Shown here: positions 1-64,000 of the stretch, piece by piece | How the letters are laid out: the number at the start of each line of letters is the position of its first letter | How positions within the stretch are numbered: the first letter of the stretch is position 1 | Source of the DNA: Actinomycetota bacterium | GTDB taxonomy: Bacteria; Actinomycetota; Actinomycetes; Mycobacteriales; Micromonosporaceae | Assembly: GCA_046728155.1 (NCBI GenBank) | Contig: JBKPDY010000124.1 | Coordinates: 236 to 64,235 of the forward strand | Length of the DNA: 64,000 nucleotides | Direction: 5' to 3' | The notes under the pieces: generated by a model | What the model was told of the DNA's origin: nothing | Database searches by the model: none | What the model saw: the letters and a program-made list of their open reading frames with translations, nothing else | Position numbers and translations under genes: made by a program

Positions 1-204
1 AGCATTCAATCCCCTGCCAGTCGTGTGTGCAACCGCTGATCTCGCTCGCGAACGCCCGCGAGACCCGCCTGACCTGCGCAGACACGGTCGAGACCACGAT
101 CAACCTCCGGCCGGCGTGAGCTTCAAGGATCCATCTTTATCCGTATAAATCGGTCCGTCGCATGTGGATGCGGCGAGAACTGAAAAGACATCGGCCCGAG
201 CGGC

Positions 205-1461
205 TCAGGGAACTCGTTCGACTCCGGCGAACGTACGCCGACCCCGCCGCAGAACCAGCCATCGGCCGTGCAGCAGTCGCGCCGGGTCGACGACGGCGTT
301 GGTGTCCTCGACCCGCTCGTTGTTCACGTACGCCCCCCCTTCGGCGATGGTGCGGCGCGCCTCGTTCAGGCTCGACACCAGGCCGGACTCCTTGAGCAGC
401 GCCGCCACCGGCGGTAGCTCGCCGCTGATCCGGACCACCCCGGCCTCGGCCAACGCCGCGGCGAGAGTCGCCGGCGACAGGTCGCCCAGTGAGCCGCGTC
501 CGAACAGCGCCTCGGACGCGGCGATGACCTGGCGGCACTCGACCTCACCTTGCACCAGCGTGGTCAGCTCGCCGGCGAGCGCCCGCTGAGCCTCCCGCCG
601 GGCGGCTCGCTCGCGCGTTGCCGTCTCCAGTTCGGTCAACTCGTCCTGCGACCGGAAGCTGAAGTAGCGCAGGTACGAACCGATGTCGGCGTCGGCTGTG
701 TTGAGCCAGAACTGGTAGAACGCGTACGGCGAGGTGAGGACGGGGTCGAGCCAGATGCCGTCGCCCTCGGTCTTGCCGAACTTGGTCCCGTCGGCCTTGA
801 CCACCAGCGGCGTGGTGAAGGCGTGCACGGTGCCGCCGCCGCGGCGACGGACGTAGTCCACCCCCGCGCTGATGTTGCCCCACTGGTCGGAGCCGCCGAA
901 CTGCAACGTGCACCCGTACCGGCGGTTCAGCTCGAAGTAGTCGTGTGACTGCAGCAACTGGTACGAGAACTCGGTGAAGCTGATCCCGGTCTCCAGTCGA
1001 GCCCGGACCACCTCACGAGCGAGCATCCGGTTGACCGGAAAGTGCTTGCCCACATCGCGCAGGAACTCGATCGCCGTCATACCGGTGGTCCAGTCGAGAT
1101 TGTTCACGAGCGTTGCGGGGTTGTCGCCCGTATAGCTGACGAACGGAGCGAGCTGCGTGCGGATCCGGTCGACCCAGCTGGCCACCACGTCGGGCGGGTT
1201 GAGCACGCGTTCCGCGTTCTCCTTCGGGTCGCCGATCTGCCCGGTGGCACCTCCGACCAGAAGCAGCGGGCGGTGCCCGGCGAGCTGCAGCCGACGCGCC
1301 GTCACCACCTGCATCAGGTGCCCCACGTGCAGGCTCGCCGCGGTCGGGTCGAAGCCCACGTAGAAGGTGGCCGGACCCGCGTCGAGGTGCTTGCGAAGCT
1401 CGTCCAGGTCGGTCGAGTCCTGGATCAGGCCACGCCATTGCAGGTCGTCAAGAAGGCTCAC
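205..1461 (-). CDS. tyrS: tyrosine--tRNA ligase
   Basis: From ORF 205..1527. HIGH motif (LHVGHL) and KMSKS-like KFGKTEG are present, with a C-terminal S4-like region. Start trimmed to the in-frame GTG giving [12 protein letters not shown], a typical TyrS N-terminus. Confidence 0.92.
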
Positions 1462-1559
1462 GGGCACGATTCTTCCGCACCCCGCGCCGGGGCGGACACC
1501 GGGTTTCCCGGAGCCACCAGGCATCACGGCTACGCTGGCGGCGGTATCGACCGGGAGGT

Positions 1560-2207
1560 GTGGTGGCGAAGAGAGTCGGCGCGGCCGAGGTCCTCGCGGT
1601 CAAGGGACTGCGACGGGCATTCAACGAGCACGTAGTGCTCGACAACGTGAACATCACCGTCAGGGCGGGCCAGGTGTGTGCCGTCACCGGCCCCAACGGC
1701 TCGGGAAAGACCACCCTGCTACGGTGCGTGGCCGGCGCTCTCCCTTCCGACGCCGGGACTGTGACGTTGCTGGGCCAGCCGGTGGACGAATCCGATCCGC
1801 ATACCCGGGCGGCGATCGCGGCGGTCCTGGACGACACGGAGTTCTTCCCCGATCTTTCGGTCGCCGAACACCTCGAGTTGATGGCGTACGCACACGCCAC
1901 GCCCGATCCGCTCGCGGTGGTCGACGAGCTCATCGACGCGCTCTCGCTCGATGTGGCGCGCGACCAGGTGCCGCCGACCCTCTCCAGTGGACAGAGGCGT
2001 CGGCTCGCGCTGGCCTCGTGCTTCGTCCGGCCCCGACGGCTCCTCATCCTCGACGAGCCGGAACAGCGCCTGGACAGCCGCGGTCAGGACTGGCTGAAGG
2101 ACAAGCTGCTGCGGGAGAAGAAGCGAGGCACGGCCGTCCTGATGGCGAGCCACGATCCCGAACTGGTGGAGGCCGTCGCCGATCTTCGCCTGCCCGTCGG
2201 CGACTGA
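1560..2207 (+). CDS. ABC transporter ATP-binding protein
   Basis: Walker [13 protein letters not shown] signature LSSGQRRR and Walker B LLILDEP. GTG start preceded by GGGAGG. Confidence 0.88.
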
Positions 2208-2211
2208 GTCC

Positions 2212-3609
2212 ATGACGATCGCGGCCACGGCTCCGGCCATCCCGCCTGTGCACGAGGTACGTGTCAGGCTGCGCCGCGTCCGTCGTACCCACAGCGACCG
2301 GACGCTCGGCGAGCTGCTCACCGACGTGTACCTGGTGACCTTCCTGGTCGTGCTCTACGGCGGCAGCGGAGTCGTCAGCCTGCGGCGGCACCTGGCCAGG
2401 CCGGTGGGTGGGCCCATCGGCCTGGAGTCCACCAGGGCCTGGCTCGTCGTCGCCCTCCTGGTCACCGCCGCCATCCTCGGTTGGCGCGGGCTGCGCGCGC
2501 TCGGCCCGCTCATCACGACACCGGCAGCCCAGACGTGGTGCCTGTCCACCCCGATCGACCGGGCGGCGTGGCTGCGGCTGCCGATGTACTGGGTGCTCGG
2601 CGTCTGCGCGCTCGCCGGCGCCGCGGCCGGGGTTCTCGCCACGTGGATGGGCCTGGCCACCTCTGCGTTCTGGGGTGTGTTGACCGGAGCCGGCGTCGGC
2701 GTCGCCCTCGCCGCCGCGAGTGTTGTCGTCCAGTCCCGCCAGCTGGGCGTGACCCGCCGCGTACGACCGTCCGATGTGGCGCTTCTGGTGAGCCTCCTGC
2801 TGGTCACCGCCGCTGTGACAACCCGGGTCACCCACATCACAGCGGGCCCACCGATGGTGCCGGCCGTGGTCTTCGCGAGCATCGCGGTCGTCGCCGCCGG
2901 CGTCGCCATCCGGCTCGCCGTACGGGCACTCGGGCGGGTCAACCGCGCGACCCTCGCCGGCGGTGCCGAACTCGCGGGTGCGGCGGTGTCCGCCGTTGTG
3001 ATGCTCGACCCGTCGCTCTTCTCCGGGCTCGTCGAGGCGCGGCGGTGGCGGGTCGCCGGACGAGTCCACAGCCGACGGTGGATTGCGGGTGGACGGGAGT
3101 GGGTGCTCGTCCAAGCCGATCTGCGCCGCCAATGGCGCCGCAAGTCCGGCCTGATCGCCTGGGCCGCGCTCATCCTCGCGCCGTACACGGCCGCGGTCTT
3201 CTCGTCCTCGGCCGTCGGCTCGGTTCGCATCATCGCCGGCTACCTCGCCACCGAGCGGCTCGCGGCCGGCCTCCGGCTCGTTTCGCGGTCACCGTCGCTG
3301 CGGCGGGAACTCGGTGGCAGCAATGCCGACCTCAAGCTCATCCACTTGGCAGTCCCGGCGTTCGGGCTGATCCTGTGGTGGCTCGCTACTCTCGCCGCCG
3401 GAGCGGTCCCGACCTCGCAGGCGCAGGGGCTCATCCTCATCGTGGGTACGCTCGGGGCCGTCTACCGTACCGCCACCCGTCCGCTGATGACGTACGACAC
3501 AGGCACGGCCGATCTGCCGCTCGGGCCCGTGCCGACGACGCTGCTCCGCCGGTTGCTCCGCGGACCCGACCTGGTCGCTGTTCTCGTACTCGTCGGCCTC
3601 TTCTTCTGA
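2212..3609 (+). CDS. polytopic membrane protein, probable membrane partner of the upstream ABC ATPase
   Basis: 465 aa with many hydrophobic Ala/Leu/Val-rich segments. It starts 4 nt after the ATPase stop. High GC3 in this frame. No family motif recognised. Confidence 0.6.
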   Translation: MTIAATAPAIPPVHEVRVRLRRVRRTHSDRTLGELLTDVYLVTFLVVLYGGSGVVSLRRHLARPVGGPIGLESTRAWLVVALLVTAAILGWRGLRALGPLITTPAAQTWCLSTPIDRAAWLRLPMYWVLGVCALAGAAAGVLATWMGLATSAFWGVLTGAGVGVALAAASVVVQSRQLGVTRRVRPSDVALLVSLLLVTAAVTTRVTHITAGPPMVPAVVFASIAVVAAGVAIRLAVRALGRVNRATLAGGAELAGAAVSAVVMLDPSLFSGLVEARRWRVAGRVHSRRWIAGGREWVLVQADLRRQWRRKSGLIAWAALILAPYTAAVFSSSAVGSVRIIAGYLATERLAAGLRLVSRSPSLRRELGGSNADLKLIHLAVPAFGLILWWLATLAAGAVPTSQAQGLILIVGTLGAVYRTATRPLMTYDTGTADLPLGPVPTTLLRRLLRGPDLVAVLVLVGLFF

Positions 3610-3623
3610 ACCCCTAGGGGTTC
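3608..3623. other. 16-bp perfect palindrome GAACCCCTAGGGGTTC overlapping the stop codon of the upstream gene
   Basis: Read directly from the sequence. It lies between the membrane-protein stop and the MMPL gene. It could be a stem-loop or an operator. Confidence 0.3.
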
Positions 3624-3831
3624 GCCCACGCGCAACAGCGCTGGTCAGACCGCCGATGGTAGGGATATCCCCACCTACGGACTGCGGTCAGCCTCCTCAG
3701 GGTCAGCTCCGGGCCTTCGCCGGATGGCGGCTCCCGCCCCGGGCCATAACGTCACCTTCGACAACGCCGGCGTACGCGACTGTCCACTGTGGGCAACGTG
3801 TATCGCCGGCTCGCCGAGAGGGGACGTAGCC

Positions 3832-6060
3832 GTGCAGCGTAAGCCTTTGACCGTACGGGTGGCGCGATGGAGCGCGACGCACCCATGGCGTGCGATGGGA
3901 CTATGGGTCGCCTTCGTCGTCGCCGCGATAGCCGTCGGGGGCGTGGTCGGCGCGAAGCAGAGCAACGGCAACGACAACGCAGGCGAGACGGCGCGGATGG
4001 AGCAGATCATCGACGCCGCCCACTTCCCGGACCAGCCGGTGGTGGAGCGCATCCTCGTCACGTCCCCGGCCGGAGCGCTCGACCGGGCCGACGCCGCCCG
4101 GGCGCTGGATGACGTCGCGGCTCGGATGCGTGCCCTGCCCGGAGTCGCCGGCGTTGACAAGCCGGTGCCGTCACCGGACGGTACCGCGCTGATGCTCCCG
4201 GTTCGGATGGCCGGCGATCCCGGCGCGGCCGAGGATGGCGTGCAGCCGTTGCTCGATGCGACGGCCGCGGTTCAGCGCGACCATCCCGCGCTGCGCGTGG
4301 AGGAGGTCGGTCCCGCGTCGCTCCACAAAGGCCTCGGCGAGAAGATCAACTCCGACTTCAAGCGGGCCGAGATATTCAGCGTCCCGGTGACTCTGCTCAT
4401 CCTGCTGGTCGCGTTCGGGGCGCTGATCGCGGCCGGCGTGCCGGTCCTGCTGGGTCTCTCCGCAGTCGGCGCAGCGATCGGCCTCTCCGCGCTCGCCTCG
4501 TACCTCGTGCCGACCCAGGACACGACGAACAGTGTGATCCTGCTGATCGGTCTGGCGGTCGGGGTCGATTATTCGCTCTTCTACCTCAAGCGGGAACGAG
4601 AGGAAAGAGCCAAGGGGGCCGCTCACCTCGACGCGGTGGAGATCGCGGCCGCAACGTCCGGGCACGCGGTGGTCGTCTCCGGCCTTGCCGTCGTCGTCGC
4701 GATGGCGGGGATGTTCCTGGCCGGCGACAACATCTTCACCTCGTTCGCGGTCGGCTCGATCCTCGTGGTCGCCGTGTCGGTCCTGGGATCGTTGACGGTG
4801 CTGCCGGCGCTACTGGCCAAGCTCGGCCGTTGGGTCGACCGGCCGCGCATCCCTGTCCTGTGGCGCCTGACCGCGGCTCCTACCCGCCGCGGAGCTCACG
4901 CAGACACGAGTGCGGCGCCGCGGGCCTGGTCGGCTCTGCTCCGGCCGGCGCTGCGGTTCCCCGCGGCCGCCTTCGTGGTCTCGGCGGGCGCGCTGGTCCT
5001 GCTCGGCTTGCCCACGCTCGGGATGAACCTGCGCCTACCCGGGTTGCAGGATCTGGGACAGGACACGCCGGTGATGCAGGCGTACGCCCGGTTGACGACC
5101 GCCTTCCCGAGTACCGGGACCACCCACGTCGTGGTCGTCAAGGCGCCCGCCGCGCAACGGTCCGGGGTGGATGCTGCCCTGGTCGACCTGTCGTCCCGTA
5201 CCGCGGCCGACCCGCTCTTCGCGCACGATCAGCGTCCACAGGAGACAGTCTCGCCGGACGGGACGGTCACCCTGCTGGAGATCGGAACCCCGTACGCGCT
5301 CAACACCGACGGTGCGGACCGGTCACTGGACCGCCTACGGCACGATCTCGTGCCGGCCACCGTGGGTAGCGTACCGGGCGTCGAGTACGGCGTCACCGGG
5401 GAGATCGCGGGCACGACGGACTACTCGCAGCACGTCCGCGACACACTACCGGTTGTCGTAGCCTTCGTGCTCGCCCTGACCTTCATCGTCATGGTGTGGA
5501 CGTTCCGGTCGGTGGTCATCGCCGCGACCGCCATCGGGCTGAACATGCTCTCCGTGTGGGCAGCGTACGGCGTGGTCACACTGGTCTTCCAGCGCACGTT
5601 TGCTGAGGGTCTGCTCGGCTTCCACTCCAACGGGGGAGTCGTGTCGTGGTTGCCGCTGTTCCTCTTCGTCGTCCTCTTCGGACTGTCGATGGACTACCAC
5701 GTCTTCGTGGTGAGCCGGATCCGGGAAGGAGTCGACAAGGGACTCGCCACCCGCGACGCGGTCCGGCACGGGATCGTCCGTACTGCCGGGGTGGTGACCA
5801 GCGCGGCCCTGGTCATGGTGGGCGTGTTCGGGGTGTTCGGCTCGCTGAGCAGTCTGGACATGAAGCAGCTCGGCGTCGGTCTCGCCGTCGCGATCTTCGT
5901 TGACGCGACGCTGATCCGCGCGGTCGTCCTGCCATCACTGATGGCGTTGCTCGGCCGTGCGAACTGGTGGGCTCCCGGTTTCCTGCGCCGCCGCACGACG
6001 GTGGAACCCATTGAGCCGGAGGTGACAACGCCGGAGCCGGTCGCGGTCGGCTCACGCTGA
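3832..6060 (+). CDS. MMPL-family (RND superfamily) membrane transporter
   Basis: From ORF 3724..6060. Two-fold repeat architecture with GVDYSLFYLKRERE and GLSMDYHVFVVSRIREG motifs, each following a block of TM helices. Start trimmed to GTG 3832 behind GAGAGGGGA. Confidence 0.8.
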   Translation: MQRKPLTVRVARWSATHPWRAMGLWVAFVVAAIAVGGVVGAKQSNGNDNAGETARMEQIIDAAHFPDQPVVERILVTSPAGALDRADAARALDDVAARMRALPGVAGVDKPVPSPDGTALMLPVRMAGDPGAAEDGVQPLLDATAAVQRDHPALRVEEVGPASLHKGLGEKINSDFKRAEIFSVPVTLLILLVAFGALIAAGVPVLLGLSAVGAAIGLSALASYLVPTQDTTNSVILLIGLAVGVDYSLFYLKREREERAKGAAHLDAVEIAAATSGHAVVVSGLAVVVAMAGMFLAGDNIFTSFAVGSILVVAVSVLGSLTVLPALLAKLGRWVDRPRIPVLWRLTAAPTRRGAHADTSAAPRAWSALLRPALRFPAAAFVVSAGALVLLGLPTLGMNLRLPGLQDLGQDTPVMQAYARLTTAFPSTGTTHVVVVKAPAAQRSGVDAALVDLSSRTAADPLFAHDQRPQETVSPDGTVTLLEIGTPYALNTDGADRSLDRLRHDLVPATVGSVPGVEYGVTGEIAGTTDYSQHVRDTLPVVVAFVLALTFIVMVWTFRSVVIAATAIGLNMLSVWAAYGVVTLVFQRTFAEGLLGFHSNGGVVSWLPLFLFVVLFGLSMDYHVFVVSRIREGVDKGLATRDAVRHGIVRTAGVVTSAALVMVGVFGVFGSLSSLDMKQLGVGLAVAIFVDATLIRAVVLPSLMALLGRANWWAPGFLRRRTTVEPIEPEVTTPEPVAVGSR

Positions 6061-6080
6061 TCGACGCAGACGCTCGATGA

Positions 6081-6130
6081 AAGCAGGGGCACCCTACTTG
6101 CTTGTGGATGTCAATAGGGTGCCCCTGCTT
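6081..6130. terminator. 16-bp perfect-stem hairpin between convergent genes (bidirectional terminator candidate)
   Basis: AAGCAGGGGCACCCTA, then an 18-nt loop, then TAGGGTGCCCCTGCTT. It lies between the MMPL stop (6060) and the hydrolase stop (6147). The U-tract is weak. Confidence 0.5.
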
Positions 6131-6146
6131 GCATGCGTCCGTCGCG

Positions 6147-7040
6147 TTATAGCGACACCGCAGAAGCGGCGAGCTTCGCGATCTCGTCCAGCATCAGGGG
6201 CCACAGCTCGCGCGGCAGATCGTGTCCCATCCCGGCGAACACGATCAGTCGCGCGCCAGGTACGGCAGCGGCGGTCGCCCGTCCCCCGGCCGGCCGTACC
6301 AGCGGGTCGGCGTCGCCGTGCAGGACGAGCGTCGGCACGCGGACCGAGGCGAGCCCGGGTCGCCGGTCACCCGAGGCCCGGATGGCCGCGAGCTGTCGGG
6401 GCACCGACGCGTCGTCGTGTCCCCGCTCGTATCCGCGTTTGCCCGCCTCCCGCAGCCATTGCTCGTCCAGGGGGTACGCCGGTGAGCCGATCCTGCGGAA
6501 CACGTCGACTATCCGCTGGCCCGCCTGCTCGGCGGTGGTGACGTGGCGATGGCGCAGGTTGACGAACACCTTCATCCTGGGCCGCCCGACCCGGGGCGAC
6601 GGCGTCGACATCATCGAGGTCAGGCTCCGCACGCGGGCCGGGTGCCGGATCGCGAGCGTCTGCGCGATCATGCCGCCCATGGAGGCGCCCACCACGTGAG
6701 CCGAATCCCATCCAAGCGCGTCCAGGACCGCGGCCGCGTCGCCGGCCATGTCGTCGAGACGGTACGCAGCGACCGCGGTGGCGCGCGTGAGGATCCGCAA
6801 CAGCGAAGGTCGACCGGCGGCGATGAAATGGGTCGACGCGCCGCTGTCTCGATTGTCGAAGCGGGCAACCGTGAAGCCGCGGTCGATCAGAGCGTTGCAG
6901 AAGTCGTCCGGCCAGGCGATCATCTGCATGCCGAGGCCCATGATGAGCAGCAGCGGTTCGCCATCGGGTGGCCCCAGCACCTCGTACGCGAGCCGGACAT
7001 CGCCGTTGTGGGCCATCGCTGTCGTCATGGCAGCCAGCAT
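6147..7040 (-). CDS. alpha/beta-fold hydrolase
   Basis: Nucleophile elbow GASMGG, the HGDAD segment and a C-terminal GMGHD histidine. Length of 297 aa is typical. Confidence 0.8.
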   Translation of the reverse strand: MLAAMTTAMAHNGDVRLAYEVLGPPDGEPLLLIMGLGMQMIAWPDDFCNALIDRGFTVARFDNRDSGASTHFIAAGRPSLLRILTRATAVAAYRLDDMAGDAAAVLDALGWDSAHVVGASMGGMIAQTLAIRHPARVRSLTSMMSTPSPRVGRPRMKVFVNLRHRHVTTAEQAGQRIVDVFRRIGSPAYPLDEQWLREAGKRGYERGHDDASVPRQLAAIRASGDRRPGLASVRVPTLVLHGDADPLVRPAGGRATAAAVPGARLIVFAGMGHDLPRELWPLMLDEIAKLAASAVSL

Positions 7041-7066
7041 GCCGGACGGCGGGCACAGAACGTAGC

Positions 7067-7678
7067 TCAGGGTGTCGCTGTGCGGCGTCGGGGAGCATGG
7101 CGGCGGTACACGCTCACGGTCGGCTCATCCGCCAACCAGAACCGCCACGGGGTGTCGTGCCCGCCGGCCACTCCGACCCGTGGGCCGGAGCGGATCCGGC
7201 CGGGATCCGCCGGACGGCGGGGCGGCCACAACCGCAGCGGTCCGGTTCCGTCGACCATCGACGTTGCGGTGGCGCGGCCGTCCACGGCGAGGGTCTGCGC
7301 CAGCCGGGCTGGTCCGCGGGCCAGGTCGCGATCGGGGATGCCACCACCACGCCGCTCCCGCGCGAGGGCTACCCCGCCGGTGACCTCCGCCGCCCGGAGC
7401 AGAACCGCCGACGCTTCACCGTCCGGACCGCACACGACGTTGACGCACCAGTGCATCCCGAACACGAAGTACACATACGCGAGACCGGGCGGGCCGAACA
7501 TCACGGCGTTTCGCCTCGTCCGCCCGCGGTGAGCGTGCGACGCCGGATCCGACCCGTCGCCGGCGTACGCCTCCACCTCGGTCAGCCGGAGGGTGACTCC
7601 GTTGCCGGTCAGGTTCGCTCCGAGCAGCGCTCGGGCCGTGACATCCGGCGGCCCGGCAAGCCAGTCGGACCGGCTCAC
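7067..7678 (-). CDS. mpg: DNA-3-methyladenine glycosylase (Mpg/AAG family)
   Basis: From ORF 7067..7972. Motifs TEVEAYAG and [28 protein letters not shown]. Start trimmed to the GTG that overlaps the argH stop (GTGA). Confidence 0.85.
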
Positions 7679-9120
7679 CGCGGTACGACTCGTGCCCGCG
7701 ACCACTGACGCCAACCCTCCACTGTGTCCGATGCCGCGGCGAGCTGGTCCGCGACCGGACCCGGACCGGTCGAGCCCGGGGTCGTGCGGGCCCGCAACGC
7801 GCCGCGTACCGAGAGCACCTCCCGCACCTGTGGCGTCAGGTACGGTGAAACGGCGGCAAGGTCCACATCGGACACATCGTCGAGGCCGCACTCGCGGGCG
7901 GCGCAGAGCGCGACCAACGATCCGGTGATCTCGTGCGCCTCCCGGAACGGTACTCCGGACCGGACGAGCCATTCCGCAACCTCAGTCGCGAGGGTGTAAC
8001 CCCGTGGTGCCGCCGCGACCAGCCGATCCACCCGCACGGTCATTGTGGAGACCATGCCGGCCAGGGCCGGCAGCACGAGCTCGAGCGTGTCGACGGCGTC
8101 GAACACCGGTTCCTTGTCCTCTTGCATGTCGCGGTCATACGTGAGCGGCAAGCCCTTGAGCATGGTCATGACCGTCACGAGAGCCCCGATGAGCCGGCCG
8201 GCCTTACCCCGGGCCAGCTCGGCGATATCGGGATTCTTCTTCTGCGGCATGATGGACGACCCGGTGGTGAACGCGTCGTCCAGCTCGACCCAGCCGAACT
8301 CCTGGGACGCCCACAGCACCACCTCCTCGCCCAGCCGCGACAGGTGGACCCCGATCAGCGCGGCCGCGAAGAGAAACTCGGCGGCGAAGTCCCGATCGGC
8401 GACCGCGTCCATCGAGTTGGCCGCCGCAGCGGTGAAGCCCAGTTCTCGGGCGACGCGGACCGGGTCGAGCGGCAACGACGAGCCCGCCAGCGCCCCCGCG
8501 CCCAGCGGCGAGACCGCGCACCGCGTATCCCAGTCGCGCAGCCGCTCGAGGTCGCGCAGCAGGGGCTGCACGTGGGCGAGCAACTGATGCCCGAAGCTGA
8601 CCGGTTGCGCGTGCTGCAGATGAGTCATCCCCGGTGCCGGAGTCTCCACGTGCCGGCCCGCCTGCTCGATCAGAGCGTCGGCCAGCTCCACCAGCCGCAG
8701 CGCCACGCCTCGCGCGTGGTCGCGCAGGTACAACCGCAGATCGGTGGCGACCTGGTCGTTGCGCGACCGGCCGGCGCGCAGCTTTCCGCCCAGCGCCCCC
8801 AGCCGTTCGAGCAGGCCACGTTCGAGCGCGGTGTGCACATCCTCATCGTCGACGGTGGGCCGGAATTGCATCGAGGCGCAGGCCGCCTCAAGGTCGTCCA
8901 GGGCGGCGAGCGTGCGGCCGAGTTCGTCCGTATCGAGGAGTCCGGCGCCGGCGAGCACTCGGGCGTGGGCGCGCGAGGCGGCAAGATCGTACGGGGCGAG
9001 CCGCCAGTCAAACTGGACACTGACCGACAGACGCGCGAGGGCCTCGGCCGGTCCTCCGGTGAAGCGGCCGCCCCACAGCCGTACGCCGGTCGCCGGTTCC
9101 ACCCGCGCTCCCCTCCCCAC
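7675..9120 (-). CDS. argH: argininosuccinate lyase
   Basis: Fumarate-lyase signature [12 protein letters not shown] and the N-terminal LWGGRF motif. Confidence 0.94.
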
Positions 9121-9202
9121 GTGTTGCCACCGTCGCAGAGCTTACTAACGAAGTCTGCGTAGGCCGGCGTCCCGTACCGACACCGTCCTGCGCCGCTGCG
9201 GG

Positions 9203-13008
<3,806 letters not shown>

Positions 13009-13012
<4 letters not shown>

Positions 13013-13896
13013 CTGGTCACCATCGTTCCGAATCCTTCGTCGGTGAAGATCTCGAGCAGGACCGAGTGGGGTACCCGCCCGTCGACGACGTGGGCCTCTT
13101 CGACACCGCCGTGTACCGCCCGCAGACAAGCCTCCATCTTCGGCGCCATGCCGGACTCGAGGTCCGGCAGCAGAACGGCCAACTCGTCCGATGCGATCTG
13201 GGACACCAGGGAGTCGGGGTCGGGCCAGTCGCGGTAGAGGCCCTTGACATCGGTGAGCACGATGAGCTTGCGCGCGCCCAGCGCCACGGCGAGTGCCCCG
13301 GCCGCTGTGTCCGCGTTGAGGTTGTGCAAGGCACCGGCGGCATCCGGCGCCACGGTCGAGATGACCGGAATCCGGCCGTTCGCGATGAGGTCGGTCACCG
13401 CCGCGACGTTGACGTGGTCGACGTCTCCGACCAGGCCGATGTCGACCTCGGCACCGTCGACCAAGGCTGGACGGCGTCGGGCCGTGAAGAGCTTCGCATC
13501 CTCGCCGGACATCCCGACCGCGAACGGACCGTGCTCGTTGACCAGACCCACGAGTTCGCGGCCAACCTGGCCGACGAGGACCATCCGGACCACGTCCATC
13601 GCCTGCGGCGTGGTCACTCGCAGGCCACTCCGGAACTCGGTCTCGATCCCCAGCCGGGCGAGCATCGCCGAGATCTGTGGTCCACCGCCGTGCACCACCA
13701 CCGGCCGGATCCCGACGTAGCGCAGAAAGACGAGATCCGCGGCGAAGGCCCGCTGTACTTCAGCGTCGAGCATCGCGCTTCCGCCGTACTTGATGACGAC
13801 GGTCGAACCGTGGAAGCGTGCGAGCCAGGGCAGCGCCTCCACCAGCGTGTTCGCCTTGCCCAGCGCGATCCCCAGATCGCGGGTGGTCACGGTCAT
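13009..13896 (-). CDS. argB: acetylglutamate kinase
   Basis: [10 protein letters not shown] motif. 295 aa. Confidence 0.95.
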
Positions 13897-15059
13897 GTCG
13901 AGTACGCCGAGTTCTCGTGTACGTACGCATGGGAAAGGTCATTCGTCCACAGTGTCGCCTGCTCGTCCCCGGCGCCGAGGTCGATGACGATCCGCACGTC
14001 CCGGCCGGACATGTCTACAGTGGACCGGTCCGCGGCGGCGCAGCCGCCGCGGCACACCCACACCCCGTTGATGGACACCGCCAGCTCGTCCGGCTCGAAC
14101 GTCGCGCTCGTCGTACCGACCGCGGCCAGGATCCGTCCCCAGTTGGGATCCGATCCGAAGAGCGCCGTCTTGATCAGGTTGCTGCGGGCGACCGTACGGG
14201 CGACCTGGACGGCGTCGTCGACAACCGCGGCTCGATGTACCTCGATCGTCACGTCCTTTGTGGATCCTTCGGCGTCGGCGAGCAGTTGCATGGCCAGGTC
14301 ATGGCAGGCGCCGGTGACCGCCGCGGTCAGCTCGTCCTGGCTCGGGGAGACACCGGACGCGCCGCTGGCCAACAACAACACCGAGTCGTTGGTGGACATG
14401 CAACCGTCCGAGTCAACCCGGTCGAACGTCACCGCGGTGGCCGCCGTGAGGGCCCGCCTCAGCTGACTCGAGTCGGCGACCGCATCGGTGGTGAGCGTGC
14501 CGAGCATGGTCGCCAGGCCGGGCGCCAGCATTCCGGCGCCCTTGGCCATCCCGCCGATCGTCCAGCCCTCCCGGGTGACCACGGTTGTCTTCGGCCGGGT
14601 GTCCGTCGTCAAGATCGCCCGGGCCGCGTCCGCCCCGCCGTCGCGGCTCAGCGCCCGCACGGCAGCATCGACGCCGTTGCGCAGCGCCGGCATGGGCAGC
14701 CGATCCCCGATGAGCCCGGTGGAACACACGGCCACATCAGCCGCCCCGACGAGCCTCCGGCCGCTCGACAATGCGGCCGCCGTGTGCTCGGCGGTGGCGT
14801 GCGCGTCCTGAAAACCCGGCGCGCCGGTGCAGGCGTTGGCGCCACCGGCGTTGAGCACTACCGCCCGTACGATGCCGGCCCGCAGCACCTGCTGGCTCCA
14901 CAGGACCGGGGCCGCTTTGACCCGATTGGTCGTGAAGACACCCGCCGCGGTGGTATCGGGTCCGTCGTTGACCACGAGGGCGACATCCGGGCCGTCGCCC
15001 GTACGCAAACCGGCAGCGACCCCGGCGGCGCGGAAGCCCTTCGGCGCCGTCGTGGTCAC
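13893..15059 (-). CDS. argJ: bifunctional glutamate N-acetyltransferase / amino-acid acetyltransferase
   Basis: From ORF 13893..15221. Autoprocessing region [14 protein letters not shown]. Start trimmed to the GTG overlapping the argC stop (GTGA), giving [13 protein letters not shown]. Confidence 0.92.
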
Positions 15060-16069
15060 GGCCGCACCCCCATCGCGGTCAGGCCGGCCGCCTCGTCGAG
15101 GCCGAGCATGAGATTGGCGCACTGGATCGCCTGGCCGGCCGCGCCCTTGCCGAGGTTGTCCAGTGCGGACGCAACGATGATCCGCCCGGAGTCGAGGTCG
15201 ACGCCGGCCTGCAGGTGACACGCGTTGGACCCCAGGGTCGCACTCGTGCGCGGCCAGACCCCGTCGGGCAGCACCCGTACGAACGGCTCTCCGTCATACG
15301 CGTGGCGAAGCACCTGCCGCACGGCGGCGGCGTCCACAGTGGACCAAGCCGGACGGGCGGAGACCATAGCGAGGATCCCGCGCGGCATCGGAGCCAACGA
15401 CGGGGTGAAGGTGAGCGTCTGGGCGCCGGTCGCTTGCTTGATCTCGGGCGTGTGCTGGTGGGCGCCGACCTTGTACGTCGACAGGTCGCCCATCACCTCG
15501 CTGCCGAGCAGGTGCTCCTTCATCGTCCGGCCGGCCCCGGTCGTGCCGGACGCGGCGACCACGACCACGTCGTCGGCGCTGGCGAGTCCCGACGACAGCA
15601 TTGGAGCGAGGGCGAGGGTTATGGCGGCGGCGTAGCAGCCCGGGTTCGCGATCCGGGTGCTCGCGGCGATCTCGACCCGCTGGCCGGGCAGTTCGGGCAG
15701 GCCGTAGGTCCAGGCACCGGCGTGCGGGCCGCCGTAGTACCGCGTCCAGGCCGCGGGGTCCCGCAGGCGGTGATCGGCGCCGAGGTCGACGATGCGGACC
15801 GACGCGGGTAGCTCGCCGGCGATGGCCGCACTCTCGCCGTGCGGCAGCGCGAGGAAGGCCACATCGGCCTCGGCGAGGTCGGATGTGCCGGTCGCGGCGA
15901 AGGTCAGCCCCAGCGCGGCGAGGTGGGGGTGGACGGTCGCGACCGGCTGACCAGCGAGGGACCGCGCCGTGGCCACCATGATCTCGAAGTCGGGGTGACC
16001 GGCGACCAGCCGTAGCACCTCGCCGCCGGCGTAGCCGCTCGCTCCCACGACGGCGACGCGTACTCCCAT
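15056..16069 (-). CDS. argC: N-acetyl-gamma-glutamyl-phosphate reductase
   Basis: N-terminal GASGYAGGE NAD-binding motif and catalytic-Cys motif NPGCYA. GGAGG lies 7 nt upstream of the ATG. Confidence 0.95.
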   Translation of the reverse strand: MGVRVAVVGASGYAGGEVLRLVAGHPDFEIMVATARSLAGQPVATVHPHLAALGLTFAATGTSDLAEADVAFLALPHGESAAIAGELPASVRIVDLGADHRLRDPAAWTRYYGGPHAGAWTYGLPELPGQRVEIAASTRIANPGCYAAAITLALAPMLSSGLASADDVVVVAASGTTGAGRTMKEHLLGSEVMGDLSTYKVGAHQHTPEIKQATGAQTLTFTPSLAPMPRGILAMVSARPAWSTVDAAAVRQVLRHAYDGEPFVRVLPDGVWPRTSATLGSNACHLQAGVDLDSGRIIVASALDNLGKGAAGQAIQCANLMLGLDEAAGLTAMGVRP

Positions 16070-16079
16070 GATCCGACCT

Positions 16080-16097
16080 CCTGCATTTCTATGCAGG
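16080..16097. promoter_or_regulatory. ARG box (ArgR operator) candidate in the argC 5' region
   Basis: CCTGCAT-TTCT-ATGCAGG: 7-bp inverted arms containing the TGCAT-N4-ATGCA core of actinomycete ARG boxes. It lies 11-28 nt upstream of the argC ATG and overlaps its SD. Confidence 0.5.
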
Positions 16098-16190
16098 ATA
16101 CCGTATCAACATCCAGGCACCCGCTCCACCTGTTTCGGGGGATGGACGGCGGTCGGGTAGGGTCCGCAGGTCACCGTCTCCCCGGGAAGC

Positions 16191-16275
16191 TGATGACAAC
16201 GAGCCGGCATCGAGTGAGCATCGCGGGAGCGCCAGGCCCGCGGAGCGGAGCGAGCGCGGAGGCGAGCGGGCATGA
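16191..16275 (+). repeat. intercistronic repeat family, shortened copy C (termini only, no internal module)
   Basis: TGATGA-CAACGAGCCGGCATCGAGTGAGCATCGCGGGAGCGCCAGGCCCGCGGAGCGGAGCGAGCGCGGAGGCGAG-CGGGCATGA. It shares both termini with the copies at 32049-32237 and 60320-60490. Confidence 0.65.
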
Positions 16276-19252
16276 CGCGCGTATCGCCGTCCCTCGGGAC
16301 GAGCAGGTCCAACCCGCCACCGGCCGGCCGGCCGGCTGGCGCCGGCGGCTCCCCGACGCCATCACCGGCGCCGTTGTCCTGGCGATGATCGGTTTCGTCC
16401 TGGGCGGCATCGGCATCCAGCTCGCCGGCGTCCGTGTCCTGGCCGACACCAGCAGTCTGACCGTCTCCAGTGTCTATCGCGACGGCGGAATGCCGCAGAC
16501 GTCCTCGGGAACGCTTGGACTCAACGACACGATCGACGCCGCCACCCCGAACGAGGTGCTCTTCGGCACGGAGCTTCGCAATGGGGTCTTCGCCGACTGG
16601 AACCCGTACGCGTTGGGCGGCGCTCCGCTCGCCGCGACGCCGAACTTCGGCCTACTCTCGCCGCTGGCCGCACCCTTCTGGCTGTTGCCCGGTTGGCTGG
16701 CTCCGGCCTACGTCAAGCTGCTCGAATGCATCGTCGCCATCGGCGGCACGTACCTGTTCCTGCGGCGGTTGCGACTACGCCCGGCGGCCGCGTGTCTCGG
16801 CGGGACGATCTTCGCCTCAAGCGCCTTCATAGTGGCGTGGACCGGTTGGCCGCAGACGCGGACCGCCGTCGTGATCCCGGCCCTGTTCTGGTCATTGGAC
16901 CGGCTGGCTGAACGCCTGCGCTGGCGCGAGGCCGCGCTGGTTTCGCTCGCCGTGATGTGCCTGTTGCTCGGCGGCTTCCCGTCGGTCACCGGGTACGCCC
17001 TGCTGACCGGGGCGGCGTACCTGGCGGTACGTCTGCTCGCCCAGCGCCCACTGCGGTGGCCGGTGGTCGTGGCCCGGTCGGCCGCCGCCGCCGGTGCTGT
17101 CCTGGCCGGCATAGCGGCGACGGCCTGGCAGCTCGTCCCGTTCGCCCAGTACCTGGGCACCGCGCTGATCAGAGGGCGGGACCAGGTCTCCGGCCAGCAC
17201 ATCCCGGTCGAGGCTCTGCTGACCACGATCGCCCCGTACGCGCTGGGTACGGCGAGCGCCCGGAACGCGCCGACCTGGTTCGCGCCGGGAATCCTGGTAG
17301 AGGGCGAGTCGTACATCGGCGCGGCGGCGTTGGTGCTCGGGGTGGCGGCGGTGGCGCTCGCCGGACGGGCCCGGGCGTTACTGCCCCGTGGAGTCTGGTG
17401 GTTCCTCGTCGCCGCAACCCTCGGCTGGGGCGTGGTCATCTATCTCGGGGGGGCGCCGCTCGGGCTGCTGCAGCGGACCGGGTATCTCTTCTCGGACAAC
17501 TTCATCGGCCGGGCCCGGAGCATCCTCGGGCTGCTGGTCGCCGCGCTCGCCGCCGTCGGCTTCGAACTGCTCCTGCGCCGGCGGGAGGAGCACACCGTCA
17601 ACCCGCTGACCCGAGCCTCACGGGCGTACGGACTGGGCGTATGGCTCGCCGTCGCGAGCGGTGGCGCCGTCGTGTACCTCGTCGGGCGTCGGCTGGCCAC
17701 CGCCCGCGGAACCACGACCGTCTCGACGGCCGGGGCGGTCGGCCCCGACCAGGCCGTAAGTGATCTCACCGCGCTGAACCGACAACTGGCCATCGGTCTG
17801 CTCCTCGCCGCGCTGACCGGAGCCGCGGTTGCCTGGCTCTGGTTCGGCCGACAAGACGGGCTCGGCCGGCGCCGGCGGGCGCTCGTCACCGCCGCCGTGG
17901 TCCTCATCCCCGCCCTGGTCGCCGGCCAAGCGCTCGCGTGGGTACTGAGCTACTACCCACACTCGAAACGGGCGAACTTCTACCCCACCAACGCGGTACA
18001 CGACTACCTCGCCGCACACCTGGGGCACGAACGGTTCTACGGGACCGCCGGAGCGATCTACGGCAGCCTCGAGACCATCCACGGCCTGCGCCAGTTCCAC
18101 GGGCACGGATTCATGGAGCAGGAGTACGGCGAGCTTGCCGACGCTCTGCCCGGTCGCCAGTTCCCGCCCCCACCGAGACCGGCCACCATCATCGTCGGCG
18201 AGTCGGGCGACGCGGCCGAGGCCGTTGCACACAGCCCGATCCTGGATCGCGCCTCGGTTACCGAATACATCGCGCCGCCGGAGGTGCAGCCCTTCGGCGA
18301 CCTGCACCCCACGCCGACGGACGGGTCGAACGTGACGCTGACGCTCGGCCACCCGGTCACTGTCGAGGTGCCCACAACCGGACCGCTGCGCGGGATCGGG
18401 ATCACGCCGACCGGTTCCGTCGGGCCGACACTGCGGCAACAGATCGACGTCGCGTTGCGCGACGCCGACGGCACGCTCGTGGCCGAGGCGTCGCGAGTGG
18501 ACCGGGAGGTCGCCGCGGGTGTGCCGTTCGTGGTACCGCTCGCCGCGGACACCCTCGGCGGTTCCCTATCTACCGCCGGTCCGCAACTCACCGCGAACAC
18601 GCGACTTACCGCCACGATCACGCTGAAGGGGTTCTCGCTCGTCGGGGCTCCGCCGGCCCCGCCACCACGGCCATGGACGATCGCCGCCCGCCAGGGGACG
18701 CCGGCCATCACCGTGGTGACGCCGAGGCCGAACGACGGCCTGCGGCTGGCGTTCGACGGCCAATCGGTGATCTACCACCGCACGACCGCCCTTCCCCGGG
18801 CCCGGTGGGCGTCGTCCACTGTGGTCGTACCCGACGCACCCGCGCGGCTGAAGGTGCTCGCGTCCGGGAGGCTCACGCCGGACCAGGTCGTGCTGAACTC
18901 CCCGGGCGCACCGGCCGAGGGCCAACCCGCCACAGTGGACTGGATGGACGACGACCTGGACGAGTTGTCATTGCGCGTCGATGCCCACGGCGCCGGGTAC
19001 GTCGTCGTCGCGGACGCCATCCAGCACGGCTGGAAGGCCACAGTGGACGGTCACCCGGCCGCCATCGTGCCGGCCGATCACGCCTTCGCCGCCGTATCGG
19101 TACCGGCCGGCCGGCACACGGTCCGGTTCGTCTACGCCCCGGCCCGCGAATCGCTAGGGGTGGCCATCACCCTGGTCACTGTGCTGGGCCTGCTACTGGC
19201 GGCCGGCATCGAGTGGCGGCGGGAGCGTGCGCGGCGCAGCCGCCGCGGCTGA
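16193..19252 (+). CDS. YfhO-like GT-C family membrane glycosyltransferase (large polytopic protein with an extracytoplasmic C-terminal domain)
   Basis: From ORF 16091..19252. Many TM helices in the first ~600 aa. WNPYALGGAPLAATPNFGLLSP motif after TM1. C-terminal HTVRFVYAPARESLGVAITLVTVLGLLL anchor resembles YfhO-family ends. The start is uncertain: the 16091 ATG lies inside the ARG box, and the 16193 ATG is the left-junction ATG of repeat copy C. Confidence 0.6.
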   Translation: MTTSRHRVSIAGAPGPRSGASAEASGHDARIAVPRDEQVQPATGRPAGWRRRLPDAITGAVVLAMIGFVLGGIGIQLAGVRVLADTSSLTVSSVYRDGGMPQTSSGTLGLNDTIDAATPNEVLFGTELRNGVFADWNPYALGGAPLAATPNFGLLSPLAAPFWLLPGWLAPAYVKLLECIVAIGGTYLFLRRLRLRPAAACLGGTIFASSAFIVAWTGWPQTRTAVVIPALFWSLDRLAERLRWREAALVSLAVMCLLLGGFPSVTGYALLTGAAYLAVRLLAQRPLRWPVVVARSAAAAGAVLAGIAATAWQLVPFAQYLGTALIRGRDQVSGQHIPVEALLTTIAPYALGTASARNAPTWFAPGILVEGESYIGAAALVLGVAAVALAGRARALLPRGVWWFLVAATLGWGVVIYLGGAPLGLLQRTGYLFSDNFIGRARSILGLLVAALAAVGFELLLRRREEHTVNPLTRASRAYGLGVWLAVASGGAVVYLVGRRLATARGTTTVSTAGAVGPDQAVSDLTALNRQLAIGLLLAALTGAAVAWLWFGRQDGLGRRRRALVTAAVVLIPALVAGQALAWVLSYYPHSKRANFYPTNAVHDYLAAHLGHERFYGTAGAIYGSLETIHGLRQFHGHGFMEQEYGELADALPGRQFPPPPRPATIIVGESGDAAEAVAHSPILDRASVTEYIAPPEVQPFGDLHPTPTDGSNVTLTLGHPVTVEVPTTGPLRGIGITPTGSVGPTLRQQIDVALRDADGTLVAEASRVDREVAAGVPFVVPLAADTLGGSLSTAGPQLTANTRLTATITLKGFSLVGAPPAPPPRPWTIAARQGTPAITVVTPRPNDGLRLAFDGQSVIYHRTTALPRARWASSTVVVPDAPARLKVLASGRLTPDQVVLNSPGAPAEGQPATVDWMDDDLDELSLRVDAHGAGYVVVADAIQHGWKATVDGHPAAIVPADHAFAAVSVPAGRHTVRFVYAPARESLGVAITLVTVLGLLLAAGIEWRRERARRSRRG

Positions 19253-19346
19253 GGCTGCTGATTCGCGAGATTGTGTCATTCGGAGTCCCCTATGGCGGAC
19301 CGGAGACTCCCCAGCCGCGGGGCAGGCCGCTCACGGGCGCGGCGGG

Positions 19347-20384
19347 TCAGAGGCGGCCGGCCTCGACCGCGGCGGTCACCCACGGGATGACCTCGTCGAG
19401 CATCTCGTCCAGAGTGGTAGTGGCCTCGAAGCCGAGCATCTCGCGGGCCTTCGCGACATCCGGCACGCGATTCTGCACGTCGTACTCGTACGGCTCGTCG
19501 GAGACCACCGAGAACGGCGCGTCTCCCTTGATCTTGCGCCAGATCAGCTCGGCCAGTTCGAGCACCGTCGTGGACTCGGTCGTGGAGATGTTGAAGTCCT
19601 CGTTGAGGGCGCGCTCGTGCTCCATGGCCACGGCGATCCCCCGGGCGAGGTCGCCGCCGTAGGTGTAGTGGCGCACCTGGTTTCCCGCACCGAGGATGTG
19701 CAACGGCTCCTGGCCCTTGACGACCTTCTGGACGAGGTCGGGGACGACGTGCGACATGGCGAGCGTGACGTTTCCGGAGAGGACCTCGACGTCGCCGAGC
19801 GCACGCCCTTCGCCCACCCCGACGCAGTTGAACGGGCGCACGATGGTGAACGGCAGCTGGTACTGGTCCCACGCGGCCCGGGCGAAGTACTCGACCGCCA
19901 GCTTCTGAAACCCGTACGACGACATGGGCGGTGGGATACGGCGCTCGTCGCCCTCCGTCGAGGGAAAGCTTCTCGCGGACTCGAAGACCATCGAGGACGA
20001 CAGGTAGGTCATCTTCCGCAGCCGGCCACTTCGGTGTGCCTCGATCGCCGCGTCGCACGACGCGGCCATGATCCGTTCGTTGGTGGCGAGCAGGTCATAG
20101 GCGTACGCGTGGAAGTACGAGATGCCCCCGATCATCGCGGCGCCGGCGATGAAGTGGTCGCAGTCGACCAGCAGCTTGGTGAGGAGCTCGGCATCGCGGG
20201 CGTCACCCTCGACGAAGTGGTACCGGGGGTCGCCGTCGTAGGAGTGGTTGACCTGGCCGTACTTGGAGAAGTTGTCGAGGCCGACCACCTCGTGTCCCCT
20301 TGAGAGCAGCTCGGCCACGACGTAACCGCCGATGAACCCGGCCGAACCGGTGATGAGAACCTTCGACACCGTAACCCTCGACAC
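19347..20384 (-). CDS. NAD-dependent nucleotide-sugar epimerase/dehydratase (extended SDR)
   Basis: Rossmann motif ITGSAGFIGGY and catalytic YxxxK (SSYGFQK). 345 aa. Confidence 0.85.
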   Translation of the reverse strand: MSRVTVSKVLITGSAGFIGGYVVAELLSRGHEVVGLDNFSKYGQVNHSYDGDPRYHFVEGDARDAELLTKLLVDCDHFIAGAAMIGGISYFHAYAYDLLATNERIMAASCDAAIEAHRSGRLRKMTYLSSSMVFESARSFPSTEGDERRIPPPMSSYGFQKLAVEYFARAAWDQYQLPFTIVRPFNCVGVGEGRALGDVEVLSGNVTLAMSHVVPDLVQKVVKGQEPLHILGAGNQVRHYTYGGDLARGIAVAMEHERALNEDFNISTTESTTVLELAELIWRKIKGDAPFSVVSDEPYEYDVQNRVPDVAKAREMLGFEATTTLDEMLDEVIPWVTAAVEAGRL

Positions 20385-21164
20385 CTAACCTTCCACTGTG
20401 GAGTGTTCGGGCGCGGCGTGCTTGGCACGCCATGCCGTGAGCTGTTCCAGCGTCATCCGTCGACCGTACGCGAAGCGGTACCAGCGCAGATACGCGGGGA
20501 GCCACTTCGAGATCTTGAAGTTGGAGGCACCGAATGCCCGGTCCAGCCAGATCGTCGGAATCTCGGCGACCGGACGGCGCAACCGGCGCGCCTTGGCGGT
20601 CAGCTCGAGTCCGATCTCGAACCCGGCCCGGCTGTCGATGCCGACCTCGCGCACGAACGTCGTCGAGTAAGCCTTGAAGCTGTTGGTCGCGTCACGGGTC
20701 CCGACCCGGGTGAACGTATGTAGCGATCGCCCGGCCAGCCGCGAGAGCAGCCGCTTCAAAGGCGGGCCGCCGACCTGTTGGCCACCGGGCATGTAGCGCG
20801 ACGCGGCCGCCACCACCACGCCGCGCTCGACCAGCCGGGCCAGGTCGTCGATCTGGCGCGGGTCGTCCGATCCGTCGGCCATGGTGACCACCGCCACCGG
20901 GGCCAGCGCGGACTCGATCCCGAACCGGATCGCGTTCGCCGGCCCGCGCCCGTACGTATTGAGCACCGTGCGCACGCGTTCGTCCTGTTCACCGATCTTG
21001 CGGGCGTACGGGAGGGTCGTGTCGTCCTCGGTGTCGTGCACGACCAGGACCTCGCTCGGCAGCTGGACCTCGCGCAGGATCCGCTCGAGGCACGCCACGA
21101 TCGCGCTGCCCTCGTTGTAGACCGGGATGACGACGGAGACGACGACCTCGCGGGTCGGGGTCAC
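20385..21164 (-). CDS. family-2 glycosyltransferase, polyprenyl-phosphate sugar synthase-like (DPM1/Ppm1 type)
   Basis: From ORF 20385..21725. VVIPVYNEG, the HDTEDD/ADGSDD acidic motifs and a soluble size of ~259 aa. Start trimmed to the GTG overlapping the dehydrogenase stop (GTGA). Confidence 0.8.
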   Translation of the reverse strand: MTPTREVVVSVVIPVYNEGSAIVACLERILREVQLPSEVLVVHDTEDDTTLPYARKIGEQDERVRTVLNTYGRGPANAIRFGIESALAPVAVVTMADGSDDPRQIDDLARLVERGVVVAAASRYMPGGQQVGGPPLKRLLSRLAGRSLHTFTRVGTRDATNSFKAYSTTFVREVGIDSRAGFEIGLELTAKARRLRRPVAEIPTIWLDRAFGASNFKISKWLPAYLRWYRFAYGRRMTLEQLTAWRAKHAAPEHSTVEG

Positions 21165-22372
21165 ACGAGCACCCCCCGGCCGGTGATGCCCCAGATGTCG
21201 GCGACCGCCTTGTCGGTCACCAGATCGCGGTACTCCGGATGCGGGGCGCCGATGATGATGAGATCGGCTCGCGTCAGTACCTCGTCCATCGGGACGAAGC
21301 GTTCGTCCACAATGTACGGATCGGAGCAGAGCGTCTCCCTCGCCTTCATGAAGAGGATCTTCCGCAACTTGTATGCCAGGCTCTCGCGTGGGTCGTCGCT
21401 GCCACCCTTGAAGGCCATCCCGAGCACCCCGACGGTGAGGTCGGCGAGGTCGTACCTGGCTTCCAGGCGGGATACGACATACAGCGGCAAGCCCTCGTTG
21501 ATGAGCATCGCCGAGTGCCCCAGGACGAAGTTGTTGTTGTTGAAGGCGGCCAGCTGCATCGTGTCCTTGAACAGGCATGGTCCGGCGGCGAAGCCGGGGC
21601 CGGGCATGTCGGCGGCGCGGGGGTACTCGTAGGTGATCGCGTGCCGGACCCGCTCGAAGTCGAGGCCGAAGTCGTTGGCCATCATCCAGAACTGGTTCGC
21701 CGCAGCGAACTTGATGTACCGCCACGTGTTGGTGAACAGCTTGGCCAGCTCCGCCTCCTCCGGAGAGAGCTGGACGATGTCGTCGGTGAGGTTGCGGAAC
21801 AGCTTCTCGGCCCGGCCGAGCGCGCGATCGCTGCGGCCCGAGACGATCTGCGGCAGGTCGAACAGCTCCGTCATCGCCCGACCCTCGGCGATGCGCTCGG
21901 GGCAGAAGGCGACGTCGACGTGGAGCTTCTTGCGGGCCAGCAGTTTCTCCGTCAACGCCGTGACGCCGGGGTGGATCGTGCTGCGCAGGATCAGCAGCTG
22001 GCCGTCCTGGAGATGCTCTGCGCAGCGCTCGATCGCGTTGGGCACTGCGGCAAGGTTCGGGTTGAGATGCTCGTCGACGGGGGTACCCACGACCACGATG
22101 ATGTGCTCGGCCGTTCGTACGCTCGCCGGGTCGGTGGTGGCGATGAGGCGCCCCTCCCGCACCGCCGCCGCCAATGGATCGCCGGCCCCGTGCTCGGTGA
22201 AGGGCAGCCGGGCCGAGTTGACCACGTCGACTGCCGCGCCGTTGATGTCGTAAAGGGCGACGGCCAGCCCGCGGGAGGCGAACGCGACGCCCAGCGGGAG
22301 GCCGACCCGCCCGCAGCCGCCGATGATCACCACGTCGCGCGAAAAGGGGCCCGCAGTGACGTCGTCAGCCAT
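21161..22372 (-). CDS. nucleotide-sugar dehydrogenase (UDP-glucose/GDP-mannose dehydrogenase family)
   Basis: N-terminal IIGGCGRVGLPLG Rossmann motif and catalytic-Cys region AAGPCLFKDT. 403 aa. Confidence 0.85.
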   Translation of the reverse strand: MADDVTAGPFSRDVVIIGGCGRVGLPLGVAFASRGLAVALYDINGAAVDVVNSARLPFTEHGAGDPLAAAVREGRLIATTDPASVRTAEHIIVVVGTPVDEHLNPNLAAVPNAIERCAEHLQDGQLLILRSTIHPGVTALTEKLLARKKLHVDVAFCPERIAEGRAMTELFDLPQIVSGRSDRALGRAEKLFRNLTDDIVQLSPEEAELAKLFTNTWRYIKFAAANQFWMMANDFGLDFERVRHAITYEYPRAADMPGPGFAAGPCLFKDTMQLAAFNNNNFVLGHSAMLINEGLPLYVVSRLEARYDLADLTVGVLGMAFKGGSDDPRESLAYKLRKILFMKARETLCSDPYIVDERFVPMDEVLTRADLIIIGAPHPEYRDLVTDKAVADIWGITGRGVLV

Positions 22373-22571
22373 GTCGTCTCCACTCTCCCGGCGCCACCGA
22401 GGCAGGCGCCAACATCCGCGGGGCGGGGCCCGTCGGCGAAAGGATAGCGAAGGACGACCGGCGCCACGGGACAGTGCCCTAACTTCGGCAACCGTATCGG
22501 CTGGTCAGTCCGCATGCCGACAGTAACCGGAGGGATGACCCGTCCGGGTGCCAACTCCTCGCACGCGCGTC

Positions 22572-25058
22572 CTAAGTGCCGCGGAGCACCGCGCCGATAC
22601 GGCCTGCGGCGGAGACCGCGGCATCCCGGGCGGCGAGTGCGTCCTCAGCCGTCAAGGTACGGTCCGGAGCCCGGAACACGAGCTTGTACGCCAGGGACTT
22701 GCGCCCGTCGCCGACCTGGGCACCGGTGTAGACATCGAAGAGGCGTACCGACTCGAGGAGGTCACCAGCTCCCTCCGCCAAGGCGGATTCGACCGTGGCC
22801 GCCGGCACGGCCTCATCGACCACGAGCGCCACGTCGATAAGGGCCGGTGGGAAGTTGGAGATCACGGGGGCCGGCGTGAGGTCGGGCAGGGGAACCGCGT
22901 CGAGGTCCAACTCCATCGCGCAGGTCCGGCGGGGAAGGTCGAGAGCGGCACACACGCCGGGATGCAGCTCGCCGGCGTGGCCTACGACGTCACCGCGTAC
23001 CGCGATCGCGGCGCAGCGGCCCGGGTGCCAGGGGTCGACGGCGGCGGACTCGATGCTGACCTCACCGGTCGGGACACCGGAGGAGTCGAGCACATCGAGC
23101 GCGGCCTGGATGGCGTCCGCCCAGTTTCCTGGTCGGCCAGCCCCCCACGGGCCGGACCGGTCCAGCTCGCCGGCCAGGGCGACCGCGACGTGCCAGGGCT
23201 GGTGCGGGACCGCCGCGTTGGCCAGTGCCCACTCCGTCTCGTCCGGCCGACCCTCGACGCCGAGGACCGGCGGCGGGCTGGAATTCGGGGCCGGGAGGAA
23301 GACCAGTCCCTGCTCGAAGAGCGCCACATCGCGCTGCCCGCGGCCGATGTTGCGGCGAAGCGTCGCCAGAAGGGGCGGGAGGAGGCTCGTTCGTAGCAGC
23401 GGCTCCTCCTCTGAGAGCGGGTTGGCGAGCCGGACGGCATCCGTGGTCAGTCCCAGCGCGGCCAGCGAGTCGGCGGATACGAACGGATACGAGAGGACCT
23501 CGATGTATCCGCGCTCGGCCAATGTCCGGCCGACCGAACGGCGCCGCCGCTGCGCCGGCGTGAGTCCCTTGCCGGGTGGGGCGATCGGCAGGGCACTGGG
23601 CACCTCGTTGAAGCCGTCGAGCCGGACCACCTCCTCGATCAGGTCGGCCGGACCGAGCAGATCCGGCCGCCAGGTCGGTGGCGTCACGGTGAAGCCCCCG
23701 TCGTCGGTCGCCACCTCGCACCCGATCGCGGTGAGCAGTTCGGCCACCCGCCCAGGCGGGTAATCGACGCCGATCAGTCTGGTGGGCGCGGCCGGGTCGA
23801 GACCGATGCTGGGCCGGATGCCTGGATAGTTGAGGTCGAGAATCTGCTTGCCGGCCGCGGCCGTCGAGCCGCCGTACTCCACAAGAAGCCGGACGGCGCG
23901 CTCGATCGCGGCCAGGCACAGCTCGCGGTCGACCCCACGCTCCCACCGCTTCGCCGCCTCACTGAACAGCTTGTGCCGGCGGGCGGTCCGCCCCACCATC
24001 GTGGGATCCCAATGCGCCGCCTCGAAAAGGACGTTGGTCGTCTGGCCGGGGATCACTTCGGAGGTCTGTCCGCCCATGACTGCCGCGAGGGAGATCGGAC
24101 CGGTGTCGTCGCAGATCACCATGTCCTCCGTGGACAGCTCGCGGTCGACACCGTCCAGAGTGGTGAGTCGCTCGCCTTCAGCCGCGCGGCGCACCACGAG
24201 GCCGCCCCGGATGCGGTCGGCGTCGAAGGCATGCATCGGCTGGCCCAGCTCCAGCATGAGGTAGTTCGTAATGTCGATGGGCAGGCCGAGGGTGCGGACG
24301 CCGGCGGTGACGAGGCGTCGCTGCATCCACAGTGGAGTCGGCGCCGCCGGGTCGACCCGGCTCACCAGCCGGGCCGCGAACCGGTCACAACCGGCCTGGT
24401 CAATGACGGTCACCGGCCAGGCCGACTGCCCCGTCGCCCCTGGCGCTTTGGCCAGCCCGGGATCCGCGAACGTCGTGCCGAACGCGTGCGACAGCTCGCG
24501 GGCCAGCCCCCGGACCGACATCTGGTAGCCCCGGTCGGGCGTGATCTCCACGTCGAGGACGATGTCGTCGAGACCCACATAAGGGCGTGCGTCCTCGCCG
24601 GGAGTCGCACCGGTGGCCGGGTCGAGCACAAGGATCCCGCTGTGGTCGTCGCCGATGCCCAGCTCGCGGGCCGAGCAGATCATGCCGTTGCTGATGCGCC
24701 CGTACGTCTTGCGGGCGCCGACGTGCAGTCCGCCGGGAAGCACGCCGCCCGGAAGGATCACCACAACCAGATCGCCCTCGACGAAGTTGTGCGCACCGCA
24801 GATGACTTCCTGCGGTCGGCCGGATCCGTTGGCCTGCCCTACATCGACTGTGCAAAACCGGATCGGCTTACGGAACTCGGCCAGGTCCTCGATCGTGTTC
24901 ACGCGGCCCACCACCAACGAGCCCTCGACGCTCCCCCGTTGGTCCACAATGGACTCGACCTCGACGCCGTGGTTGTTCAGGGCCTCGTCGAGCCCCTGCG
25001 TCGTCAGGTCGTCCGGCAGGTCGACGTACTCGCGCAACCAGGACAGTCCGACCCGCAT
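22572..25058 (-). CDS. pheT: phenylalanine--tRNA ligase beta subunit
   Basis: 828 aa with N-terminal MRVGLSWLREYV. It immediately follows pheS. Confidence 0.95.
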   Translation of the reverse strand: MRVGLSWLREYVDLPDDLTTQGLDEALNNHGVEVESIVDQRGSVEGSLVVGRVNTIEDLAEFRKPIRFCTVDVGQANGSGRPQEVICGAHNFVEGDLVVVILPGGVLPGGLHVGARKTYGRISNGMICSARELGIGDDHSGILVLDPATGATPGEDARPYVGLDDIVLDVEITPDRGYQMSVRGLARELSHAFGTTFADPGLAKAPGATGQSAWPVTVIDQAGCDRFAARLVSRVDPAAPTPLWMQRRLVTAGVRTLGLPIDITNYLMLELGQPMHAFDADRIRGGLVVRRAAEGERLTTLDGVDRELSTEDMVICDDTGPISLAAVMGGQTSEVIPGQTTNVLFEAAHWDPTMVGRTARRHKLFSEAAKRWERGVDRELCLAAIERAVRLLVEYGGSTAAAGKQILDLNYPGIRPSIGLDPAAPTRLIGVDYPPGRVAELLTAIGCEVATDDGGFTVTPPTWRPDLLGPADLIEEVVRLDGFNEVPSALPIAPPGKGLTPAQRRRRSVGRTLAERGYIEVLSYPFVSADSLAALGLTTDAVRLANPLSEEEPLLRTSLLPPLLATLRRNIGRGQRDVALFEQGLVFLPAPNSSPPPVLGVEGRPDETEWALANAAVPHQPWHVAVALAGELDRSGPWGAGRPGNWADAIQAALDVLDSSGVPTGEVSIESAAVDPWHPGRCAAIAVRGDVVGHAGELHPGVCAALDLPRRTCAMELDLDAVPLPDLTPAPVISNFPPALIDVALVVDEAVPAATVESALAEGAGDLLESVRLFDVYTGAQVGDGRKSLAYKLVFRAPDRTLTAEDALAARDAAVSAAGRIGAVLRGT

Positions 25059-25059
25059 G

Positions 25060-26307
<1,248 letters not shown>

Positions 26308-27150
26308 TCATTGGGAGTCTCCTCGGGAGTGCGCTCTGGCCGAAGCGTACAGGCAGACCGCGGCGGCCGCCGCCAGGTTGAGGCTCTCTGCGCGCCCGTA
26401 CATAGGCACGCGAACCCGCGCGTCGGCGAGGTCGGCGAGCTCGGCCGGGAGACCATGGGCCTCCGAGCCGAAAACCCACGCGGTCGGCCCGGCCAGCGCG
26501 CCGGCGTCGGCCTGCCCGTCGAGATTCTCGCTGCCGTGCGCGTCCGCGGCGAAGATGCTCAGCCCGGCTGATTTCAATGCCTGGACGGCCTGGGCCGGAT
26601 GGCCACCCCGCACCAGGTCCACATGGAACAGGCTGCCGGCGCTGGACCGCACGCATTTGCCGTTGTACGGGTCGACGTTGCCCTCGGGAAAGACGACGGC
26701 CTCAACCCCGGCGGCGTCGGCGGTCCGCAGGATGGTGCCGGCGTTGCCGGGGTCGGCCACCCCGGCCAGCACGACCACCAGCCGGGTCTGCGGGCTGAGC
26801 ACCTCGGTCACGTCGGACCGGTGCAGATGCCGGCACACGGCCACCACCCCCTGCGGGCTGACCGTGTCGGCCAGCGCCGCGAGGGCCGCCTCAGTCACGG
26901 GCCACACAGACGCGCCGAGGTCGTACGCCTCTGCCACCAGGTCGCGGCGTCGGCCGTACGCGTCGACCGTGCCGAAGAGTTCGAGCACGGTACCGCTGGC
27001 TACGGCCTCACGAACCGTCTGCGGCCCCTCGGCGAGGAAGAGCCCCTCGGCGTCACGGTGCCGGCGGCGCAACAGCCGCCGTGCGGCAACGACCCGGGGC
27101 GATCGTTGCGTCAACGGATCGGCCCCGGGTCGGGAGAGCCGGATCTGCAT
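26308..27150 (-). CDS. SpoU/TrmH-family RNA 2'-O-methyltransferase
   Basis: FGSEAHGLP and VPMYGRAESLNLAAAAAVCLY knot motifs. Confidence 0.85.
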   Translation of the reverse strand: MQIRLSRPGADPLTQRSPRVVAARRLLRRRHRDAEGLFLAEGPQTVREAVASGTVLELFGTVDAYGRRRDLVAEAYDLGASVWPVTEAALAALADTVSPQGVVAVCRHLHRSDVTEVLSPQTRLVVVLAGVADPGNAGTILRTADAAGVEAVVFPEGNVDPYNGKCVRSSAGSLFHVDLVRGGHPAQAVQALKSAGLSIFAADAHGSENLDGQADAGALAGPTAWVFGSEAHGLPAELADLADARVRVPMYGRAESLNLAAAAAVCLYASARAHSRGDSQ

Positions 27151-27182
27151 GCTCGGGCTACTCGCCCCCGACGCGCTGAGGC

Positions 27183-27629
27183 TCAGGCCGCGGCCTCGCC
27201 CGTGCCGACCGGTCGGGCGGCCGTACCGGGCGCCGCCGTGCCGGCACCGGGCGAAACGCCGGATGTGTCGTTGGGCGGCAGCGCCGCGCGCGCGGCGGCC
27301 ACGATACCCGCGAACGCGGTCGTGTCGGTGACCGCCAGATCAGCGAGGATCTTGCGGTCCACCTCGATGCCGGCCAGCCGCAAGCCCTGGATGAGCCGGT
27401 TGTACGTCATACCGTTGAGCCGCGCCGCCGCGTTGATGCGCGTGATCCACAGTTGGCGAAAATCGCCCTTGCGGTCCCGGCGGTCCCGGTAGGCGTACTG
27501 CATCGAGTGCAGCATCTGTTCCTTGGCCTTGCGGTAGAGCCGCGAACGCTGCCCGCGGTACCCGCTCGCACCCTCCAGGATCGTGCGGCGCTTCTTATGG
27601 GCGTTGGCTGCCCGCTTGACGCGTGCCAC
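27183..27629 (-). CDS. rplT: 50S ribosomal protein L20 (with ~30-aa Ala/Pro/Gly-rich C-terminal tail)
   Basis: [15 protein letters not shown]... The L20 core is followed by the low-complexity tail [18 protein letters not shown]. Confidence 0.93.
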
Positions 27630-27667
27630 GTCGTCACTCCTTGATCGTTGTCATGCGTTGCCGCGCG

Positions 27668-27862
27668 TCAGCGGCCCAGCAGCTTCCTGACCCGCTTGCG
27701 GTCGGCCCGGGTGACCTCGACCGTCCCGGTCAACCGGCGGGTCTCCCGGGATGATTTGACCTCAAGGCGGTGGCGCAGGCCGGCCTGCTGGACGAGCAGC
27801 TTGCCCCGTCCGGTCACCTTGACCCGCTTGCCCATGCCGGTGTGGCTCTTCATCTTCGGCAT
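27668..27862 (-). CDS. rpmI: 50S ribosomal protein L35
   Basis: From ORF 27668..27946. An internal ATG gives MPKMKSHTGMGKRVKVTGRGK, 64 aa. Confidence 0.93.
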   Translation of the reverse strand: MPKMKSHTGMGKRVKVTGRGKLLVQQAGLRHRLEVKSSRETRRLTGTVEVTRADRKRVRKLLGR

Positions 27863-27902
27863 CGTCTGTGTTTCTCCCTCGTTCGGTGCCGCCCCCGGAC
27901 CC

Positions 27903-28493
27903 TCACTCGTCCGGTTTCTTCTCCGTCTCACCGGCCGCGCCCTCATCCCGGGCCCGCTGCCCGCCCCGACCGGAGGGCTTGCCTGCCCGGTGCGGAGCGA
28001 TCACCATGATCATGTTCCGGCCGTCCAGCTTCGGCGCGGCCTCCACGTACCCGAGCTCCGTGATCTCCTCTTCGAGCCGGCGGAGGAGCCGGTGTCCCAG
28101 CTCCGGACGGCTCTGTTCACGACCACGGAACATGATCGTCACCTTGACCTTGTCGCCCGCCTTGAGGAACCGGACCACATGGCCCTTCTTGGTCTCGTAG
28201 TCGTGCGGATCGATCTTCGGCCGGAGCTTCATCTCCTTGATGACGGTCTGCTGCTGGTTGCGCCGCGCTTCCCGGGCCTTGATGTCGCTTTCGTACTTGA
28301 ACTTGCCGTAGTCCATGAGCTTGGCGACCGGCGGGCGCGCCATCGGCGCCACCTCGACCAGATCCAGGTCCACCTCGGCCGCCAGCTGGAGCGCGCGCTC
28401 AATGGGTACGACACCCACCTGCTCACCCTCGGGACCGACCAAGCGCACCTCACGAGCGCGGATCTGCTCGTTGACGCGATGTTCGACGGTGAT
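27903..28493 (-). CDS. infC: translation initiation factor IF-3, non-AUG (ATC or ATT) start
   Basis: ORF track starts at GTG 28448, but the conserved IF-3 N-terminus [21 protein letters not shown] continues in frame upstream to a TAA. The only start-like codons are ATC (28491-28493, 4 nt after GGAGG) and ATT (28506-28508). Confidence 0.85.
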
Positions 28494-28548
28494 GGAGCCT
28501 CCTCGAATTGCTTACCGACTCCGCGCCCTGCGGAGCCGCTGTGTCGCC

Positions 28549-28591
28549 GCCGACCTGAACAAAGCAGAAGGCCCCGGCCGATGCCGGGGCC
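28549..28591 (-). terminator. intrinsic-terminator-like hairpin in the infC leader
   Basis: Sense RNA reads GGCCCCGGC-AUCG-GCCGGGGCC followed by UUCUGCUUUGUUC. It is ~60-100 nt upstream of the infC start and ~270 nt downstream of the preceding gene. Confidence 0.5.
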
Positions 28592-28860
28592 CGCTCGACC
28601 GGTCCGCGTACGCACGCGTACTCACGACTGCCGACCTTGCGGTCGTCTCGCGTGGACCGGACCCGGCTGCCGGTACTGCATTGGCGGCTTCGGGTGGGAG
28701 CGGGTGCTCCGCTTTGAGACACCGCGCGCAAACGCGGTGCGGTCGACGGCGACAAGAATAGCAGACCAGCCGCATCGCCGCCCAATTCGGGCACGCGGCC
28801 TCGGGACCACGTCGTGTCGTGGACCCACCAGGGCGACGGTATCCAGGAGATCCCGAAGGT

Positions 28861-29328
28861 TCAGGGGGCGTCGGCGGCGAGGCGGGCGCGGTGCTCGGTC
28901 AGAAGCACACGCAACGCCCGCACGCCGGCGACTGCGTACTCCTTGTCCGTCGCCTGCACGGCGAGCAGGGTGATCAGATCGTCGTCCTCGAGCTCGAGGC
29001 TCGCCCAGGGCCGGCCACGATCGAACCGGACCGCCCGGACGATCTCCCACGGGAGGTCGTAGCCGCCGATCAGGTTACGGACCCGGATTCGCCGCTCGTC
29101 GGCGATGACTCTGGGACGGGTGAAGACGAGTATGCCGGCCGCGAGGAGCAGGCCGAGCACGACCATGGCGTACTGGTCGCTGCGCTGGAAGGTGGCCCCG
29201 TTCTTGTCCCCGGTCGAGCCGGTGAGGAGCGTGGCCAGCCCCGAGAAGGCGACGACGATGACCGCCGCGGCCGCCCAGCACACGCGGCGGGTCTTCCGCG
29301 GGCGCAGCACCACTGGAGGCGAGGTCAT
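28861..29328 (-). CDS. membrane protein with bacterial PH-like domain
   Basis: From ORF 28861..29382. Two N-terminal TM segments, then a soluble domain (IRVRNLIGGYDLPWEIVRAVRF). It sits after hisG, as in other actinobacteria. Start trimmed to the internal ATG. Confidence 0.6.
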   Translation of the reverse strand: MTSPPVVLRPRKTRRVCWAAAAVIVVAFSGLATLLTGSTGDKNGATFQRSDQYAMVVLGLLLAAGILVFTRPRVIADERRIRVRNLIGGYDLPWEIVRAVRFDRGRPWASLELEDDDLITLLAVQATDKEYAVAGVRALRVLLTEHRARLAADAP

Positions 29329-29369
29329 CACGCTGCCCGATTCTGCCACGCGAAGCTGGACGCACGGCT

Positions 29370-30215
29370 TCAGAGCCGGCACGCGTGGATGTCGGTGACG
29401 AGGATCGCCCGGGCGCCCACGTCGTAGAGCAGATCCATGATCTTGTGTACCTCGTTACGCAGCACCATGGCCTGGACGGCGACCCATCCCTGCCGGTGCA
29501 GAGCCGAGATCGTCGGCGACTCGATGCCCGGTGTCAGCGCGACGGCCGCGTCGATCTGGTCCGTCTGGACATCGTAGGCGATCATGACGTAGCGACGGGC
29601 CACGAGCACGCCCTGCAGCCGCCGCACCAGCTGCGTGACCTGACCGTTGCCGGGCGCGCCGGACGAGCGCACCAGGACAGCGGTGGAGCTGAGAACCGGC
29701 TCGCCGACCGCCTCGAGGCCGGCCTTGCGCAGGGTGGCTCCGGTGTCGACAACGTCGGCGATCACGTCGGCGAGGCCGAGGCCGACCGCGTTCTCGACCG
29801 CACCGTCGAGGCGGATCACATGCGCGTCGACCCCCAGCCGGTCGAGGACCTGGGTCACCACGCCCGGGTATGACGTGGCGATCCGGGCGCCGGTGAAGTC
29901 GCGGGCCGAACCGAAACGCCCGGGTCGGGCCGCGAACCGGAAGGCCGAGGCCCCGAAGTCAAGGTCGAGGACCTCGTCGACCGCGGCGCCGGCGTCGATC
30001 AACAGATCCCGTCCGGTGATGCCGAGATCCAGGTCGCCCGAACCGACGTAGGTCGCGATGTCACGTGGACGGAGGTAGAAGAACTCGACGGCGTTGTCGA
30101 TGTCGAGACAGGTCAGGTCGTTGTCATCGGAGCGCTGGCGGTACCCGGCCTCGCGGAGGATGGCCGAAGCGGCGGGAGCGAGCCCACCCTTGTTCGGTAC
30201 GGCGACACGTAGCAT
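29370..30215 (-). CDS. hisG: ATP phosphoribosyltransferase (long form)
   Basis: MLRVAVPNKGGLA N-terminus. 281 aa with a C-terminal regulatory domain. Confidence 0.93.
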   Translation of the reverse strand: MLRVAVPNKGGLAPAASAILREAGYRQRSDDNDLTCLDIDNAVEFFYLRPRDIATYVGSGDLDLGITGRDLLIDAGAAVDEVLDLDFGASAFRFAARPGRFGSARDFTGARIATSYPGVVTQVLDRLGVDAHVIRLDGAVENAVGLGLADVIADVVDTGATLRKAGLEAVGEPVLSSTAVLVRSSGAPGNGQVTQLVRRLQGVLVARRYVMIAYDVQTDQIDAAVALTPGIESPTISALHRQGWVAVQAMVLRNEVHKIMDLLYDVGARAILVTDIHACRL

Positions 30216-30259
30216 GGCTGAACTCCAAGATCACGTCAGACGGGGACATCGTCGTTTCG

Positions 30260-30523
30260 TCACAGATGTCGGTAGACGTCCTTGATGTCCAGACCCTTGG
30301 CCAGCATGAGGACCTGCACGTGGTAGAGCAGCTGGGCGATCTCGTCAGCGGCCCGTTCGGGGCTCTCGTGCTCGGCGGCCATCCACGACTCCGCCGCCTC
30401 CTCCACGACCTTCTTGCCGACGGCGTGGATGCCGCGGCCAAGCAGATCGACCGTGCCCGAAGCGGGCGCGCGGCGGGCCGCCTTGGTCGAGAGCTCCCCC
30501 CACAGCTCGTCGAAGGTCTTCAC
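30260..30523 (-). CDS. hisE: phosphoribosyl-ATP pyrophosphatase
   Basis: From ORF 30260..30583. [15 protein letters not shown]...[17 protein letters not shown], 87 aa from the in-frame GTG. Confidence 0.9.
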
Positions 30524-30657
30524 GGATACGGATTGTGTCAGCCCCCGACGTGATGTCGCCAACGACACCGGCGCCGCGCACATCGTGGGACGTGCCAGTC
30601 TCGGAATCGGCTCCTATTGTCGAGGCGCGCCCGTGCTCGACCCCCCCGGAGGAGCCC

Positions 30658-31092
30658 ATGCTCAGGACGTTCCAAGGTTTCCGAGACTTCATCATGCGTG
30701 GCAATGTGATCGACCTCGCGGTCGGCATCATCATCGGTGCCGCGTTCGGCACGGTCGTGACGGCGACCACAGCGGGGATCATCGAACCGCTGATCCGGGC
30801 GATCGGCGGTGGCGGCCAGTTCGCCGGAACATGGAAGGTGAACGGTCAGCCGCTCGACTGGGCGGCGTTCGTCAACGCGCTCATCGCATTCATCATCACC
30901 GCCGCGGTGCTGTACTTCTTCGTCGTACTCCCGATGAACAAGCTCGCTGAGCGCCGCAAGCGGGGCGAGAGTCCGCCGCCGGAGCGACCGTCGGAGGAGA
31001 TCCTCCTGCTCACCCAGATCCGGGACGCGCTCGTCAACGGTCCGGTACCGAGCCAACGCTCCGCGCCCGAGTCGACCGCTACAAGCGACTGA
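30658..31092 (+). CDS. mscL: large-conductance mechanosensitive channel
   Basis: From ORF 30535..31092. The internal ATG gives MLRTFQGFRDFIMRGNVIDLAVGIIIGAAFG. Confidence 0.93.
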   Translation: MLRTFQGFRDFIMRGNVIDLAVGIIIGAAFGTVVTATTAGIIEPLIRAIGGGGQFAGTWKVNGQPLDWAAFVNALIAFIITAAVLYFFVVLPMNKLAERRKRGESPPPERPSEEILLLTQIRDALVNGPVPSQRSAPESTATSD

Positions 31093-32055
31093 TCACTCGA
31101 CCGTGACGACGTGGTCGTCGGGAGCGGCCACGGTGCCGTCGTCGGCCAGGTAGTAGGCCTCGATGCGGTACCGGCCGGGGGTGAGGGTTAGCGTCACGGT
31201 CGCCGTTCCGACGTGCGGCGCGCCCTTGTCGAGCCTGACCGGCTGCGGGGTCACCACCGACCCATGCTCGTCCCAGACGATGAGCATGGCGACGGCCCCC
31301 GGAACTGATCCGACGATCTGCACCGGAACCGAGCGGCCGACGGTATCTCCTTGTTCGGGCCAGCTCAGCCAGACCGGCGCCTGAATATCCACGGCCTGCG
31401 CCCGTGCGGTCGGGTCCTTCACGTCGAGACCCCAGAGTTTCGTCCCGCCGTTCACCTCGACCCGTACGTTGACCAGTTCGGTATGTTTCTCCTGCGCGGC
31501 TACGGCCGTCGCGGTGTAAATGAGCTGCTGCAGCGCGATCTCCGCGTCCGCGGGAGCGGTGCCCGGCACGCCGACCAGGTCGACCCTGATCGTGGCGCCG
31601 GCCGTCTGTACCGACTGGACGGTCGCCGCGGCGGGCCAGGCGGTGTGGTAGTCGGGGTCGAGCGGGCGTCCGGCGATCATGTCGGTAAGGGCCGCCTTGA
31701 TCTGGTCATCGAGGCTCCCTCCGCCTGGATACGAGCGGTACTCGCGATAGAGCAGATCGCGACCCGACACTGTTCCGACAACATAGACCGGCAGCCGTGG
31801 ACCGGCCGGAACCGGCGTGGGTCCTATGCCAGGGGGCGGCGGCGCCGACCAGGGCAGCGTCAAGACAACCGCGGTGATCCCGGCGGCCGCGCTCGTGGCC
31901 AGGCCGGCCACCGTGATCGTCCAGAGACGACGGCGACGGGTGGCCGACCCGAGCCGGCGCCGGATCGTGGCCAGTGCGTCCGGGGCGGTCTCCACCCTCG
32001 CGGCCCGGTCTTCGAAGGCCTGCCGCAGCTCGTCCACAAACCTGTCGGTCATCCC
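31093..32055 (-). CDS. single-pass membrane protein with GerMN and Ig-like (Gmad2-type) extracytoplasmic domains; probable partner of the upstream ECF sigma factor
   Basis: From ORF 31093..32142. The ATG at 32055 gives MTDRFVDELRQAFEDRA, then one TM (WTITVAGLATSAAAGITAVVL), then the periplasmic domains. Its SD/ATG is supplied by the right junction of repeat copy A. Confidence 0.7.
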   Translation of the reverse strand, partial: GMTDRFVDELRQAFEDRAARVETAPDALATIRRRLGSATRRRRLWTITVAGLATSAAAGITAVVLTLPWSAPPPPGIGPTPVPAGPRLPVYVVGTVSGRDLLYREYRSYPGGGSLDDQIKAALTDMIAGRPLDPDYHTAWPAAATVQSVQTAGATIRVDLVGVPGTAPADAEIALQQLIYTATAVAAQEKHTELVNVRVEVNGGTKLWGLDVKDPTARAQAVDIQAPVWLSWPEQGDTVGRSVPVQIVGSVPGAVAMLIVWDEHGSVVTPQPVRLDKGAPHVGTATVTLTLTPGRYRIEAYYLADDGTVAAPDDHVVTVE

Positions 32056-32237
32056 TCCTCGCCTCCGCGCTCGCTCCGCTGCTGCCACCCCACGAAGACT
32101 CTCCGCTGCGCTCCACGTCTCCGCGGGGACCCCGGCCCCCACCCCACGAAGACGCTCCGCTTCGCTCCACGTCTCCGCGGGGACCCCGGGAAGGGCCTAC
32201 CGGCCCTGCGATGCTCACTCGCTGTCGGCTCGGTCAT
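32049..32237 (-). repeat. intercistronic repeat family, copy A (two 54-bp modules), containing a 62-codon ORF coupled to both neighbours
   Basis: The ORF's ATG overlaps the sigma TGA, and its TGA overlaps the ATG of the next gene. Termini are shared with the copies at 60320-60490 and 16191-16275. Flanked by the direct repeat GAGGGATGA (22 bp including adjacent identity). Confidence 0.8.
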
Positions 32238-32821
32238 CCCTCCTCGCCTCCCCCGCGGTCGAGGTCACGGCGCAGAGCGGCGATGCCCCGCGCGGTGTGG
32301 CTCTTGACGGCACCCTGGCTGATGCCCATCGCCTCGGCCGTCTGTGCCTCGGAGAGGTCGACGTAGTACCGCAACACCAGCGCTTCCCGCTGGCGGGACG
32401 GCAGTGTCCGGACGGCCGCGAGCATCTCGGCGTGGTGTTCGGCGGCGAGGGCGTGCGCCTCGGCGCTCGCCTCGGTCGGCGTCGGTCCCTGGCGGCGCAG
32501 GAAGCGGTCGACGACGCCGCGGTGGCGAAGTGCCGACCGGGACCGGTTGACCACGCTCTGGCGCAGGTACGCGACCGCCTTGTCCGGGTCGCGGAGCCGG
32601 CCCCAGGAGCGGTGCAGGCTGACGAAGGCGTCTTGCGTGATCTCCTCCGCGAGGCCGTCGTCGTGCAACAGCAATGCGGCGAGCCGGACAAGTGGGCGGT
32701 ACTGCGTGCTGAACAGGCGCGTGACCGCGTCGTCGGCGGTCCAGGCCGTGCTCAGCGCCGGTCCCGCGACGGGTGCCGGGTCGGGACGCGCCGAGGAGTT
32801 GCCGAACGGCGCGTAGGCCAC
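32234..32821 (-). CDS. ECF-type RNA polymerase sigma factor
   Basis: From ORF 32234..32908. Region 2 (LVRLAALLLHDDGLAEEITQDAFV) and region 4 HTH (SEAQTAEAMGISQGAVKSHTARG). The start is uncertain. GTG 32821 behind GGAG was chosen to avoid overlap with ribH. Confidence 0.8.
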   Translation of the reverse strand: MAYAPFGNSSARPDPAPVAGPALSTAWTADDAVTRLFSTQYRPLVRLAALLLHDDGLAEEITQDAFVSLHRSWGRLRDPDKAVAYLRQSVVNRSRSALRHRGVVDRFLRRQGPTPTEASAEAHALAAEHHAEMLAAVRTLPSRQREALVLRYYVDLSEAQTAEAMGISQGAVKSHTARGIAALRRDLDRGGGEEG

Positions 32822-32891
32822 GGCGGCTCCACCCCAGACGTCACTTACCGAGGGTGCCACGCCCGGATGACGCGCACCGGTGGCTCCAGGT

Positions 32892-34608
<1,717 letters not shown>

Positions 34609-34612
<4 letters not shown>

Positions 34613-35205
34613 CGGCGCACGCCTTCCACGAGCCGTTCGACGTACTTGGCTATCACGTCGACCTCCAGGTTGACCAACGCTCCGACATCCTTGTGCCCCA
34701 ACGTCGTGAGGGCGAGCGTCGTGGGGATGAGGCTGACCCCGAACGACTCGTCGTCGACGCCGGTCACCGTCAACGAAACACCGTCCACAGTGATCGATCC
34801 CTTGTGGACGATGTACCGGGTCACCTCGGGCGGCGCGCCGATGCGGAGATCTTCCCAGCCGGTGCCCGGGGTTCGGGAGCGGATCGTGCCGACCCCGTCG
34901 ACGTGGCCCTGTACCAGGTGGCCGCCGAGCCGGGTGGCGATTGTTGCCGCTCGCTCGAGGTTGACCCGCTCTCCCACCGCGAGCGAGCCAAGGGCGGACC
35001 GGTCGAAGGTCTCCTTCATGACATCGGCCGTGAACGTGTCGCCGGCAACCGCGACGACCGTCAGACATACGCCGCTGACCGCGATGGAGTCTCCCGCCCG
35101 CGTGTCCGCGGTCACCGTCGGCCCGCGCACGCCGAGCACGGCACCGTCACCGTGCCAATCCATACCGACGACCTCCCCCAACTCCTCCACGATGCCTGTA
35201 AACAC
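34609..35205 (-). CDS. ribE: riboflavin synthase
   Basis: From ORF 34609..35625. The in-frame GTG gives [12 protein letters not shown], 198 aa. Confidence 0.92.
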
Positions 35206-35206
35206 G

Positions 35207-36274
35207 TCAGTTCCCCTTCGGTAGCGCGTCGATGCGCAGGTCCGGACCGACCCGGCGGACGTCGGTGAGTTCGAGGTCGATGGCCTCGGCGATGGTGACG
35301 ATCCCGGCGGCGGCGAGCGCCGAGGGCCCGGCGCCGAGCAGCTTGGGCGCGAGGTAGCCGACGACCTCGTCGACGAGATCCTCCCGCAGGTACGCCCCGG
35401 CGAGAGTCGGCCCGCCCTCGAGCAGGACGCGACGGCAACCTCGCTCGAACAGCGCAACGCCAAGCTTGCGCAAGTCCACCCGGCCATCCATACCGGTGCC
35501 CAGTTCGGCGGCGGTGGCGATGAATGTCCGCGCGGCACCGTCACGGACCCGGGCCGTCGCCGGGGTACGGGTGGAAGTGTCGACGATGACCCGCAGCGGC
35601 TGGCGATTGGCGAGTGCGCCGGCATCGGTACGGGCGGTCAGATGGGGGTCGTCGGCGAGGACCGTGCCGACGCCGACGATGATGGCGTCCACAGTGGAGC
35701 GGAGCTCCTGGACATCTGCCCTGGCCTCGGGAGAGGTGATCCACTGGCTCGTGCCGTCGAGGGCCGCCGACCGACCGTCCAATGTGGCGGCAAACTTCCA
35801 GATGACGAATGGTCGCGGATCGCCGGCCGCGCAGCGGGCGGTCGCGGTGAGCCAACCGATGTTTCCGGCGTGGGCCTCGGCCGCCCGCAGGCCGATCTCC
35901 ACGTCGACGCCGAGCGCGCGCATGGTTTCGGCGCCGCCCTGGGCAACGGGGTTGGGGTCGCTGAGTGCCGCGACGACACGCACGATGCCGGCGGAGGCGA
36001 GAGCCTGGCTGCACGGGCCGGTCCGCCCGACGTGGTCGCATGGCTCCATCGTCACGACCGCGGTGCCGCCCTTGGCTCGCTCCCCCGCCGCCGCGAGCGC
36101 ACGTACTTCTGCGTGCGGGCCACCCGCGTACGCGTGGAAGCCTTCGCCGACCACCTCGCCGGACGCATCGAGGATCACGCACCCGACAACGGGGTTCGGA
36201 CTCGTGGAGCCCAGACCCTTGGCCGCAAGTGCGACGGCACGCAACATTGCGGCGTCTTCTGCCGGGCTTACCAT
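35207..36274 (-). CDS. ribD: bifunctional diaminohydroxyphosphoribosylaminopyrimidine deaminase / 5-amino-6-(5-phosphoribosylamino)uracil reductase
   Basis: From ORF 35207..36457. Deaminase zinc motifs HAEV and PCDHVGRTGPC. ATG at 36274 behind GAGGAGGG. Confidence 0.92.
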   Translation of the reverse strand: MVSPAEDAAMLRAVALAAKGLGSTSPNPVVGCVILDASGEVVGEGFHAYAGGPHAEVRALAAAGERAKGGTAVVTMEPCDHVGRTGPCSQALASAGIVRVVAALSDPNPVAQGGAETMRALGVDVEIGLRAAEAHAGNIGWLTATARCAAGDPRPFVIWKFAATLDGRSAALDGTSQWITSPEARADVQELRSTVDAIIVGVGTVLADDPHLTARTDAGALANRQPLRVIVDTSTRTPATARVRDGAARTFIATAAELGTGMDGRVDLRKLGVALFERGCRRVLLEGGPTLAGAYLREDLVDEVVGYLAPKLLGAGPSALAAAGIVTIAEAIDLELTDVRRVGPDLRIDALPKGN

Positions 36275-36384
36275 GTGCCTGGCCCTCCTCGGATCGCGCC
36301 GCTGGGGCGCGCGGGCGAGGCGGGAAGCAAGGCGGGGGCGCGGCGACTGTGGCGCTGCCGTAGCGCACGTCTCCGTGCCGACCG

Positions 36385-36542
36385 CGCGCTGTCTCCCATC
36401 CGGACTCTGACCGTCGGCTCCGGAATCACACCGGATCCACCGGAGGCTGGCTGCCACCGGGTCGCGGGCTTGGCGGGCTACTCCACGTGAGTTGAGCCGC
36501 CATCACCGCCGGTTCGGAATTTCACCGAATCCCGCCAGCGCG
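36385..36542 (-). ncRNA. FMN riboswitch (RFN element) upstream of ribD
   Basis: Sense RNA reads CGCGCUG-GCGGGAUUCGGUGAAAUUCCGAACCGGCGGU...CCGGUGUGAUUCCGGAGCCGACGGUCAGAGUCCGGAUGGGAGA-CAGCGCG. The canonical conserved cores and the P1 closing stem are both present. Confidence 0.9.
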
Positions 36543-36630
36543 CTGGTGGGTATGCCTCGAGTGTGCCACCGCGGCCATCGGCTCGACAGGCCACCCATCC
36601 GGCGGGCGGGCGATGTTGGTCACAGCCCGG

Positions 36631-37584
36631 TCAGGCACCCTTGCGGCGGTCAACGGCCACGAACGAGCCCGGCTGCGTCTTGGCGACCGTCTTCATCTCG
36701 CTGGCGTCGGCGATAAGTTCGCGCGGGTCGGAGTAGGCGCGGCGACTCGAGAGGGCCACCCCGACCGAGACGGTCACCAGGCCCACATCAAAGGTACCGC
36801 GGCGGGTCTTGACACTGACGTACCCGCGGTCGCGGTCCTCGGCGTCGTAGAGCCGATCGGCGGCCGCCTCGAACTCCGTCACCGCCTTGTCGGTGAGCGG
36901 AAGGACCTGGTCGGGGTTACAGATCAGCACGAAGTCGTCGCCGCCGACGTGGCCGAGGAAGGCCGGTGGCAGCCCGATGTCAATGACCGCGCGCTGTAGC
37001 TTGCGGGCGAGCGTCACGATGAACTCGTCGCCCCGGGCGAACCCGTACGCGTCGTTGACCGCCTTGAACCCGTCGATATCGCAGTAGCAGACGGCGAACG
37101 GGTCGCCCGAACGCAACCGGTCGCCGATCTCGCGCAGGATCCTGGTGTTACCGGCGAGGCCGGTCAACGGCGACACCTCCCGGAACTCCTTGTTCCGACG
37201 AAGTGTCGATCGGATCCGCGCGACGAGCTCCATCGTGTCGAACGGCTTGACGACGTAGTCGTCCACTCCGGCGGTCAACCCGAGCACCTTGTCGACTGTC
37301 TGTCCGCGCGCGGTGAGCATGATGATCGGCAACGCCGACGTCATCGCGCCCGCCCGCAGCGCCTTCGTCACCTCCACCCCGTCGATGGTCGGCATCATGA
37401 GGTCCAGCACGACAAGGTCGGGGGGCTGCTCCGAGACCAGGTCGAGGGCTGTGTCGCCGTCGTGAGCCACGCTGACCTGGAATCCCTCCATCTGCAAACT
37501 CAGCTCGACGAAGCGGGCGATGTCGGGGTCATCGTCGACGACGAGGATGCGCTCGGGATGCGTGGCGGGGGTCGCTGGGATCAT
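36631..37584 (-). CDS. response regulator with REC and GGDEF-type domains (active-site motif reads GGDDF)
   Basis: REC domain (ILVVDDDPD, VVLDLMMP, KPF), then a GGDEF fold (DIDGFKAVNDAYGFARGDE ... HVGGDDFVLI). The ATG overlaps the rpe stop (ATGA). Confidence 0.85.
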   Translation of the reverse strand: MIPATPATHPERILVVDDDPDIARFVELSLQMEGFQVSVAHDGDTALDLVSEQPPDLVVLDLMMPTIDGVEVTKALRAGAMTSALPIIMLTARGQTVDKVLGLTAGVDDYVVKPFDTMELVARIRSTLRRNKEFREVSPLTGLAGNTRILREIGDRLRSGDPFAVCYCDIDGFKAVNDAYGFARGDEFIVTLARKLQRAVIDIGLPPAFLGHVGGDDFVLICNPDQVLPLTDKAVTEFEAAADRLYDAEDRDRGYVSVKTRRGTFDVGLVTVSVGVALSSRRAYSDPRELIADASEMKTVAKTQPGSFVAVDRRKGA

Positions 37585-38273
37585 GCCGGACCACCGGGCG
37601 GTTGGGTCGGCCGGGCCTCCTGGGCGCGCGCCCGCAGCCGTTGGATTGCCTCGGCGGCGTCCTCGGCCTCGAAGACTGACGTGCCGGCGACGAACGTGTC
37701 GGCTCCGGCCTCGACCGCCTCCCCGATGGTCTCCTCCGAGATCCCCCCGTCCACTTCCAGCCGCAGGTCCAGATGGCCGGAGTTGATGTGGCGGCGAGCC
37801 GCACGCACCTTTGTCAGCAGCTCGGGGATGAACTCCTGACCGCCAAAGCCCGCCTTGATCGTCATGATCAACAGCAGGTCGAACTCGGGCAGCAGTTCGA
37901 AGTACGGCTCGACCAGCGTGTCCCGGTCGATGGCCAGACCCGGCCGGGCGCCGGCCGCGCGCACATCGCGAGCGAGCCTCACGGGGTCGGCTGCGGCCTC
38001 CGCGTGGAAGGTCACTGTGTACGCGCCCGCCTCCGCATAGTCGGGTGCGGAGAGCTCCGGATCGACAATCATGAGGTGGCAGTCGAGCGGCGTCGTGACC
38101 GCGGCGAGAAGGTCTCGCACCTCCGGCAGCCCAATTGTCTGATTCGGGACGAACCGGTTATCCATGACGTCCACATGGAGCCAGTCGGACGCTTTTTCGA
38201 CCGATCTGGCGGCCTCGATGGAGAAGTCGGCGGCAAGCAGACTGGGTGCCACGAGGAGCGACGGTCCGGTCAC
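37581..38273 (-). CDS. rpe: ribulose-phosphate 3-epimerase
   Basis: HVDVMDNRFVPN motif. 230 aa. Confidence 0.93.
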   Translation of the reverse strand: MTGPSLLVAPSLLAADFSIEAARSVEKASDWLHVDVMDNRFVPNQTIGLPEVRDLLAAVTTPLDCHLMIVDPELSAPDYAEAGAYTVTFHAEAAADPVRLARDVRAAGARPGLAIDRDTLVEPYFELLPEFDLLLIMTIKAGFGGQEFIPELLTKVRAARRHINSGHLDLRLEVDGGISEETIGEAVEAGADTFVAGTSVFEAEDAAEAIQRLRARAQEARPTQPPGGPA

Positions 38274-38561
38274 GCGGACAGTGTATTAACTCCGGCCGGC
38301 TACGCGTCCAGCTAGCCGGCAAATGAATCTGCACGTACCGGTGCACGATCACCCGCCGCGTATCCACGGCGTTCACTCGAACATGTATTCGCGACTACCC
38401 GACGTGATTTAAGCCGGATTTATGGTAGCCCTGGGCATGTCGGGCTGATGAGCCGAGAATCGCGTTCCTATTATGATCGACACCGGTCAGCATCGGGCGT
38501 CAGTAGGGCTGGGCGCCCCGCCGTCGGGATGAGCCGGCCGGTCGATCATTTGGAGCTGGCC

Positions 38562-38876
38562 GTGAGCGAGGCAAAGCTGGTGCGGGACAACGTTCCGTTC
38601 ATAATGCGTCGGCGTGGAGAACATCCGATCGTCCGGACCGCGGAGCCCTACGAGTACGCCGGACTCCTGCGAGCCAAACTCGTCGAGGAGGTCGAAGAGT
38701 TCCTCGACTCAGACGACCCACGGGTGCTGGCCGACGTCATGGAGGTCCTGCTCGCGCTGGGCGAGGTGTTCGGCTGCGACGGCGACGATCTCGAGCGGAT
38801 GCGGACCGAGAAGGCACTCGAGCGGGGGAGATTCGGCCGCCGCTTCGTCTGGTCAGGCAACGGGACCGCGGCCTGA
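38562..38876 (+). CDS. MazG-superfamily (PRA-PH-like) house-cleaning NTP pyrophosphohydrolase
   Basis: From ORF 38448..38876. KLVRDNVPFIMRRRGE...LVEEVEEF...LADVMEVLLAL...KALERGRF pattern. Start trimmed to the GTG behind GGAG. The longer ATG starts at 38448/38529 remain possible. Confidence 0.7.
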   Translation: MSEAKLVRDNVPFIMRRRGEHPIVRTAEPYEYAGLLRAKLVEEVEEFLDSDDPRVLADVMEVLLALGEVFGCDGDDLERMRTEKALERGRFGRRFVWSGNGTAA

Positions 38877-39075
38877 CTCAGCAGCGCGTCGCCCGGTGGC
38901 GTGAGCCGACCGCTGCTTGTCGCCCGAGCCAGGCGATTCCATCACTCCGCTCGATCACCCCGGCGAGATCCAACAGATGTCACGGAAAGACCTGGAAAAC
39001 TAGGCTGGTCGCGACCTCTATCGGATCTTGGCGCACAGGGCGGTTCAGTACGCCGCCGGTGAGTCTCCATTGCGG

Positions 39076-40449
39076 TCATTCGCGGCGCAGCAAGGCGAGG
39101 AACATGGCATCGGTGCCGTGCCGGTGCGGCCACAGTTGCACCATCGGTCCGTCACCCAGCTCCGGCAGGCTGGCCGGCAGTGCGGATCGAGCGTCGAGCA
39201 ACGTGGTCGGTTCGCCGAACCGCCGCAGGGTCTCGGCGACGGTCACCCGCGTCTCCACCAGATGTGGCGAACACGTCGCATAGGCCACCACACCGCCGGG
39301 TCGGGTCACCCGCAGCGCGGCCGTGAGCAGCTCGCGTTGAAGCCGGGTCAGCGGTGGCAGGTCGGCGGGCTCGCGCCGCCAGCGCGACTCCGGACGGCGC
39401 CGCAACGAGCCGAGCCCGGTGCACGGCGCGTCGACGAGGACACGGTCGAATCCCCCGTCGGGCGCGTCGAGGAGCTCGCCAGCCTCCCGCCCGTCGGCGC
39501 AGACCACGTCCACCGGCAGTCCGGCGACGGCCTGCTCCACCAGACGCGCCCGGTGCGGTGCCACCTCTACCGCGGTCACGCGCGCGCCGCAGCCCGCCGC
39601 CAGCGATCCGAGCAGCCCGGCCTTACCGCCTGGACCGGCGCACAGGTCGAGCCACCGCTCGCGGGCGCCGGTGGGTGCCGCCTCGACCATAGCGGCCGCG
39701 ACCAGTTGGGAGCCCTCGTCCTGAACGTGCGCCCGGCCCCGCGCGACGGCGTCGATCTCCCCGGGCGCGCCCCCGGCCAGATACACGGCGTGGGGCGAGT
39801 AGGTACCCACCCGGCCACCGGTCTCGCTCGCCAGCGCCTCGGCAGTCGTGAGTCCGGGGCGAGCGCACAAATGTACCTGCGGCCGCTCGTTGTCGGCGGA
39901 GAGTGCGGCCGTGGTCTGATCGAGATCGCCACCGAGCGCCTCGGTGAAGGCCCGGACGATCCACTGTGGATGGGCGTGAGTCAGTGCCAGGTTGCCGATC
40001 GGATCCTGCTCGAACGCGGGGGCTACAGTGGACAGCCATCCGGCCAGATCGCGTTCGCTGACCCGTCGCAGCACCGCGTTGGCGAACCCGACCGCGCCCG
40101 GGGCCACGACCCGGGCCAGGTCCACTGTGGTCGCTACCGCGGCGTGCGGGGGGACGCGGGTGTGCAGCAACTGGTAGGTGCCCAGGCGCAGCGCATCGCG
40201 CGCCGGCGGGTCGATCCGCTCCACCGGCCGCGCGGCCGCGGCCGCGATGACCGCGTCGAGCTGCCCCTCATTGCGCAGGGTGCCGTAGGTGAGCTCGGTC
40301 GCCAGGGCCGCGTCGCGCCCACTGATCCGGTGCTCGCGCAGCAGCCGGGACAGCGCGAGGTTGGCGTACGCGTCGTCGCGATGGGTGGCCGCAATAGCCT
40401 CGTACGCAACCCGGCGCGCGGCGTCCACCCGTCGTACTGGACGGCTCAC
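39076..40449 (-). CDS. rsmB: 16S rRNA (cytosine-C5)-methyltransferase, RsmB/Sun family
   Basis: From ORF 39076..40491. SAM motif [10 protein letters not shown] and catalytic YATCSPH. Start trimmed to the GTG overlapping the fmt stop (GTGA). Confidence 0.88.
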
Positions 40450-41372
40450 CCTAAGCGCTCGCCGGCGCCGGCGCGGGATCCCCGGGCCCATTCGACGGCC
40501 GGCATCGGACGCTTCCCGGCGGCCCGGACCTCGCCCAACGTGACCGGCTCGGTGGCCGTGCCGACCAGCACCCGGTTCCGCTCCACCCGCAGTTCCCCCG
40601 CCGCCAGCGCCTCGGCGTCGGCGACGGGGAGCACCGCTCCCACCTTGAGCCGCTCACCCCGGAACGTCGTCCAGGCGCCGGGTGCCGGTGTACAGGCACG
40701 GATTCGCCGGTCGACGGCGAAGGCCGGGTCAATCCAGCGCACCTCGGCGTCCGCCACGGTGACCTTGGGCGCGTACGACACGCCGTCGGTGGTCTGTGGC
40801 ACCGCGCGCGCGGTGTTATCGGCCAACGCGTCCAGCACTGCGACGAGCAGCCCCGCCCCGGCCTGCGACAGGCGCTGCAGCAGCGAGCCCGCGGTATCGC
40901 GTGGGCCGATCTTCTCGACCAGGGTGCCGAAGATCGGCCCCGTGTCCAGCCCTTCCTCGAGCTGGAACACCGACGCCCCGGTCATCTCGTCGCCATGCAG
41001 GATGGCGTGCTGGACCGGCGCGGCTCCACGCCAGGCAGGTAGCAGCGAAAAATGCAGATTGATCCACCCGCGGCCGGGCACGGCGAGCGCCGACGGGGGA
41101 ACGAGGGTGCCGTACGCCACAACCGGAACGCAGTCGGGCTGAAGACGGTCGAGAGCATCCACAAAGGACCGTTCCCGGAGGCGGGCCGGAGCCAGCACCT
41201 CGATGCCCCGCTCGTCGGCCCACCGGGCGACGGGAGACCGAGCCAGGGCCCGGCCCCGACCGGCCGGCGCGTCCGGACGAGCGATGACTGCGACCAGTTC
41301 GTGATCGGACGCGGCGATGGCGCGCAGGGCCGGCAGGGCGACCTCCGGTGTGCCGGCGAAGACGAGGCGCAT
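40446..41372 (-). CDS. fmt: methionyl-tRNA formyltransferase
   Basis: [15 protein letters not shown] motif. 308 aa. Confidence 0.94.
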
Positions 41373-41376
41373 CTGT

Positions 41377-41943
41377 TCAGCCGAAGAATCCGCCCGCGTG
41401 CGGACTGACCTTCACGACCGGCGGGGTGTCCACGTTGTACCAGGGCGCCGCCCGGATCTCGCGCATCGCCTCTTTGCGGGCCTGCGGGTCGAGCCGGTCC
41501 AAGAAGAGGACGCCGTCGAGGTGGTCGGTCTCGTGTTGGCAGCAGCGGGCCATCATGCCGGTGCCGACCAGCCGCATCGGGTCGCCGTACTCATTGAGCC
41601 CGGTCGCGACCACGTTCATCCGGCGCTTGGTGTCCACGTAGATCCCGGGAATGGACAGGCAGCCCTCCGGCCCGTCCTGCTCCTCATCGTCCGGGAAGTG
41701 CAGCTCGGGATTGACGATGTACCCCACAACCTCGTCCACGTCGAACGCGAAGACGCGAAGGCCGACGCCGATCTGCGGCGCCGCGAGACCCGCGCCGCCC
41801 TCGTTGAGCAAGGTCTCGGTCAAGTCCTTGACGAGCGTGCGCAGCTCCTTGTCGAACGTGACCACCGGATCTGCGGGCGTTCGCAGGACAGGGTCGCCGA
41901 AGAGGCGGATCGGCTGGACGGTCACGGGTCGGGGGCCTTTCAT
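41377..41943 (-). CDS. def: peptide deformylase
   Basis: [13 protein letters not shown] and QHETDHL metal-binding motifs. Confidence 0.95.
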
Positions 41944-42033
41944 GCGTTGGTCAACTCCTCAAGTCTACGGACGCCGCCCGGCCCCGTGCTCCATGCTGGA
42001 AGTTGGACGTACCCGGACAGAAGGGTGAGTGAC

Positions 42034-42324
42034 ATGAGCTTCATCCAGATCATCGACTACGAGACGGACCAGGCCCAGGCGATCGATGACCAGATGCGCC
42101 AGGCCATGCAATCGGGCATGGACATGACCTTCACCCGCATGGAGCACACGCAGGACCGGGACAATCCACGCCACTACATGACCATCGTGGAGTTCCCCTC
42201 CTACGAGGCAGCGATGGCCAACAGCAGGCGGCCCGAGACCGACGCGATGGCGAAGCAGCTGGCCGCGCTTTGTACGAGCGGCCCGACCTTCCACAACATG
42301 GACGTGAAGCTCGACCTGCCGTAA
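42034..42324 (+). CDS. small conserved protein (~96 aa), possibly dimeric alpha/beta-barrel fold
   Basis: 3' part of ORF 41317..42324. The ATG at 42034 follows AAGGGTGAG. High GC3. No catalytic motif recognised. Confidence 0.5.
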   Translation: MSFIQIIDYETDQAQAIDDQMRQAMQSGMDMTFTRMEHTQDRDNPRHYMTIVEFPSYEAAMANSRRPETDAMAKQLAALCTSGPTFHNMDVKLDLP

Positions 42325-42330
42325 CGGCGC

Positions 42331-44322
42331 CTACCAGAGTTCTCGGGGGTCGATCTGAATCCGGACGACCCCCTCGGCTTTCCGCGCGCTACGCACGCCG
42401 GCCGCCTCGCGTAACGCAACCGCCAGCGCGGCGCCGGCCGTACGCGACGGTGCGCGCACGAGAATGCGTTCCTCGTCTCCAACCGGCACCGGCCCGAGCG
42501 TCTCGGCGCCCTCGGGCAGGTCAACCAGCGCGAGTAGGTCGGTCACGGCGTCGGCGGCCCCGGTGAGGCTCGCCATCCGTGCCGCCGGCGGGAAGCCGAG
42601 TTCCCGCCGCTCGGCCAGTTCCCGTGCCGCGAACGTCGCCGGATCCCACCGCAGCAGTGCCTGGACCGGGGGCAGTGCCCCGTCGGCGACAACCACCACC
42701 CGTCCGTCCTCAGGCGCCGGGCGCGCCAACGTGGCCGCGGCCAGCCATCGCCGCAGGGTCTCCTCGGCAGCCCGCAGGTCGGCTCGGGTCAGCAGCGCCC
42801 AGCCGTCGAGCAGGAGGACCGCACCGTACCCGCCGGCCGCAACGGGTTCCGCTCCGGGCGTGGCGACGACGATCGCTGGCTCGGCCGCCACGCTTGTCAA
42901 CACGCCGTCGCGTCCTGAGGTCCGTACCGGCGTGCCGGCGAACGCGCGGCCCAACTCTTCTGCCGTACGGCTGGCGCCCACGACCGACGCACGCAACCGA
43001 CGCCCGCTACACCGGTGGCAGACGAAGTCGGCCGCTGGTCGGCCACACCAGCGGCAGGCGGCGACCGCATGCGAGGACCGCAGCTCGAGCGGACCCGAGC
43101 AGCGCCCGCATCGCGCCGGGGTGTGACAGTCCACACAGGACACCGCCGGAACGTAGCCGTGGCGGGGAACCTGGATCAGGACCGGGGCGCCGGCGGCCAA
43201 CGCGTCACGGGCCGTGCGCCAGGCCAGACTCGGCAGGCGCGCGCTCGCGGCGGCGGGGTCACGCTCCCGATCGATGTCGTCCCCGGTTGGGGTGACGGCC
43301 GGCGCCCGGCTCCGGACGGTGTCGCGGGCCGCCGTGAGCGGTTGTGCCCATCGCGTCTCGACCAGCAGCTGCGCCTCACAGCTGCGCGCGGTCGCCGCGA
43401 CCAGCGCGCCCGCCTCGGCGAGCTGCGCCCGGGTCAGGAGCACCTGCAGCGCGTGCGGGTACGGCGCCCGGGGTTCGGCGTGCAGGTCGTCACCGTCGTC
43501 CCAGATCACCACCAACCCGAGGTCGGCCATCGGCGCGAACGCCGCCGAGCGGGTGCCGATCACACAGCGGGTCTGCCGCCGGCTCGCCCGCAGGAATCTC
43601 CGGTACCGCTCGGCCGGACCGAGTCCCGCCTGCAGAGTGACGTAATGTTGCCCGCCGAGTACGGCCGACATCGCCGCGTCCAGCAGCTCCAGGTCGCGAC
43701 CGTCGGGCACGACGGCGACGACGCCGCGTCCACCGTGGATAGTCGCAGCGGCGGCGTCGGCGATGCGGGCCGCCCAGTCCTCGCCCGGGAGCACCGTGAG
43801 TACCGCCCGTGCGGGCCTACCCTCGCGCAGCGCGGCAAGGAAGTCAGGCCCGTTGCGGTATAACCGCCAGGCCGCATGGTCGGCCTCGGCCGCGGGCGGC
43901 GGACCGGGTCGGGTGGCCGACTGACCCTCGGCTCGCGCGTGCCGGGGCGGTACCGCCAGCCGGAGTACGTCGGCCAGGGTTCCGGCGTACCGGTCGGCTA
44001 CGGCCCGGGCCAGTTCGGCCACCTCGGGGCGCAGCACGGGCTCGGCGGAGGTGACCCGGTCGAGATGGGCGAGCTGGCCGTCATGGTCGGACCGGTCGAG
44101 GCGCTCCAAAATGAATCCATCGACGAGCCTGCCGGCGAACCGGACCCGTACCCGGCACCCTGGGACCGCGGCGTCGGCGAGCTCGGGGGGAACCAGGTAG
44201 TCGAACGTCCGGTCCAGGTGCGCCAGCGACACGTCCACCGACACCCGCGCCACCGGCAGTGTCGTCGCCGGCGTCCGGCGCTTCGGCTCCGTCGGGGCCG
44301 CGGGTGGGTCGGCATGTACCAC
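42331..44322 (-). CDS. priA: primosomal protein N' (PriA) homologue with degenerate helicase ATPase motifs
   Basis: 663 aa. N-terminal 3'-DNA-binding domain, Cys-rich zinc region CVDCHTPARCGRCSGPL...CRWCG...CHRCSG and a C-terminal domain. The Walker A position reads LPGEDWA and the DEEH position reads WDDGDD. Confidence 0.85.
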   Translation of the reverse strand: MVHADPPAAPTEPKRRTPATTLPVARVSVDVSLAHLDRTFDYLVPPELADAAVPGCRVRVRFAGRLVDGFILERLDRSDHDGQLAHLDRVTSAEPVLRPEVAELARAVADRYAGTLADVLRLAVPPRHARAEGQSATRPGPPPAAEADHAAWRLYRNGPDFLAALREGRPARAVLTVLPGEDWAARIADAAAATIHGGRGVVAVVPDGRDLELLDAAMSAVLGGQHYVTLQAGLGPAERYRRFLRASRRQTRCVIGTRSAAFAPMADLGLVVIWDDGDDLHAEPRAPYPHALQVLLTRAQLAEAGALVAATARSCEAQLLVETRWAQPLTAARDTVRSRAPAVTPTGDDIDRERDPAAASARLPSLAWRTARDALAAGAPVLIQVPRHGYVPAVSCVDCHTPARCGRCSGPLELRSSHAVAACRWCGRPAADFVCHRCSGRRLRASVVGASRTAEELGRAFAGTPVRTSGRDGVLTSVAAEPAIVVATPGAEPVAAGGYGAVLLLDGWALLTRADLRAAEETLRRWLAAATLARPAPEDGRVVVVADGALPPVQALLRWDPATFAARELAERRELGFPPAARMASLTGAADAVTDLLALVDLPEGAETLGPVPVGDEERILVRAPSRTAGAALAVALREAAGVRSARKAEGVVRIQIDPRELW

Positions 44323-44379
44323 GCGCCCGTGTCTACCAGACGCGGCGGGTCTCAGGGCACGACCGCGGCGCTGGGCGGG

Positions 44380-45573
<1,194 letters not shown>

Positions 45574-45758
45574 GATGCTCCCTGAGTGTTGGCAGTCTGG
45601 AACGGTTGTGTGGAACGGATCCGCGGCCCTGCGGTGTCGCGAGTCTAACGCGGTCGGCGTTTCGCGATGTGACCGGCTGACAGCGGCCACATCCGCCCGT
45701 CAGTGTCACACCGGGCCGGCCGGGCCGGGGCGGAATCACCCGTACGGCCGCGAATGGG

Positions 45759-46961
45759 TCAACGTCGCGCTGACGACAGGCGGGCGACGACGAGATCCCA
45801 GACCGCGTCGGCGATCTCCTCCTTGGCCGCCTCGGGGACAAGTGTCGTGGATCCGTCCGAACCCAGGACCGTCACGGCGTTGCGGTCCCGTCCGAAAACT
45901 TTGTCCCGGCCGACCTCGTTGACGACGATCAGGTCGGCCCGCTTGCGGGCGAGCTTCGAACGGGCGTTGGCGAGGATGTCGTCGGTCTCCGCCGCGAACG
46001 CGACCAGCACCTGGCCGGCCGGTTTGCGCTCGCCCAGTTCGGCGGCGATGTCGGGGTTCGTGACAAGCCGCAGGACCGGGGCGGATCCGTCCTGGGCCTT
46101 CTTGATCTTCGAGTCGGCGTACTCGGCCGGCCGGAAGTCGGCCGGTGCGGCCGCCATCACCACCGCGTCGGCGTCGGCGGCGGCGTCGAGGGTCGCCTTG
46201 CGGAGTTCCTCGGTCGTTCCGACCCCGATGAACGTCACCCCGGCCGGACCGGGCAGGTCGACGTTGGCGGCGATCAGCGTGACCCGGCCACCCCTGGCCA
46301 CGGCCGTACGGGCCAGGGCGTATCCCTGCTTGCCGGAGGACCGGTTGCCCAGGAACCGGACCGGGTCGAGCGGTTCACGGGTGCCGCCGGCGGTGACGAC
46401 GACGTGGCGCCCGGCAAGATCGGTCGTGGCGGTGTTGCCACGGCGAAGCACGCGACGCAGCACCTGGAAGATCTCCACCGGATCGGGTAGCCGGCCCTTG
46501 CCGGTGTCGGCGCCGGTGAGCCGCCCGCTGGCCGGCTCCAGCACGAGCACCCCCCGCCGGCGCAGTGTGGCGACGTTCTCCATCGTCGCGGGATGCTCCC
46601 ACATCTCGGTATGCATGGTGGGCGCCATCACGACCGGACAGCGCGCCGTGAGCAGTGTGTTGGTCAACAGGTCGTCGGCTAAACCGTGCGCGGCCCGGGC
46701 GATCAGGTCGGCGGTGGCCGGCGCGACGACGATGAGATCGGCCTGCTGTCCGATCCGCACGTGTGGCACCTCGTGCGCGTCATCCCAGACGTCGGTCGCG
46801 ATCGGCCGGCCAGACAGAGCCGCCCAGGTCGGCTCGCCGACGAACCGCAACGCGGACGCGGTCGGTACCACGCGTACCTCGTGGCCCGATTCCGTGAGCA
46901 GGCGCAACAGCTCACACGCCTTGTATGCGGCGATTCCTCCGGTGACGCCGAGCACGATCAC
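45759..46961 (-). CDS. coaBC: bifunctional phosphopantothenoylcysteine decarboxylase / phosphopantothenate--cysteine ligase
   Basis: From ORF 45759..47108. GVTGGIAAYK flavin motif. Start trimmed to the GTG 9 nt after GGAGAGG, downstream of the rpoZ stop. Confidence 0.9.
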   Translation of the reverse strand: MIVLGVTGGIAAYKACELLRLLTESGHEVRVVPTASALRFVGEPTWAALSGRPIATDVWDDAHEVPHVRIGQQADLIVVAPATADLIARAAHGLADDLLTNTLLTARCPVVMAPTMHTEMWEHPATMENVATLRRRGVLVLEPASGRLTGADTGKGRLPDPVEIFQVLRRVLRRGNTATTDLAGRHVVVTAGGTREPLDPVRFLGNRSSGKQGYALARTAVARGGRVTLIAANVDLPGPAGVTFIGVGTTEELRKATLDAAADADAVVMAAAPADFRPAEYADSKIKKAQDGSAPVLRLVTNPDIAAELGERKPAGQVLVAFAAETDDILANARSKLARKRADLIVVNEVGRDKVFGRDRNAVTVLGSDGSTTLVPEAAKEEIADAVWDLVVARLSSARR

Positions 46962-47004
46962 TCTTGGCGGCCTCTCCGCGGCCGGACCCGCCGCGCCATC
47001 GGAG

Positions 47005-47268
47005 CTACTCCTCGGTCTTCTCCGCGGTGAGGAGGCTGCTGTTGATCTCGCGGAGCGCGATCGAGAGCGGCTTCTCCTGCGGCGTGGTCTCGACCAGCGG
47101 CCCGACATATTCGAGCAGGCCTTCGCCGAGCTGGCTGTAGTACGCGTTGATCTGCCTCGCGCGCTTGGCTGCGAAGATCACGAGCGCATACTTCGACGAC
47201 GTCTTCTCGAGCAGCTCGTCGATGGGCGGGTTGGTGATCCCTTCAGGGGTCGCCACGGTTCCAGACAC
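47005..47268 (-). CDS. rpoZ: DNA-directed RNA polymerase subunit omega
   Basis: 87 aa. [31 protein letters not shown]. Confidence 0.93.
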
Positions 47269-47301
47269 GGGAAGATCCTTCAGTCGTTCGAGAATGTCGA
47301 C

Positions 47302-47895
47302 TCAACTCAGCTGGTGAGTCATGTGTGAACGCAGCAATGCTAGCAAGTCGTCGGCCGCCTGTTCGACGTGGCGGTTGACGATTGTCACATCGAAGTCCGG
47401 TTGGGCCGCCATTTCCTCGCGGGCATGGTCGAGTCGGTGCCGGACCGTCGCCGGATCGTCGGTGCCCCGGCCGATCAACCTGCGTTGCAGTTCGTCCCAG
47501 CTGGGCGGAGCGAGGAAGACCAGCTGTGCCTCCGGCATGGCCTCGCGCACCTGGCGGGCGCCCTGCAGGTCGATCTTCAACAAGACAGGCTGGCCTGCCC
47601 GGAGTCGCTCGGTCACGGCGGCGCGTGGCGTTCCGTAGAGATTGCCGGCGAACTCGGCCCACTCGAGCAGCTCGCCAGCGGCGATCATGCGCTCGAACTC
47701 GAGCCGCTCGACGAAGTAGTAGTGGACCCCGTCGACCTCGTACGGCCGCATCCGCCTCGTCGTCACCGACACCGAAAGCCACACCCACGGCGCGCGTGCC
47801 CGGATCAGCTCGATCACGCTGTCTTTGCCGACCCCCGAGGGGCCGGACAGGACGGTGAGCCGAGCCGGTGCCGGGCGCGTCGCGTCGTTGTTCAC
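47302..47895 (-). CDS. gmk: guanylate kinase
   Basis: P-loop GPSGVGK. 197 aa. Confidence 0.93.
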
Positions 47896-47976
47896 TGCTC
47901 AGTTCTACCGGATTCCATCAGGCGCCAGGCTCACATGACGCCAACATCGGCGGCGGCGTCACCGTGGCTGCCGGCG

Positions 47977-48300
47977 TCATTTGCCCCCGACCGTGAACTC
48001 GGCCAGGAGCGCCTTTCGCTGTTGTTCGCCGAGCCCGCGCAGTCGCCGACTCTCGGCGATCTTCAACTTCTCCATGATCTGCGTGGCGCGCACCTTGCCG
48101 ATGCCGGGCATCGACTGGAGTACGGCCGACACCTTGAGCTTTCCGGCGACCTCGTCGGCCTCAGCCTGGTCGAGCACCTTGGTCAAGGTAGTTTTTCCCG
48201 CTTTGAGCTGCTCCTTGAGCTGTGCGCGGGCTTTGCGAATTTCCGCAGCCTTCTCCAGCGCAGCGGCGCGCTCTTCGGGGCTGAGCTTGGGAAGCGGCAC
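47977..48300 (-). CDS. mihF: actinobacterial integration host factor (mIHF/sIHF)
   Basis: MPLPKLSPEERAAALEKAAEIRKARA...SMPGIGKVRA. 107 aa. Confidence 0.92.
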   Translation of the reverse strand: MPLPKLSPEERAAALEKAAEIRKARAQLKEQLKAGKTTLTKVLDQAEADEVAGKLKVSAVLQSMPGIGKVRATQIMEKLKIAESRRLRGLGEQQRKALLAEFTVGGK

Positions 48301-48351
48301 CAGATCTCCTCGGTCCCTCGTGGACAGCTGGGTGTAGCACCAGCGCGGGGA

Positions 48352-48380
48352 AAACTAGTGCTCAGCGAGGCGTTTGGCAA
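48352..48380 (-). promoter_or_regulatory. candidate housekeeping-sigma promoter for mihF
   Basis: Sense strand has TTGCCA, a 17-nt spacer, then TAGTTT. It lies about 50 nt upstream of the mihF ATG. Confidence 0.4.
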
Positions 48381-48422
48381 CGCAAGTGCATCGAAACGCC
48401 TACCGTGGCGCAGGGAGACAAT

Positions 48423-49262
48423 TCACGGAATCGGATCTTTCAGTACTTTTCGACAATCCGCCACAGCCTGGGCGGCGGCCTGCCGCAACGCCTCGACCCG
48501 CGGTCCCGATCGAAGCACCTCGCGGGAGTACGACGGCAGCAACAGGCCCGTCAGCCCGGCGAACATATGCAGATCATCGGCCACCGCACCCTGCGCCCCG
48601 AGTCCGGGAGCCAGGACGGGGCCGTTGAGGCGGCTGAGGTCCAGGCCCGTCGCCTTGTCCGTTGCGCCGACTACGATCCCGACCGAGCCGAGTCGTGCCG
48701 CCCCTTCATTGACCGCGCTGACCTCGTCAACTACCGCCTGCGCCACGGTTACCCCGGCTCCGGTCCGGGCCTGTTGCACCTGGTGACTGTCCGGGTTGGA
48801 GGTACGGGCGAGGACGAAGACGCCGCCGTGGTGTCGCCGCGCCTCGGCCAGCATCGGTTCCAGGGAACCAGGTCCGAGGTAAGGACTCACCGTCATGGCA
48901 TCGGCATACAACGGGCTGGCCGGGTTCAGGTACGCCTCGGCGTACGCCTGAGCGGTGGAGGCGATATCGCCGCGTTTGACGTCGACCAGCACGATCGCTC
49001 CCGCATCGCGGGACTGTCGGATTGCCGACTCTAGCACGGCAATTCCGGCAGAACCGAAACGCTCGAAAAATGCCGATTGCGGCTTCAGGACCGCCACGCG
49101 ATCGGCCAACGCATCGACGACCGTTGTGGCGAACATCTCCAATCCTTCGGCCGAGTCCGGCAGCCCCCACTCGGCGAGAAGGCTTGCGTGCGGGTCGATC
49201 CCGACGCACAGTGGCCCGCGTTCGTCGACCGCCTCGGCCAAGCGCTCACCGAACGTCTTCAT
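48423..49262 (-). CDS. pyrF: orotidine 5'-phosphate decarboxylase
   Basis: From ORF 48423..49322. The ATG at 49262 overlaps the pyrD stop (ATGA). LCVGIDPH motif. Confidence 0.92.
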
Positions 49263-50535
49263 CCGTCGACTCCGCTCCCTTCGGTGTTCTCGCGATGATC
49301 GGCGTCCTCCGAACACCTGCACCCCAGGCGGTCGCGTTTGTTCGGAAAGGGCCGATCATGCGAGGGTTGGTTCCCGCCCACCGCGGCTTTTGCACGGTTT
49401 GTCGGGATAGGTTCGGGCACCGGTCGCACGTGATCGGCGTTGTCGTACCGGACGCGACGACCATCGTCGCGTTTCGTGCCATGACGGCGATCTTGCTGGG
49501 GTTGCGCGATCCCAGAGGCCAGAGCCAGGGCAGTCGCGCGCACAAGGGCAGGACCGCGGTAGATCAGTCCGGTGTACAACTGCACCAGGCTCGCTCCGGC
49601 ATCGGCCAACGCCAACCCGTCGTCCGGGTCGAGAATCCCACCGACACCGACGATCGGCAGGGCGCCGCCGGTCTCCTTGTGGATGAAGCCGACCACGTGC
49701 CGGACCCGGCCGGTCAGCGGTCGCCCGCTCAGGCCGCCGGCCCGTTCGCCGCGCAGCAGGTCCGTTGCCGCCAGACCCGTACGGGACAGGGTGGTGTTCG
49801 TGGCGATCACCCCGGCGACCCCGCGCCGCAGGCACACGTCCAGGGCGTCGGCGATCGCGGCGTCGGTCAGGTCCGGGGCGAGCTTGACCAGCAGCGGCGT
49901 GCCCGCGGACTCCGCCCGCAATGCGGCGAGCAGCTCGTCCAGCCGGTCGCGCTCCTGCAGCGACCGGAGCCCAGGGGTGTTCGGCGAACTCACGTTGACC
50001 GCGAAGTAGTCACCGTACGGACGCAGTACCCGGAACGCGGCGAGGTAGTCGGCCACGGCGTCGGTCAATGGCGTGACCTTCGACTTGCCGAGGCTGATCC
50101 CGATCGGAACCCGGATCCGGCCGGCCGCACGGACCGCGGCCAGCCGGCGGGACAGCGCCTCGGCGCCGGCATTGTTGAAACCCATCCGGTTGATCAACGC
50201 GGATGAGTCGCGCAGGCGGAAAACGCGCGGTCGGTCGCTTCCCGGCTGTTCATGCCAGGTCACCGTGCCGACCTCGACGAAGCCGAACCCGAGCGCCGGC
50301 CACGCCGTCAACGCGACGCCGTCCTTGTCCATCCCCGCGGCGAGCCCGACCCGGTTCGGGAACATGAGTCCGAAGACTTCGGCCGGCTCTGTCACGGCAT
50401 ACCGCTGGCGCAGCCCGGATAGCGCCCACGCCGGCAACCTGTGCAGGCGGCGCAGGGTCCACTCGTGGGCCGCCTCCGCGTCCCCGTGCCCGAGCCGGAA
50501 CAGGACCGGTCGGGCCACAGCCTCGTACACGCTCC

Positions 50536-50539
<4 letters not shown>
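49259..50539 (-). CDS. pyrD: dihydroorotate dehydrogenase (quinone) with atypical ~80-codon 3' extension
   Basis: The class-2 DHODH core ends near [20 protein letters not shown]. The frame then continues for ~83 codons of low GC3 until the ATGA overlap with pyrF. Confidence 0.85.
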
Positions 50540-53845
<3,306 letters not shown>

Positions 53846-53853
<8 letters not shown>

Positions 53854-54955
53854 GCGCGCCGACCAGTTCGGTGAATCTATCGAAAAGATAGTCCGCGTCG
53901 TGTGTACCGGCCGCCGCCTCCGGGTGGTACTGGACTGTGAACGCCGGTACGTCCAGACAGCGCAGGCCTTCGACGACGCCGTCGTTGAGGCACACGTGGC
54001 TCACCTCGACCCGGCCGAAGTCCGTTTCCGTCACGCCGTCCACCGGCGCCTGTATTGCGAAACCGTGGTTGTGCGACGTGACCCCCACCCGCCCGGTCAC
54101 CCGGTCGAGCACCGGCTGGTTGATACCGCGGTGGCCGTACCCGAGCTTGTACGTCTCGAATCCCAGTGCCCGCCCAAGGATCTGGCTACCGAAGCAGATG
54201 CCGAACAGGGGAACGCGCCGGCTCAGGACCGCCCGGGCCAGACCGACCGCATGTCCCGCGGTCGCCGGGTCGCCGGGGCCGGGCGAGAAGAAGACCGCGT
54301 CCGGTGTGACCGCGAGCAGATCGTCCAGAGTGGACGACGCCGGCAGGACGTGCGTCGTGACTCCCCGAATGGCGAGCCGCCGGGTCACGTTGCGCTTGAT
54401 CCCCAGGTCGAGCGCGGCCACGGTGAACCGGCGCTCGCCAACTGCGTCCACTGTGTACGCCTGGGGAGTGGAGACCTCGGCCGACAGGTCTGCCCCGAGC
54501 ATCGGCGGCGAGGCCAGCACCCGCTCCTGTAGCAAGACCGGATCGGTCTCCACACTGGACACCCCCGCCCGCATCGCGCCCCGCTCGCGCAGGTGACGGG
54601 TGAGCGCGCGAGTGTCGATGCCGCAGATGCCGACGACTCCTTCGGCGGCCAGCCGGTCCTCCAGACCACCGGTTGACCGCCAGTTCGACGGGGTACGCGT
54701 GGGATCCCGGACGACATAACCGGCAACCCAGAAGCGGTCGGACTCGTCGTCCTCGCCGTTGACACCGGTGTTCCCGACGTGCGGGGCGGTCTGCACCACG
54801 ACCTGACGGTGGTACGACGGGTCGGTCAAGGTCTCCTGGTAACCGGTGACCCCGGTGGTGAAGACCGCTTCGCCGAAGGTCTCCCCCAGACTGCCGTAGG
54901 CTTCGCCGTGGAATGTCCGGCCGTCCTCGAGGACGAGCAGCGCCTCCCTCCGCAT
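53846..54955 (-). CDS. carA: carbamoyl-phosphate synthase small subunit
   Basis: From ORF 53846..55021. Glutamine amidotransferase Cys region GICFGSQ and HNHGF. The ATG at 54955 shares 1 nt with the pyrC stop (TGATG). Confidence 0.92.
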
Positions 54956-56238
54956 CACCGGGTCGCCTTCCCGTCCAGGACCGTCGGCCGTCCATGGTGG
55001 AACGTAGCCATTACCCGGCAAGGCAACGTCATCCCGGCGTAGGGTGTGTTCCGACTTCTACTGGCCAATGTGGATGGTTCGACCGTCCACTGTGCCGACG
55101 GATCCACCAGGGTGAGGTTCGCCGGCTGTCCCACCACCGGGTCGTGGCCGTGCTCCGACAGGCCGGCGATCCGAGCTGGCGCGCGGCTCGTCCGCTGGGC
55201 GATCCCATCCCAGCCCAGCGGTTCCAGCACAGCGTCGACCACAATGGACAGAGCCGTCTCGAGACCCAGCATGCCGGGCCTGGCATAGGACCACTCGCAC
55301 TCCTTGTCCTGCACGGCGTGCGGGGCATGATCGGTGGCGACCGCGTCGATGACACCCTCCACCAGAGCGTCGCGCAGGGCCGACACATCCTCACGCGTAC
55401 GCAAGGGTGGGTTGACCTTGAAGACCGGGTCGTACCCCTCGGCCATCTCGTCGGTGAGCAGAAGGTGATGCGGAGTCACCTCCGCGGTGACCCGGACGCC
55501 CCGTCGCTTCGCCCAGCGCACTATCTCCACCGAGCCCGCGGTGGAGACGTGACAGACGTGCAGGCGGGCGCCAACGTGTCCGGCGAGGAGTACGTCGCGG
55601 GCGATGATCGCCTCCTCGGCGACGGCCGGCCACCCGCGCAGGCCCAGCCGGGCCGAGACCACGCCCTCATGCAGCTGCGCCTCCTCGGTCAACCGCGGCT
55701 CCTCCGCGTGCTGAGCGATCACCCCGTCGAACGCCTTCACGTACTCCAGGGCCCGGCGCATCAGCCGCGGGTCGGCTACGCAGTGCCCATCGTCGGAGAA
55801 GACCCGCACGCGGGCGGCGGAGTCGGCCATCGCCCCGAGCTCGGCGAGGCGTTCCCCGGCTAGACCGACGGTCACGGCCCCGACCGGCTGCACGTCGACC
55901 AGACCCGCCTCCCGGCCCAGCCGCCACACCTGCTCCACCACACCGGCGGTATCGGCCACGGGCGAGGTGTTCGCCATCGCGCAGATTGCGGTGTACCCGC
56001 CCATGGCCGCCGCCCGCGATCCCGACTCGACCGTCTCCGCGTCCTCCCGCCCGGGCTCGCGCAGATGCGTGTGCAGGTCGACCAGCCCCGGCAGGGCGAT
56101 CAACCCGTCGGCGTCGACCAGTTCGGCCCCGCGTACGGTCAGCCTGCGCCCGATCTGCCCGATCACGCCGTCCCGGATGAGAAGGTCGATCGGCTCGGCT
56201 CCGGCGAGGCTCGCTCCCCTGATCAGGTATCCGGTCAC
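54955..56238 (-). CDS. pyrC: dihydroorotase
   Basis: [10 protein letters not shown] metal-binding motif. 427 aa. Confidence 0.94.
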
Positions 56239-57164
56239 CGGCGTCCGCCTCCCAGCATCAGGTAGAGGACGGCCATCCGGATGCTGACCCCGTTGGCCAC
56301 CTGTTCGACGACGGTCGACCGGGCCGAGTCGGCCACGTCGGGGGCGATCTCCATGCCACGGTTCATCGGACCTGGGTGCATCACGATCGCATGTCCCGGC
56401 AGAGCCCGTACCCGGTCGGCGTCGAGCCCGTACCGGCGGGCGTACTCACGCTCGGAGGGGAAGTACGAGTCGCTCATCCGTTCGCGCTGGACCCGCAGCA
56501 TCATGACCACGTCGGCACCGGCCAGCACCGCGTCGAGGTCGTAGCTCACGTCCGCCGGCCAGGCGTCCACACCGACCGGTAGCAGCGTCGGCGGCCCGAC
56601 AAGCGTGACGTGCGCGCCGAGAGTGTGCAGCAGATGCACGTTCGACCGGGCGACCCGGCTGTGCAGCACGTCGCCGACGATCGCGACCTTCAGGCCCTCG
56701 ACCCGGCCATGGCGGCTGCGCATGGTGTACGCGTCGAGAAGGGCCTGGGTCGGGTGTTCGTGGGTGCCGTCACCGGCGTTGAGCACCGACCCGTCGACCC
56801 ATTGCGCGAGCCGGTGCGGCGCGCCGCTCGCCGGATGGCGGATCACTACCGCGTCCGCCCCCATCGCCTGCAGGGTCAGCGCGGTGTCCTTCAGGCTCTC
56901 CCCTTTGGACACGCTTGACCCCTTGGCCGAGAAGTTGATCACGTCCGCACTGAGCCGCTTGGCCGCCGCTTCGAACGAGATGCGGGTACGGGTCGAGTCC
57001 TCGTAGAACAGGTTCACCACCGTCCGCCCGCGCAGGGTCGGCAGCTTCTTCACCTCACGGCCGGCGGTCGCGGCCATCTCGGTGGCTGTGTCCAGCACGG
57101 CGACGGCCGCCCGGCGGTCCAGGTCGGCCGCGCTCAGCAGGTGTCTGATGCCCAGGCCGCTCAT
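56235..57164 (-). CDS. pyrB: aspartate carbamoyltransferase catalytic subunit
   Basis: [11 protein letters not shown] and [10 protein letters not shown] motifs. Confidence 0.95.
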
Positions 57165-57742
57165 GGCGTCGTGCTCCCCACGATGCGTACCTCGTCCATG
57201 CCGTCGATCTCGCGGAGGCGAACCTGGACCAGCTCGTCGATCGCGGTCGGGATGTTCTTGCCGACGTAGTCGGCCCGGATCGGCAGTTCCCGGTGCCCCC
57301 GATCGACCAGTACGGCCAGCTGTACCTGCTTGGGCCGGCCCAGGTCGGCCAAGGCGTCCAGCGCGGCCCGGATCGTCCGGCCCGAGTAGAGCACGTCGTC
57401 GACGAGGATGACCCGGCGCCCGTCGACCCCCCCTGGAGGGAGATCGGTCGGGCCGATCGCACGAGTGCCGCGCAGGCGCAGGTCGTCCCGGTAGAGCGTC
57501 ACGTCGAGGATGCCCGTACCGATCGCCGTACCCTCGAATGCCTGGATGCGTTCGGCGAGACGCCGGCTGAGCGGAACACCACGGGTGGGGATGCCGAGCA
57601 GAAGAGTGTCGCGGGCGCCGTCTGTCTTCTCCAGCACCTGATGGGCGATCCGGTCGACAATACGGGCCAGGTCGACACCGGAGACGATGCTCTTACCGAC
57701 ATCGGGCGCGTCGTCACGCGTCCCAATGACCTCACGAGCCAC
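57161..57742 (-). CDS. pyrR: bifunctional pyr operon regulator / uracil phosphoribosyltransferase
   Basis: From ORF 57161..57766. PRPP motif [13 protein letters not shown]. Start trimmed to the GTG 6 nt after GGAAGGAGG. Confidence 0.9.
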
Positions 57743-57748
57743 AGCGGA

Positions 57749-57776
57749 CCTCCTTCCCCGCCTCACGGGACGGGTC
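57749..57776 (-). promoter_or_regulatory. PyrR-binding RNA hairpin candidate overlapping the pyrR Shine-Dalgarno
   Basis: Sense RNA reads GACCCGUCCCGUGAGGCGGGGAAGGAGG. The loop UCCCGUGAGGC resembles the PyrR box (UCCAGAGAGGC) and is flanked by a CCCG/CGGG stem. Confidence 0.5.
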
Positions 57777-57932
57777 GTTAAAGGACGTCTAACTGGATAC
57801 CGAGCTTATCAATCATGGTGATGTAACCAACGGCAAGGGAGGAATACTTGACCGCGTGTCGCCGGGACAGTACCGTCACGCTCCGTAACGGTTGCTGGGG
57901 AGGAACCCCAGGCTCTCACTGGGGAGTGTCTG

Positions 57933-58421
57933 ATGCCTTCTGACTACGCCAAGTCCCTCGGCGCGCGTCTGCGCTCCATCCGACAGCAGCAGGGGCTCTC
58001 CCTGCAGGGCGTCGAAGAGAAGTCGTCCGGGCGGTGGAAGGCCGTCGTGGTCGGCTCCTACGAGCGCGGTGATCGCGCGGTGACCGTCTCCCGCCTCGCC
58101 GAACTGGCCGACTTCTACCGGGTACCGGTGGCCGAGCTGCTGCCCGAGGGTGGGTCGGCCCGCGGCGAGCCCGGCAACAAGATCGTCCTCGATCTGGAGA
58201 AGCTCTACGACCACTCCAACGATGAGCTCGCCTACGTCGCCAAGTACGCCCGGGCGATCCAGCAGGCCCGCGGCGACTACAACGGGCGGGTCCTCTCGAT
58301 CCGGGCCGACGACCTTCGCGCACTCGCGATCGTGTATGACGACTCGCCGACCGGCCTCGTCGACCGCCTGACCGAACAGGGCGTGCTCGTCGACGACCCG
58401 CGCGCGTTCTTCAACGGCTGA
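57933..58421 (+). CDS. bldD: developmental master regulator BldD (XRE HTH + c-di-GMP-binding C-terminal domain)
   Basis: Near-identical N-terminus to Streptomyces BldD (GVEEKSSGRWKAVVVGSYERGDRAVTV). Bipartite c-di-GMP motif RGD-X8-RADD at 58269-58313. Confidence 0.92.
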   Translation: MPSDYAKSLGARLRSIRQQQGLSLQGVEEKSSGRWKAVVVGSYERGDRAVTVSRLAELADFYRVPVAELLPEGGSARGEPGNKIVLDLEKLYDHSNDELAYVAKYARAIQQARGDYNGRVLSIRADDLRALAIVYDDSPTGLVDRLTEQGVLVDDPRAFFNG

Positions 58422-58900
58422 CCGCCAGCGTCGGGTACGGCTTCGACGCTTGGATGCACTCAGGCCTCCAGCAAGCCGCGCGTCCACCCGCGCATCCACA
58501 AACACGTCGGGACCAGTGCGGGGCGCCTCTGCGGGATGAACAGGTGCAAGCCGTACGCCGCCTATGCGCGTGGTGTGAGCACTCTGGTGCGCTGGGTCGC
58601 AGAGCAGTCAACCAGCGCACCGACGACCCGAACCACCCCCACCACCCCACCTGTCACAAGCCCAGGTCCTACGTGAGACCTACGACCGCGTCCGGGCCGC
58701 ACTCGCCCAGCTCCGAGCAGCCGAGTCATCGTCTCCGCCGCCCCGCAGCTCCCCAGTCAACACACCGAACCGAAACCTATCCCGCCGAGTGACCTCGAAC
58801 CGGCGACCCGGACCAGGTACCACCCAAGACAACATCCTTGACTGCACCCCCCACCAAGTACGTCATCGTTGCTCCCAACGGCTTCGGTTGCCTCCGTCCG

Positions 58901-59329
58901 TCAGGGCGAGGCGTACTCGGCGATCCGGCTCAACAGTCCGTTGACGAATCGCGGCGAGTCGTCGGTCGAGAGCTCCCCGGCCAGCTCGACCGCCTCGGAG
59001 ATGGCCACCGGATCGTCGACGTCGTCGCGGTAGAGCAGCTCGAAGACCGCGATCCGGAGTAGGTTGCGGTCGACCACCGGCATCCGGTCCAGCGTCCATC
59101 CCTCGGCGTACGTCGAGATCAGCTCGTCGATGCGGTCCGCGTGGTCGATCACGCCCTCGATGATGAGCACGGCGTATCCCATGTGCTCGGGTCGTCCCCG
59201 CCCCATCCGGTCGAGCGTGTCGGAGAGCACCGTCCGGGCCGGTAGGTCGCGAAGGTCGGCGGAGTAGAGCACGTCCAGCGCACGCCGGCGGGATTTTCGC
59301 CGCGACGGGTTCTGCTGCGGCTGGATCAT
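58901..59329 (-). CDS. nusB: transcription antitermination factor NusB
   Basis: 142 aa, directly downstream of efp. Typical NusB helices (RRKSRRRALDVLY...). Confidence 0.9.
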   Translation of the reverse strand: MIQPQQNPSRRKSRRRALDVLYSADLRDLPARTVLSDTLDRMGRGRPEHMGYAVLIIEGVIDHADRIDELISTYAEGWTLDRMPVVDRNLLRIAVFELLYRDDVDDPVAISEAVELAGELSTDDSPRFVNGLLSRIAEYASP

Positions 59330-59334
59330 CGGGG

Positions 59335-59892
59335 TCAGGCACGCCCGAGGTAGCGGCCGTCCCGAGTGTCGACCTTGATCCTCTCACCGGTCGTGACGAA
59401 GAGCGGCACCATGACCGTGGCGCCTGTCTCGACCGTCGCAGGCTTGTTGCCGCCGGTGGAGCGGTCGCCCTGCAGACCCGGCTCGGTGTAGGTGATCTGT
59501 AGCACGACGCTGGCCGGCAGCTCGACGTAGAGAGGCACGCCATTGTGCACGGCGACCGTCACCTCGGCCTCGGGCAGTAGGTAGTTCGTCGCGCCACCGA
59601 CCGTCGAAGCTGGCACCGGTATCTGCTCGTACGACGACAGGTCCATGAAGATGAAGTCGTCGCCGTCGGCATACAGGTACTGCATCGTGCGCTTGTCGAC
59701 CGTCGCCGTGTCGACCTTCGTACCGGCGTTGAAGGTACGGTCGACAACCTTGCCGGACAGGACGTTCTTCAGCGTCGTACGGACGAAGGCGCCGCCCTTG
59801 CCCGGCTTGACGTGCTGGAACTCTACGACGGACCACAGGTCGCCATCGAGATTGAGCACCAGGCCGGGCTTGAGGTCGTTGGTGGTGGCCAT
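59335..59892 (-). CDS. efp: elongation factor P
   Basis: From ORF 59335..59961. The internal ATG gives [13 protein letters not shown]...[13 protein letters not shown]. Confidence 0.94.
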
Positions 59893-59996
59893 GGGCGCGG
59901 GACGTCGCCTTTCGGATCGGGGTTGAGGACGGCAAAACGCCAGAAAGTCTACCCGTGGCATTGACGACGTGGCTCGGCGGTCCGATAGTTAACCAC

Positions 59997-60323
59997 ATGG
60001 TTAATAGTCAGGCTCACCCGCTGGACCGGACGTTCGCGGCTCTAGCCGACCCCACCCGGCGCGACGTCGTCGCCTCGCTCGCCACCGGCCGCCGTACGGT
60101 CGGTGAACTCGCCGCCCCGCAGCCGATGTCGCTGGTCGCCGTCACCAAGCATCTGACCGTGCTCGAGCGGGCCGGCCTCGTCGAACGGGTCCGGCACGGC
60201 CGTACGGTCGTCTGCAGCCTGCGCGGTCGTCCCCTGGCCGAGGCCTCACGGTGGCTCGATCGCTACTACGCCTTCTGGACCGACCGCCTGGACGCTCTCG
60301 AGTCATACCTGGGTCAGCCGTGA
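59997..60323 (+). CDS. ArsR/SmtB-family transcriptional regulator
   Basis: From ORF 59955..60323. FAALADPTRRDVVASL and the HTH VGELAAPQPMSLVAVTKHLTVLERAGLV. Start uncertain (59955 or 59997). Confidence 0.85.
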   Translation: MVNSQAHPLDRTFAALADPTRRDVVASLATGRRTVGELAAPQPMSLVAVTKHLTVLERAGLVERVRHGRTVVCSLRGRPLAEASRWLDRYYAFWTDRLDALESYLGQP

Positions 60324-60490
60324 CCGCCGAGCCGACAGCGAGTGAGCATCGCAGGGCCGTCAGGCCCGAGCCGGGGCCCCCGCGGAGACGTGGAGCGCAG
60401 CGGAGCAGCTTCGGCGAGCTTGCGAGCCGACCAACGAAGCATTGCGCGGGGTGGCAGCAGCGGAGCGAGCGCGGAGGCGAGCAGTCGTGA
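60320..60490 (+). repeat. intercistronic repeat family, copy B (one divergent internal module), containing a 56-codon ORF coupled to both neighbours
   Basis: The ORF's GTG overlaps the ArsR TGA (GTGA), and its TGA overlaps the ATG of the SRPBCC gene (TGATG). Left and right termini are the same as in copy A. Confidence 0.8.
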
Positions 60491-60936
60491 TGCACCTACG
60501 ACTCGAGCGGACGCTGGCCGCGCCGCCCGTGCGGGTGTGGCACGCGCTGACTGACGCCGACGAATTGACCCGCTGGTTCTGGCCGGCATCGTACGGGACC
60601 CTGGTGGAGGTGGATCTTCGTCCCGGTGGCTCATTGCGGATCGACGCGCCCGGACTGATGGGGGTTCAGGGCGAGTACGTGGACATCGACCCACCCCGGC
60701 TGCTCGCCTTCACGTGGCAGTGGAACGGCGAAGCGGAGCGGACGGCCGTACGGGTAGAACTGTCCCCCGTGGACGGTGGGACCCGCCTCGTCCTTGTGCA
60801 CGAAGGATTCGCCGACCCGGCGACCCGCGAGAGCCACACGACCGGGTGGTCGGACTGCCTTGACCGGTTGCCCGCTCACCTCGCCGGCGACGACCGGGAC
60901 CGTGCACTCTTCGATGCACGTGCACGCGACGGCTGA
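60490..60936 (+). CDS. SRPBCC (AHSA1/START-like) domain protein
   Basis: From ORF 60442..60936. MHLRLERTLAAPPVRVWHALTDADELTRWF is typical of Aha1-like SRPBCC proteins that pair with ArsR regulators. Confidence 0.75.
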   Translation: MHLRLERTLAAPPVRVWHALTDADELTRWFWPASYGTLVEVDLRPGGSLRIDAPGLMGVQGEYVDIDPPRLLAFTWQWNGEAERTAVRVELSPVDGGTRLVLVHEGFADPATRESHTTGWSDCLDRLPAHLAGDDRDRALFDARARDG

Positions 60937-61002
60937 CCAGCTGGGCAGAGTTGACCTCCCGCGGGATGCCTGTCCGGGTGCGGCTCGGCTAGCCTGATCA
61001 TC

Positions 61003-61905
61003 GTGGCATCCGACGGGACCGAGGCCGCCGCGCGGCAGGCGCAGGCCGGCTCGTACCTGAGGCTGTTGCTCGTCCGGCCGGGCGAGCTGCGCGCGGCCTG
61101 GGAGAAACACGCCGAGCACGCGCAGCCCGGCGAGACCGATGCCGTCGCGATCGCCGCCGTTCTCAACGCCGGATCCGCCTGGCCGCCGGTACCGGTGGCC
61201 GAGGTGCGCTCGGCTATCGACGGCGGTGCTCTGACGCCGCAGATGTTGGAGCGGTTCATCGAGGCGTTCGACCTCGGACCACGCCACGCCGACCAGCTGC
61301 GCGGGCTGTTGCGAGGCAGCGACTCCGTCCGGGTCATCAGCGGCTCGGCGCTCTCGGACCTGCGCCCGATCGGACCATCGCGGTACGAGACGCTCGCCAT
61401 CCACGAGTTGCACACTCTCGGCGCCGACGGGCTTCCGGCCGAGCACCAGACCATCCAGGTCATCAAGTCCACTGTGGACTCGCTCGACACCTACCCGTAC
61501 CGGTTCGACACCGACCAGCTCGTGGTGGAAGTGGTCCGGGGCGGCCGCGTCGGAGATGTCTACCGCGTCAATGAAGGGCTGTTCGGGGTCGACATCGTGC
61601 TCGACCGGCCGCTCGCGCAGGGCGAGACGGCTCTGATGCATTACCGGCTCACCTTCGCCTACCGCACACCACCGCCGGCCGAGTTCCGCCGCGGGGTCAT
61701 CGGCACCATGCACGACGTGACCCTCTGGGTCCAGTTCCACCCCGACAAGGTGCCGGCCCGGGTGTGGCAGGCGCGATGGGACCGGCTGGACGACGCGACC
61801 ATCCTCGAGCAACAGCTGGTCGAACTGGACGGCGAGTTCTCGGCGCAGGCCCGCTACGACCACGTGGAAGATTCAATCATCGGCTTCCACTGGGCGTGGG
61901 ACTGA
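61003..61905 (+). CDS. hypothetical protein (300 aa), no recognised family
   Basis: GTG start. Strong GC3 bias in this frame compared with the overlapping antisense ORF. No motif recognised. Confidence 0.6.
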   Translation: MASDGTEAAARQAQAGSYLRLLLVRPGELRAAWEKHAEHAQPGETDAVAIAAVLNAGSAWPPVPVAEVRSAIDGGALTPQMLERFIEAFDLGPRHADQLRGLLRGSDSVRVISGSALSDLRPIGPSRYETLAIHELHTLGADGLPAEHQTIQVIKSTVDSLDTYPYRFDTDQLVVEVVRGGRVGDVYRVNEGLFGVDIVLDRPLAQGETALMHYRLTFAYRTPPPAEFRRGVIGTMHDVTLWVQFHPDKVPARVWQARWDRLDDATILEQQLVELDGEFSAQARYDHVEDSIIGFHWAWD

Positions 61906-63327
61906 TTACTCCGCGTGCGATCCGGCGTGTGATGGTACGGCCGGCGCGTCGCCCCCGACCCACACCGTCTTCAGGTTGCAGAACTCCCGGATCCCATGCG
62001 CCGACAGCTCTCGCCCATATCCGGAGTTGCGAACGCCGCCGAACGGGAGGTCGGGGAACGAGGTCACCATCCCGTTGATGAAGACGGCGCCGGCGTCGAG
62101 ATCCTCGGTGAACCGATGTTGCTCCTCAGCGTCGTTGGTCCAGGCGTTGGAGCCGAGCCCGAACGCGGTCGCGTTGGCCAGCTCGATCGCCTCGTCGTAC
62201 GAGGACACCCTGTAGAGCCCTGCCACTGGCCCGAAGACCTCTTCCCGGTACACCCGCATCTCGGGTGTGATACCGGCGATGACCGTTGGCGGGTAGTACC
62301 AGCCCGGCCCGCCGGGGACGCTCCCTCCACACAGGACGCTCGCGCCTCGGACGACCGCGTCGCGCACCTGCCCGTCGATGTCAACGCGCCCCTGTTCGAG
62401 GGCGAGCGGGCCGACGCCGGTCGACTCGTTCATCGGGTCGCCGACGAGGAGGGCCGCCATATTGGCCGTGAACGCCGCCGCGAACTCGTCGTAGACATCG
62501 GCGTGCACGATGAACCGTTTCGCCGCGATGCAGGACTGTCCGTTGTTCTGGCACCGGGCGGTGGTCGCCACCTGGGCGGCCTGGGCGATGTCGGCCGAGG
62601 GCATGACCACGAACGGGTCGGAGCCACCCAGCTCGAGCACCGTCTTCTTCAGCTCCCGCCCGGCGATCGCCGCCACGGCCCGGCCGGCGCCCTCGCTGCC
62701 GGTCAGCGTCGCCGCCCGTACCCGGGCGTCGGTGAGCACCCGTTCGACCTGGTCCGAACCGATCAGCAGAGTCTGGAACGCGCCGTCCGGGAAGCCGGCC
62801 CGGGCGAACAGATCGCCCAGGTACAGCGCGGTCTGGGGAACGTTGGACGCGTGCTTCAGCAGACCGGTGTTGCCGGCCATCAGCGCCGGAGCGGCGAACC
62901 GCATAGCCTGCCACATGGGGAAGTTCCAGGGCATCACGGCCAGCACAGTCCCCAATGGACGGTAGATCGCGTACGCTCGCCTTGCTTTCACCGTTGCCGG
63001 GTCCGCGGCCGTGTCGTCGGCGAGGAAGGACTCGGCATGGGCGGCGAAGAAGCGGCAGGCGTACGCGCACTTGCTGACCTCGGCCCGGGCGGAGGCCAGC
63101 GTCTTGCCCATCTCGGTAGTCATGATCGCCGCAACCGCGTCTCGCTCGGCGTCCAGCAGGTCGGCGGCGACGTTCATCCAGGTGGCCCGCTGCGTGAAGC
63201 TGGTGCGGCGCAGGCTCTCGAAGTCACGCGCGGCGCGCCCGATGCGCTGGTCGATCTCCGCCTCGGTCATCGGGTCGAAGCGCTTGACGACCTGTCCGGT
63301 CGCCGGGTTCGTGGTCGTGATCGCCAT
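61906..63327 (-). CDS. NAD(P)-dependent aldehyde dehydrogenase (succinate-semialdehyde dehydrogenase-like)
   Basis: From ORF 61906..63384. Catalytic Glu LELGGSDPF and catalytic Cys NNGQSCIAAKR. The internal ATG gives MAITTTNPATGQ. Confidence 0.88.
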   Translation of the reverse strand: MAITTTNPATGQVVKRFDPMTEAEIDQRIGRAARDFESLRRTSFTQRATWMNVAADLLDAERDAVAAIMTTEMGKTLASARAEVSKCAYACRFFAAHAESFLADDTAADPATVKARRAYAIYRPLGTVLAVMPWNFPMWQAMRFAAPALMAGNTGLLKHASNVPQTALYLGDLFARAGFPDGAFQTLLIGSDQVERVLTDARVRAATLTGSEGAGRAVAAIAGRELKKTVLELGGSDPFVVMPSADIAQAAQVATTARCQNNGQSCIAAKRFIVHADVYDEFAAAFTANMAALLVGDPMNESTGVGPLALEQGRVDIDGQVRDAVVRGASVLCGGSVPGGPGWYYPPTVIAGITPEMRVYREEVFGPVAGLYRVSSYDEAIELANATAFGLGSNAWTNDAEEQHRFTEDLDAGAVFINGMVTSFPDLPFGGVRNSGYGRELSAHGIREFCNLKTVWVGGDAPAVPSHAGSHAE

Positions 63328-63407
63328 GTCGCGCCTCTTCTCTGGGCAGGCTCCTTGAGCCGAACCTACCGCGACCGGCCACAACGGTTCACGGCTACCG
63401 TCGGGGC

Positions 63408-63953
63408 GTGGCCGACCAGCTCGTGGAGATCGTTGAGTACGACCCCGCGTGGGTGGCCCGATTCGAGCAGGAGCGGGAGCGGGTGACCGCGGTGCTCTCC
63501 CCGTGGCTCGCCGGCGAGGTCGAACACATCGGCTCCACGGCTGTCCCGGCGCTCGCGGCGAAGCCGGTCGTCGACATGCTGGCGCCGGTCCGAAGCCTGG
63601 CGCGGGCGCGCGAGGCGGTCGACCCGTTGATCGACGACGGCTGGGTGTACTGGTCGGAGGATCCGTGCGCAGGTTACCGGCTCTGGTTCCTGCGGCCCAG
63701 GCCGGAGGCTCGGACCCATCACCTGCACGTGATCGAGGCCGACGATATCCACACCCGGGCCCTGCTCGCCTTCCGCGACACCCTGCGGGCCGATGCGCGG
63801 CTGCGCCAGGCGTACGGGGACCTCAAACGCAGGCTGGCGATCCGTTATCCCGACAATCGCAACGCGTACACGAACGCTAAGGCCGACTTCGTCAGCGATG
63901 TCCTCCGTCGCAGCGGGGTGGCGGTGCCCGAGCGAGATCCGCTGCCCGAGTAG
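63408..63953 (+). CDS. GrpB-family (UPF0157) protein
   Basis: VEHIGSTAVPALAAKPVVDML and HHLHV motifs. 181 aa. Confidence 0.85.
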   Translation: MADQLVEIVEYDPAWVARFEQERERVTAVLSPWLAGEVEHIGSTAVPALAAKPVVDMLAPVRSLARAREAVDPLIDDGWVYWSEDPCAGYRLWFLRPRPEARTHHLHVIEADDIHTRALLAFRDTLRADARLRQAYGDLKRRLAIRYPDNRNAYTNAKADFVSDVLRRSGVAVPERDPLPE

Positions 63954-64000
63954 GACGCGGACACCATACGCGTAGATGTGCTCATCGCGAACAAGCCCGC

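Follow-up and report, generated by a model that had tools for sequence, protein, structure and literature searches.

A basic unit of a MIRU-like repeat family at the start of a YfhO-like gene, probably translated as an N-terminal extension

Results

The repeat copy and the gene that probably begins in it

The window, by which we mean the whole 64,000-nucleotide stretch analysed, carries a copy of a dispersed repeat (copy C) at the 5' end of a gene for a YfhO-like polytopic membrane protein. The upstream neighbour, argC, is divergent, which makes copy C atypical for its repeat family. The features are as follows.

16158..16163, + strand: candidate -10 hexamer TAGGGT (TANNNT) for the YfhO-like gene, read by eye
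16191-16275, + strand: repeat copy C, read from the sequence
16191-16196: TGATGA at the left end of copy C, containing ATG16193
16193..16197, + strand: ATGAC, left copy of the duplicated target; ATG16193 would be the kept native start codon and is the proposed real start
16193..19252, + strand: YfhO-like polytopic membrane protein gene, 1019 codons and stop
16197..16198, + strand: CA, two additional bases that separate the junction TGA from the core and lengthen the junction spacing to 79 nt (usually 77)
16199-16266: core of copy C, 68 nt
16199..16242, + strand: left module, 44 nt, from blastn and the pattern census
16243..16266, + strand: right module GAGCGGAGCGAGCGCGGAGGCGAG, 24 nt, from blastn and the pattern census
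16258-16262, + strand: Shine-Dalgarno (SD) motif GGAGG in the right module
16272-16275, + strand: ATGA at the right junction
16272..16276, + strand: ATGAC, right copy of the duplicated target; the canonical start position supplied by the element, here in the +1 frame
16272..16388, + strand: out-of-frame ORF of 38 codons (MTRVSPSLGTSRSNPPPAGRPAGAGGSPTPSPAPLSWR*), ending in ATGA on Met16385
16298..16351, + strand: first stretch with main-frame conservation at the protein level, DEQVQPATGRPAGWRRRL, from the N-terminal alignment
16385..16388, + strand: ATGA overlap between the stop of the +1 ORF and in-frame Met65; start of one 955-aa metagenome gene call

Copy C shares both termini with two long copies in the window, at 60320-60495 (+) and 32050-32245 (-), and lacks their internal modules. 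The original prediction had assigned copy C both termini, RTGA-type junctions and a missing internal module; sequence, coordinates and frames are as it quoted them, and comparison with the two long copies bears out the absence of internal modules. Its further statement that a small indel shifts the frame is also correct. In the canonical junction NTGA is followed directly by CCGAGCC, whereas copy C reads ATGA-CA-core, so that two extra bases at the left junction give 79 nt instead of the usual 77. The left module includes a mini-hairpin region (GCGCC-A-GGC..) and an internal TGA at 16215-16217.

The leader from the candidate -10 hexamer would measure about 22-27 nt, and in the orthologue described below the aligned bases are GTCGGGTCAGGTACCCT. 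The copy C locus and the orthologue's start region, where ATGAC is single, have the left flank CTCCCCGGGAAnnnnATGAC in common. A scan for sigma-70 and terminator consensus sequences found nothing, and an Rfam covariance-model search of 15900-16600, with E up to 1, gave no relevant match.

The repeat family across the genome

Within the 4.4-Mb genome copy C belongs, as one ordinary basic unit, to a MIRU-like family of about 180 units (left modules number about 180 and right modules 176). Its likeness to the family is far above chance: a 22-nt left-module pattern occurs 186 times in the genome and its reversed control 0 times, and a 35-nt probe had 0 matches in 100 shuffles. Of 154 paired units, 74 have a core of exactly 68 nt, 20 one of 122 nt and nine one of 155 nt, and the size classes rise by whole modules (68, 122, 155, 176 and 209 nt). 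The original prediction had taken copy C for a shortened form produced by internal deletion, a view that this census contradicts, the 68-nt core being the modal form of a family whose classes step by whole modules. In the 74 units with this core, identity is at least 90% per column, and their alifold consensus fold contains only a weak, small internal hairpin.

The units are arranged in 110 arrays of one to five, with a modal core of 68 nt and a modal period of 77 nt. They share the orientation of the flanking genes, NTGA stop/start junctions and an internal GGAGG. The right-junction ATG or GTG opens a long co-oriented ORF of high GC3 in 71 of the 110 arrays, the left TGA closes a long ORF in 43, and both hold in 31. 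Junction spacing equals 2 modulo 3 in 83 of 103 units, which makes the internal mini-ORF end on the next start codon. Both junctions are present in 61 short units; their spacing is exactly 77 nt in 45 cases and 79 nt, as in copy C, in only three. Longer target duplications flank other copies (e.g. CCGACATGA and GCGTCATGA). The repeat has no terminal inverted repeats of the kind that define MITEs; at both ends the same strand is rich in purines (CCGAGCCGACAGCGAG ... GCGGAGGCGAG). In 400 other genomes sampled across the class, the 22-nt core was found in none with up to one mismatch.

Reading frames and start signals

ATG16193 shares the frame of the long ORF 16091..19252 and gives a product of 1019 aa with the N-terminus MTTSRHRVSIAGAPGPRSGASAEASGH. 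Codons 1-26 (16193-16270) are repeat-derived, and the frame stays open into the 994 codons that follow copy C. The two extra bases CA account for this arrangement: because of them ATG16193 reads through into the 1019-aa ORF and ATG16272 falls out of frame, the 79-nt spacing (+1) exactly cancelling the frame offset between ATG16272 and the conserved body of the protein (65 nt to TGG16337). That spacing also places the left TGA in the same frame as the internal TGA and thus leaves one frame open. With the canonical 77-nt spacing the YfhO-like gene would have no in-frame start at all. The frames agree with the original prediction that the left-junction ATG continues into the membrane protein.

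ATG16272, preceded by the right-end GGAGG, opens the 38-codon ORF in the +1 frame, whose TGA at 16386-16388 overlaps in-frame ATG16385, essentially as had been described. Predicted anti-SD pairing is -11.7 kcal/mol before ATG16272 and -4.3 kcal/mol before ATG16193. After GTG16214 the main frame has no further ATG, GTG or TTG until ATG16385. In two NCBI assemblies the gene is called from 16193 (P0002, P0123).

Two upstream candidates were rejected. ATG16091 is part of an ARG-box palindrome and 22 nt away from where divergent argC starts, and both it and ATG16142 are upstream of the conserved -10-like motif, where the corresponding orthologue DNA is intergenic; initiation at 16091, which the original prediction had named as an outcome that would speak against it, is not what the locus indicates. 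A programmed -1 frameshift out of the ATG16272 frame was also discarded, inspection of 16272-16297 by eye having revealed no X XXY YYZ slippery site.

Several observations count against a fusion of element and gene: the SD before ATG16193 is weak and that before ATG16272 strong, a left-junction ATG would be in frame one time in three without any selection, and an open frame of 64 codons is unremarkable in DNA of 70% GC or more.

Homologues, the empty site and other assemblies

Pfam PF09586 matches the protein at 34.6 bits (cut-off 28.5), the match being confined to its C-terminal part. Several of the 218 homologues are named YfhO family, and PF09586 occurs in most of the full-length ones. Aligning them, as the original prediction had suggested, puts the onset of main-frame conservation at about 16298 (DE.V…GRPA.WRRRLPD), upstream of ATG16385 and before any start codon that follows the element. 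The stretch 16298..16351 includes a (CCGG)4 tract at 16320-16335 and the RRR ahead of the first transmembrane helix (TM1). It corresponds to DEAVSAAPPGRLARWRRRL in the orthologue and PPGRPARWWRRLPD in Phytohabitans homologues, and paralogues and relatives show RRRR(L/F)xPLT there. The 38-codon ORF is in a different frame from the conserved one, and initiation at 16385 would drop the conserved RRR and the first seven residues of TM1. Among homologues, the first 26 residues have no match; they match only other repeat copies in the same genome. The original prediction would have been undermined by repeat-free orthologues sharing these N-terminal residues, and none does.

A syntenic orthologue (P0003, locus L021; divergent argC, 69% identity) provides the empty site. 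It reads CTCCCCGGGAATGCAG-ATGACC without a repeat, its start is at the position of the left junction of copy C, and ATGAC, which stands on both sides of copy C, occurs there once. The orthologue's contig contains many fragmented genes, which makes its small-scale frames less reliable and leaves the empty site unaffected.

An independent assembly, GCA_046724325.1 (L028), is identical over 16148-16360 with SNPs on both sides, and its protein has the identical N-terminus. The ORF of this second strain is near-identical and intact, with amino-acid changes and a 7-residue duplication and no stops. P0122, on a 34,621-bp contig of IMG metagenome 3300041966 (JGI), is a third variant of near-identical sequence. 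It is called from the internal Met at 955 aa and has four additional bases between argC and that Met (320 versus 316), so that the read-through may be broken in that strain, a further point against a fusion. Protein-guided and DNA-pattern scans of metagenome contigs gave no match for this variant. The genome itself encodes two paralogues of 51-58% identity (C162, C105).

Other genes whose start codons fall in or at repeat units

Three more genes of the same genome, a manC-like gene, the RNase J gene and phaC, likewise have no start codon other than those within or adjoining a repeat unit. In the manC-like gene (C112), position 4-5 of the family profile falls on residue 30-34, and only past the GGSGTRLWPLSR motif does another in-frame start follow. 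In RNase J (C93), residue 63 is the one that aligns with profile position 2, and every upstream start is inside the repeat unit. In phaC (C81), two units at 78-nt spacing are read through and the right junction lacks an ATG.

Discussion

Copy C is probably translated as the N-terminal extension of the YfhO-like protein, a reading drawn from sequence comparison. The body of the protein is in the open frame and the right-junction ATG is not, and the protein must therefore come from the signals at ATG16193. We infer both this start and the order of events, which would run as follows. Family members would home in on NTGA stop/start sites, and the target would be duplicated on insertion. In the canonical relay, a ribosome reaching or starting at the left NTG would translate a 26-codon mini-ORF, terminate on the TGA of the right ATGA and restart there, aided by the element's GGAGG. 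Copy C would have inserted at the start codon of a gene that heads a transcription unit, leaving ATGAC on both sides. The YfhO-like protein would then be made from its native start signals at the left junction (ATG16193), with 26 repeat-encoded residues preceding the normal cytoplasmic tail, the RRR and TM1. Initiation probably also takes place at ATG16272 behind the strong internal SD, which would give a 38-residue out-of-frame by-product. The N-terminal peptide predicted by this reading is MTTSRHRVSIAGAPGPR or (M)TTSR….

The original prediction left two roles for the element, coding sequence or structured leader/uORF. The empty-site orthologue, the main-frame conservation and the second assembly favour the coding role, and the leader or overlapping uORF, although unlikely, is its main rival. 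Under it the element would be untranslated or decoded only as short ORFs, serving as a ribosome-delivery leader as in canonical copies: ribosomes would load at GGAGG/ATG16272, translate the 38-codon +1 ORF and re-initiate at the ATGA of 16385-16388 to yield 955 aa. The strongest predicted SD is indeed at 16272, genes begin at the right-junction site in 71 of 110 arrays, the 38-codon ORF has a perfect ATGA overlap on an in-frame Met at which one independent gene call begins (P0122), and -4 overlaps are the classic coupling geometry (PMC12548453). However, a Met16385 start loses the RRR and seven TM1 residues that are conserved in the orthologue, both paralogues and distant homologues, the 38-codon frame is not the conserved one, and homologues have no such uORF.

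It is highly doubtful that the insertion and a later indel simply damaged the start, leaving a left ATG that is in frame by coincidence and a gene that is poorly expressed, truncated or becoming a pseudogene. Chance would put the ATG in frame in one case of three, the two paralogues could cover the function, and the JGI variant differs in length upstream of Met16385. Yet the 3-kb ORF is intact, with a GC3 of 0.87, it is near-identical and free of stops in the second strain, and the same solution recurs in RNase J and the manC-like gene, which are unlikely to be dispensable. An assembly frameshift, in which one base or one CCGG unit more after ATG16272 would make the canonical right ATG the real start, is extremely improbable. 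A +4 change in the (CCGG)4 tract would bring ATG16272 in frame, but the main frame over that tract (GRPAGW) is conserved in homologues (GRPARW, GRLARW) and the independent assembly has the same bases over 16148-16360, and on these two grounds we reject a frameshift in the tract. Since the GRPAGW frame is conserved, any shift would have to fall within 16275-16297. Hand-counted GC at the three codon positions does not separate the two frames over 16272-16297.

Several known systems resemble copy C and its family. Going by the summaries of Supply et al. 1997 in PMC12548453 and PMC3184786, MIRUs (mycobacterial interspersed repetitive units) are units of ~40-100 bp, often in short tandem arrays, that lie between co-transcribed genes in gene orientation and insert at start codons; a small ORF inside the unit overlaps the next gene by 4 nt and is coupled to it, filled sites have tetranucleotide direct repeats, relatives have empty sites, and copy number in mycobacteria is quoted as 40-50. 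The present family resembles them in its short dispersed units (basic unit 77 nt), often tandem and co-oriented, in its stop/start overlaps and in its internal small ORF with 4-nt coupling, from which copy C itself departs (79 nt, running into the gene). The target direct repeat and the empty site in a relative are both seen at copy C. In contrast to MIRUs, the family has ~180 units in 4.4 Mb, its host, to judge by named homologues and named MAG hits, is a Micromonosporaceae-like soil actinomycete, and copy C violates the coupling geometry and is read through. By these described features the family may be placed with MIRU-type intercistronic repeats as a functional class.

In enterobacteria, the ERIC-type small mobile sequences RU-1, RU-2 and RU-3 are fused into ORFs, and it has been suggested that new peptide segments arise from them (Delihas 2007, PMC2759123). 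They too are small non-autonomous repeats whose open frame joins annotated proteins, including membrane and exported ones. The analogy is not complete because the RUs are MITE-like, with terminal inverted repeats, and occupy various gene positions, whereas the present element lacks a large inverted repeat and targets the start codon, and a 2-nt change would here have produced the fusion by upsetting a relay that otherwise guards against it. Finally, the canonical units and the 38-codon ORF share the -4 overlap geometry of coupled uORFs with termination-reinitiation at ATGA (PMC12548453). Unlike those, the coupled start of copy C at 16385 gives a protein without the conserved N-terminal residues, and coupling is therefore unlikely as the productive route there.

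In general, the family is very abundant in this genome, sparse in relatives and apparently uncatalogued, and it could act as a strain marker, as MIRU-VNTRs do. The start codons of the YfhO-like gene and at least three others can be placed only once the repeat is recognised, and one public gene call already differs (955 versus 1019 aa). A repeat that targets start codons would normally shield the host gene by its stop-and-restart relay. At copy C the relay would have failed by two bases and been absorbed as a protein extension, a small and datable step from mobile DNA to coding sequence, which would be a tidy case though one with precedents. A broader proposal, which we consider distinctly improbable, would make the repeat more than a parasite that the genome tolerates: in this lineage it would repeatedly supply proteins with new N-termini and genes with alternative starts, small junction indels toggling a unit between a "relay" and a "fusion" mode. 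If it were true, four genes (YfhO-like, manC-like, RNase J and phaC) would already be in fusion mode, and the strong internal start and the ATGA on Met65 might yield isoforms of 1019 and 955 aa; alternatively, expression might hinge on competition between the overlapping frames.

Results

The short repeat unit at the 5' end of the YfhO-like membrane-protein gene (PF09586), here called copy C, lies in high-GC actinomycete DNA from a draft genome of 4.43 Mb in 176 contigs. It consists of a left and a right module with an NTGA stop/start junction on either side.

Features at the 5' end of the YfhO-like gene
15056-16069, minus strand: semialdehyde dehydrogenase, the divergent upstream neighbour (argC)
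16191-16275, plus strand: copy C, TGATGA-CA-(68-nt core)-CGGGC-ATGA
16197-16198, plus strand: CA, two additional bases between the left TGA and the core
16199-16266, plus strand: copy C core, a 44-nt left module followed by the 24-nt right module GAGCGGAGCGAGCGCGGAGGCGAG
16258-16262, plus strand: GGAGG, inside the right module

The neighbour is identified as argC because orthologous loci carry argJ and argB beside it. Between it and the YfhO-like gene is an ARG-box-like palindrome, TGCATTTCTATGCA (16082-16095), within which ATG16091 falls and whose counterpart in the 69%-identity orthologue (about 5883-5896 of its contig) is almost identical in sequence.

As originally predicted, the left-junction ATG16193 reads through the element, in frame with the long ORF 16091..19252, to give a 1019-aa product, and the right-junction ATG16272 is out of frame. 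The latter opens 38 codons in the +1 frame that end at TGA 16386-16388, overlapping the in-frame ATG16385.

The two other copies in the window, at 60320-60495 (plus strand) and 32050-32245 (minus strand), have both termini in common with copy C and carry internal modules as well. It had been proposed that copy C arose from such full-length copies by internal deletion. Genome-wide, blastn returned hundreds of matches to the repeat; a census counted about 180 left and 176 right modules, and a 22-nt left-module pattern occurred 186 times, versus 0 for its reversed control. The units are grouped in 110 arrays (77 single, 27 double, maximum 5 units). Of 154 paired units, 74 have a core of exactly 68 nt, 20 one of 122 nt, and 9 one of 155 nt; other size classes are separated by one 54-nt module. 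Because 68 nt is the commonest size, copy C is the modal form of the family, and its origin as a local deletion product is rejected.

The usual geometry of the family is that of a relay, in which a mini-ORF stops and translation would restart on the next start. A long co-oriented ORF of high GC3 begins at an ATG or GTG some 6 nt past the right module in 71 of the 110 arrays; in 43 such an ORF ends at the TGA that adjoins the left module, and 31 arrays show both. An NTGA junction is found on the left in 113 and on the right in 125 of 154 units, and the flank duplication often exceeds a tetranucleotide (e.g. CCGACATGA and GCGTCATGA). The junction-to-junction spacing is 2 mod 3 in 83 of the 103 units having both junctions, and exactly 77 nt in 45 of 61 short units, so that the ORF from the left NTG runs to the right NTGA and terminates at its TGA, in a 77-nt unit 26 codons on. 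In the consensus of the canonical unit, with GAGTGAGC, every frame is closed, one by the left TGA, one by an internal TGA at core position 17, and one by the right TGA. At the right flanks of many units (e.g. on contigs C14, C61, C63, and C93 of this genome), the downstream gene very often begins ATGACCGAG, a copy of the left end of the element itself (ATGA-CCGAG); ATGACCG also follows the right junction in the 74-unit consensus. This repeated flank suggests a preferred target or insertion based on microhomology.

The junction spacing of copy C is 79 nt, which only three short units have. The remaining two sit in one array on contig C69 (minus strand, 14872-15018); each has an ATGACA left junction like that of copy C, and their combined 158 nt restore a stop on the third junction. 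In copy C, one frame is open across the unit because the left TGA now shares the frame of the internal TGA, and this open frame is that of ATG16193 and the gene body (the main frame). The 65-nt distance from ATG16272 to TGG16337 puts this ATG out of frame, and the frame arithmetic is exact: 79 + 65 = 144 nt, or 48 codons. A canonical 77-nt unit here would leave the gene without an in-frame start upstream of its conserved N-terminal part.

Where the protein begins can be judged from its homologues. Paralogues on contigs C162 and C105 and other relatives start to align at an RRR motif and TM1, and their N-terminal tails differ in length and sequence. The closest relative, the syntenic orthologue P0003 (69% identity), is encoded on a 450-kb contig (ENA ERZ25039562 contig_24151) in a matching neighbourhood that includes divergent argC, argJ, and argB. 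Its DNA reads ...CTCCCCGGGAATGCAG-ATGACCTCT... versus ...CTCCCCGGGAAGCTG-ATGACAACGAGCC... in the window. It is an empty site, with the repeat absent and ATGAC present once, and the alignment of the two loci establishes that left flank and start codon correspond. On this contig argC, argJ, argB, and pheT are called as short fragments, which suggests many indel errors, as in a long-read assembly, and its fine-scale reading frames need caution.

The N-terminal tail aligns in the main frame as DEQVQPATGRPAGWRRRLPD in the window, DEAVSAAPPGRLARWRRRLPD in the orthologue, and PPGRPARWWRRLPD in Phytohabitans homologues, which argues that this frame is coding from about 16298, (CCGG)4 tract included. 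Between GTG16214 and ATG16385 the main frame holds no ATG, GTG, or TTG, and a start at ATG16385 would cost the beginning of TM1 and the conserved RRR ahead of it. On these grounds, only ATG16193 and GTG16214 are most likely usable, and either would make repeat DNA coding; ATG16193 retains the gene's native upstream context. The first 26 residues have no match among the homologues and do match translated repeat copies elsewhere in the same genome, in line with the proposal that the N-terminus is element-derived. Neither the relatives that align from RRR/TM1 nor the closest homologues, which align from about 16298, share these residues.

A protein cluster at 90% identity contained two further sequences. 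P0123, from the independent NCBI assembly GCA_046724325.1, has the same N-terminus, and its DNA is identical to the window over 16148-16360, with three SNPs either side; because of this identity, random assembly error does not account for the frame arrangement of copy C. P0123 is longer than the window protein (1026 versus 1019 aa) owing to a tandem duplication of 7 residues (AALVLGV AALVLGV) around residue 410-425. The gene call of the second, P0122, a near-identical variant from JGI metagenome 3300041966, begins at the internal Met (955 aa). Its contig has 320 nt from the argC start to this Met, four bases more than the 316 nt of the window.

Every unit was scanned for a frame that runs without a stop across it and on into a long ORF of high GC3 lacking a canonical start, which yielded the following genes.

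Other genes with a frame open through the repeat
C112:48100-48166 (locus 48024-48166): manC-like gene; TIGR01479 and NF012004 profiles start at residue 30-34
C93:91-212, minus strand: RNase J; profile position 2 aligns at residue 63
C81:20016-20158: phaC; two units, spacing 78 nt, both read through in the frame of copy C (MTPSRQRASIAGPPGPRSGTSAEAS...)

The next in-frame start of the manC-like gene lies beyond its GGSGTRLWPLSR motif, so that the gene must start at the junction ATG, reading through a unit. For RNase J, the upstream in-frame starts all fall within the 122-nt unit, and no ATG stands at the right junction. The right junction at phaC also lacks an ATG; this case is weaker because the profile alignments begin only at about residues 87-115 and translation could also start from an internal Met, residue 94. 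Thus, the repeat seems to encode the N-termini of these three proteins too. On contig C171 (6587-6707), a frame open through a 121-nt unit joins coding-like stretches of 168 and 363 codons (GC3 0.80 and 0.86), as might result from an internal insertion that kept the frame or from a fusion of genes.

Among 150 other members of the same family, 20 genomes contain the 22-nt core, mostly in 1-2 copies and at most 11; the two genomes of the same genus have 2 and 0. A class-wide sample of 400 other genomes gave no match with up to one mismatch. The named public records with an exact 28-nt match are all MAGs, labelled Micromonosporaceae, Geodermatophilaceae, Jatrophihabitans, unclassified Actinomycetota, and, for one contig, Methylomirabilota. 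That 7.3-kb contig (JBKOVG010000088.1), with an exact core match in a MAG labelled Candidatus Methylomirabilota, is probably mis-binned, because every other named match is an actinomycete MAG.

Discussion

It had been left undecided whether the element became part of the coding sequence or acts as a leader or uORF. The predicted SD/anti-SD pairing ahead of ATG16272 (-11.7 kcal/mol) is much stronger than at ATG16193 (-4.3), GTG16214 (-3.7), or ATG16385 (-2.5), so that ribosomes would probably start at 16272, making a 38-residue out-of-frame peptide, and after terminating on the ATGA some of them could restart at Met16385. A protein restarted there, however, would be without the conserved residues, and for this reason we regard initiation at 16272 as a by-product, or a modulator at most. 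With an empty site in the orthologue and conservation in the main frame, incorporation into the coding sequence is the most likely outcome.

We found no published description of this repeat family in a full-text literature search. Its logic matches that of MIRUs as summarized in two papers that cite Supply et al. 1997 (PMC12548453, PMC3184786). MIRUs are described as inserting at start codons, where filled sites show direct repeats of a tetranucleotide, and as having an ORF of their own that is coupled to the gene through a -4 overlap. Copy C is thus most likely a MIRU-like unit in which a change of two bases broke the relay geometry and which became part of the coding sequence. Small repeats fused into ORFs are already known from enterobacterial repeat units (PMC2759123), which copy C resembles in this respect. 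Together with the manC-like, RNase J, and phaC cases, copy C indicates that reading through a unit is evidently a recurrent, tolerated outcome.

Follow-up and report, generated by a model that had tools for sequence, protein, structure and literature searches.

Results

Copy A at the sigma factor/Germane gene junction

The 181 nt that separate an ECF sigma-factor gene from the Germane (GerMN)-domain gene downstream of it are probably one copy, termed copy A, of a non-autonomous intercistronic repeat of the MIRU type. The insert belongs to a family present in multiple copies, whose two end boxes hardly vary and enclose a structured core that differs in sequence, and copy A is oriented with its operon, contains a mini-ORF running from the upstream stop to the downstream start, and carries its own GGAGG. 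The family is a new one of the known MIRU kind; most likely, the element is a mobile or minisatellite sequence that is tolerated and passes translational coupling on. The features of copy A and of two further copies (B and C) in the window, by which we mean the whole 64,000-nt stretch of DNA analyzed, are collected in Table 1.

On the minus strand, the sigma ORF ends in ...GGAGGCGAGGAGGGATGA, with its TGA at 32236-32234, and the Germane gene starts at 32052 with ATGACCGACAGG; the 181-nt gap between the two genes is also left by public gene callers. An initial annotation of this DNA had placed an insert exactly on the stop-start overlap of the sigma gene and its partner, and this was borne out by the 181 nt between stop and start and by the TGA/ATG overlaps, which were reproduced. 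The perfect direct repeat described as bounding the insert, TCGGTCATCCCTCCTCGCCTCC, was 100% identical over 22 bp at both of its positions, with 185 nt from start to start. Also upheld were a 62-codon frame overlapping the sigma stop and the downstream start (the ATG and TGA overlaps are seen at 32237 and 32049, respectively), a Shine-Dalgarno sequence supplied by the 3' end of the element (GGAGG lies 9 nt ahead of the Germane-gene ATG), and two tandem 54-bp modules (TRF gave a period of 54, 1.9 copies, and 96%; a separate repeat finder gave 89% identity in that finder's register). A consensus scan, which is of limited value for actinobacteria, detected no promoter- or terminator-like signals in copy A, and an Rfam scan of the three window copies returned nothing at the gathering score and one 9.7-bit chance match at E <= 10.

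Table 1. Features of the three element copies in the window and of the genes flanking copy A.
Feature	Position	Strand	Evidence or remarks
Copy A, 181-nt insert from ECF sigma stop to Germane-gene start	32053-32233	-	inspected sequence, ORF list
ECF sigma-factor gene, 195 aa (public assembly call); Sigma70_r2, r4, r4_2	32234-32821	-	
Germane (GerMN)-domain gene, 319 aa, downstream of copy A	31093-32052	-	
22-nt direct repeat GGAGGCGAGGAGGGATGACCGA, upstream copy	32230-32251	-	contains sigma TGA and mini-ORF ATG 32237-32235
22-nt direct repeat, downstream copy	32045-32066	-	contains GGAGG 32066-32062, mini-ORF TGA 32051-32049, Germane-gene ATG 32052-32050
Copy A bridging mini-ORF, 62 codons, ATGA overlap at each end	32049-32237	-	ORF list
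Copy A 5' box, CGAGCCGACAGCGAGTGAGCATCGCAG	32206-32232	-	nhmmer E = 4.9e-07; near-identical across at least 42 copies, several families
Copy A hairpin 1, GGGCCGGTAGGCCC, variable-sequence stem-loop	32193-32206	-	folding; family covariation
Copy A hairpin module 1, CCCCGCGGAGACG...CGTCTTCGTGGGG, 13-bp stem, two G·U pairs, GGAG-rich loop	32142-32182	-	
Copy A hairpin module 2, tandem repeat of module 1, one 54-nt period downstream	32088-32128	-	
Copy A 3' box (...GCGGAGCGAGCGCGGAGGCGAG), holds Shine-Dalgarno	32058-32084	-	nhmmer; exact terminus match
Copy B, ArsR-family gene (stop 60321-60323 inside GTGA) to AHSA1/SRPBCC gene (ATG 60490)	60320-60492	+	
Copy B boxes	5' box 60328-60354; 3' box 60455-60481	+	
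Copy B mini-ORF, 56 codons	GTG 60320 to TGA 60488-60490	+	
Copy C, minimal unit without module	16193-16275	+	5' box 16200-16226, 3' box 16241-16266

Orthologous junctions in relatives

The gene order rib operon-sigma-Germane-mscL is kept in four relatives (L070, L072, L074, and L075), all of which are without the insert. Their sigma/Germane junctions consist of a 4-nt GTGA overlap in L072 and L075 and an 8-nt overlap (ATGACTGA) in L074; in L070 the two genes lie 16 nt apart. Of the empty site proposed for the orthologous junction, the topology alone was confirmed, the nearest relatives being at only 50-60% protein identity. Judged from sequence, sigma and its partner ancestrally met in a 4-nt (A/G)TGA overlap, and the junction later grew by 185 bp, made up of the 181-nt insert and one additional ATGA. 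No element copies were found in the 20-kb loci of the relatives, which held only a different 63-nt repeat.

Other minisatellites are present at the junctions of L072, L075, and L070, those in relatives beginning at GTGA stops, and the L070 junction carries a 20-bp tandem duplication that creates a 7-codon mini-ORF and no element. These arrangements, together with the 54-nt modules of copy A, which are a local tandem duplication, are what would be expected if the insert had arisen in place by junction slippage or duplication as a purely local minisatellite, neither mobile nor dispersed. We consider such an origin very improbable, since the same 27-nt boxes recur in many genomes, at no fewer than 36 unrelated junctions, and three times in the window, which makes an independent origin impossible. 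As a full explanation, local slippage is refuted by these dispersed identical termini; it holds only for changes in module or unit number and accounts for altered array size, not for dispersal.

Copies in the window and in other genomes

Both 32-nt termini of copy A were found again exactly at 60327-60358 and 60450-60481, in copy B, and 0 of 100 shuffles gave any match. Box profile HMMs run on the whole window identified copies A, B, and C and no others, in keeping with the recurrence of the termini noted earlier (exact at copy B and as a short copy at 16193-16275). Copy C occupies the leader of a large ORF for a membrane protein, divergent from argC; the mini-ORF of this copy, starting at ATG 16193, shares the reading frame of the large ORF.

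Copies beyond the window, which the initial annotation had anticipated, were sought by a genome scan in which an exact 20-mer taken from the 3' box served as the seed; the sample is biased in that respect. Scan and window together yielded at least 42 complete copies at at least 36 sites in several actinobacterial families. The carriers among the matches listed were Micromonosporaceae, Geodermatophilaceae (Geodermatophilus, Blastococcus, and Modestobacter), Pseudonocardia, Nocardioidaceae, "Mycobacteriales bacterium" MAGs, and unclassified Actinomycetota. Each element consists, in order, of NTGA, a 27-nt 5' box, a hairpin of variable sequence with covarying pairing, zero to two G·U-containing hairpin modules of ~54 nt, a 27-nt 3' box that carries GGAGG, and ATG(A). 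The minimal unit measures 77 nt from ATG to ATG, the GGAGG is located 6-9 nt before the downstream start, and arrays were present in L008, L017, and L051 (head-to-tail) and in L067. The host operons are unrelated (rplD-rplW, pgl, argG, trpD, ribH, a second ECF sigma, and ArsR-AHSA1).

With the strand called by GC periodicity, the downstream gene was co-oriented in 37 of the 41 copies listed. Several copies in one genome are not independent events; counted by independent site, co-orientation was observed at 33-34 of the 36 sites listed (binomial p about 1e-7). These values and the mini-ORF that overlaps both neighbors in 24/27 copies listed agree with the expected preference for gene junctions in sense orientation. 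The copies of Geodermatophilaceae (e.g., G. obscurus) lie free in intergenic spacers with no start/stop codon overlap, so coupling is not universal in the family.

The direct repeats flanking the copies range from 3 to 33 nt and always include (N)TGA; most solo copies have repeats of 3-11 nt, and four copies, one of them copy A, have repeats of 17-33 nt. Given this spread of lengths, no single simple transposition mechanism fits. No inverted repeat linking the element termini and no box-box pairing was detected, both boxes being purine-rich on the same strand. Membership among the MITEs was rejected on the basis of the missing terminal inverted repeats and of flanking direct repeats that are not of fixed length. 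A blastn search (distant mode) of annotated plasmids and phages gave no match, with a low-complexity filter that may have masked part of the query, and neither the 5' box nor the MIRU core had a match among the IMG/VR viral contigs (0 each); the IMG/VR result provides no sign of a phage vector. A literature search by box sequence returned only an unrelated mouse primer, and nothing relevant on MIRU-like elements outside mycobacteria was found in the open-access literature. The family is apparently uncatalogued and common in soil actinobacteria.

The bridging mini-ORF

Among the 27 NTGA-initiated copies listed, the mini-ORF ended in NTGA on the next start in 24, was apparently fused in frame to the downstream protein in three (including window copy C), and was out of frame in none. 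This rule is kept at nine element lengths (67, 70, 71, 86, 100, 131, 140, 154, and 175 nt). An open frame that has a Shine-Dalgarno sequence and an ATG and is kept in most copies could indicate a genuine small-protein gene, for example one encoding a third component of the sigma system. We regard this as extremely improbable and rejected it on the basis of the copy A peptide, for which no homologue was found at E <= 0.001 among 5.8 billion proteins. The frame is also missing at the orthologous loci, and the conservation extends to third codon positions. Moreover, the 5' box is read in two frames (start offsets -5/-8 versus -10/-13) and the 3' box likewise, with differences by lineage; the peptide is therefore not conserved although the DNA is. 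The relatives without the insert, the lineage-dependent reading of the boxes, and the lack of peptide homologues also support the earlier view that the insert is not an ancestral small gene.

Hairpins and their pairing

Pairing in hairpin 1, which is hypervariable in sequence and 14-47 nt in length, was counted on a stem anchored solely on the boxes because of this variable length. Across the family the closing stem was 86% paired versus 57% in shuffles, a level reached by 0 of 500 shuffles, and in four of its five pairs both partners change. Pairing in the module stem reached 99%; one pair alternated between A-U and G-C, and G·U occurred at two positions. The sense strand folded better than the antisense strand in 40 of 41 copies; for copy A, the z values against shuffles were -2.6 (sense) and +0.2 (antisense), the antisense structure being no better than shuffles.

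The strong covariation of hairpin 1 and the G·U pairs of the module stem, which form on the sense strand only, raise the possibility that the element is an exapted cis-regulatory RNA and thus not just a passenger that is tolerated, with hairpins and GGAG-rich loops kept for the sigma:partner ratio, as RNase processing or stabilizer sites, or as 30S standby sites. Boxes that are almost invariant across several actinobacterial families, the many Shine-Dalgarno-like GGAG motifs in the loops and 3' box, and the location of two of the three window copies and of L067 in regulator/partner pairs, where stoichiometry is important, point in the same direction. We nevertheless judge this reading rather unlikely: the host operons have no function in common, relatives have the corresponding junction with no element in it, copies vary freely in module number and in the sequence of their hairpins, and neither a promoter- or terminator-like signal nor an Rfam family was found; furthermore, spread itself could equally require conserved structure. 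A cis-regulatory role is compatible with the element being a MIRU-type repeat.

The same structures bear on whether the element is the relic of a hairpin-guided single-strand DNA transposon, REP/PATE-like and mobilized by a Y1 transposase of the IS200/IS605 or RAYT type that inserts 3' of NTGA. Such a relic would be strictly strand-specific without terminal inverted repeats, as observed, and a strand-specific NTGA target would by itself give the gene-relative orientation; in addition, a subterminal hairpin adjoins the 5' box, and the left flank and right end share a tetranucleotide in most copies. The 3' end, however, has no hairpin, minimal units have a single stem-loop, the direct repeats are often far above 4 nt and include element sequence, the head-to-tail arrays (L008, L017, and L051) are atypical of such elements, and the G·U pairs point to RNA rather than DNA pairing. 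We consider this origin improbable and retain the MIRU-type repeat as the preferred explanation.

Discussion

As a MIRU-type repeat, the element would be transcribed within the operon mRNA. Having completed sigma, ribosomes would start again at the ATG that overlaps its stop, open the hairpins as they translate the 62 codons of the mini-ORF, terminate at the ATGA, and re-initiate on the partner gene. Insertions at NTGA junctions would be tolerated because coupling is relayed, not broken. Copy and module number may shift by tandem duplication or deletion in frame-preserving steps, and new sites are probably NTGA junctions resembling the unit junction of the element itself (GGAGG-N6-9-ATGAcc).

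The existence of a second, sequence-unrelated family with the MIRU design in other actinobacterial lineages implies that the design is general, being either convergent or very old. Comparison of MIRUs with the element could separate what the mechanism needs (NTGA ends, a Shine-Dalgarno box, one covarying hairpin, and the 2 mod 3 rule) from incidentals. In annotation, the elements are left as unexplained gaps, and start-codon calls are probably affected at copy C, L006, and L020. The arrays are candidate VNTR markers for strain typing of Micromonosporaceae and Geodermatophilaceae, and the units, if they couple translation as proposed, would provide high-GC hosts with natural and portable translational couplers. 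Since some carriers are in culture (Geodermatophilus obscurus DSM 43162, Blastococcus mobilis DSM 44272, and Blastococcus tunisiensis DSM 46838), the relay hypothesis is experimentally testable.

Comparison with known systems

REP/BIME, ERIC, BOX, Correia/NEMIS, and MITE-like or REP-like small intergenic repeats have been reviewed (PMC3184786). They resemble the element in being short, multi-copy, structured, non-autonomous, and co-transcribed with their neighbors, as the element presumably is. They differ in being palindromic or bounded by terminal inverted repeats, in occurring in both orientations, and in showing no systematic stop/start overlap and no bridging ORF, whereas the termini of the element are not inverted and about 90% of the copies listed are co-oriented. 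RPEs (Rickettsia palindromic elements) insert within genes, and their translated sequence forms part of the host protein. Like RPEs, the element is kept in frame, with three of 27 copies apparently fused to the downstream protein, but it normally constitutes a separate mini-ORF between genes. Engineered bicistronic designs, or leader-ORF translational couplers, are mentioned in PMC12548453. In these, too, a short ORF brings ribosomes to a downstream start via a stop/start overlap and initiation is insensitive to local structure; they are synthetic single constructs, whereas the element is natural, dispersed, and repeated.

MIRUs were reportedly described by Supply et al. in 1997, and we know of no account since then of how they move. 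The MIRU unit is about 40-100 bp, is dispersed in many copies, often in head-to-tail arrays, lies in sense orientation between co-directional operon genes with which it is co-transcribed as polycistronic mRNA, contains a small ORF that overlaps the upstream stop and the downstream start with -4 spacing, and has empty and filled sites with short (tetranucleotide) direct repeats (PMC12548453, PMC3184786, PMC6286618). MIRUs are "found only in mycobacteria" (PMC6286618). Local alignment of the MIRU consensus (motif B GGCGCCGGTGACGATGCAGAGCGTAGCGA, motif A TGACGAGGAGCGGCGCAGATGGCA) with the element scored 26 versus 25.6 +/- 4.7 for shuffles. In reciprocal nhmmer searches, the MIRU HMM reached at best 9.4 bits on the element loci (reversed control, 8.6) and the element HMM at best 8.7 bits on 120 MIRU loci (reversed control, 6.2), with none of the hits on elements. 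Homology of the element to MIRUs was thus rejected at the sensitivity available, the only sequence common to the MIRU consensus and the element being the 9-mer GAGGAGCGG.

The two also differ in host (Mycobacterium for MIRUs, other actinobacteria among the matches listed for the element), in the hypervariable hairpin 1 and the 54-nt modules with G·U pairs of the element, and in the non-coupled intergenic mode of the element in Geodermatophilaceae. To benchmark the likeness, 160 genuine MIRU cores from metagenomes were taken through the same pipeline as the element family. Their mini-ORFs ended in NTGA in 84/113 cases, their downstream gene was co-oriented in 102/111, and their unit periods were 53, 77, and 110 nt, all 2 mod 3. 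MIRUs and the element have in common NTGA, a 5' box, an optional hairpin module inserted at the corresponding point, a 3' box of the GAGGAGCGG type that includes a Shine-Dalgarno sequence and is followed by ATGA, unit periods of 2 mod 3 with a 77-nt class in both, head-to-tail arrays, and empty and filled sites with short direct repeats. A co-oriented downstream gene was found for 92% of MIRUs and 90% of the element copies listed, and a mini-ORF overlapping both neighbors for 74% and 89%, respectively. The MIRU-like architecture originally proposed for copy A therefore stands, with the same part-by-part layout and statistics in the 160 MIRU cores, and is refined in that no sequence relationship accompanies it. 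The shared layout, the GAGGAGCGG and hairpin at the same positions, and the junction minisatellites of L075, L072, and L070 are compatible with a single common class and are not proof of one. It is distinctly doubtful, yet conceivable, that MIRUs and the element family are two branches of one ancient actinobacteria-wide "ribosome-relay" class, in which the boxes would be recognition sites of a conserved host factor (the ribosome, an RNase, or a recombinase) that spreads the elements to NTGA junctions and lets cells use them, and in which unit or module number would be a heritable, quickly adjustable setting of the expression ratio of coupled genes such as sigma and its partner.

The insert at the sigma/Germane junction

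On the minus strand of the window, the ECF sigma ORF ends in ...GGAGGCGAGGAGGGATGA and the next ORF, encoding a 319-aa Germane/GerMN-domain protein, starts with ATGACCGACAGG. The gap between the two measures 181 nt and is identical in public gene calls. The initial annotation had placed here a repeat (copy A) resembling a mycobacterial interspersed repetitive unit (MIRU), edged by a direct repeat and containing two 54-nt modules and a 62-codon ORF (the mini-ORF) that bridges both neighbor genes; each of these features was recovered. Its proposed recurrence also held, because both 32-nt termini have exact matches in copy B (0 of 100 shuffles matched) and a shortened copy C was found. Profile HMMs of the two conserved 27-nt ends (the 5′ and 3′ boxes) located exactly three copies in the window. 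The sigma gene is preceded by the riboflavin operon, which has an FMN riboswitch on its 5′ side.

Coordinates of the repeat copies and neighboring features
Feature	Location	Strand	Remark
Copy A direct repeat	window 32045-32066, 32230-32251	minus	22 nt, perfect; 185 nt start to start
Copy A mini-ORF	window 32049..32237	minus	ATG overlaps sigma TGA; TGA overlaps downstream ATG
Copy B	window 60320..60492	plus	terminus matches, 60327-60481
Copy C	window 16193-16275	plus	ATG 16193, within TGATGA
Membrane-protein ORF	window 16091..19252	plus	in frame with copy C mini-ORF
FMN riboswitch RF00050	window 36384-36543	minus	92.4 bits, complete
rplD/rplW copy	L012 1930-2045		
Geodermatophilaceae boxes	L048 5915-5983		G. 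obscurus DSM 43162
Copy in probably misassigned contig	L013 6270-6500	minus	
Deleted unit	L030 ~4665-4696		
20-bp tandem duplication	L070 ~9960-10003		same as L071 ~675-717
Other minisatellites	L075 5305-5573, 322-585; L072 5364-5476, 4228-4383, 9879-9979		

The window Germane protein has identical copies in GCA_046724325.1, which belongs to the GenBank accession series of the listed unclassified Actinomycetota MAGs, and in two JGI metagenomes; its nearest relatives share only 50-60% identity. Four relatives (fetched loci L070, L072, L074, and L075) have the same order rib operon-sigma-Germane-mscL(-)-hisE-hisG, and their orthologous junctions are empty sites, so the alternative of an ancestral small gene present in all relatives fails: none of the four has the 181-nt insert. 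The junctions read ...GGGGGAGGAGGCACT GTGA CCGATCC in L072, ...CCGGGAGGTGCGCG GTGA CCGACCC in L075, and ...GGAGGCGGGGGCC ATGACTGA ACC in L074 (an 8-nt overlap), and L070 has a gap of 16 nt. These sequences indicate an ancestral state with a Shine-Dalgarno sequence, a 4-nt overlap, and the Germane N-terminus (V/M)T(D/E)P. Compared with these empty sites, the window lineage gained 185 bp exactly on the coupled stop/start overlap, as had been suggested. The window sigma C-terminus is one residue longer than those of L075 and L074.

Within the 22-nt repeat, ATGA is followed by a CCGA that is native, because orthologues carry GTGACCGA, and preceded by 14 nt (GGAGGCGAGGAGGG) that are identical to the 3′-box end and spacer of the element. 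Since the native L074 junction already contains GGAGGCG, this 14-nt match indicates that the target resembled the unit junction of the element, a likeness that would either predate the insertion or stem from later gene conversion. Long repeats with GGAGGCGAG 5′ of the first full unit were also seen in L060, L043, and L030; the direct repeats of other solo copies span just 3-11 nt around (N)TGA.

Repeats of other kinds occur at junctions of the relatives. The L070 sigma/Germane junction holds a 20-bp tandem duplication (GGAGCGGTCATGAGCA... twice) that, with the element absent, yields a mini-ORF of 7 codons bounded on each side by an ATGA overlap, possibly a "proto-MIRU" produced by junction slippage. 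Other minisatellites start directly at GTGA/ATGA gene stops. That in L075 has 4.3 copies of 63-nt units, 100% identical, containing GAGCGAGCGCGAGGAGGCGAGCG, similar to the 3′ box; L072 has 30-nt units 3′ of the same GGDEF gene, additional 30-nt units at a second site (4228-4383), and an internal 15/30-nt repeat in the sigma C-terminus. Stop/start junctions look like repeat hotspots in the lineage of the window.

Sample and anatomy of the family

A 20-mer of the 3′ box, used as an exact seed against a species-representative genome collection, matched at least 67 loci; about half were chance matches within genes of unrelated phyla, and the remaining half of those listed were true copies. Paired 5′ and 3′ box matches bore out the expected dispersal, giving at least 42 complete copies (41 distinct) at 36 or more sites. 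These counts include copies sharing a genome, which are non-independent, and gene calls at the loci are ORF and GC3 heuristics. Hosts among the matches listed are Micromonosporaceae, Geodermatophilaceae (including Geodermatophilus obscurus DSM 43162, Blastococcus mobilis, B. tunisiensis, and Modestobacter), Pseudonocardia, Nocardioidaceae, "Mycobacteriales bacterium" MAGs, and unclassified Actinomycetota MAGs. One copy, 3′ of a 1552-codon ORF, lies in a contig binned as "Candidatus Methylomirabilota" (L013). It belongs to the window's own subfamily, with hairpin GGGCCGTCAGGCC and a GAGACG-type module, and the contig is probably mis-binned actinobacterial DNA rather than a cross-phylum transfer.

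The element consists of (A/G)TGA plus 1-8 nt, the 5′ box (27 nt, CGAGCCGACAGCGAGTGAGCATCGCAG), hairpin 1 (14-47 nt, varying in sequence between genomes), 0-2 hairpin modules of about 54 nt each, the 3′ box (27 nt, GAGGAGCGGAGCGAGCGCGGAGGCGAG), and 2-9 nt followed by ATG(A); it carries its own Shine-Dalgarno sequence. Measured from ATG to ATG, the smallest unit spans 77 nt; it is repeated head-to-tail in loci L008, L017, and L051. No inverted repeats were found at the termini, and an Rfam search returned zero family matches to the element. In one MAG (GM_EKS_MAG_00029; L005, L012, L014) three copies match exactly in length (100 nt), yet their 46-nt cores are completely unlike one another, and a different perfect stem closes each; in these copies the core is hypervariable in sequence at constant length. 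Locus L030 has an internally deleted unit, ATGACCGAGC joined to GCGGAGGCGAGCGAGCATGA, immediately 5′ of a full unit. The deletion lies between CGAGC repeats of the two boxes, indicating the origin of short "scar" units as well as of partial 3′ boxes.

Position, orientation, and reading frame

The claim that copies sit at gene junctions in sense orientation was substantiated: the downstream gene was co-oriented in 37 of the 41 copies listed, by GC-periodicity strand calls, and by site in 33-34 of 36 (binomial p ~1e-7, matches listed). Among the matches listed, 27 copies have an (A/G)TGA start 5-10 nt before the 5′ box; in 13 that codon coincides exactly with the end of a long, high-GC3 upstream ORF. 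In 24 of these 27 listed copies the mini-ORF stops within an NTGA that overlaps the next start, in three it continues in frame into the downstream ORF, and in none is it out of frame. This pattern spans element lengths of 67, 70, 71, 86, 100, 131, 140, 154, and 175 nt, so length change is constrained to preserve frame. Lineages differ in which of two frames they use to read the boxes (MTEPTASEHR... versus MSTASRQRVSIA...); in the 5′ box the remaining frame is interrupted by a TGA, and no relatives of the mini-ORF peptide were found among 5.8 billion proteins. The two frames and the peptide without relatives argue that translation through the element is what is constrained, rather than its product.

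Translation of copy C probably yields the N-terminus of the large membrane protein, whose start codon is then likely mis-called. The ATG at 16273, 3′ of the copy C 3′ box, opens a different frame that runs out after ~39 codons, and the following in-frame ATG falls within the first hydrophobic segment. Loci L006 and L020 have the same kind of in-frame fusion.

Host junctions are functionally unrelated (L4->L23, ->Pgl, ->ArgG, ->TrpD, ->RibH, a second ECF sigma->partner, ArsR->AHSA1). The L4/L23 copy lies between rplD and rplW of the essential S10 operon, where insertion is evidently tolerated. Geodermatophilaceae boxes (L048, L021, L028, L033, L034, L058) lie free in a spacer of ~235 nt, ~30 nt past the upstream stop and ~140 nt short of the next ATG, surrounded by other GAGCG-rich repeats; these copies are a non-coupled mode of the family.

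Structure of the element

The sense strand of copy A folds at -99.7 kcal/mol (z = -2.6) versus -69.2 (z = +0.2) for the antisense strand, and sense was the more stable in 40 of the 41 distinct copies listed (mean 8.9 kcal/mol), to which G-rich composition contributes. The hairpin-1 closing stem, set solely by distance from both boxes in module-free copies, was 86.2% paired versus 57.3% in shuffles (0 of 500 reached it) and 11-48% in slid controls, and covaries, with both-sided changes in four of five pairs. The 13-bp module stem was 99% paired in a small sample of eight distinct instances, varying by a single A-U/G-C swap and at two positions where G·U, A-U, and G-C interchange. Confinement of G·U pairs to the gene-sense strand favors an RNA role. 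No promoter- or terminator-like sites were found in copy A.

Proposed mode of action and spread

We propose that the element is co-transcribed with its operon. Ribosomes would terminate and reinitiate at the first ATGA, melt the hairpins while translating the mini-ORF, and terminate and reinitiate again at the second ATGA. Coupling would thus be relayed and the insert nearly neutral; selective removal of relay-breaking copies would explain the 24:3:0 frame distribution. Variable-length direct repeats containing element ends, partial 3′ boxes located 5′ of arrays, and the deleted L030 unit favor spread at junction-like microhomology, through recombination or template switching together with slippage, more than spread by a cut-and-paste enzyme with fixed target duplication. 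Spread may alternatively follow a single-stranded DNA Y1-transposase route.

Comparison with MIRUs

PMC3184786 and PMC12548453, the latter citing Supply et al. 1997, describe MIRUs as 40-100 bp units in 40-50 copies, located within polycistronically transcribed operons, with ORFs overlapping both neighbors at -4 spacing; the units insert at start codons and show direct repeats of a tetranucleotide. The common core of the motifs printed in PMC6286618 and PMC10117815 retrieved 120 metagenomic loci with 160 MIRU cores. Their layout is NTGA-CCCGCGCCGGC GACGATGCAGAGCGAAGCGATG-[optional hairpin]-AGGAGGAGCGGCGC-N2-4-ATGA, and their periods of 53, 77, and 110 nt are all 2 mod 3. With the pipeline used for the new family, 84 of 113 MIRU mini-ORFs ended in NTGA and 102 of 111 copies were co-oriented with the downstream gene. 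The architecture originally likened to MIRUs therefore agrees part by part and statistic by statistic, and both share GAGGAGCGG at the 3′-box start. In sequence, however, homology was undetectable: pairwise scores equaled those of shuffles, and reciprocal nhmmer searches between MIRUs and the new family gave noise off the elements, not above reversed-sequence controls. From the shared layout and the undetectable homology, and judged against the open-access literature, we classify the element as a new, MIRU-type family rather than as a MIRU.

Follow-up and report, generated by a model that had tools for sequence, protein, structure and literature searches.

Between the gene for an ECF sigma factor and that of its downstream partner, the window (the whole 64,000-nucleotide stretch of DNA analyzed here) carries a repeat, referred to as copy A, whose internal modules fold into a hairpin that is fully paired on only one strand, namely that of the messenger RNA of the flanking genes. 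The initial annotation of this locus read the asymmetry, together with a unit length that preserves the reading frame, as a sign of selection acting on the RNA or on its translation. The question raised by this locus is hence whether the hairpin is maintained as a functional part of the operon transcript or whether its polarity is a property of the repeat itself.

Copy A joins its two neighbors through ATGA junctions at both ends: the stop codon TGA of the ECF sigma gene overlaps the ATG that opens the repeat (32237-32235), and the TGA that closes the repeat (32051-32049) overlaps the start codon ATG of the partner gene, with a Shine-Dalgarno-like GGAGG motif at the right terminus of the repeat. 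Within it lie two modules that are 54-nt direct repeats of one another (89% identity), both of which fold on the minus strand as CCCCGCGGAGACG, a 15-nt loop and CGUCUUCGUGGGG (table 1). Reading and folding of the sequence agree with the annotated stem of module 1, in which all 13 positions are paired, 11 of them as Watson-Crick pairs and two (stem positions 5 and 8) as G-U wobbles. The stem of module 2 is the same except for the single terminal mismatch already described for it, which is a G.A at the loop-proximal pair. In the linker between the modules lie the UG that flanks module 1 on its 3' side and the GGGGU that flanks module 2 on its 5' side, both of them conserved in our alignments A1 and A3 (A3 being the cross-genome alignment considered below). 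As each module comprises 54 nt, or 18 codons, the unit preserves the frame as claimed.

The conversion of both wobbles to A.C on the opposite strand likewise holds, and the fold of that strand is far weaker. Using ViennaRNA, the sense strand folds with -28.5 kcal/mol for module 1 (z -3.7; 0 of 200 shuffles as good) and -23.8 kcal/mol for module 2 (z -2.4), as opposed to -16.8 and -14.2 kcal/mol (z -1.5 and -0.8) for the opposite strand of modules 1 and 2, respectively; for the entire 189 nt of copy A the values are -97.4 kcal/mol in sense (z -3.3) and -67.0 kcal/mol in antisense (z -0.4). No U-run of the kind found in intrinsic terminators lies 3' of the stem, where the sequence reads UGGCAGCAGCGG or UGGGGGCC, and no Rfam covariance model matched positions 31500-32800 of the window on either strand at E <= 1. 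A repeat search with exact 8-nt seeds is blind to the module stem because the wobbles interrupt the seeds.

Table 1. Positions of the repeat copies, hairpins and related elements (window coordinates unless a contig is given)
Feature	Position	Strand	Description
Copy A, whole repeat	32049..32237	minus	189 nt, 62-codon mini-ORF
Left-terminus hairpin of copy A	32193..32206	minus	GGGCC-GGUA-GGCCC
Module 1 hairpin	32142..32182	minus	5' arm 32182-32170, CCCCGCGGAGACG; 3' arm 32154-32142, CGTCTTCGTGGGG
Module 1 loop	32169-32155	minus	15 nt, UGGAGCGAAGCGGAG
Linker between the 54-nt modules	32129..32141	minus	UGGGGGCCGGGGU
Module 2 hairpin	32088..32128	minus	arms 32128-32116 and 32100-32088; loop 32115-32101
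Copy B, B-type (87-nt) module	60372..60457	plus	covariance-model match, contig C124:60607-60692
Copy C	16188..16278	plus	short unit without hairpin module
CTAG form	contigs C133:22-125, C176:170-273, C46:12651-12701, C45:3749-3799 and about 20 more		none in the window

Copy A belongs to a large family of repeats in the source genome (4.43 Mb, 68% GC, 176 contigs, 94.5% complete). The basic unit, ATGACCGAGCCGACAGCGAGTGAGCATCGCAGGGCCGnnAGGCCCGAGGAGCGGAGCGAGCGCGGAGGCGAGnnnnnATGA, is a 26-codon mini-ORF with a period of 77 nt that often occurs in tandem; we counted approximately 190 left termini, as opposed to 0 in a control with the reversed genome, and approximately 200 right termini, distributed over approximately 151 loci and amounting to approximately 19 kb. 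An RTGA motif is found at the start of 125 of the 190 units and at the end of 118 of the 125 units with an in-frame stop just past the right terminus. The strand of neighboring genes was called from codon composition (GC3 > GC1 > GC2 required), a caller that is symmetric on random windows (766 vs. 748), and by this measure a repeat locus and the gene downstream of it share a strand in 93 cases and differ in four; for the upstream flank the corresponding counts are 73 and 14. The host repeat thus sits in sense, directly 5' of a start codon.

A 24-mer of the left terminus occurs 182 times in the source genome and zero to two times in genomes of the same genus, and a covariance model of the hairpin (R1), which we built and then searched in other genomes, has 91 matches in the source genome, none in two genomes of the same genus and one to three in four further genomes of the same taxonomic family, which together indicate a burst of the repeat family in the source lineage. 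The exact left-terminus 24-mer is also present in Geodermatophilaceae, Micromonosporaceae, Phytohabitans, Jatrophihabitans and other metagenome-assembled genomes (MAGs). Two further exact occurrences (loci L010 and L045, the former with the full composite and hairpin) fall in MAGs labeled as Methylomirabilota and Planctomycetota; these are probably mis-binned actinobacterial contigs, the alternative being transfer across phyla.

Related genomes offer a view of the copy A site without the element. In the same-genus genome G001, the sigma and partner genes are joined by ATGA overlaps in the absence of the repeat but with a 20-nt local duplication, and this element-free junction is consistent with insertion at the copy A site. 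The duplication, GGAGCGGTCATGAGCA-TGTT-GGAGCGGTCATGAGCA (C6 ~581640-581700, orthologous to 32049-32237), gives rise to a mini-ORF of seven codons (MSMLERS) that has an ATGA overlap at either end, a case which suggests that mini-cistrons may arise de novo via tandem duplication of a stop/start junction. In a second genome of the genus (G002), the sigma/partner junction is rearranged; downstream of the sigma ortholog, the sigma frame continues into a short tandem peptide repeat (...SPSEESPSQESLSRESLSRESPSWESPSWES...) with no ATGA junction at its end.

How the hairpin module relates to its host is evident from the distance between left and right termini, which is 48 nt in 79 units that lack a module, 102 nt (48 + 54) in 23 units, 156 nt in two-module units and 135 nt (48 + 87) in nine units of the B type, with smaller classes at 33, 45 and 60 nt. 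Units with zero, one or two modules all exist in the source genome, and the module is an optional insert of an abundant MIRU-like mini-cistron repeat. Approximately 150 of 173 terminus distances are divisible by three. Among short units the length preserves the frame in 101 of 114, among those with an A module in 30 of 42 and among those of the B type in 15 of 17. That insert lengths are overwhelmingly multiples of three fits a translated mini-ORF, and the 12 of 42 module-bearing units that are out of frame indicate that read-through translation is not strictly needed. The orientation of the module matches that of the host in 68 of 68 cases next to host termini, with none inverted, and among eight distinct composites in other genomes the G-U strand is sense in six and antisense in none. 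Sequence comparison shows the module to be a homolog of a widespread hairpin repeat, with homology extending into the CGGGGY and TG flanks, nested in a single orientation within the 77-nt unit; the open frame is kept through the hairpins, such that translation could pass.

The other two copies in the window illustrate the range of the family. Copy B shares its 5' arm (60378-90) with copy A, retains the outer closing pairs CGCGGGG (60445-51) and adds an internal hairpin of the TTCGGC/GCCGAC type. B-type modules in general retain the 5' arm and outer 3' arm and always add a TTCGGC/GCCGAA helix, which is the invariant inner helix across B-type copies. The initial annotation had assigned to copy B a closing CCCCGCG...CGCGGGG pairing and an inner GCTTCG/CGAAGC helix; both are present, but the latter is not general and occurs in four of 13 B-type copies. 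The small hairpin that it had placed at the left terminus is also real: among 189 units of the source genome, 102 have a perfect GGGCC-N4-GGCCC, and the GCGGG...CCCGC variant is present in copy C. Genome-wide, the 4-nt loop of this terminal hairpin is hypervariable (GCCA 40, GTCA 30, GTTA 11 and many others) around a fixed GGGCC/GGCCC stem. In other genomes the stem reads GGGCG/CGCCC, GGGCCG/CGGCCC or GGCCCG/CGGGCC, and in some the left terminus is a non-pairing GCGAGC-N4-GCGAGCG.

Selection on the stem was assessed at two evolutionary depths. Within the source genome, filtering of loose two-arm regular-expression matches (mostly chance matches or antisense duplicates) left 59 short-loop hairpins, whose stems comprise 615 Watson-Crick, 119 G-U, four A.C and 29 other cells; at stem position 11, the A-U pair is swapped to U-A in 14 copies. 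Among the 40 distinct sequences 95.6% of cells are paired, with double changes at one pair only; the copies, which are approximately 91% identical, are young. Beyond the source genome, the hairpin was found in 24 genomes and seven of 19 families in an even sample of 151 genomes from the same order. The resulting cross-genome alignment A3 (94 matches, 87 distinct hairpins, 24 genomes) was fitted to a model derived from sequences of the G-U strand, such that its counts lean towards pairing and towards G-U over A.C, and copies within one genome are not independent; with this bias, 94.6% of cells are paired, double changes occur at nine of 13 pairs and 106 cells are compensatory, values of which none is reached in any of 500 shuffles. 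When partners are slid by one to three columns, pairing falls to 44-59%, and the compensatory variety is evident in the raw rows of the alignment. Stem positions thus vary with compensation across genomes, albeit in a model-fitted alignment.

Conservation is unevenly distributed along the hairpin. The inner stem (positions 9-11) varies freely among AU, UA, GC and CG. The conserved parts are the loop motif GAGCG-N-AGCG(G)AG, the outer stem and both wobble positions; of the 87 distinct hairpins, 75 have GU at position 5 (eight GC, two AU) and 63 have it at position 8 (nine AU, two GC, 13 other). A related unit is found in a genus of the same family with larger genomes (g6), where an 80-nt, GTGA-bounded mini-cistron has the same loop with a wholly different stem that again contains two G.T, on the strand of the loop motif. 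This unit (repeat GTGAGCGAGCGGAGCGAGCGAACC..., loop AGCGAAGCGGAGCG, stem CTCGCGCCGTCG/CGATGGCGTGAG; L110:1455-1620, L106 and L107) is arranged in tandem and in sense to the downstream gene. The comparisons across genomes show that the hairpin is real and that its stem is evidently kept by selection for pairing on one defined strand of the element.

Whether that strand is defined by transcription can be judged from the stand-alone form of the repeat, which is far more widespread than the composite and carries the same loop and the same two G-U positions. On the G-U strand, the stand-alone unit has TCAT...TCAT ends, which are ATGA...ATGA on the other strand. Across 79 distinct stand-alone units, the upstream gene is opposite to the G-U strand in 52 and on the same strand in one, and the downstream gene is opposite in 49 and on the same strand in four; in 49 of the 79, a mini-ORF runs opposite to the G-U strand and overlaps its neighbors by 4 nt on either side, with periods of 53, 56, 59, 62 and 65 nt (3k-1). 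The mRNA of these units hence has the A.C version of the stem, and, as they are read in three frames (MSTPRNRSLRSRFRGDPA, MNSPHENAPLALHVSAGAPK and VNHPTKSLRS...), conservation does not reside in the peptide. Over the whole of A3, pairing on the G-U strand (94.6% of cells) exceeds that on the other strand (80.7%). In the antisense-oriented stand-alone units, the 11 canonical positions show 26 extra wobbles and eight A.C on the G-U strand (distinct genome/column events), a ratio whose binomial p of approximately 0.003 is no more than indicative, given the relatedness of the copies and a model that favors G-U; a transcription-linked C-to-T bias on the coding strand predicts the opposite sign in these units. 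With the stand-alone form antisense and the composite sense, the polarity belongs to the element rather than to the transcript. It should also be considered that two wobbles share one strand by chance in one case out of two.

A third form of the repeat in the source genome, CTAGTCGGGGTCCTCGCGGAGTCGTGAGCGCAGCGAGCGACTTCGTGGGGTGACTAG, is bounded by CTAG and occurs singly or as a 53-nt tandem, mostly between convergent genes (upstream flank 11 same and five opposite, downstream flank 11 opposite and three same), and its CTAG ends provide a TAG stop to each neighboring gene. The CTAG form looks like the stop/stop-overlap counterpart of the ATGA insertions. The expectation that copies always lie in sense to the flanking operon is largely borne out for the composites and fails for the stand-alone hairpins. 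Likewise, of the initial inference of selection at the RNA or translation level, the selection on the stem and the preservation of frame stand, whereas the step from wobble asymmetry to selection on the sense RNA does not, given that the stand-alone units place their G-U strand opposite to the genes in approximately 50 cases as opposed to one to four.

A role for the hairpin in the sense polycistronic RNA, as a stabilizer, a processing site or a modulator of translational coupling, nevertheless deserves consideration, although we regard it as rather unlikely. In the source genome it is invariably the mRNA strand that pairs in full, the sense fold is much the more stable, the frame is preserved and the changes among copies lean towards preservation of pairing (119 G-U vs. 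four A.C, and the A-U to U-A swap in 14 copies); the g6 80-nt unit also carries its G-U strand in sense. Such a role does not account for the stand-alone units, in which the G-U strand is antisense and wobbles are still preferred over A.C (26:8). Moreover, a uniform sense orientation can descend from a single capture event, the sharing of one strand by two wobbles is an even chance, and the missing U-tract means that the hairpin is not an intrinsic terminator. It is improbable, in our estimation, that the palindrome is instead a duplex or cruciform DNA site for a host protein (like the IHF and gyrase sites in BIMEs) or an end for convergent transcripts, with its location in a mini-cistron being incidental. 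The preference of the CTAG form for convergent genes would fit a site or transcript end of this kind, and a conserved loop and outer stem around a variable inner stem resemble a recognition site; however, duplex recognition leaves the strand-specific tolerance of wobbles unexplained, outside the source genome most copies sit at the junction of overlapping, co-directional genes, a position in which a terminator would do harm, and no T-run follows the stem.

A slightly lower probability still attaches to a functionless relic, a palindrome whose stem is intact merely because the copies are young. The high identity of the source-genome copies and the restriction of their double changes to a single pair are what such a relic would leave, but across genomes the inner stem has been replaced repeatedly with compensation while pairing stays at 94.6%, and in g6 the stem has been wholly replaced with the loop retained; this reading is largely refuted by the cross-genome covariation. 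That the repeat is an REP-type element mobilized by a RAYT or IS200-like Y1 transposase seems very improbable. Like REP elements, the repeat is a short palindrome, GC-rich and imperfect, whose mismatches are strand-specific and whose copies are interspersed and sometimes tandem, yet the conserved GTAG head is absent, the copies do not form inverted BIME-like pairs, and the eight matches in one complete genome (G083), a small sample judged by eye, show no obvious replichore bias. A search for PF01797 returned no match in the source genome and matches in six genomes as a control, and membership in the REP/RAYT group fails for want of a Y1 transposase in the source genome.

We lean, by a modest degree, towards the explanation that copy A contains a hairpin repeat captured in frame within another repeat, that the composite was then multiplied, and that the hairpin serves the propagation of the repeat and travels as a passenger in the mRNA. 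A small hairpin repeat of soil actinobacteria, common to many actinomycetes of the order, would have been captured inside a 77-nt MIRU-like mini-cistron, and the composite would subsequently have multiplied in the source genome. The hairpin would serve the repeat's own propagation, with the folded single strand recognized in a strand-specific manner by a putative copying or mobilizing activity. In the operon transcript, a ribosome that ends at the upstream gene could restart on the mini-ORF, melt the hairpins and reach the ATGA of the downstream gene, which the GGAGG at the right terminus would help; effects at the level of the mRNA, such as protection from exonucleases, would be secondary. 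As to a mobilizing enzyme, we found no Y1 (IS200/RAYT) transposase in the 94.5%-complete source genome, and a search there for a longer element flanked by inverted hairpin arms found none. A counterpoint to the passenger role is that both composites in sense, the 77-nt unit and the g6 80-nt unit, have their fully pairing strand as the mRNA, as an RNA function predicts. On a bolder version, to which we assign a low likelihood, a strand-specific, non-Y1 mobilization would place elements into 4-nt overlaps (ATGA at stop/start and CTAG at stop/stop junctions) and duplicate the overlap, such that the neighbors keep their codons; the hairpin would be the recognition structure, and the MIRU-like repeats of actinomycetes would all belong to one superfamily, at whose core lies a folded single strand, either DNA or cDNA, in which two G.T are obligatory.

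MIRU classes have unit periods of 77 and 53 nt, and the loop motif of our hairpin presumably resembles that of the mycobacterial MIRU. To our knowledge, the spread of MIRU-type repeats, which are used daily in strain typing, has been unexplained since 1997. In two summaries of the original description (Supply et al. 1997, summarized in PMC12548453 and PMC3184786), MIRUs are small ORFs between operon genes with 4-nt stop/start overlaps, and they are further characterized by tetranucleotide direct repeats and internal GC-rich inverted repeats (PMC3184786); the stem-loop family Myt-11 contains MIRUs (PMC2267715). The repeats described here share with MIRUs a unit of 40-100 bp (77 nt in the host repeat, 53-65 nt in stand-alone units), single or tandem occurrence between co-directional operon genes, a mini-ORF with 4-nt overlaps at both ends (ATGA twice in copy A, and in 49 of the 79 stand-alone units), internal GC-rich inverted repeats and, in the host repeat, the orientation of the adjacent genes (93:4 and 73:14). 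This likeness is one of architecture, drawn from descriptions of mycobacterial MIRUs rather than from their sequences. Unlike MIRUs, the repeats are hosted by Micromonosporaceae, Geodermatophilaceae and other non-mycobacterial families, and, unlike MIRUs as described, they have a separable hairpin core with conserved G.T positions that occurs in three settings (ATGA antisense, CTAG convergent and nested sense). Mini-cistron repeats with hairpins are hence already known from mycobacteria; the non-mycobacterial family and its separable core are apparently new, since our literature search found no description of this repeat family outside mycobacteria, nor any account of a hairpin core that is separable, has conserved G.T positions and occurs in three junction contexts.

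Other families of small palindromic repeats are less similar. REP/BIME elements, which are thought to be recognized as single-stranded hairpins and can stabilize upstream mRNA, are likewise short, imperfect, abundant and extragenic palindromes with strand-specific mismatches; in contrast to them, the present repeats lack a Y1 transposase and a GTAG head, carry start and stop codons, would be translated through and have a fixed orientation relative to genes. Correia/NEMIS elements of Neisseria and the ERIC/IRU elements of enterobacteria are MITEs of 100-150 bp with long terminal inverted repeats and a TA duplication that are processed by RNase III. They too are small, non-autonomous repeats that are co-transcribed with their neighbors and form hairpins in the mRNA, but a stem of 13 bp, as described here, falls short of a typical RNase III site, and the repeats have ATGA or CTAG junctions. 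The Rickettsia palindromic elements (RPE) and the Cod-2 family keep their frames open, with different frames in different copies (PMC2267715). Our repeats resemble them in being palindromic with open frames of which several are used; RPEs, however, are inserted within coding genes and contribute to the protein product, whereas the hairpin repeats are mini-cistrons of their own between genes.

The family described here offers hundreds of diverse, non-mycobacterial copies with a covarying hairpin core, fixed wobbles and three junction types, and it makes testable which strand and which molecule is recognized and whether such repeats affect coupling and the fate of the mRNA in operons (here, that of an ECF sigma factor and its partner). 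It also holds a caution for reasoning from sequence alone, in that a repeat copy may owe its G-U asymmetry to inherited polarity, in which case the asymmetry is no evidence for RNA function. Unrelated to the repeat family, a 20-nt inverted repeat at 6077-6134 (ATGAAAGCAGGGGCACCCTA / TAGGGTGCCCCTGCTTGCAT) is the strongest plain hairpin of the window, with 95% complementarity between its arms and a spacer of 18 nt.

Follow-up and report, generated by a model that had tools for sequence, protein, structure and literature searches.

A repeat that probably belongs to a MIRU-like family of portable mini-cistrons separates an ArsR gene from an SRPBCC gene in an actinobacterial genome

In the window analysed here (the whole stretch of DNA, 64,000 nucleotides), the genes for an ArsR-family regulator and an AHSA1/SRPBCC-family protein are separated by repeated DNA of about 167 nt (60324-60489), and the question raised by this locus is what such an element is, how it sits between its two neighbours, and by what route it may have come to lie there. 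The window holds three copies of the repeat, designated A, B and C, and the one between the ArsR and SRPBCC genes is copy B. We consider it likely that copy B is a composite, partly decayed representative of a MIRU-like repeat family, dispersed and able to amplify in tandem, for which we propose the name portable mini-cistron, and that it occupies a former GTGA stop/start overlap of an ArsR-SRPBCC operon, in the sense orientation and exactly at a gene start. The locus is composed of the following features.

59997-60323, + strand: ArsR-family regulator gene, 108 aa from ATG 59997, with its TGA at 60321-60323
60320-60323, + strand: left junction GTGA, in which the GTG of the mini-ORF overlaps the ArsR TGA by 4 nt
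60320-60490, + strand: mini-ORF of 56 codons spanning the whole of copy B (by translation)
60329-60353, + strand: conserved 5′ box GAGCCGACAGCGAGTGAGCATCGCA, identical in copy A and with 2 mismatches in copy C
60354-60367, + strand: small hairpin GGGCC-GTCA-GGCCC, adjoining the 5′ box and present in the predicted fold of copy B
60371-60413, + strand: remnant of the 54-nt central hairpin module (nhmmer, module positions 2-44)
60414-60444, + strand: mosaic piece absent from copy A (alignment with copy A)
60445-60481, + strand: 3′ part, consisting of the hairpin-module end CGCGGGGTGGCAGCA and the purine-rich 3′ box GCGGAGCGAGCGCGGAGGCGAG, identical in 3/3 window copies
60482-60492, + strand: right junction CAGTCGTGATG, in which the mini-ORF TGA overlaps GTG 60487 and the SRPBCC ATG 60490
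60490-60936, + strand: AHSA1/SRPBCC-family gene, 148 aa (Pfam AHSA1 1.5e-28; homologues and synteny)

The flanking genes had been named ArsR and SRPBCC in a preliminary description made from the sequence, and Pfam supports both names, with HTH_20 (8e-10) and HTH_5 (1e-7) matching the upstream product and AHSA1 the downstream one. JGI gene calls for the ArsR gene begin at ATG 59997, and the annotated start of the SRPBCC gene is ATG 60490 (P0001, identical 148 aa). A promoter-like site lies immediately 5′ of the ArsR gene (59961-59989), and the ArsR-SRPBCC interval contains no terminator-like and no internal promoter-like site. Every sequence statement made earlier about the junctions holds: the ArsR ORF ends in CAGCCGTGA (60315-60323), copy B has the left edge CCGCCGAGCCGACAGCGAGTGAGCATCGCAGGGCC and the right edge ...GGTGGCAGCAGCGGAGCGAGCGCGGAGGCGAG, and CAGTCGTGATGCAC (60482-60495) follows, leading into the SRPBCC start. 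The 56-codon frame was likewise correctly described as running from the GTG on the ArsR TGA to a TGA on the downstream ATG. This TGA (60488-60490) overlaps GTG 60487 in a second GTGA and has one base in common with ATG 60490, and the predicted peptide, VTAEPTASEHRRAVRPEPGPPRRRGAQR...GWQQRSERGGEQS, is co-linear with that of copy A, MTEPTASEHRRAGRPFPGSPRRRGAKR...GWQQRSERGGEEG. A Shine-Dalgarno-like GGAGG is located at 60473-60477.

The interior of copy B is a mosaic. Its central module had been called only partly shared between the copies, which is accurate in that the 5′ arm CCCCGCGGAGACG and the loop of the 54-nt module persist in copy B, while the matching 3′ arm is gone and a mosaic piece stands in its place. 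This piece includes the 14-mer GCGAGCTTGCGAGC followed by CGAC; the 14-mer recurs unchanged as the central segment of a different unit subtype, in units L008, L035 and L048, and the mosaic piece is thus plausibly a fragment of another unit. Because the large hairpin is lost and the predicted fold of copy B is no better than that of shuffled sequences (z = +0.8), any structure-dependent function would be weakened in this copy.

That the element splits a gene pair is borne out by a relative with the same synteny and an SRPBCC protein 67% identical (L068), which lacks the element and in which ArsR and SRPBCC overlap by ATGA. The copy B locus occurs in two other assemblies (L066, an NCBI MAG, and L067, from a JGI metagenome), where the element sequence is identical. 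Two further copies in the window lie at other genes.

32049-32237, - strand: copy A, composite, between a sigma-70-family gene (stop 32236-32234) and a Germane-domain gene (ATG 32052)
16184-16274, + strand: copy C, a short basic unit of 5′ box, hairpin and 3′ box (nhmmer E = 1.6e-12)

Copy B had been presented as the second copy of an intercistronic repeat, and this is confirmed: 28- and 30-nt end pieces have two exact occurrences each in the window where 100 shuffles predict 0. Copies A and B lie 28 kb apart on opposite strands, each in the sense orientation to its own flanking genes. Copy A has ATGA at either end, a 62-codon mini-ORF, a flanking direct repeat of 22 bp, and two tandem 54-nt hairpin modules (32189-32084), with a fold z of -2.85. 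The junction it occupies is empty in two relatives (L073 and L071), with gene overlaps of 8 nt or 4 nt, and in L069/L070 a 20-bp tandem duplication at the same place creates a 7-codon ATGA-to-ATGA mini-ORF. Copy C is found in a region divergent from argC, sense to a 1053-aa membrane-protein ORF and just upstream of or inside its start; in the window this ORF reads through the copy.

A search with the 22-nt 5′ box as the only pattern recovered at least 65 loci in other genomes, a sample that is biased by the pattern and in which many loci lie on MAG contigs and some are orthologous, hence not independent. The hosts are Micromonosporaceae, Geodermatophilaceae, Pseudonocardia and Jatrophihabitans, represented by MAGs and by isolates including Phytohabitans kaempferiae, Blastococcus brunescens (complete genome) and Geodermatophilus sabuli. 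This is apparently a large and so far undescribed repeat family of soil actinobacteria; literature searches returned the element strings in one unrelated mouse bone-biology paper and in no other paper searched, and 'MIRU-like' combined with Actinobacteria gave nothing relevant, an Amycolatopsis paper having matched through the species name 'mirum' only. The basic unit is about 77 nt long (76-79) and consists of RTGA, the 5′ box, a covarying hairpin and a purine-rich 3′ box with GGAGG, into which the 54-nt hairpin module is optionally inserted, 0-2 times per unit.

Units also occur in tandem, and among the matches listed the arrays comprise 2-5 units. The longest are a 5 x 76 nt array at a nuoD/nuoE junction (L043) and a 5 x 78 nt array in frame within an ABC-F ATPase gene (L034), whose orthologues L023 and L029 carry a single unit each. 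The 76-78-nt spacing of the two arrays recalls a CRISPR array, an identity we reject as the repetition extends over the full period and leaves no unique spacers. At the dapA-rnj junction different metagenomes have one unit (L076, L077, L082) or two (L081), and the number of units at one junction therefore varies between populations.

The position of the units relative to genes follows strict rules. Strands of flanking ORFs were called by GC3 + (GC1 - GC2), because third-position G+C alone mis-assigned them, the antisense frame sharing G+C at that position. Among the matches listed, the element strand is the coding strand of the upstream gene in 61 of 66 cases and of the downstream gene in 52 of 56 (p about 1e-11 to 1e-13), and this strong sense-orientation bias speaks, as the preliminary description had proposed, against chance and in favour of targeting or selection. 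Nearly half of the arrays among the matches listed (34/71) begin at the stop codon of a gene in the same orientation. About 16 of 22 mini-ORFs that start at RTGA also end in RTGA at the start of a long coding-like ORF, where roughly one third would be expected to end in frame by chance; the '3n+2' length of single-ORF insertions was not counted as evidence, as it follows from the choice of cases. The RTGA stop/start junction noted at copies A and B is indeed recurrent, with RTGA at both ends in at least 14 further loci of other genomes, and in 22 of the 26 resolvable cases the 3′ box places its GGAGG 6-10 nt 5′ of the next gene's start. Two-sided coupling does not hold for copy C or for certain copies from Geodermatophilaceae and Pseudonocardia; these comprise 5′-leader copies, copies that start right after a TGA without a start codon, and copies whose 3′ box lacks GGAGG. 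The copies in L002 and L024 are flanked by ATGGG and not by RTGA.

These rules suggest how the insertion may be tolerated. A ribosome ending ArsR at its TGA would restart on the overlapping GTG, translate the 56-codon frame through copy B and so melt the hairpin, terminate at the TGA overlapping the SRPBCC start, and restart there with the aid of the element's own GGAGG, 9-12 nt upstream. With ribosomes relayed through the mini-ORF in this way, expression of the operon would remain largely intact despite the insertion, and the peptide would presumably have no function of its own.

A different reading gives the element to its host: it would be mainly a host-selected cis-acting RNA module, combining a translation enhancer or standby site with an mRNA-stabilising or processing hairpin, in which the mini-ORF is secondary and nothing is selfish. 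Conservation lends this reading some weight. The 3′ box is nearly invariant in 35 distinct units of different families although it lay outside the search pattern, and units keep a constant position with respect to start codons. Both hairpins keep their pairing through compensatory changes: in an alignment of 8 same-length copies the small hairpin is 100% paired, with compensatory changes in 2 of its 5 pairs, and intact 54-nt modules form a 13-bp stem that is 97.8% paired, with 2 compensatory pairs. The G-U pairs of the large hairpin allow pairing on the sense strand only. Orthologous copies are kept across genera and are more conserved than their surroundings, as at nuoA-nuoB, where 70/73 positions are conserved in two genera vs about 88% in the flanks. 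The near-invariant boxes and the conserved nuoA-nuoB copy point to selection on the sequence itself, beyond the needs of a passive selfish repeat. However, the genes downstream of the units are functionally unrelated (nuoB, nuoE, argG, rnj, rarA, SRPBCC, Germane), the same junctions lack the element in relatives, unit number differs between populations and reaches five per array, units also lie in frame inside a protein gene, and the hairpin of copy B is broken. Rfam 15 gave no match for the window at the gathering score and none of meaning for copies A and B up to E = 10. We therefore regard a primarily regulatory RNA as an unlikely account of the family.

For the spread of the portable mini-cistron, local multiplication of units by slippage would yield the variable-number tandem arrays, and our preferred guess for the colonization of new gene starts is copy-choice or microhomology-mediated recombination, perhaps between the terminal Shine-Dalgarno...RTGA repeat of the element and its counterpart in the target gene. 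Alternatively, a trans-acting strand-specific enzyme could read the conserved boxes and hairpin. Flanking repeats bear on this choice. The preliminary description had pointed to a 9-bp direct repeat flanking copy B; it is present, with 8/9 positions identical, and is weak as evidence of target duplication, because the stop/start logic demands GTGA at both ends and because CAG in the right copy agrees with the family 3′ consensus GGAGGCGAGCAG..RTGA. Nor does a fixed target-site duplication generalize, since the length of exact flanking repeats varies among copies, from 0 to 28 nt. In a single genome, each subfamily has its own terminal ATGA.. repeat, which forms part of the unit. A MITE moved by a DDE transposase was rejected on two counts, the ends not being inverted repeats (by eye) and the flanking repeats of 0-28 nt showing no fixed duplication.

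In a more specific form of enzymatic movement, the unit would be a non-autonomous element, REP-like or derived from IS200/IS605, and a Y1 (HUH) transposase encoded elsewhere would mobilise it as single-stranded DNA. Insertion beside a short site, here RTGA on the coding strand, would proceed without target duplication and would itself fix the orientation, in keeping with the strict orientation bias, with RTGA at either end of the element, with the lack of a target duplication of fixed length, and with conserved boxes that flank a conserved hairpin with strand-specific G-T/G-U pairs. Against this, no transposase lies near any copy examined, BIME-like inverted unit pairs and subterminal hairpins at both ends are lacking, the ATGGG-flanked copies depart from the supposed site, and chimeric flanking repeats of 14-28 nt are better explained by recombination. 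The element is also absent from the viral contigs and plasmids searched: the 5′ box from 2.9 million viral contigs, and copy A, by blastn, from 72,556 plasmids, which leaves a phage- or plasmid-borne origin unsupported. The copies examined gave no evidence of a mobility event, of a gene acting in trans or of a target duplication of fixed length. Movement by a Y1 enzyme is, in our judgment, distinctly improbable.

The 56-codon frame could in principle be a genuine small-protein gene, conserved for its product; it is open, it begins in an overlap with the upstream stop, and it runs co-linear with its counterpart in copy A. Yet the frame in which the 5′ box is read varies by subfamily, giving EPTASEHR in some and SRQRVSIA in others, which means that the peptide is not the conserved entity. 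Its length ranges from 24 to 73 codons among copies, its middle differs between copies A and B, and its low-complexity sequence has no Pfam or NCBIfam match. About 11 of the 56 codons end in A/T, whereas genes of this genome have 85-95% G+C at that position. We consider a conserved small protein very improbable. Although the sequence is purine- and GC-rich and the window comes from a MAG, chance similarity of low-complexity G+C-rich DNA and a metagenome-bin assembly artefact are refuted by the exact 28-30-nt repeats against none in shuffles, by the independent assemblies identical across the element, and by the copies in cultured isolates.

The closest parallel to the portable mini-cistron is found in mycobacteria. 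MIRUs, described by Supply et al. (1997 and 2000) and summarised in PMC12548453 and PMC2734929, are units of 40-100 bp, and PMC12548453, citing Supply et al. 1997, places their insertions at start codons and describes an internal ORF with coupling at -4 nt. The present family resembles them in its dispersed basic unit of 76-79 nt, within that size range (copy B itself being a composite of about 167 nt), in its location between operon genes or at gene starts in the orientation of the genes, and in an ORF per unit or array that starts on the upstream stop and stops on the downstream start, with RTGA here and ATGA in MIRUs. It further shares a GGAGG-type site near the 3′ end, variable tandem arrays (as at the dapA-rnj junction; at the copy B locus the L066 and L067 sequences are identical) and hosts of one broad actinobacterial radiation. 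The senX3-regX3 MIRUs of M. tuberculosis (L084) likewise follow the ATGA logic, with units of 77 nt. The families differ in their hosts, which here are non-mycobacterial (Micromonosporaceae, Geodermatophilaceae, Pseudonocardia and others), in the modular build with the 54-nt hairpin module present 0-2 times, and in the subfamilies that lack a start codon or GGAGG. The window itself has its nearest named protein relative in a Micromonosporaceae MAG. In global and local alignments the element scored within dinucleotide shuffles against the senX3-regX3 units (z about 0), and alignment and profile searches against M. avium MIRU292 and VNTR25 (sequences from PMC7977185) were not significant. A 15-nt match between the mosaic piece of copy B and VNTR25 (ACGAAGCATTnCGCG) is not significant either. 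As judged from these comparisons, the family shares the logic of MIRUs and is unrelated to them in sequence.

As a single joint proposal, and a tentative one, we suggest that the family and the mycobacterial MIRUs could both belong, as separate branches, to a single ancient class of 'mini-cistrons' that home to start codons and spread through the Mycobacteriales-level radiation of Actinomycetota. In such a class the 5′ and 3′ boxes and the sense-strand hairpin might be recognised by strand-specific trans-acting machinery, or might serve as substrate for copy-choice between initiation regions, with the unit pasted precisely at a gene start. Units would be constrained in length, to 3n+2 between genes and to 3n within them, such that translation is relayed, and might occasionally be exapted as protein segments and ribosome-binding sites.

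Likenesses to other bacterial repeats are more partial. BOX elements of Streptococcus pneumoniae, built as boxA - boxB(n) - boxC, lie in transcribed intergenic regions and are predicted to form stable hairpins; the present units share with them the plan of a conserved 5′ module, a variable number of roughly 50-nt central modules and a conserved 3′ module, and differ in sequence and host phylum. We know of no start/stop-overlapping ORF, ribosome-binding site for the next gene or tie to start codons in BOX elements. REP/BIME repeats of enterobacteria and pseudomonads, associated with RAYT transposases, usually form inverted pairs downstream of genes without ORF or Shine-Dalgarno logic, and their hairpins can protect upstream mRNA. 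Short hairpin-bearing repeats in transcribed intergenic regions and the lack of a classical target duplication are common to both, whereas units here are always direct, never inverted pairs, and nearly always sense to genes. No RAYT gene was identified on the contigs examined. Rickettsia palindromic elements are palindromic, about 100-150 bp long and mainly intragenic; the units in frame inside ABC-F genes (L034, L023, L029) recall them, while this family lies mainly at gene boundaries.

MIRUs have been tuberculosis genotyping markers since the late 1990s, and to our knowledge there is still no settled account of their origin, movement and effects on expression, in part because M. tuberculosis is a species of low diversity with only about 40 loci. 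Culturable soil actinomycetes (Blastococcus, Geodermatophilus, Modestobacter, Phytohabitans, Pseudonocardia) and many metagenomes carry the family described here in abundance. Sites with and without the element, junctions that differ in unit number, subfamilies distinguished by their ends, and intragenic copies in frame are all available, and these four features make MIRU-type questions accessible to comparative genomics, reporters and ribosome profiling. Such elements also lengthen or split gene calls and break short-read assemblies; the annotated lengths of M. tuberculosis RegX3 in the protein collection range from 227 to 347 aa.

Copy B, the element that separates an ArsR gene from an AHSA1/SRPBCC gene in the window (69.5% G+C) of a metagenome-assembled actinobacterium, is a somewhat decayed instance of a large family outside mycobacteria that resembles MIRUs (mycobacterial interspersed repetitive units). 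Its locus is found with identical sequence in one NCBI MAG contig and one JGI metagenome contig, and comprises the following features.

59997-60323, +, ArsR-type regulator gene (Pfam HTH_20/HTH_5); its 3' end reads CAGCCGTGA
60324-60489, +, copy B
60490-60936, +, AHSA1/SRPBCC gene (Pfam AHSA1, 1.5e-28); its start lies within CAGTCGTGATGCAC

Re-reading the 166 nt from the ArsR TGA to the SRPBCC ATG confirmed the preliminary description of copy B, including the sequence between these two codons. Translation reproduced the 56-codon frame reported there, which runs from GTG 60320, overlapping the ArsR TGA, to a TGA at 60488-60490 that overlaps GTG 60487 and has one base in common with ATG 60490. 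The peptide is, as had been stated, co-linear with that of copy A (32237..32049, -), where the frame has 62 codons. End pieces of 28 and 30 nt common to the copies each occur exactly twice in the window and never in 100 shuffles; a third, short copy (copy C) lies at 16184-16274 (+). ArsR and SRPBCC look like a single operon, since 59850-61050 contains a single promoter-like site, directly upstream of ArsR (59961-59989), and a terminator-like site was not found there. That site (TTGACG-17-GATAGT, within the 59961-60004 region) ends 8 nt 5' of the ArsR ATG at 59997, which suggests a transcript that is leaderless or has a very short leader. The same start codon lies within a perfect inverted repeat of 7 bp, TTAACCA-CA-TGGTTAA (59989-60004), which is a plausible ArsR operator for autoregulation.

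Alignment of the three window copies with related units reveals a modular structure.

Modules of the element, from 5' to 3'
1, 5' edge: RTGA (ATGA or GTGA)
2, 5' box: GAGCCGACAGCGAGTGAGCATCGCA
3, short hairpin: variable sequence, pairing kept
4, optional 54-nt module: 13-bp hairpin
5, purine-rich 3' box: GAGGAGCGGAGCGAGCGCGGAGGCGAG, then a few bases, then the next start codon

The short hairpin is 100% paired in eight same-length copies, with compensatory changes in two of its five pairs. The hairpin of the 54-nt module is 97.8% paired in seven copies and has two compensatory pairs; its G-U pairs mean that it can form on the sense strand only. The 54-nt module is missing from copy C and present as a tandem pair in copy A, which folds better than shuffles (z = -2.85). 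In copy B one module survives as its 5' arm and loop (60371-60413), with a 31-nt mosaic piece (60414-60444) in place of the 3' arm; a 14-mer within this piece is identical to the central part of another unit subtype. Because of this replacement, and because the whole copy folds no better than shuffles (z = +0.8), copy B is regarded as an older or rearranged family member.

Scanning one genome per species with the 22-nt 5' box returned at least 65 loci. Cultured hosts among the matches listed are Phytohabitans, Blastococcus (including one complete genome), Geodermatophilus and Modestobacter, joined by MAGs of Micromonosporaceae, Pseudonocardia, Jatrophihabitans and 'Mycobacteriales', and the commonest form among these matches is a unit of 76-79 nt. 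Five 76-nt units form an array between nuoD and nuoE (L043), and five 78-nt units follow the motif ..YMRQM in frame within an ABC-F ATPase gene (MAG locus L034, 2593-2929). Geodermatophilaceae orthologues of this gene carry one or two in-frame units (L023, 915-966; L029, 4808-4924), and the intragenic units are apparently translated as a protein segment. At the dapA-rnj junction a metagenome scan found one composite unit in three samples, whereas a fourth had a basic unit of 77 nt in addition to the composite, a copy-number polymorphism. A further dapA-rnj array (L079, ~3200-3640), whose left flank differs and joins in the interior of a unit, has the appearance of a repeat-induced assembly chimera. 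Further matches come from MAGs labelled as Ectothiorhodospiraceae, Acidobacteriaceae, Methylomirabilota and Planctomycetota (L001, L009, L013, L058). As L001 and L009 have the 22-mer but nothing else of the unit, they are likely to be chance or partial matches; full elements are present in L013, where the element closely resembles copy A, and in L058, so that these are probably mis-binned actinobacterial contigs. The element was not found in the viral contigs or plasmids searched, and Rfam yielded no matching family.

Units starting ATGACC read the 5' box as ..EPTASEHR.. and units starting ATGAGCACnGC read it as ..SRQRVSIA.., and the mini-ORF peptides match no protein family; the conserved part is therefore the nucleotide sequence, not the peptide. 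Among the matches listed, the 3' box is near-invariant across families although it lay outside the search pattern, and an orthologous copy at nuoA-nuoB shows 3 differences over 73 positions between two genera, with flanks ~88% identical. The boxes are under constraint, through host function, a recognition need for spread, or gene conversion among copies.

Orientation was judged with a strand caller (GC3 plus GC1 minus GC2) that separates sense from antisense frames. Among the matches listed, which were selected via the 5' box and are partly non-independent (some are orthologous or from related MAGs), the coding sequence is on the element strand in 61 of 66 calls upstream and 52 of 56 downstream, and 34 of 71 arrays start at a co-oriented gene's stop codon. 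In the window, 28 kb separates copies A and B, which occupy opposite strands and are each sense to their own genes; this indicates that orientation tracks transcription and not replication. About 16 of some 22 RTGA-started mini-ORFs among these matches terminate in an RTGA that coincides with a long coding-like ORF's start, against a chance expectation of about one third for the right frame, and two continue in frame into the downstream gene. GGAGG in the 3' box lies 6-10 nt 5' of the long-ORF start, the usual Shine-Dalgarno spacing, in 22 of the 26 resolvable cases listed. Copy C is in frame with a 1053-aa membrane-protein ORF (16091-19252, +), and ATG 16272, after its 3' box, opens just a ~40-codon out-of-frame ORF; the element's own ATG 16184 or a GTG may be the membrane-protein gene start, which would make the element an extension of the N-terminus.

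For copy B, this arrangement most likely provides a relay of translational coupling from ArsR to SRPBCC. A ribosome terminating at the ArsR TGA would re-initiate at the overlapping GTG, translate the element throughout and terminate upon the SRPBCC start, where re-initiation would be helped by GGAGG at 60473-60477. A subfamily in Pseudonocardia MAGs (L015, L039, L042, L047, L051, L059, L061, L064, L065) is at odds with such a two-sided scheme: it starts directly at the gene TGA (cTGAGCCGCCAGC) without a start codon, its 3' box lacks GGAGG (GAGCGTCGGCGGCGAAGCATCGGCAC), and an incomplete 5' box closes its arrays.

Among relatives with a long contig the closest is L068 (SRPBCC 67% identical), which shares the neighbourhood of pyrR, bldD, ArsR, SRPBCC, a 282-aa gene and aldehyde dehydrogenase. 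Here, as the preliminary description had expected of relatives without the element, the ArsR stop and SRPBCC start overlap as ATGA, which supports a stop/start overlap as the insertion site of copy B; for the window, the sequence before insertion is reconstructed as ...CAGCCGTGATGCAC. The sigma-factor/Germane gene junction that holds copy A is an 8-nt overlap in L073 and a GTGA overlap in L071. In L069 (1470-1510) and L070, which have the same sequence, an element-free junction carries a 20-bp tandem duplication, GGAGCGGTCATGAGCA-TGTT-GGAGCGGTCATGAGCA. This duplication, which may be a footprint or have arisen by slippage, creates a mini-ORF of 7 codons (MSMLERS) bounded by ATGA on either side. 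Such junctions are evidently duplication-prone. The L071 sigma-factor gene ends in about five tandem 15-18-nt repeats (1420-1500; GAATCGCYGTCYYGG, peptide ..ESLSRESPSWESPSWE..) right before the GTGA overlap.

The preliminary interpretation was largely right, apart from a fixed target duplication. The 9-bp flanking repeat with one mismatch exists (8/9 identical) and is undiagnostic of target duplication, since exact direct repeats range from 0 to 28 nt among the copies compared (22 nt in copy A, 15 in L054, 11 in L038, 5 in copy B). They always take in the start codon and may reach to either side, and the right-hand repeat is often a chimera of element 3' end and target. The pattern does not resemble the duplications of constant length that DDE transposases produce. 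A better fit is recombination (copy-choice or microhomology-mediated) between translation-initiation regions, or a target-specific single-strand mechanism. The terminal ATGA.. repeat is subfamily-specific within one genome, and ATGGG, in place of RTGA, flanks two orthologous copies.

MIRUs are 40-100 bp long, occupy 41 loci in H37Rv and have proposed roles in differential translation within operons (PMC2734929). In the M. tuberculosis senX3-regX3 spacer (L084) there are units of 77, 77 and 78 nt, each starting ATGACC, with ATGA overlaps between units as well as at the senX3 stop, and with GGAGGAGGAG preceding regX3. Coupling logic and unit length are shared with the present family, but sequence similarity is absent when composition is controlled for (global and local z ~0 against 1000 dinucleotide shuffles), likewise for two M. 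avium units (PMC7977185). The element is thus MIRU-like in its predicted working, yet cannot be filed as a sequence member of the MIRU family. No prior description was met in the literature searched, Rfam or protein-family libraries, and the family offers abundant comparative material on the unsolved spread of start-codon-associated repeats. At least the 256-aa RegX3 form (L084) starts within the last MIRU, there 78 nt long and in frame with regX3; M. tuberculosis RegX3 records (P0034-P0043) give lengths of 227, 229, 245, 248, 256, 277, 318, 344 and 347 aa. Elsewhere in the window, an FMN riboswitch (RF00050, 36384-36543, -, 92.4 bits), the sole Rfam match at gathering score, presumably controls a riboflavin gene cluster, and a lumazine synthase-like ORF lies at 32892-33383.
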